Shown: piece after piece, positions 1-15,061 of the stretch
How the letters are laid out: each line of letters opens with the position of its first letter
How positions within the stretch are numbered: position 1 is the stretch's first letter
Source of the DNA: Candidatus Micrarchaeota archaeon
GTDB taxonomy: Archaea; B1Sed10-29; WALL01; WAMD01
DNA: 15,061 nucleotides
NCBI GenBank assembly: GCA_964652335.1
Contig: CAZZDL010000019.1
Location: 1-15,061 of the forward strand
Reading direction: 5' to 3'
Made by a program: the position numbers and the translations under genes
Notes under the pieces: model-generated
What the model saw: only the letters and a program-made list of their open reading frames with translations
What the model was told of the DNA's origin: nothing
Databases searched by the model: none

Positions 1-852
1 AGTAACAAGTTTGTCAGGGAATCAAAATATCCTGAAGATATCTTGGTAGAAGGAGGCTGTGAGCTGAGTAATGGCAAGATATGTGATGCTGACCAAATAG
101 TGGCCTACATAGGTTACATAATAAATGATGTTGAGAATAGTGATACACACTCTGGAGTATATGGACCGGTAGCACTAGGGAAAGAGAATCTGAATACAAA
201 AACAATCAAAGATATACTTGCGGTGCTTGGCAAAGAGATGACAGTGTGTTCGCCAAACGAAGATGCTGGGTGTGGAAAAAGAGGTGAAAGAGAGCTAATC
301 TTAAATACTACTCTATTATCGTGTGGAAATCTGTCATTCATTGCTGCACTAACACCGCAGGGAGACATAGATATCCACGTGAGCAATGAAAGTGCACCTT
401 GGTGTAATAGTCTGTCTACACAAAACGGTCTTGCCTTGCTTGGAATGCTAAACTACGATGGGTGGTCTAGATCTGAATCACTAATAACAACGAACCATTT
501 CGTGCTCAGTGGAGATGACGCAAGCGAACTAATTGAAGGGTTAGATGACCTAGGAGGAACCAAATTAGAAGATACATTTGGTTCATACTCTGGAGTTAGC
601 TCAGACGACTGGTCGGCCTTAACAACCGGGCTGAACCCTGCTTACATAATCCAATATGAGGAAACCGATAACATTTCATCATGGACATTCAAATGCGATA
701 GCACGACTGGGGATTACTTCTACATACTAGACAATGGGAATTCTGTCAGTATATATGTAAACTCCACAGCAATTGGCAGTACACAAGGGACAAATCAAGC
801 TGTGCTAACATTCTTGTACAACTGGCTAACAGGACAGGCCAGCTGCCAATAG
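1..852 (+). CDS. C-terminal part of a large acidic, Ser/Thr/Gly/Cys-rich, probably extracellular or surface protein (5'-truncated by the window)
   Basis: Frame 1 is open from base 1 (SNKFVRESKYPEDILVEGGC...) to TAG at 850-852. Scattered Cys, several N-x-S/T sequons and no TM segment in the visible part. Confidence 0.7.
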   Translation, partial: SNKFVRESKYPEDILVEGGCELSNGKICDADQIVAYIGYIINDVENSDTHSGVYGPVALGKENLNTKTIKDILAVLGKEMTVCSPNEDAGCGKRGERELILNTTLLSCGNLSFIAALTPQGDIDIHVSNESAPWCNSLSTQNGLALLGMLNYDGWSRSESLITTNHFVLSGDDASELIEGLDDLGGTKLEDTFGSYSGVSSDDWSALTTGLNPAYIIQYEETDNISSWTFKCDSTTGDYFYILDNGNSVSIYVNSTAIGSTQGTNQAVLTFLYNWLTGQASCQ

Positions 853-858
853 AATAGC

Positions 859-865
859 TTTTAAA
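859..865 (+). promoter_or_regulatory. Putative archaeal TATA box for the small membrane-protein operon
   Basis: TTTTAAA about 24-30 nt upstream of ATG 889, in a 36-nt intergenic gap. Confidence 0.5.
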
Positions 866-888
866 TGTAGCTAGCATTAATAGGAACG

Positions 889-1320
889 ATGATGAAGGCA
901 GCGTTCCTGGACAGTCTAATCGGAAAGCTTCTTGGGCTTGGACCAATAGCTAGCTTACTGGAAAAGGTAAACCTAGTAATGCTCGGATTAAAGATTGTGG
1001 TCCTGCTTTTTGTCGTTGGATGGGTAAGGACACATGTGGGTGGAGGAAGACTAGGAACATTTGTCCTGCTATTGGTTGGTTATCTGATACTATTCCCATA
1101 CTGGTATTTATTCGGGCCGCTTGCGATATTGTACCTGCTAGCAATAACCGGAGTTACTGGGCTAGCCATGGATATCGTCTTCACTCACCAGGCATATAAT
1201 CCATTTGGCCCTGGAACGCCAACAGTAGGAGAAGAGAGAGCTGCCTATCTTAACAACCCTGCAATGGGACTTCAGTCAAAAATAACCCAAATGTTTAGAA
1301 AAAAGATTGGGGGACGATAA
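889..1320 (+). CDS. Small polytopic membrane protein, paralog family A (W-x9-[LI][GS]-x8-Y)
   Basis: 143 aa with about 3 hydrophobic segments. WVRTHVGGGRLGTFVLLLVGY aligns without gaps to the next two ORFs. Its stop abuts the next ATG. Confidence 0.85.
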   Translation: MMKAAFLDSLIGKLLGLGPIASLLEKVNLVMLGLKIVVLLFVVGWVRTHVGGGRLGTFVLLLVGYLILFPYWYLFGPLAILYLLAITGVTGLAMDIVFTHQAYNPFGPGTPTVGEERAAYLNNPAMGLQSKITQMFRKKIGGR

Positions 1321-1659
1321 ATGAACAAAGGTTTTCTTCCTGCGTCTCCATTGCTTGCTTTGATCTTGCTATTGATAACATTCGCCGTAGTTATAATAGG
1401 GCCAGCAGTAGCTGTACACATATCTCCCACAATAAGGATAATATTCCAATTCGTAATAGCAGTAACGATATACAACTGGGTAAAGAATACTGTGGGCCCA
1501 GGCATTCTGTCTCTCGTTATATCTGCTGTTCTCATATACATATTTGTCATAATGCTTCCTGGCTTCACTGCGTCGTTATGGGCGACTTACTACGTTCTTG
1601 GGCTTGGGATAGCATCAATGCTTATATGGGGATTCACACTGTTCAGTGGGAGAATGTAG
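1321..1659 (+). CDS. Small polytopic membrane protein, family A, with a class III signal-like N-terminus
   Basis: 112 aa, about 4 TM. TAA|ATG junction with GGGGGA upstream. Motif WVKNTVGPGILSLVISAVLIY. N-terminus MNKG/FLPASPLLALILLL. Confidence 0.85.
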   Translation: MNKGFLPASPLLALILLLITFAVVIIGPAVAVHISPTIRIIFQFVIAVTIYNWVKNTVGPGILSLVISAVLIYIFVIMLPGFTASLWATYYVLGLGIASMLIWGFTLFSGRM

Positions 1660-1735
1660 GTCTTATTTCCCAAATCCTTTTATTTAACTAGATTATTATT
1701 TCTAGTAACACAGCTAGCATTACATTGGCCTTTGG

Positions 1736-1743
1736 TTTAAATA
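1736..1743 (+). promoter_or_regulatory. Putative TATA box (internal promoter)
   Basis: TTTAAATA about 32-39 nt upstream of ATG 1775, which is preceded by the SD GGTGGTGA. Confidence 0.5.
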
Positions 1744-1774
1744 GAATGAAATAAAACTAGATAATGGTGGTGAA

Positions 1775-1999
1775 ATGGGGGACTTAATTACTGACCTTCA
1801 GATGGCTCTGATAATAATTGTATTTGTATATGTAATAGCATGGGCCACTGAACTGACAAAGTCTAAGAAAATTGGTGTTATACTAGCGCTAATAATAGTT
1901 TACCTAACAGTTTACCAGCATTTCTCGCTATTACTTATAGTGATCGTTCTATTCTTCGGATATGCATTTTGGGACAAGTTTACCGCTCAACTGGAGTGA
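1775..1999 (+). CDS. Small membrane protein, family A
   Basis: 74 aa, about 3 hydrophobic segments, SD GGTGGTGA. Motif WATELTKSKKIGVILALIIVY. Confidence 0.85.
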   Translation: MGDLITDLQMALIIIVFVYVIAWATELTKSKKIGVILALIIVYLTVYQHFSLLLIVIVLFFGYAFWDKFTAQLE

Positions 2000-2005
2000 T
2001 GCTAA

Positions 2006-2293
2006 ATGGACACAACCACACTAATGATATTCCTGCTGCTCCTGGCACTAGCAATCAGCGCAGATCAAATGTGGATAGCTATTGGAATTGCAATAGTCAT
2101 AGCTATATCTGTTAGGTCCCTCACCTTGGGAATAATAATACTTGCAGGGACGGGGTTGATGCTGTTCCTGAAATCACAGGTTGAATTCTGGTGGGTCATT
2201 TTGGGGTTGATAATGCTATTCGCATTCCTAATGAACAGAAGCGAAGGCGCAGGTCCAGAAATGTACACACCACAGATGCTATTTGGAGGATAA
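2006..2293 (+). CDS. Small membrane protein (about 4 short TM); N-terminal hairpin with a W-I-A motif like family B
   Basis: 95 aa, SD GGAG(TGA) upstream. QMWIAIGIAIVIA resembles WMWLAAIGIALLIA of the next gene. Confidence 0.85.
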   Translation: MDTTTLMIFLLLLALAISADQMWIAIGIAIVIAISVRSLTLGIIILAGTGLMLFLKSQVEFWWVILGLIMLFAFLMNRSEGAGPEMYTPQMLFGG

Positions 2294-2295
2294 AA

Positions 2296-2619
2296 ATGAT
2301 TGAATTACTCATAATAGTCGGGATGGTGATAGTCGGGATATATCTCAGATGGATGTGGCTAGCGGCTATTGGAATAGCACTGCTAATAGCGTATCTGTTC
2401 GCGGCTACAAGCAAGAAGGCTAGGGCTCCAACTGGTGGGAAAAAACCAAAAATAAGGCCTATAATCGTTAAGAGAAGATATGACGTGGAGTCAATATATC
2501 CATCAAAAATGTCAATAAGACTAAATCCACATTACTACACTGGTGCGTGGTGGGAATTCGCTCAAGAGAGGCTTGGTTTGTTCGCAGCTAGCATGATCAA
2601 TTGGTGGAGGAAGCGATAA
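2296..2619 (+). CDS. 2-TM membrane protein with conserved PxKMxxxxNP motif, family B
   Basis: Start re-called at ATG 2296 (SD GGAGG at 2285-2289) rather than 2191. 107 aa: TM hairpin, basic linker, PIIVKRRYDVESIYPSKMSIRLNPHY and an amphipathic C-terminal helix. Confidence 0.85.
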   Translation: MIELLIIVGMVIVGIYLRWMWLAAIGIALLIAYLFAATSKKARAPTGGKKPKIRPIIVKRRYDVESIYPSKMSIRLNPHYYTGAWWEFAQERLGLFAASMINWWRKR

Positions 2620-3029
2620 TGGATAAATGGGTCTCAATATTGATGTTAGGGATATTGGTGCTTTCCTTGTACAAGGGCATGACATGGCTAGCTGGAGCGA
2701 TAGGTATAGTCATTGTATTGGCATTTATTGGAGAAAGACCTAGAAAACCAGTCGCTCCTGCGGGGGGAGCCGCTCAGGCAAAAGAAGAGGAAGAAGTACT
2801 TACTCCAGTAATTGTAACAGATGCAGGAGAGCCGCCCTATCTATATCCCCCTAAAATGATAGTAAAGGTAAATCCAAAATGGGGTTCATTTAATTTCTTT
2901 GAAAATGCTGCCCTTGGTATAGCGGGATTCCTTAATTTAGTGTCAAAAACAGCCACTGGCAAGAGACTGCCTGGATATAAGTATGAAAAAAGATGGGGTG
3001 TTGATAAAATACTATCAAAGAAATCTTGA
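2619..3029 (+). CDS. 2-TM membrane protein, family B
   Basis: Start at ATG 2619 overlapping the upstream TAA (TAATG), SD GGAGG at 2606-2610. 136 aa. Motif PVIVTDAGEPPYLYPPKMIVKVNPKW. Confidence 0.85.
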   Translation: MDKWVSILMLGILVLSLYKGMTWLAGAIGIVIVLAFIGERPRKPVAPAGGAAQAKEEEEVLTPVIVTDAGEPPYLYPPKMIVKVNPKWGSFNFFENAALGIAGFLNLVSKTATGKRLPGYKYEKRWGVDKILSKKS

Positions 3030-3038
3030 GGTGGATGA

Positions 3039-3392
3039 ATGGATTTGGATGACATGGCTATAATGTTCGGGTTGCTTGTCTTGATATGGATGCTTGGATA
3101 CAGATCAATAGCCATTGTTGTATTTGTCCTTTTCATAATAGTGAGCTTCTTCGCAAGGAGACCATCGCCAGAAAGGAGAGTAGTAGAAGGTCTAAAAGTC
3201 CAGGGGGCAGAAGTATTGGAACCAATAGTAATAGAAACTGTGAGAAAGCCTCCATTTAGGATACCAAAAAAGATGGACCTTGGTGTAAATCCAACCTGGA
3301 GCTCAAAGCTCTGGAGGGAAAAGGTAGTTGCGGATGGGTTAGCTAGCATCGGTGGGGCTTTCATAAAACTGTTTGGAGGTAGAAGGAGTTGA
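3039..3392 (+). CDS. 2-TM membrane protein, family B
   Basis: 117 aa, SD GAGGTGG. Motif PIVIETVRKPPFRIPKKMDLGVNPTW. Confidence 0.85.
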   Translation: MDLDDMAIMFGLLVLIWMLGYRSIAIVVFVLFIIVSFFARRPSPERRVVEGLKVQGAEVLEPIVIETVRKPPFRIPKKMDLGVNPTWSSKLWREKVVADGLASIGGAFIKLFGGRRS

Positions 3393-3892
3393 TCTGGCAG
3401 ATATTTGGGCTTGCGTTAATAGCAATATCTGCTGTATTCGCCCAGTGGTGGCTAGCAGCATTGGGTATTGTCATTTTTATTCTCTCCTCAATACCTATCA
3501 AAAGAGTCCCGTCTGGGGCGTCAGTCAGGAAAACAAAGTTAAAACATAAATTGATCCAAGCGCCACAGGAGGCATGGGAAGGTGATGAAATGGCTACATT
3601 TATGGCAATGCAAATGGGGCCTCCAATATTCTCTGACGTAGATATGTTTTACCCTCTAGCAGAATCTGGGAAAGCATTCGGAACAAACCCATTAGCAATG
3701 GGAATAACCAGAAGAATGTTACCCTTTCCAAACTACGGCGAGTCCTCAATATTGCAGAGACTATTTGCTGGATTGATCATACCTATAGATTCTGTTCTGT
3801 TTTCAAAAACATATGGATATAAATTTGGAAATAGAAAGTTAAAAGGTAATGTAAATAATTGGGTCGTTGGCGGAGAGAACAAGATTAGGTGA
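3389..3892 (+). CDS. 2-TM membrane protein with a family-B-like N-terminal hairpin (WWLAALGI) and a divergent cytoplasmic domain
   Basis: TTG start overlapping the upstream TGA (TTGA), AGGAG just upstream. 167 aa. Confidence 0.75.
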   Translation: MIWQIFGLALIAISAVFAQWWLAALGIVIFILSSIPIKRVPSGASVRKTKLKHKLIQAPQEAWEGDEMATFMAMQMGPPIFSDVDMFYPLAESGKAFGTNPLAMGITRRMLPFPNYGESSILQRLFAGLIIPIDSVLFSKTYGYKFGNRKLKGNVNNWVVGGENKIR

Positions 3893-3898
3893 TTATGA

Positions 3899-4516
3899 AT
3901 GAGAAAGTACCTAATATCGGGATTTATTGTAATGATCTTATTCATTCTATTTGCATTTGCAGATAACGGGAATTACATCCCTGAAAAGGGTTGCTGGGTT
4001 TATCCAGACAAACTAATATGTATAAGTCAAAGCCAAGTGAATACTACTGTTTTCATAAAAAATGTGTCCTGTTATTCCACAGATGTGTATGGGACAGGAA
4101 ACCTAATCCAACTCCCGTGCATAGCTAATGGTGAAATGAGACCAACAACTGTAGAAGTATGCTATAAGCTATTACCATATGAAAATGGTAACCCAAAAAT
4201 AGAAGAATATAATCCAAGATACAACTGCAAAAACGAAACATGGGAAGGCAAAGTTCAACTCCACATCCCAAGAGAGATAATTCCGTGGGAGTGCAACGAA
4301 GAAGAAATAGATAATGTTACGACTGCTTGCTTTATAGAACCAAACGCAGACTACGTCATAAATGGCATGGGAAACGATGTAAACGGGACTAAGGTTATCT
4401 ACGTCAACAGTATTGAATCTCCAAAAATAAGGATAGATCTAATTATCGGCGGAATAATCGGGCTAGCTATTGTGATCCTCGTTTATAGAAGGACAAAGAA
4501 AAGTCAAGTTACTTAA
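3899..4516 (+). CDS. Secreted, C-terminally membrane-anchored Cys-rich surface protein
   Basis: Signal peptide MRKYLISGFIVMILFILFAFA, 8 Cys, several N-x-T/S sequons, C-terminal TM LIIGGIIGLAIVILVY followed by RRTKK. SD GGTGA. Confidence 0.8.
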   Translation: MRKYLISGFIVMILFILFAFADNGNYIPEKGCWVYPDKLICISQSQVNTTVFIKNVSCYSTDVYGTGNLIQLPCIANGEMRPTTVEVCYKLLPYENGNPKIEEYNPRYNCKNETWEGKVQLHIPREIIPWECNEEEIDNVTTACFIEPNADYVINGMGNDVNGTKVIYVNSIESPKIRIDLIIGGIIGLAIVILVYRRTKKSQVT

Positions 4517-4979
4517 CGCTCTCCCTAGCTAAAATACTCCTACTAACCTCTAATAGATCCTCCTGCAATTTCTTTATGGCCATCACTACTGGCTTTATCT
4601 CCAATAACAATTGCTTCACTTCTGCTATCTCTGCTTTAAGTTCTGCCAGATCCTCAAGTCTTGCCTCTATCTCTCCGTGTTTCTCATGAAGTAAATCTAC
4701 TTTTGTATGAAGCCTCTCAAAATGATCCTCTGTCTCTCCCAGTTTTTCAACTACTGGCTTAACAGCTTGACCAGTTTCCATAGCTTCCCTAAGAGCAGAT
4801 ACCTCTTTATGCACATCAACAGTATTGGGCATAAGTCCTGCCTCGGATATTATGAGGCTGATATCATCCTTTGCTATTCCCATTTGTTCAAGATTCTCCT
4901 TTATCTGATCAACAGCCAATCCTTGATCATGCATACTCTTGACAAGGCCAGCCAATCGTTTCAGTGTAGCTTCGTCCAT
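4509..4979 (-). CDS. Soluble protein: small N-terminal helical domain plus long coiled coil
   Basis: 156 aa, SD GAGGGAG. Heptad pattern in FERLHTKVDLLHEKHGEIEARLEDLAELKAEIAEVKQLL. Confidence 0.8.
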   Translation of the reverse strand: MDEATLKRLAGLVKSMHDQGLAVDQIKENLEQMGIAKDDISLIISEAGLMPNTVDVHKEVSALREAMETGQAVKPVVEKLGETEDHFERLHTKVDLLHEKHGEIEARLEDLAELKAEIAEVKQLLLEIKPVVMAIKKLQEDLLEVSRSILARESVK

Positions 4980-5076
4980 AACATCTCCCTCAAATCTTTA
5001 TTAACTCCATTACCATTAAAACTTATGTATATCATATATAAATAGTCTTACCGTTTATAGCTTTGGGGGAATAAAT

Positions 5077-6531
5077 ATGTTAGACTTGCCGTATGGACCA
5101 TGGAAGCCAATACTATCTGGGAACTGGAGTGGAATAGACGTCACGTATTATGAAAATCCTGATAAGGAATTACTAATATGCATATTTGATAAAAAAGCAG
5201 AGAAGATTGCCGGATTAGTTATGCTCGTAGCCAAATTCTTCATACCACATGGGAACGCATCTGGACTTGTGGAAAAATTCCCATCTGGAAATTTGGTCCA
5301 CCTAACAAAGAAGACGCCCAATTTATTACTAGATTACATTGGCCTTGTTAGCGATCCTGTTTACGTTCAATTTGAGCCAAGGGAGATAATCATAAAATTT
5401 AACAAAATGTATAACTCTGTTCAAGAGAATGCTAGAGAATTAAGAAAACTAGCAAGGGAGCACCAGATTCCAATAATAGAACTGAAAAATGCTAATGAAG
5501 AGGTAATACACAGATTATTTGGTGAGCCTCTAGCATTACCAACATTAATAGTGAGAAAACCAGGGCAAGGAACCATGCTGGAGATAAAGCTTGGAAAGAT
5601 GAAATTAGGGTTGAAAGTCACTGGGGAGATAGCGGAGGAGCCTGTGCAAGAGCTGGCGTTTACTATAATATCTGGTGAATCTAAGAGACTGACCCATGTC
5701 GTAGTGGAGGAAGCTGTACTTAATGGAGTTACCATGATAGTATTTGACAAAACAGGCGAGTATCTAGCCATGAGAAACCCTAGCCAGAGCACAGAGGGAT
5801 ACGAAAAATTTGAAATATCTCAGCCAATGGGAATGCCAATGAGGAGAATGGAGCCTGGCGTTGACGTGTTCATTGAACCAGGATTCTTTGAGAAAAAATG
5901 TTGGACAGAATTCCTAGGGCTAGACAATGAGACTGCCACGGTAATTGGAGAAATTCTAAAAGAAAAACCAGAAACACTTGACGAAGTTCTAGAAGCAATA
6001 GAAAAAATAAAGCCAAAAAAGTTTATCCATGAAAGGCTAACCATGATGGTAAGCTTAATAAAAGAATTCTATGGAGACCTGTTCAGGGAAAAGAACGATG
6101 GAAGGGAACTAATTGCTCCATGGCTAAAGAAAATAGGTAGGATAACTTGCATAGATTTGTCTGACCTTGATGAAAGAATGGGTGGAGCAATAATGTTTTC
6201 TGTAATAAAAGCCGTCGAGCGGTTCCTAAAATCAGAAAGACCATCTAGAGAAGTTAGATCGGCCACCCTGGTAGAAGTTCCAAAGGATAAAGGCCCTGTT
6301 TTTGAGGAAATATCAAAAACAATGAAAGTTCTATCCGCAAACTATGGACACGGATTTGTGTGCAAGATAGAAAAGGAAGAATGGGTGGAAGATGATATGA
6401 TTCAAGCGGCCATGCTAAGATGTGTTGGTGTTAAGGAAGGAGAGGCCATTATAATCCCACACGGGAAAAAGCCATATAGAATACATGTGAGGCCTACCCT
6501 TTCTTCGTTTGAGAAAGCCTCTCGTCAATAG
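5077..6531 (+). CDS. HerA/FtsK/VirB4-superfamily-like protein with degenerate ATPase motifs (probable pseudo-ATPase)
   Basis: VVVEEAVLNGVTMIVFDKTGEY, ITCIDLSDL, GEAII and PYRIHVRP match the HerA/DUF87 pattern in the correct order. The Walker A, Walker B and Arg-finger positions are substituted. Confidence 0.7.
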   Translation: MLDLPYGPWKPILSGNWSGIDVTYYENPDKELLICIFDKKAEKIAGLVMLVAKFFIPHGNASGLVEKFPSGNLVHLTKKTPNLLLDYIGLVSDPVYVQFEPREIIIKFNKMYNSVQENARELRKLAREHQIPIIELKNANEEVIHRLFGEPLALPTLIVRKPGQGTMLEIKLGKMKLGLKVTGEIAEEPVQELAFTIISGESKRLTHVVVEEAVLNGVTMIVFDKTGEYLAMRNPSQSTEGYEKFEISQPMGMPMRRMEPGVDVFIEPGFFEKKCWTEFLGLDNETATVIGEILKEKPETLDEVLEAIEKIKPKKFIHERLTMMVSLIKEFYGDLFREKNDGRELIAPWLKKIGRITCIDLSDLDERMGGAIMFSVIKAVERFLKSERPSREVRSATLVEVPKDKGPVFEEISKTMKVLSANYGHGFVCKIEKEEWVEDDMIQAAMLRCVGVKEGEAIIIPHGKKPYRIHVRPTLSSFEKASRQ

Positions 6532-6937
6532 CCTCTTTTAGCTGGTTTATTGTAACTAGTTCCATTGGATTGATAGAGTCTACAACGTACTTTACCTCAT
6601 CTAGATCTGACCTAAGGTCTGCAATCTGATCCTCTATCCTATCTAACCTGGCTTTTATTTCAGATAGGTCAACCGAGCCTGTCTTGGGTAGCTTCTTTGA
6701 TATCTCTTCTATTATTTCCTCTTTGCTGAACGCTGGCCCTCCGCCCATCTCCTCCAGTTCCTTCAGCTTTTTATTATGGGAAACTACTGTCCTAGCCATT
6801 ATCTGGAGATTATTTTCTAAAACCTTAATTCTCTGGGCAAGAAGCCTAAGCTTTGAGTCTAGTATGTTTATTGTTCTAGCCACAGATACTGGCTTAGCTT
6901 GAGTCTGTCTAACTGGTCTAGTATGTCTGTCAACCAT
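6494..6937 (-). CDS. Coiled-coil protein with C-terminal P-x-E-L-V-T motif
   Basis: 147 aa, SD AGGTGG. Two heptad stretches (LDSKLRLLAQRIKVLENNL and LSEIKARLDRIEDQIADLRSDLDEV). Overlaps the convergent gene by 38 nt. Confidence 0.8.
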   Translation of the reverse strand: MVDRHTRPVRQTQAKPVSVARTINILDSKLRLLAQRIKVLENNLQIMARTVVSHNKKLKELEEMGGGPAFSKEEIIEEISKKLPKTGSVDLSEIKARLDRIEDQIADLRSDLDEVKYVVDSINPMELVTINQLKEAIDERLSQTKKG

Positions 6938-6971
6938 AGAACCACCTAATCTTAAAGACTAGGGAATAGAG

Positions 6972-6989
6972 TTATAAAAAGCTTTTTCC
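6972..6989. promoter_or_regulatory. Compact bidirectional promoter between the coiled-coil gene and polB
   Basis: TTATAAAA about 22-29 nt before polB ATG 7001 (leaderless spacing). The minus strand reads GGAAAAAGCTTTTTATAA, a BRE-TATA pattern. Confidence 0.55.
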
Positions 6990-7000
6990 TAGATTTTAAT

Positions 7001-9343
7001 ATGGGCATTACTGGATTACTACTTGATATAGAACACGACGGAAATGAAATAAAGTTGTATGTAAAAACTAGTGACGGAGTAAAGATTGTAAAAGATAGGT
7101 ATTTCCCCTACTTCTATGCAATACCTAATGGGAAGGAAAATGAGCTCATGAAAAAGGTAAAGGGGAAAGCAAAAGATATTGAAAAGATGGAAGCTGTTGT
7201 GGATGGAGATAAGAAAACTGTCATTAAGATAGCTGTAGAGGAACCATCCAAGCTTTCTAAGGTGAGAGATCTAATAAAAGAAGAATTTGAAACGAGAGAA
7301 TATGATTTTAGCTTGACAGAAAGGTACATGATAGACAAGGGAATAACTCCAATGCGTGTTTATGAGATAAAGGGAGAAAAGGATTTGAAGTTTAAGGAAA
7401 TAGACAAGATAATTAAGATAGATGCTTTGGCATTTGATATTGAGACATACAACCCAAAAGGCATGCCAAATCCAAAGGAAGATCCCGTTATAATGGTATC
7501 CTATGCTAGTAAAAAAGAGAAGGGAGTACTAACATGGAAGAAGATAAATGCTGATTTCGTTGAGTATCTGGAAAATGAAGAAGAATGCTTGTCAAAACTT
7601 GAGGATATATCTCAAAGATACGATGTGATATACACATACAACGGAGACAATTTTGATATCCCCTACATAAAAGAGAGAAGAGGGAAACTCAGACTAGGAT
7701 TTGAAAAAGAGAATGTAAAGCTTAGAAAGAGTAAACAAGGCCATTTCGCAGAAATACCTGGAAGGCCACATGTGGACGTATTCAGATGCGTTAGTTTTCT
7801 TGAAGGGATAGGTGCAATAAGAATACTAAGATACACTCTAGAAGATGTGTACAAGGCCGTGCTCGGAAAGGAAAAGATAGATGTTAACACTAGAGAATTA
7901 TGGAAAACTTGGGATAATGAAAAGGAAGACCAGATGGCTGAACTGGCTATGTATTCCCTACAAGATTCCATAGCTACGTATGAACTTGGTGAGTATGTAT
8001 TGCCCTTGTTTATTGAGTTAGCGAAACTAACAGGAAAAACATTGTATCATGCAGTAAGAATATCCGCGAGCCATGTTGTTGAATCTGTTTTGATAAGGGA
8101 AGCACACAAAAGGAAAGAAATTGTTCCAAAAAAACCGAACGAAGAGGAAGTGATGCGGAGAATAAGGCAAACCATAAAGGGAGCTTATGTAAAGGAACCT
8201 GTTCCTGGATTACACGAGAACATTGCTGTCTTGGACTTCAGATCATTGTACCCAAGCATAATAATAGCTCATAATGTTGATCCATTCACTCTAGACAAAG
8301 AGAAAAAATGCAAAGACTACTACGAATCCCCAAACGGATACAGATTTTGCAAAGATAGAATAGGATTAATTCCAGCTGTTTTGAAGAATTTGGTCACCAT
8401 GAGGGCAAAGGTCAAAAAGGAAATGAAAAAATACAAGAGGGATAGTCTGGAATACAAAATATTAAATGCCAGACAACAGAGTCTAAAGATAGCCGCCAAT
8501 GCAACCTACGGTTATCTGAATTTCGCAAGAGCTAGATGGTATTCAAAGGAATGTGCTGAAGCCATAACTGCCTGGGGAAGATACTATGTTAGAAAGCTTA
8601 TAGATGAAGCAGAAAAGGCAGGATTTGAGGTTATATACGCAGACACAGATTCCGCCTTCATAAAACTTGGAAACAAGAAAAAGAAGGATATACTAGATTT
8701 CCTGGATAAGTTCAACTCTAAACTTCCAGAATTCATGGAGCTTGAATTGGAAGGATTCTACAAGAGAGGGATATTCGTAACCAGGAAGATGGGTAGGGGA
8801 GCAGCAAAGAAAAGATACGCATTATTATCAGAGACAGGGGAAATGAAGATAACTGGTCTTGAGTTCGTTAGGACAGACTGGTCAGAAATAGCGAAGGAGG
8901 TACAAAGGGATGTATTAAGGCTCGTCTTGGAAGGAAAAGTAGAAGAAGCAAAAGAAAAAGTCAGAAAGACAATTGACATGATAAGGAAAGGTGAAATCCC
9001 ATTGGAGAAATACGTTATATATACACAGCTGAAACAGAATATTGCTCAGTATGAAGCAATTGGTCCGCATGTCAGGGCGGCCAAGCGGTTGTTGGAAGCT
9101 GGCCATGCCATATTTCCAGGAATGCTCATAGGATACATAGTAACCAAAGGTGGGGGGAATATAGGGGATAGATCATATCCCTTCTATCCAGTGAACCTGC
9201 TTGGAAGCAGAAGGCCTGATCCAGATTATTATATAAATAACCAGCTATTGCCGGCCGTCACAAAGATACTGGCAGAGATAGGGATAAAGAAAGATGATCT
9301 CAAGTTCGGTGGAAAACAATCCAAGCTAGGAAAATGGTTCTAG
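7001..9343 (+). CDS. polB: Family B DNA polymerase with 3'-5' exonuclease, no intein
   Basis: ExoI FDIETY, ExoII YNGDNFD, ExoIII YSLQD, motif A DFRSLYPSII, motif B KIAANATYGY, motif C YADTDS, and C-terminal PIP box QSKLGKWF. Confidence 0.98.
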   Translation: MGITGLLLDIEHDGNEIKLYVKTSDGVKIVKDRYFPYFYAIPNGKENELMKKVKGKAKDIEKMEAVVDGDKKTVIKIAVEEPSKLSKVRDLIKEEFETREYDFSLTERYMIDKGITPMRVYEIKGEKDLKFKEIDKIIKIDALAFDIETYNPKGMPNPKEDPVIMVSYASKKEKGVLTWKKINADFVEYLENEEECLSKLEDISQRYDVIYTYNGDNFDIPYIKERRGKLRLGFEKENVKLRKSKQGHFAEIPGRPHVDVFRCVSFLEGIGAIRILRYTLEDVYKAVLGKEKIDVNTRELWKTWDNEKEDQMAELAMYSLQDSIATYELGEYVLPLFIELAKLTGKTLYHAVRISASHVVESVLIREAHKRKEIVPKKPNEEEVMRRIRQTIKGAYVKEPVPGLHENIAVLDFRSLYPSIIIAHNVDPFTLDKEKKCKDYYESPNGYRFCKDRIGLIPAVLKNLVTMRAKVKKEMKKYKRDSLEYKILNARQQSLKIAANATYGYLNFARARWYSKECAEAITAWGRYYVRKLIDEAEKAGFEVIYADTDSAFIKLGNKKKKDILDFLDKFNSKLPEFMELELEGFYKRGIFVTRKMGRGAAKKRYALLSETGEMKITGLEFVRTDWSEIAKEVQRDVLRLVLEGKVEEAKEKVRKTIDMIRKGEIPLEKYVIYTQLKQNIAQYEAIGPHVRAAKRLLEAGHAIFPGMLIGYIVTKGGGNIGDRSYPFYPVNLLGSRRPDPDYYINNQLLPAVTKILAEIGIKKDDLKFGGKQSKLGKWF

Positions 9344-9346
9344 GAT

Positions 9347-9553
9347 CTAGAAGAAGCCTAGCTTCTGCATTGCGTCTGCTATAAGCTGTTTGTATATGTA
9401 TGGTCTTAGAGCCATGACTTCCTTTAGGTTAGAGTATCCTTTTTCCTTAGCCATGTCTTCGGCCAGGAAACTGACTCTAGCCTGCTTGTCCTTGGGAAGC
9501 TCTTCATATTTGGAAAACGCCATCTCTATTAAAACCTTTGTTGGTCCTGGCAT
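9347..9553 (-). CDS. Small helical hypothetical protein (68 aa)
   Basis: ATG at 9553 preceded by the SD AGGTGA. The GTG called at 9562 is part of that SD. The ORF fills the gap between polB and the TPR gene. Confidence 0.7.
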   Translation of the reverse strand: MPGPTKVLIEMAFSKYEELPKDKQARVSFLAEDMAKEKGYSNLKEVMALRPYIYKQLIADAMQKLGFF

Positions 9554-9610
9554 ACTACTCACCTAAGCTAGTAACGATGGAATGAAATAAAAAGGTTAGG
9601 TCCTTGAAGA

Positions 9611-10603
9611 TTATTTCATAAGCTTCACTTTTAGTTTTGAACTGAATGCCAAAGCTAGGAACTCAAGTTCACCTCTTAATGGGTGGTTCGATGGTATTTT
9701 ATTAAGTGCCTCTTTAATGGTTTTGACGGCCTCTTCATATTTATTCATCTCTGAAAAGGCAATGGCCTTATTGACCCAAGCTTGTGCTAGATGTGGATTT
9801 ATTTTTAATGCTTTGTCGTAATGTCTAATAGCCTCTTCGTACTTGCCTGTCTCAGAAAGAGTATTTGCTTTGTTATTCCATGCCTCTGCTAGGTTTGGAT
9901 TTATTTTTAATGCTTTGTCGTAATGTTTTAGGGCTTCTTCGTATCTACCCATCTCAGAAAGTGTGTTAGCCTTGTTATTCCACGCATCTGCAAGATTTGG
10001 ATTTATCTTTAATGCAATATCATGAGCAGTCAATGCCTTTTCTAATTTTCCAATTTCCCTTAAAAAATTTCCATGATTTGTCCATATATATGCTGCAAGC
10101 TCTTCCCTTGTTTGCGGCTTTCCCTTATGATGAGTATACGACTTATCAAACGCAGGATCGTGCTGTTTTCCATCAATAACAACATATGCATGACCATCTA
10201 TTCCCTCAACGACATGATACTTAACATCAAATCCCATCTCTCTTGCCATTTCACCCAATGCAGCTGACATTGCTAGGCAGTCAGCATAGTGTTTACAAAG
10301 AAATCCAGATAATGTTTTCCTTGGTGAAAGCTGTATGCCATATGAGCCGAAAATTAGTTCAATTGCAGTTGAACCGTATTCATGCACAAATTCCCTCATG
10401 TGTTCTATCAGCTCTTTGTCAGAGATCTTTTTGTTTTTCCTCATCCATTTCCCAAGCTCTCCCTCTTTTATATCCTTTGGCAATTCTGGAAACCATCCCT
10501 TCTTTCTGCCATAGTCGTAGAATTTCCTGAGAAACTTTCTTGTTGTACTCGGGGGCATTGCTGCGTCAATAAGCTCCTTCTTTGACTTTTTTCTAAACGG
10601 CAT
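9611..10603 (-). CDS. Transglutaminase-like (Cys-His-Asp) domain fused to TPR repeats
   Basis: ADCLAMSAALGEMAREMGF...GHAYVVIDGKQHDPAF, then about 4 TPRs (ALKINPNLADAWNNKANTLSEMGRYEEALKHYDK). Start re-called at ATG 10603 to avoid overlap with the divergent gene. Confidence 0.85.
   Translation of the reverse strand: MPFRKKSKKELIDAAMPPSTTRKFLRKFYDYGRKKGWFPELPKDIKEGELGKWMRKNKKISDKELIEHMREFVHEYGSTAIELIFGSYGIQLSPRKTLSGFLCKHYADCLAMSAALGEMAREMGFDVKYHVVEGIDGHAYVVIDGKQHDPAFDKSYTHHKGKPQTREELAAYIWTNHGNFLREIGKLEKALTAHDIALKINPNLADAWNNKANTLSEMGRYEEALKHYDKALKINPNLAEAWNNKANTLSETGKYEEAIRHYDKALKINPHLAQAWVNKAIAFSEMNKYEEAVKTIKEALNKIPSNHPLRGELEFLALAFSSKLKVKLMK
9794..10015 (-). repeat. 102-bp periodic repeat encoding TPR units
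   Basis: The identical 31-mer TGGATTTATTTTTAATGCTTTGTCGTAATGT occurs at 9794 and 9896, with a third partial copy at 9998. Confidence 0.9.
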
Positions 10604-10672
10604 AGTAATATTACTGCAAAAGTCATTAATAATTGGGAAATACTTTTTAATTACCAATAGTAAAACTTTTGC

Positions 10673-11545
10673 ATGCATAAGAACATAGCATTCTTAGGAG
10701 AGACATCTGGGCTGGACCTAGGAAAGAAAGCTGGTGAAACAGACATTAGCTATTTTTCTAGGATAGACTCTAGAGATATAATTAGTATATTCTCACCAAA
10801 GACATACCCTGAAAAGATACAAAGCTTGCTAGTGGCTGTTGGTTTAGCAGACCTAGTAGTGCTACGCGTGACAGAACTAGACTGGAAACTTGGTGAGGAG
10901 ATAGTAGTAAGTAATCTACTGGAAAAGCCAGGGATCATTTTAGCAGAGGAATGGGTATATGAACAAGTGAAACCTCTTCTAACTAGAACTAACCTAGAGA
11001 ATTGGAAGTATGCTAAGGATGAAAAAGAGGTGTGGGAGTTCATTAGAAAATGGAAGCCTCAGGCCAGAGATGGAAAAGAAATCTGGATAGACCAAGCATT
11101 CAAGGTAAAAAGCGTAGGGACTGTTGTCTTAGGAGTGGTGAAGGCTGGAGACGTGACAGTGCATGAGAAGCTTGTAGCTTGGCCGTCTGGGAAAGAAGCA
11201 GAGATCAAAAGTATACAAATGCAAGACAAGCCGTACGAAAAAGCAGGAACAAATGCTAGAGTGGGGTTAGCGTTAAAGGGAATAGAACCAGAGGATCTTC
11301 CAAGGGGAACTATAATCGGGAATGCAGAGGTTGTAACTGAGATACCAAGTTGGGAGAAATTGAATTTGTACAAGGGAGACGAAAAGAACATAACACATAT
11401 ATTCAATGGAATAAGTTTTGTTGGAACTAGCAATAACAAGTTAGTGAGAGAAATAGCTGTTGGTTTCTCCAAAAGGTTTTTACTGGTAGAAAACACAAAT
11501 AGGAAAGGATTAAGAATTGCTGGATTCGGTGACTTCAATGTCTGA
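10673..11545 (+). CDS. Archaeal SelB-like translation factor homolog (aSelBL) with degenerate GTPase domain
   Basis: LGKKAGETDI...YPEKIQSL N-terminal pattern. EF-Tu domain II IDQAFKVKSVGTVVLG...EIKSIQM...ARVGLALKG. No GxxxxGK[ST] P-loop. Confidence 0.8.
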   Translation: MHKNIAFLGETSGLDLGKKAGETDISYFSRIDSRDIISIFSPKTYPEKIQSLLVAVGLADLVVLRVTELDWKLGEEIVVSNLLEKPGIILAEEWVYEQVKPLLTRTNLENWKYAKDEKEVWEFIRKWKPQARDGKEIWIDQAFKVKSVGTVVLGVVKAGDVTVHEKLVAWPSGKEAEIKSIQMQDKPYEKAGTNARVGLALKGIEPEDLPRGTIIGNAEVVTEIPSWEKLNLYKGDEKNITHIFNGISFVGTSNNKLVREIAVGFSKRFLLVENTNRKGLRIAGFGDFNV

Positions 11546-12422
11546 GGACGAACTTAAAACATGGGAAGAAGCAGGCAAACTAACTTGGAAAGCGATTGAA
11601 TACGGAAAAAAGCTGATAAAACCAGGAAATAGTTATCTTGAGGTAGCAGAAAAGGTGGAAGAGTTTATAAGAAAGAATGATGGAGAACCTGCCTTTCCTG
11701 TCAATTTATCCAGGAACAATGAAGCAGCTCATTATTCTCCTGGTATAAATGATGATAGAATGATAGAAGAAGCAGACATAGTTAAGCTAGACCTAGGAGC
11801 ACATGTAGATGGATATATCGGAGACGCAGCAATAACTATAGATCTGTCTGGCGAGAATGGGAAACTTGTTGAAGCAAGTAAAGAAGCTTTGGAAAATGCA
11901 CTTAGCCTCGTGAGGGTTGGAGAAAATTCCAGAAGGATAAGTCAAGAAATTGCAGAAACCATAAAAAAATATGGATTTGAACCAATTAGAAACTTGGGCG
12001 GGCACGTTATCTCAAGATGGATTCTGCACACTGGTTACTCTGTCCCCAACTTCCCAGCTAATAGCTTTGAATTAAAAGAAGGTATGATCCTTGCCCTAGA
12101 GCCATTCGCAAGCATGGGTAAAGGGCTTGTCCATGACGGAAGCTTCACTAGTATATTCTCCATAGCATCAGCCCCAAGAGTCAGAAGTCAAAACGCTAGA
12201 AAGGTTTATTCATTCGCAATGGAAAAATTCAAAACCTTGCCATTTTCAGAAAGATGGTTGGGGGAAGTAGTGAGTGGACTAAGCCTGAAAACCGCACTGA
12301 GAGAACTAGTTATGTCTGGTAGTTTTAGGGCATATCCAGTACTAGTAGACTCTGGATTGGTAAGTCAAAGGGAAGTCACTGTGATCGTTGAGAAAGATGG
12401 GTGTAAAATTCTGACTAAGTAA
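11538..12422 (+). CDS. map: Methionine aminopeptidase type II
   Basis: AFPVNLS..AAHY, KLDLGAHVDGYIGD, NLGGH, ALEPF, SQRE metal ligands and the type II insertion (KTLPFSERWL). ATG 11538 with SD GGTGA, overlapping the aSelBL stop. Confidence 0.97.
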   Translation: MSEDELKTWEEAGKLTWKAIEYGKKLIKPGNSYLEVAEKVEEFIRKNDGEPAFPVNLSRNNEAAHYSPGINDDRMIEEADIVKLDLGAHVDGYIGDAAITIDLSGENGKLVEASKEALENALSLVRVGENSRRISQEIAETIKKYGFEPIRNLGGHVISRWILHTGYSVPNFPANSFELKEGMILALEPFASMGKGLVHDGSFTSIFSIASAPRVRSQNARKVYSFAMEKFKTLPFSERWLGEVVSGLSLKTALRELVMSGSFRAYPVLVDSGLVSQREVTVIVEKDGCKILTK

Positions 12423-12460
12423 TGGGAAGATTTAAAAAGAATGTCTGATTTTCTTTGTGT

Positions 12461-13354
12461 ATGAAGCGACCAAGTGTTATTGGGATAATAGGTTTAGTAC
12501 TAGCGTTAATAGGGTTGTACTTGTTCCTTGATCTGAACCTTGACGTGTTCTCATATATGGCAATGCCTGATCCTATGCGTATGATTCAAATATTGCCAAT
12601 AGTTGGTGGCGTTCTCCTTGGAATAGGCATGGCTGTTGTGATAAAGGAAAAGAACCCAATTCTTACAGTAGCTAGCTTCATTTTATTCTCAGCTCTGGCC
12701 TTCAAGAATATTGCAGCTATTGGGTTTGGTATTGGAATGCTTGTGCCCGGATTAATTGGTATTGGAAAGCATTTGCCAACGTATCTGGCTGCGTTGATGG
12801 TGTTTTTGTCTGCATTCATAACTGTAAGTGCCGACCCATCCATGTATCAAGACTTGCTAGTCTCATCCCTAGCAGATCAAGTAACGTCCAGCTTGTCCGG
12901 TATGCAAGATGCAATCGCGTCTGCAGTTGAGAACCAAGTAAATTCAATGCTTCCGTCTAGGGACGAAATAGCCTCTATGGTCGAGTCCGCAATGCCATGT
13001 AATGACACGGCGACTCAAGAGATGTGCGTTAGTGCTAGGGAGCAGATTATAGACCAAGTTTATAATGAGATAAAGTCGCAAAATTATTCTCAAATAATAA
13101 AGGAGAAGATAGGTGAAGGCCTAAGCATTGACAAGGAAACTGCCAAAAAAACTATCAAGGAGATAGAGTTTGTAAAGCCTTTGCTTGACAATATTCAATG
13201 GATAATTGCATTCCTAGAGACTGGGATTTTCTTGTTTGTGGCTAGCATTGTTGTGAATATCCCTCAAGGAGTAACAGGATTCTTGCTTGATATAATTTGG
13301 AAGATCAAGCCAAGGAAGGAAGAGGGATCCGAGGAAGAGGCTGTAGAAGAATGA
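12461..13354 (+). CDS. Multi-pass membrane protein with a large helical extracytoplasmic loop (C-x8-C) and an acidic tail
   Basis: About 5 N-terminal TM segments, a soluble region of about 120 aa and a C-terminal TM. TTTAAAAA at 12431-12438 supports a leaderless start at ATG 12461. Confidence 0.8.
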   Translation: MKRPSVIGIIGLVLALIGLYLFLDLNLDVFSYMAMPDPMRMIQILPIVGGVLLGIGMAVVIKEKNPILTVASFILFSALAFKNIAAIGFGIGMLVPGLIGIGKHLPTYLAALMVFLSAFITVSADPSMYQDLLVSSLADQVTSSLSGMQDAIASAVENQVNSMLPSRDEIASMVESAMPCNDTATQEMCVSAREQIIDQVYNEIKSQNYSQIIKEKIGEGLSIDKETAKKTIKEIEFVKPLLDNIQWIIAFLETGIFLFVASIVVNIPQGVTGFLLDIIWKIKPRKEEGSEEEAVEE

Positions 13355-13367
13355 TGGCGTTGTAGTA

Positions 13368-13442
13368 TGAGCCCGGGGGGATTTGAACCCCCGACCTGCC
13401 GGTCCGAAGCCGGCCGCTCTATCCTAGCTGAGCTACGGGCCC
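13368..13442 (-). tRNA. tRNA-Arg(UCG), no intron, no encoded CCA
   Basis: Reverse complement GGGCCCG TAGCTCAGCTAGGATAGAGCG GCCGG CTTCGGA CCGGC AGGTC GGGGG TTCAAAT CCCCC CGGGCTC A forms a full cloverleaf. Confidence 0.97.
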
Positions 13443-13500
13443 ATAGAGCCGATAGTCGGTTCGCGGACGTGCCGACATAGGTGGCACAAGGCTACCTACT

Positions 13501-13830
13501 TCACCGTAGAAAACTAGAGATTATGGGGTATCTAAACTTATCCCCTTCTAGGGTCTTGTAACAGCCATAAATTGCATAAGCTAGAGCGATTATAGCTAGA
13601 AAATATGTAACTGACTTGAAGGCTAGACCTAACAGTTGGTTAACTTGAAGAGTAACTAGAGAGACTGTCCAGAGGATGCCTAGAATTACCAGCCATAACA
13701 GCTGCCAGATGAATGCTTGTTTTACTTGAAACTTTGTATCTTTGTCCTTTGCAAATGGCCAGGCAATTAAGGGCCCTATTATCCATAGCAAAACAGGGAA
13801 ATGAGAGATTGCTGCAATGAGTTTTTTCAT
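13501..13830 (-). CDS. DUF4870-like small membrane protein
   Basis: AAISHF...GPLIAW..KDKDTKFQVKQAF...GCYKTLEGDKFRYPII pattern. ATG 13830 preceded by the SD AGGTGA. Confidence 0.8.
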   Translation of the reverse strand: MKKLIAAISHFPVLLWIIGPLIAWPFAKDKDTKFQVKQAFIWQLLWLVILGILWTVSLVTLQVNQLLGLAFKSVTYFLAIIALAYAIYGCYKTLEGDKFRYPIISSFLR

Positions 13831-13966
13831 AATACTCACCTTATGAATTAGAGTTAAACTACTTTAAATGTTTAGTAGTGTGGTTCTATTAATTAGTTAG
13901 ATCTGCAATTAGTTGTTGTGTCAGATGCTGGATAAATTTTTAAACAATGACCCACTTAATTGTACT

Positions 13967-14869
13967 ATGACAGGAATCTTAATTAATCAAAAACAAGGCT
14001 ATATTGGGATTTTGATTTTAGTAATGTTTGGCGCGCTTTTCAGCGGTTGCGTCCAATTACAGGAAAAAGAGAAATTTGTAAATGAACTACCACAGATCAA
14101 TAAAAATCTAGAAACTGCATTGGGAAACATATATGTAGATTTCCAAAACTACCATAACAACTACAAATGGAGCAGTTTAATGAACTACCTAACGATCACA
14201 GATTCTATGGTAAACGAAATGGAAACTTATGAAAACGAGATTAAAGACGAAATGCAATATTTAGAAAATTTAACAAATTATGTTGAGACGTCAAAGCAGG
14301 ATATCAACGTTGACTTGCTTTCAAGTAACGAGATGAGACTGCTAAATGAAATAGACGACAAAATAGCAGCATATCAGTCTAAAAAGGCCCAGATAAATTC
14401 GTGTCTGGATGCAATGAAAACCTACAGGGAATTCATAAATGTTATCAGAGTAAAACTTCAAAAAACTGAAAAATTGAGGATGAAATTGAGTCTAATAGAT
14501 AATGAAATAAATGTAGGGAATTATGACGATGCTATCTCTGATATAGAAAAACTGAAACAAATAGCTAGGGAAATTCAACAGCTAGAAAATCAACAAGCCG
14601 AACTAGGAATCATTGATTATAACCAAGAAGTGATAGATTCCTGGGATACATATATAGAGGGCTTGGAGGAGCTCGAGAAATATGTGGAATACCTAAAAAC
14701 TGGAGACTATGAATCGGCAAGCTACCACTATAATATTTACCTTCAGAAATACACAGAGGTAGTTCAAGTTAGTGAAGGAGAAGGAATACATACAGTGACC
14801 AATAAAGTAGATAACTGGTATCAGGAAAACATTGGGTCATGCGTGAATGTATTTCAAGAGTATTACTGA
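13967..14869 (+). CDS. Putative lipoprotein with long helical/coiled-coil ectodomain
   Basis: Hydrophobic stretch ending in the lipobox-like LFSGC. Start re-called at ATG 13967, with TTTTTAAA about 25 nt upstream. Confidence 0.75.
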   Translation: MTGILINQKQGYIGILILVMFGALFSGCVQLQEKEKFVNELPQINKNLETALGNIYVDFQNYHNNYKWSSLMNYLTITDSMVNEMETYENEIKDEMQYLENLTNYVETSKQDINVDLLSSNEMRLLNEIDDKIAAYQSKKAQINSCLDAMKTYREFINVIRVKLQKTEKLRMKLSLIDNEINVGNYDDAISDIEKLKQIAREIQQLENQQAELGIIDYNQEVIDSWDTYIEGLEELEKYVEYLKTGDYESASYHYNIYLQKYTEVVQVSEGEGIHTVTNKVDNWYQENIGSCVNVFQEYY

Positions 14870-14880
14870 GAATAGCCCCA

Positions 14881-14896
14881 TTTTTCTTTTGTTTTC
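14881..14896 (+). terminator. Oligo-T archaeal terminator candidate
   Basis: TTTTTCTTTTGTTTTC starting 12 nt after the lipoprotein stop. Confidence 0.5.
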
Positions 14897-14954
14897 ATGT
14901 CCATAGTTTTATCTCTAATAATACCCGTATAACTCATGAGAATCGTAAAAACAA

Positions 14955-14962
14955 TTAAATAT
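14955..14962 (+). promoter_or_regulatory. TATA box of tRNA-Gln
   Basis: TTAAATAT with an A-rich BRE-like stretch, 26-33 nt upstream of the tRNA 5' end. Confidence 0.55.
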
Positions 14963-14987
14963 TCCTTAACAAGAAAAATATTCCAAC

Positions 14988-15060
14988 AGCCCCGTGGTGT
15001 AGTGGCCAAGCATGCAGGGCTTTGGACCCTGCGACGGCGGTTCGAATCCGCCCGGGGCTA
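14988..15060 (+). tRNA. tRNA-Gln(UUG), A1-U72, no intron, no encoded CCA
   Basis: AGCCCCG...CAGGG CTTTGGA CCCTG CGAC GGCGG TTCGAAT CCGCC CGGGGCT A. The A1-U72 pair is typical of archaeal tRNA-Gln. Confidence 0.97.
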
Positions 15061-15061
15061 T

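What the first reader, a model, noticed from the sequence alone, without database searches (positions are those of the whole stretch)
889..6937. Candidate undescribed membrane apparatus: 8 small paralogous membrane proteins, a surface protein, a dead HerA/VirB4-like ATPase and two coiled coils
Seen: eight consecutive hydrophobic ORFs of 74-167 aa, mostly coupled (TAA|ATG, TAATG, TTGA, SDs embedded in the upstream gene end), falling into two motif-defined paralog groups. They are followed by an anchored Cys-rich surface protein and a HerA-like gene bracketed by coiled-coil genes. None carries hydrogenase, Mrp, ATP-synthase or Sec/Tat motifs that I recognise. Known: the archaeal Ced/Ted DNA-transfer systems and conjugative T4SS combine small 2-TM pilin-like proteins with a HerA/VirB4 ATPase. 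Inference: this is a heteromeric channel, pilus or membrane-remodelling complex, possibly used for host contact if the organism is a DPANN symbiont.
Basis: partly seen in the sequence, partly recalled or inferred. Interest (0 to 1): 0.85.

Follow-up and report, generated by a model that had tools for sequence, protein, structure and literature searches.

The report
DPANN giant-adhesin membrane platform genes
Tiny, probably symbiotic archaea keep a set of genes for giant surface proteins, small unnamed membrane proteins, a motor-like protein that lacks its ATP-binding motifs and two coiled coils; the set is kept or lost together and may build a cell-surface contact apparatus not found in the papers searched.

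Summary
The block is real and is core genome, not an island. The HerA-fold protein occurs in 25 of 27 genomes of this small DPANN phylum and 119 of 121 of a second phylum (Iainarchaeota, inferred). Gene order and orientation are conserved. In 161 Micrarchaeota, m2, cc12 and the giant-protein anchor mark the same 21 genomes, and the dead HerA 20 of those, even where the genes are scattered. Walker A was found at the P-loop in none of 170 homologs, and no CedA/VirB6-size channel is present, so it is not a Ced/T4SS member. Distant cc10+cc12 pairs flank type IV pilus-type ATPase loci in 3 of 4 other small archaea. Best reading (0.45): a membrane platform with an inactive ring scaffold that displays giant adhesins. 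Physical association is inferred, not shown. The scan noted this block before on another genome (e1-2516744).

The parts
1..852 (+). 3' end of a giant surface-protein gene; continues on contigs C41 and C25 through 55-nt overlaps (about 1,600 aa if the overlaps are real), with a second giant gene upstream on C25
   Evidence: CarboxypepD_reg/prealbumin-like repeats in the C41 part
889..1320 (+). m1, 3-TM-core membrane protein, paralog group A; own TATA-like element upstream
1321..1659 (+). m2, group A membrane protein with an extra N-terminal hydrophobic helix, coupled to m1
1660..1774 (+). AT-rich gap with TATA-like element (TTTAAATA near 1736); start of a second transcription unit and a recurrent insertion or breakage point in relatives
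1775..1999 (+). m3, minimal 3-TM group A protein
2006..2293 (+). m4, four short hydrophobic segments, separate family, conserved in all three lineages
2296..3392 (+). m5, m6, m7: 2-TM hairpin proteins with basic linker, conserved proline-rich motif and C-terminal amphipathic helix (group B)
3389..3892 (+). m8, divergent group B protein, variable across the phylum
3899..4516 (+). s9, Cys-containing C-terminally anchored surface protein, accessory (8 of 19 own-phylum loci)
4509..4979 (-). cc10, small N-terminal helical domain plus probable coiled coil; stays with the membrane genes when the block breaks
5077..6531 (+). FtsK/HerA/VirB4-fold protein without Walker A and B, with an alpha/beta N-terminal domain
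6494..6937 (-). cc12, coiled-coil protein with conserved C-terminal YxxDxINP motif

Best explanation
One vertically inherited cell-envelope apparatus that displays giant adhesins. SHOWN: the parts, their conserved order and orientation, joint presence and absence, loss of the ATPase motifs, and the Ig-like repeats with an N-terminal anchor in the giants. INFERRED: (1) m1-m4 form a hetero-oligomeric membrane platform; (2) the group B 2-TM proteins add cytoplasmic tails whose amphipathic helices lie on or bend the membrane; (3) the giants, whose conserved N-terminal segment precedes their anchor helix, are gathered on this platform and point outwards; (4) the dead HerA/VirB4-fold protein is a ring-shaped cytoplasmic scaffold rather than a motor, tied to the membrane by cc10 and cc12; (5) the purpose is surface or host-cell contact.
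For: Core-genome behaviour: 25 of 27 and 119 of 121 genomes in two phyla, nearly always one copy. Whole set m1-4, 2-TM, cc10, HerA, cc12 within one fetched locus in 17 of 19, 15 of 21 and 4 of 20 loci; orientation fixed in 19 of 19, 19 of 19 and 11 of 11 loci that hold the core. In 161 Micrarchaeota, m2, cc12 and the giant N-terminus (4-8 copies each, best E at most 1.5e-17) mark the same 21 genomes and the full-length dead HerA 20 of them; the HerA, cc12 and giant profiles had no Micrarchaeota seeds. In five genomes where the block is broken up, m4 and cc12 are kept in 5 of 5 and cc10 was found in 3 of 5, each time next to m4. Distant cc12-cc10 pairs (HHalign 96.9% and 97.6%) in 4 other small archaea; in 3 of 4 they sit between small paralogous membrane genes and a divergent T2SSE-family ATPase with pilin-like ORFs, the same layout as here. 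Amphipathic tails beat shuffles in 14 of 21, 15 of 21, 19 of 21, 14 of 15 and 17 of 17 group B proteins.
Against: The 21 Micrarchaeota probably form one clade, so the joint pattern may be a single loss event, and very divergent homologs in the other 140 could be missed. The block has about five transcription units, two on the opposite strand. PolB and methionine aminopeptidase are also syntenic (18 and 16 of 19; 17 and 13 of 21), so synteny alone does not prove shared function. Giants are not adjacent in some lineages. The membrane paralogs beside cc10/cc12 in the other archaea are not detectably homologous to m1-m3 (HHalign under 1%, at shuffle level). A cultured host-attached Micrarchaeum strain and four relatives gave only partial generic HerA hits, so the module is not needed for host attachment in all Micrarchaeota.
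Confidence: 0.45

Rival explanations
1. A domesticated T4SS/Ced-like conduit for uptake of host DNA or metabolites: m1-m3 build a tube or pore, the dead VirB4-like ring is the base, and energy comes in trans from another ATPase.
For: VirB4 is among the best folds for the C-terminal part (4ag5 Z 20.3, rmsd 3.3, 276 aligned). The N-terminal domain aligns to the N-terminal region of TrwK/VirB4 over 121 residues, the longest alignment in the list (Z 6.0, rmsd 3.3). G000 has an intact HerA-family ATPase elsewhere (C7). Ced consists of small 2-TM proteins, a 6-7-TM channel and a VirB4/HerA ATPase (PMC9905601, passages).
Against: No Walker A at the P-loop in 170 homologs; no CedA/VirB6-size protein in the block; m1-m3 have a 3-TM core rather than a 2-helix pilin pattern; Z 6.0 is within the noise range stated by the tool, below several chaperone-fold hits; HerA scores above VirB4.
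Confidence: 0.2
2. A housekeeping membrane-remodelling, division or chromosome-anchoring system, kept beside PolB.
For: Single-copy core distribution; PolB adjacency in two phyla; amphipathic helices and coiled coils; FtsK-HerA fold.
Against: Not found in 140 of 161 Micrarchaeota; PolB link mostly lost in the Micrarchaeota that have it (3 of 20 loci); joint presence with giant extracellular proteins; cc pair beside pilus-type loci elsewhere.
Confidence: 0.15
3. Two or more functionally separate modules (giants plus membrane proteins; dead HerA plus coiled coils) that are neighbours only through conservative gene order, as the earlier scan note read it.
For: Separate promoters and strands; dead HerA lies away from the membrane genes in 9 of 20 Micrarchaeota loci; cc12 often elsewhere; housekeeping neighbours are syntenic too.
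Against: All parts tested are still co-retained after physical separation and missing together elsewhere; cc10 follows the membrane genes rather than HerA, which does not fit that split.
Confidence: 0.17
4. Divergent subunits of a known ion-translocating complex (Eha/Ehb/Mrp-Mnh) or of Tat.
For: Weak MNHE hit on m3 (E 0.014, 15.6 bits against a cut-off of 27); group B tails recall TatA amphipathic helices (recalled).
Against: No family at curated cut-off for any membrane ORF; no shared family among 36 m1 orthologs; no hydrogenase, antiporter or TatC gene among the window's annotated ORFs.
Confidence: 0.03

Closest known systems
HerA (FtsK-HerA superfamily; PDB 4d2i, 9x1m, 7f6d)
   Same: C-terminal 310 residues have the HerA fold (Z 22.6, rmsd 4.1, 277 aligned; Foldseek E 2.9e-13); Pfam DUF87 above cut-off.
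   Different: Walker A/B lost; alpha/beta N-terminal domain; no NurA neighbour; a separate DUF87 protein lies near NurA in G051, G061 and G271.
Ced/Ted DNA import and VirB/D4 T4SS (PMC9905601)
   Same: Small paralogous membrane proteins plus a VirB4/HerA-fold protein in a chromosomal, vertically kept locus.
   Different: Inactive ATPase motifs, no 6-7-TM channel, 3-TM cores, giant adhesins and coiled coils instead; no sequence match of m1-m3 profiles to solved pilins.
DPANN type IV pilus-like loci (T2SSE/FlaI ATPase, TadC, divergent pilins; PMC6393860 passages)
   Same: Homologous cc10+cc12 pair and the same layout with small membrane paralogs in 3 of 4 other small archaea.
   Different: Here the pair brackets a dead HerA-fold gene; membrane paralogs are not detectably homologous; G000's own T2SSE ATPases lie on other contigs.
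DPANN attachment structures seen by cryo-ET (PMC11329633 passages; PMC11420986 and PMC11104419 listing/abstract)
   Same: Large envelope complexes at host contacts of DPANN cells, genes not assigned in the passages seen.
   Different: Seen in other lineages; the module was not found in the five Micrarchaeales-type genomes tested, so it is not shown to encode those structures.

Membership tests
Ced/Ted/T4SS | VirB4/CedB ATPase with intact Walker A and B | tested here: not met
   P-loop degenerate in all rows; 170 homologs scanned, 6 pattern hits all outside the P-loop, one DEGH
Ced/Ted/T4SS | 6-7-TM VirB6/CedA channel in the locus | tested here: not met
   Membrane ORFs of the block are 74-167 aa with 2-4 hydrophobic segments
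Ced/Ted/T4SS | VirB2/CedA1-like two-helix pilin | tested here: inconclusive
   No PDB sequence match for m1, m2, m3 profiles at E 10 apart from one unrelated chance hit; no own model of m1-m3 was searched; Atlas model of m2 was low confidence
Ced/Ted/T4SS | VirB4-type N-terminal domain | tested here: inconclusive
   TrwK 7o42 Z 6.0, rmsd 3.3, 121 aligned; best Z 7.8 to secretion-chaperone/YbjN folds; all under 8
HerA of HerA-NurA | FtsK-HerA ATPase fold | tested here: met
HerA of HerA-NurA | Catalytic Walker motifs | tested here: not met
HerA of HerA-NurA | N-terminal HAS barrel | tested here: inconclusive
   High-confidence model is mixed alpha/beta; fold search does not settle it
HerA of HerA-NurA | NurA partner gene nearby | tested here: not met
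   NurA not found in G000 or G005; far from this locus in G051, G061, G271
Eha/Ehb/Mrp-Mnh | Subunit family match at curated cut-off and partner subunits in the operon | tested here: not met
Type IV pilus system | T2SSE ATPase and platform protein in the locus | tested here: not met
   None in the window; orthologs on C2, C47 and C18 of G000
Any of these | Physical assembly, filament or pore formation, expression | not testable with these tools
   Needs culture, proteomics or cryo-ET

The most novel reading that the evidence does not exclude
This is a lineage-defining host-contact organelle of Iainarchaeota-side DPANN archaea: an ancestral surface-appendage locus (cc10, cc12, membrane paralogs) in which the pilus motor was replaced by an inactive HerA/VirB4 ring that organises a platform bearing several 150-300 kDa adhesins, a kind of attachment machine with no motor of its own.
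Probability: 0.3. Interest if true: 0.88.

Novelty: categorically new. Interest (0 to 1): 0.7.

Why it matters
How DPANN archaea recognise and hold their hosts is open; cryo-ET has shown contact structures without assigning genes in the passages read (PMC11329633). Genomes of 0.6-1.5 Mb that keep about ten unnamed genes plus several 5-8 kb surface-protein genes in nearly every member of two phyla point to an important function. The block gives concrete targets (antibodies, proteomics, structure prediction) and a marker that splits Micrarchaeota into carriers and non-carriers. A HerA/VirB4 fold kept across phyla without catalytic motifs is unusual in itself. The novelty class is provisional: it rests on failed or inconclusive membership tests and on inferred, not shown, assembly.

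Tried and rejected
Complex prediction for m1+m2+m3 never ran, so there is no result either way. No RNA holder was listed for 889-6937. Atlas search with m6 gave only scores of 0.75 and TM at most 0.40; with m2 only unnamed Iainarchaeota clusters. Foldseek on the N-terminal domain gave nothing at E 0.001, and no HAS-barrel chain appeared among 50 VIA rows. I suspected that the small membrane paralogs beside cc10/cc12 in other archaea were homologs of m1-m3; HHalign on 10 sequences did not support it. Long ORFs upstream of m1 in G308 and G314 looked like giants but read as DNA polymerase II large subunits on inspection (assignment recalled). The tree (13 dead and 21 active rows) shows the dead proteins as one clade (100/100) split by phylum, but did not resolve the sister group and left out the NurA-linked HerA proteins, which my motif filter missed. 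No full-length ortholog was found in 29 other archaeal genomes with the narrower profile A1. Paper searches returned no description of this block; supplements were not read, and the tables of PMC6393860 could list these clusters.
Full report
Setting. The window is all of contig C19 of an 821-kb genome, 96.8% complete. Its phylum holds about 30 genomes in one class. Named homologs are labelled Diapherotrites, Iainarchaeum, Micrarchaeota or simply archaeon, so it is a DPANN lineage close to Iainarchaeota and Micrarchaeota. The GTDB name B1Sed10-29 is my guess from memory and comes from no call. That the phylum of handle G051 is Iainarchaeota is inferred from those labels.

Observation. All twelve ORFs are real. 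Only the HerA-like protein reaches a curated cut-off (DUF87; nothing in NCBIfam). m1-m3 form one paralog group with a 3-TM core, m5-m8 a second with a 2-TM hairpin, a basic linker and an amphipathic tail; m4 is a third type. TATA-like motifs indicate about five transcription units, and both coiled-coil genes are antisense to the rest. s9 is confined to 8 of 19 own-phylum loci.

Window 1-852 is the end of a giant protein. Contigs C25, C41 and C19 share 55-nt overlaps, with an alternative path through C45 and C46, and C25 carries a second giant gene. Relatives have one or two genes of up to about 2,700 aa directly upstream of m1. They start with a conserved segment and a membrane helix, then carry carboxypeptidase-regulatory/prealbumin-like repeats; 5 of 8 giant pieces scanned had such or other Ig-like hits and 3 had none, and both G000 pieces scanned had them. 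A CD[AS]TQ-type motif near the C-terminal part is shared with the window ORF.

Distribution. The HerA-like protein was found in 25 of 27 own-phylum genomes (11 of 11 high quality) and 119 of 121 genomes of G051's phylum (53 of 53). It had only 4 weak partial hits in 29 other archaea. A full-library search gave 193 clusters at E up to 1e-30. I fetched 19, 21 and 20 loci from the three lineages, chosen for contig length and family spread. The full set was in one locus in 17, 15 and 4 of them, and orientation never varied where the core was together. G051's phylum mostly has a single 2-TM gene where the window has four. Five genomes found through an ARMAN probe, including the named cultured strain A_DKE, gave only partial hits. 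In 161 genomes of that phylum, 28 matched at 1e-8, 20 of them over most of the length. m2 matched 21 (11 of its 23 seeds came from these genomes), cc12 the same 21 and the giant N-terminus the same 21 plus two marginal partial hits. These 21 are probably one clade, so this is not 21 independent observations.

One system or two. An earlier scan note on another genome (e1-2516744) judged the block real, not a DNA-transfer machine, and made of two linked modules. I agree with the first two points. On the third my data lean the other way. In G203, G301, G308, G314 and G324 the block is in pieces, yet m1-m2, m4 (5 of 5), cc12 (5 of 5) and the dead HerA are all kept, and cc10 (found in 3 of 5) sits beside m4. 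In G205, G328 and G330 cc10 also stays with the membrane genes. In four Iainarchaeota-side genomes (G065, G121, G161, G163) cc12 is present, in the three whose loci I fetched away from HerA; it is missing in the five incomplete genomes tested that also lacked a HerA hit. Against this, PolB and methionine aminopeptidase are syntenic too, so order alone proves little.

The ATPase-like protein. The model (pLDDT 84.7) matches HerA best and VirB4 closely behind. The P-loop reads TIISGES-KRLTH, and neither Walker motif is kept in any aligned ortholog. The orthologs form one clade that splits by phylum, as expected for vertical descent. The N-terminal 160 residues fold confidently (pLDDT 95.2) as an alpha/beta domain with only middling matches: secretion-chaperone/YbjN folds (Z up to 7.8) and the VirB4 N-terminal region (Z 6.0). 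A NurA-linked DUF87 protein exists separately in three carriers; G000 has no NurA hit but has an intact 791-aa HerA-family protein on C7.

A wider link. Weak cc12 hits in 4 of 29 other archaea (E 1e-7 to 8e-6) proved to be adjacent cc12-cc10 pairs (HHalign 96.9% and 97.6% on four sequences each; part of such scores can come from coiled-coil composition, but the cc12 match covers the conserved C-terminal motif). In G058, G045 and G050 the pair lies between two to four small paralogous membrane genes and a divergent ATPase of about 757 aa (T2SSE family in the two scanned), a 700-aa membrane protein and short ORFs that look like pilins on inspection. This is the window's layout with a different central gene. 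Those membrane paralogs did not align to m1-m3. PMC6393860 (passages) describes divergent type IV pilus loci in DPANN; the passages seen do not mention this block.

Mechanism. The best-supported reading is a membrane platform with an inactive ring scaffold that gathers giant adhesins (0.45). Shown are composition, conservation, joint retention and loss of catalysis motifs. Assembly, topology and the host-contact role are inferred. Rivals are a T4SS/Ced-derived conduit powered in trans (0.2), separate modules (0.17), a division or remodelling system (0.15) and a known ion-pump or Tat complex (0.03).

Literature seen. PMC9905601, PMC11329633, PMC4158269, PMC6393860 and PMC5468238: passages from term searches. 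PMC11420986: one passage and the listing. PMC11104419: listing only. Six searches found no description of the block; supplements were not read.

Verdict. A real, deeply conserved gene system, not found in the papers searched, that fails membership in Ced/T4SS, HerA-NurA and Eha/Mnh. Interest 0.7.

Noticed in passing
G000 contigs C25, C41, C45, C46, C19 (window 1-871): Assembly bubble in the giant gene: two versions 87-93% identical rejoin at window 817-871, suggesting allelic variation or a collapsed tandem duplicate of the adhesin.
   Followed up: partly
L234:6397-8772 (G000:C7): Intact HerA-family ATPase with C-terminal winged-helix hits; possible in-trans partner, not tested.
   Followed up: partly
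L234:15508-16152 (G000:C7): cc10 paralog with C-terminal hydrophobic helices.
   Followed up: no
G000:C2:34000-38497, C47, C18: T2SSE-type ATPases and large membrane platform proteins about 27-39% identical to those beside cc10/cc12 in other archaea.
   Followed up: no
window 12455-13354: Unnamed membrane protein after methionine aminopeptidase, syntenic in many own-phylum and G051-phylum loci; link to the module untested.
   Followed up: no
window 10673-11545: SelB/EF-Tu-like protein that appears to lack a complete GTPase domain; only the domain 2 region matched.
   Followed up: no
window 9611-10678 (minus): TPR protein inserted between PolB and the EF-like gene, not seen in the relatives' loci.
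   Followed up: no
L160-L168, L190-L192: Micrarchaeota lacking the module carry several intact HerA/VirB4-like ATPases of 455-860 aa in their own clades; candidates for an alternative contact system.
   Followed up: no
L063, L068, L195 (PolB and neighbouring ORFs): PolB ORFs of about 1,180 aa and one split ORF, against about 780 aa normally, suggest inteins; not checked.
   Followed up: no
L204, L206, L207, L209-L212: Micrarchaeota versions add extra membrane genes (families H6, H11, H32) and often a DUF424 gene upstream.
   Followed up: partly

Follow-up and report, generated by a model that had tools for sequence, protein, structure and literature searches.

Large envelope assemblies have been imaged by cryo-tomography in DPANN archaea, a barrel under the S-layer of ARM-1 (PMC11329633) and the attachment organelle of YN1, the proteins of which were stated by its authors to be unknown (PMC11420986). 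At the level of genes, a related system described in these lineages is the nanohaloarchaeal SPEARE/VirB4-TraG locus, in which giant, membrane-anchored Ig-like proteins are encoded beside a gene of the VirB4/HerA superfamily and for which a host-contact role was proposed (PMC10266531). Ced and Ted, the DNA import systems of Thermoproteota, are chromosomal loci of small membrane proteins with a HerA/VirB4-superfamily gene, and the main text on them makes no mention of DPANN (PMC9905601). The small VirB3/PrgI/TcpE proteins are a further point of comparison; VirB3 is described as having short cytoplasmic extensions at both ends and a gene directly beside virB4 (PMC12857230). Finally, the HerA helicase is encoded in the herA-nurA-mre11-rad50 operon.

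The locus described here lies in a stretch of 15,061 nucleotides, designated the window (Table 1). In the window's own phylum, the gene order is giant protein(s), m1, m2, m3, m4, A, B, C, D, cc1 (reverse strand), HerA*, cc2 (reverse strand) and PolB. This conserved block of about a dozen genes probably builds a cell-envelope machine of DPANN archaea. The reading favored here, to which a probability of roughly 45% is assigned, is that A, B and C serve as structural components of the base, on the cytoplasmic side, of a hitherto undescribed DPANN envelope machine. That the three proteins are structural subunits of one membrane complex is considered highly likely, and that the motif they share forms an intersubunit β structure is, on balance, probable. 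The lineage and the neighboring genes suggest, tentatively, a role in host contact.

Table 1. Position, strand and character of the features of the locus in the window
Feature	Position	Strand	Description
C-terminal end of a giant-clustering gene	1..852	+	Groups by BLAST (cluster cl3) with related loci's giants; cut by contig end
m1	889..1320	+	Small multi-TM protein, paralog of m2 and m3
m2	1321..1659	+	Small multi-TM protein
m3	1775..1999	+	74-aa TM protein, conserved W...YLT motif
m4	2006..2293	+	Small multi-TM protein, Tyr-x-Pro tail
Paralog A	2296..2619	+	107 aa; hairpin of TM helices, basic linker, motif of two strands (the first basic), helix at the C-terminus
33-aa motif of A	2458..2556	+	
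Paralog B	2619..3029	+	136 aa; build as in A and C; first strand acidic
33-aa motif of B	2805..2903	+	
Paralog C	3039..3392	+	117 aa; build as in A and B; first strand near-neutral
33-aa motif of C	3222..3320	+	
D	3389..3892	+	TM hairpin plus soluble tail
Cys-rich protein	3899..4516	+	N-terminal signal-like stretch, C-terminal TM (read from sequence)
cc1	4509..4979	-	Small helical N-domain plus coiled coil
HerA*	5077..6531	+	HerA/DUF87-fold protein without Walker A or B motifs
cc2	6494..6937	-	Coiled-coil protein, conserved INP motif
Family B DNA polymerase (PolB)	7001..9343	+	Conserved downstream neighbor

The three tandem open reading frames reported in the initial annotation were real, with a Shine-Dalgarno-like GGAGG/GAGGTG-type sequence before each and the start of B overlapping the stop codon of A by one base, and their 33-mers had the quoted sequences, with first nucleotides precisely at 2458, 2805 and 3222. 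The gap-free alignment of these 33-mers withstood a shuffling test. With the TM parts (the hydrophobic N-termini) removed, the best gap-free 33-column match among A, B and C scored 160, while shuffled sequences had a mean of 8.7 and a maximum of 65, and none of 2,000 shuffles reached 160. A relaxed form of the motif pattern matched only A, B and C among the 7,654 six-frame ORFs of the genome. The very low identity that had been reported outside the motif was not borne out, since the whole-protein identities, 32/101, 26/102 and 35/115 (25-32%), were about the same as those of the motif itself, 10, 9 and 12 of 33 residues (27-36%). Because of this agreement, and because the profiles of A and C align over 105 columns (hhalign, 98%), A, B and C are regarded as full-length paralogs.

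A profile of 43 members, searched against 1.84 billion proteins, retrieved 140 representatives at E<=0.001, 100 of them at E<=1e-10; two of the 140, P0108 and P0115, were repeat proteins and were dropped as false. The motif as first written, with PxKM and NP as its fixed points, proved too narrow, as the full expression was found in 5 of 139 family proteins, PxKM in 40 and PxKMxxxxNP in 7, while P-x-x-hydrophobic-x-hydrophobic was present in 116. One of the outcomes that the initial annotation had named as refuting it, homologs that do not conserve PxKM/NP, was half observed, in that only the prolines and the hydrophobic pattern are kept. In an alignment of 87 rows, the first and the second proline were each present in 83, the later Pro, Trp and Glu in 53, 39 and 52, respectively, and a Gly in the C-terminal helix, 40 positions on, in 72. 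As judged from these sequences, the family core is P-hydrophobic-x-hydrophobic, a loop, and P-x-x-hydrophobic-x-hydrophobic-x-hydrophobic; the NPxW of the window is a local version of [KRN]PxW, found in distant members too. The absence of gaps held within the window trio and not beyond it, since most A orthologs have one extra loop residue and the distant members a shorter loop.

The motif had gone unrecognized, and it remained without a match in Pfam, NCBIfam, PHROG or the PDB. None of the 43 family members had a Pfam match, and the best hit of the 87-row profile among PDB sequences was ribosomal uL16 at E 0.047, taken as chance. With no family of these four collections matched, the family counts as new. 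The soluble parts alone of A, B, C and the distant group matched each other with hhalign scores of 50-61, the maximum for shuffled columns being 18. The invariant residues differ from paralog to paralog, PI.V.R...SIYP in A and PV..D.G..P.LYP in B, as does the charge of the first strand. The mean net charge of motif positions 1-9 was +2.4 in A (range 0 to 4) and -2.55 in B (-4 to -2), with +0.3 in C and -0.4 in the distant members. D, judged by sequence, is possibly a diverged fourth paralog; its similarity to A/B/C in the window's own phylum covers about 43 columns only. That it is a fourth motif-bearing paralog was not supported, its soluble part scoring 6.6-13.1, inside the shuffle range.

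The architecture proposed for each protein, a TM hairpin and a C-terminal amphipathic helix, was reproduced in an AF2 model of B based on the 87-row alignment (mean pLDDT 81.6, pTM 0.44), which had helices at residues 3-19 and 22-38, 17 residues each, and 93-113. The amphipathic character of the last helix was not significant in the window trio alone (p 0.36, 0.13 and 0.25) and became apparent across the family, where 79 of 87 helices exceeded the mean of their shuffled versions and 48 of 87 reached p<0.05, with a mean moment of 0.48 versus 0.29. The hydrophobic span of the hairpin was 28-42 in the family, with a mean of 37. Lys and Arg averaged 3.1 in the 15 residues after the hairpin versus 0.25 before it, an excess which, by the positive-inside rule, would place the tail in the cytoplasm; in A, B and C the tails extend 71-98 aa past the hairpin. 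In keeping with the suggestion that the two strands are too small to fold alone, residues 39-85 of the B monomer model had neither helix nor sheet (block pLDDT 67-84), and since the strands are predicted to be without a partner in the monomer, they would pair with those of neighboring subunits. Prediction of an A+C+B complex scored 0.01 against a mark of 0.32, and the controls likewise did not fold, so that the result was counted neither way. Foldseek with the B model gave one row (E 4.2), a fold search with the same model, informative for residues 1-48 alone, gave generic hairpin matches only (Z<=6.2), and an Atlas search with B returned nothing above 0.75 or TM 0.40.

Reticulon and REEP proteins also combine a short hairpin with an amphipathic helix, and they shape membranes. 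The likeness of A/B/C to them is one of anatomy only. It allows a different reading, in which the hairpin and amphipathic helix act as wedges that curve the membrane for budding, tubes or division, and HerA* and the coiled coils link this activity to chromosome handling next to PolB. The hairpin helices of about 17 residues each are suitably short, the amphipathic helix is family-wide, hairpin and helix are kept in all four phyla that have the locus, PolB follows the locus in 20/25 loci of the window's phylum and 16/18 of another (G051), and membrane tubes between Micrarchaeota cells have been reported (PMC11329633). However, no homology to any such family was found, with 43 members searched against Pfam, the giant surface proteins and the m1-m3 trio are left unexplained, and most of the genomes sampled from one of the phyla (designated G374) gave no sign of the system, which is unlike an essential division machine. 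This reading is considered very unlikely. PolB itself is probably not part of the machine proper, and the conservation of gene linkage beside it could in part reflect slow rearrangement, a point against the favored reading.

To return to A, B and C as structural subunits, the history of the trio was traced in 25 loci from 24 genomes of the window's own phylum. A, B and C were in order in 23 of the 25; one was inverted and one was cut by the contig end. m2, m3 and m4 were present in 25/25, cc1 in 23, HerA* in 22 and PolB in 20, and a Cys-rich gene in the position it has in the window was found mainly in loci with the window's order. A tree of 101 locus-derived rows and 124 columns, labeled by best profile and with one duplicate locus left out, recovered clades of 25 rows for A (support 98/83), 25 for B (99/94) and 24 for C (99/92). 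Since each paralog occupies one side of a branch, the triplication predates the radiation of the class. The family was found in 28 of the 31 genomes of the phylum, all of one class, including 11/11 near-complete genomes, and 26 of the 28 positive genomes had at least three family matches. The NCBI labels of named relatives are Iainarchaeum, Diapherotrites or Micrarchaeota archaea, and the phylum is one that we take to be GTDB phylum B1Sed10-29. B1Sed10-29 has been grouped with Iainarchaeota and described as without free-living-associated genes (PMC12892359).

Outside this phylum, 3 of 370 genomes in a domain-wide sample matched the family, all in phyla G374 and G284. Of 301 genomes sampled from the G374 phylum, 33 carried distant members (1-3 copies), with about ten of these matched in the TM part only; in the 61-genome G284 phylum, distant members were present in 8/8 genomes of one family, one hit being weak. 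The distant profile matched none of ten further archaeal genomes. The G374 phylum is probably Micrarchaeota, from the NCBI label of one distant member. The copies in G374 and G284 group apart from A, B and C, and a strict heterotrimer, one of the assemblies first proposed, is thus not the general rule, since these relatives carry 1-3 copies outside the A, B and C clades. In the G374 phylum, the family and HerA* were both found in families f134, f140, f144, f146 and f147 and neither was found in f40, f116, f51 and f22; kin are not independent, so that such co-occurrence counts overstate the association. The four families of this phylum with the most genomes sampled did not yield the locus. Where it is present, its genes are frequently separated, and a giant gene was seen in just 5 of the 21 loci, each no longer than 20 kb.

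A fourth phylum, G051, is probably Iainarchaeota, as we infer. Among 18 of its loci fetched around HerA*, cc1 and m3 were present in 18/18, m1, m2 and m4 in 15 and PolB in 16. The gene that follows m4 in this phylum encodes a hairpin and, at the C-terminus, a helix that looks amphipathic; it lacks the two strands, which some G374-phylum relatives have also lost. The locus is thus found in four archaeal phyla and the motif in three of them, and the retention of the locus without the two strands in the G051 phylum argues that the motif is not essential to the system.

Several side observations were made on individual loci. m1-m3 (889-1999) form a second paralog trio (hhalign 97-98%), kept even where the A/B/C motif is absent; they had no Pfam match, and their profiles gave no PDB match below E 1. 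In one family, a small gene that by eye is ribbon-helix-helix regulator-like lies between m4 and A (L035:9408-9581 and L036:10195-10359). In L029 (G018:C3), an inversion with inserted genes breaks the trio, leaving A on one strand and B and C on the other. Genome G019 has two locus copies, on C1 and C8, with identical match scores, probably an assembly duplicate, and genome G027 has two different copies, on C7 and C12. PolB reaches 1,175 aa in one relative, and another relative has it divided into two pieces (L028:634-4158, L036:2053-6029), which suggests inteins or an insertion.

HerA*, from its sequence, is a predicted pseudo-ATPase. It matched DUF87 over the cut-off (6e-7), and Atlas structure rows for HerA_C (TM 0.55-0.60) placed the HerA fold over residues 170-484, the C-terminal 315 residues; a single-sequence AF2 model was too poor to use (pLDDT 36). 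This portion has the fold of the HerA helicase. Unlike the helicase, HerA* lacks Walker A and B and has an extra, β-rich N-domain of about 170 residues, and none of the repair genes of the helicase operon was recognized in the window. Walker A (GxxGxGK[ST]) was missing at the expected site in 52/52 HerA* orthologs and Walker B (hhhhDE) was degenerate, while an intact HerA used as a control (L244) showed both motifs at those columns. Full-length orthologs (E<1e-49) were found in 22 of 370 outside genomes, 19 in the G051 phylum and the rest in G284, G360 and G374, and HerA* was present in 17 of 151 G374-phylum genomes; weaker matches, one of which was checked, look like ordinary HerA. That four phyla have retained a HerA-fold protein with no catalytic motifs is in itself unusual. 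The window's genome (G000) also encodes an intact 784-aa DUF87/HerA-like ATPase with a winged-helix match (L256, C7:14400-16844); apart from this gene and HerA*, no DUF87 gene passed the cut-off. A role for it as a universal motor was not supported, as a single-protein query found it in 0/151 G374-phylum genomes at E<=1e-30.

These features bear on a further possibility, by analogy with known secretion systems, that the locus represents a Ced/Ted-like T4SS of the conjugation type, now domesticated and degenerate, in which A/B/C would be VirB3-like anchors for a VirB4-derived protein, m1-m3 would be VirB2/CedA1-like pilins, and DNA or protein would be moved between cells with power from an ATPase encoded elsewhere. 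A/B/C fit the published description of VirB3/PrgI/TcpE in size (10-15 kDa), two TM helices, a C-terminal helix and proximity to a HerA/VirB4-superfamily gene (PMC12857230), HerA* is a member of the superfamily to which VirB4 and VirD4 also belong, and giant Ig-like proteins with VirB4/TraG-like ATPases have been proposed as a secretion system in nanohaloarchaea (PMC10266531). Moreover, the parts of Ced and Ted are without recognizable sequence similarity even to each other (PMC9905601), so that profile misses are weak evidence. Other observations count against a T4SS: 1) of the three parts common to Ced and Ted (PMC9905601), two, an active VirB4 and a channel like VirB6/CedA, are absent from the locus, where the ATPase-like protein has lost Walker A in all 52 orthologs, the largest membrane ORFs are 74-205 aa and no gene has 6-7 TM helices, although m1-m4 could form a split channel, 2) the genome, 96.8% complete, had no match to P-loop_TraG (PF19044), TrbL/VirB6 (PF04610) or VirB3 and none over the cut-off to T4SS_pilin or PrgI, a PF18895 (pilin) match being under the cut-off and outside this locus, and A/B/C matched neither PF05101 nor PF12666, 3) the tails of 70-100 aa, with their two-strand motif, are not the short extensions of VirB3, and three genes, D, the Cys-rich gene and the reverse-strand cc1, separate C from HerA*, whereas virB3 adjoins virB4 (PMC12857230), 4) the genome's intact DUF87 ATPase was found in none of 151 G374-phylum genomes (E<=1e-30), 17 of which have HerA*, and 5) the m1-m3 profiles matched no PDB pilin, although m1-m3 may nonetheless be pilin-like. 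Three fixed paralogs and an ATPase-like gene without Walker motifs are also unlike VirB3 systems, as the dead ATPase, giant Ig-like proteins and coiled coils are unlike Ced and Ted. A T4SS of this kind is judged unlikely.

The nanohaloarchaeal locus shares the giant surface proteins and differs in the ATPase. The giants of related loci are 1,800-2,900 aa, with CarboxypepD_reg/Ig-like domains in 6/6 scanned and Big_1 in 2, and no P-loop family was found in the 6 giants scanned, one of which was cut by a contig end. In contrast, the nanohaloarchaeal giant has a well-conserved ATPase domain fused to it, and a second ATPase comes next (PMC10266531). Here the ATPase-like protein is a degenerate one encoded on its own, with eight small membrane genes between the giants and HerA*. 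As side observations on the giants, the window's genome has at least five pieces of giant surface-protein genes (G000 C22:1-5538, C25:3-6833, C41 and C45), the three that include the N-terminus share an N-terminal signature before a TM anchor, and related loci have short genes of 129-134 aa that hold only the giants' N-terminus.

In the mechanism that is proposed, a short helical hairpin would anchor each subunit with its tail in the cytoplasm, and the proline-led strands would pair with those of neighboring subunits in an intersubunit sheet or ring under the membrane, while the amphipathic helices rest on the inner leaflet. Opposite charges of the first strands, basic in A and acidic in B, may fix the A-B-C register, replacing the homo-oligomer of single-copy relatives. 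The resulting A/B/C collar would encircle a membrane core of m1-m4 and, together with the two coiled coils, hold HerA* as a non-catalytic scaffold beneath the giant Ig-like surface proteins. In a host-dependent lineage the most likely use would be attachment to, or exchange with, another cell. The ancient, retained trio, its fixed order and the basic A and acidic B strands fit a hetero-oligomer, and the co-assembly first suggested for the motif is plausible and indirectly supported.

The same strands could be put to another use. The charge pattern could instead serve to bind a third protein, and in a fuller version of this idea the motif is a linear docking peptide that adds strands to the sheet of a soluble partner, the β-rich N-domain of HerA* or a coiled-coil protein, and tethers that partner to the membrane, with A, B and C differing in their sites or partners. 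An extended, proline-bounded stretch with paralog-specific invariant residues is typical of linear motifs, and the family co-occurs with HerA*. However, HerA*, cc1 and cc2 are retained in the phylum whose corresponding gene has no motif, and opposite charges of A and B in the same columns are explained more simply by mutual pairing. A docking peptide is considered unlikely. As for the role of an A/B/C-based machine, the genome carries separate type IV pilus ATPases, which could do the host-contact job instead.

The widest interpretation, put forward with somewhat less confidence than the favored reading, is that the locus is a new kind of archaeal envelope machine, inherited from an ancestor of at least four DPANN phyla, in which two paralog trios as the membrane core, a β-strand collar, a dead HerA ring scaffold and giant Ig-like proteins together make up the symbiont's host-contact or transfer organelle. 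If this were true, the locus would supply candidate genes for contact structures that until now have been observed by cryo-tomography alone. In any case, it gives a defined parts list of about a dozen conserved genes, mostly small enough to co-express, in reduced-genome lineages, and the family is a clean case of a single-copy membrane subunit that became a fixed, charge-differentiated trio. The parts list is counted as new because the locus lacks parts by which the nearest known systems are recognized; the function we infer, and the locus may have descended from a T4SS. Searches of the accessible literature found no description of the locus, nor was it described in the available text of PMC8204110, PMC9258230, PMC4858521, PMC11329633 or PMC11420986, although these families may figure as hypothetical proteins in the tables of protein families of PMC8204110.

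The remaining observations concern the rest of the genome and of the window. In several relatives (loci L150, L155, L157 and L159), genes for a pilus ATPase (about 760 aa), a T2SSF-type platform protein (680 aa), an archaeosortase and a pilin-like protein lie upstream of the giants and count in favor of the envelope reading; in the window's genome the corresponding genes are on C2 and C22. A cc1-like protein (E 4e-10) is encoded outside the locus at C7:23439-24149 of the same genome. Downstream of PolB in the window, a TPR protein at 9611-10678 (reverse strand) matched TPR families only, and by eye its N-terminal half has a Cys/His/Asp pattern that is transglutaminase-fold-like. The gene at 10673-11545 matched EF-Tu domain 2, without a G-domain match or a visible P-loop. 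Two tRNA genes were located, tRNA-Arg(TCG) at 13367-13443 on the reverse strand and tRNA-Gln(TTG) at 14988-15060 on the forward strand.
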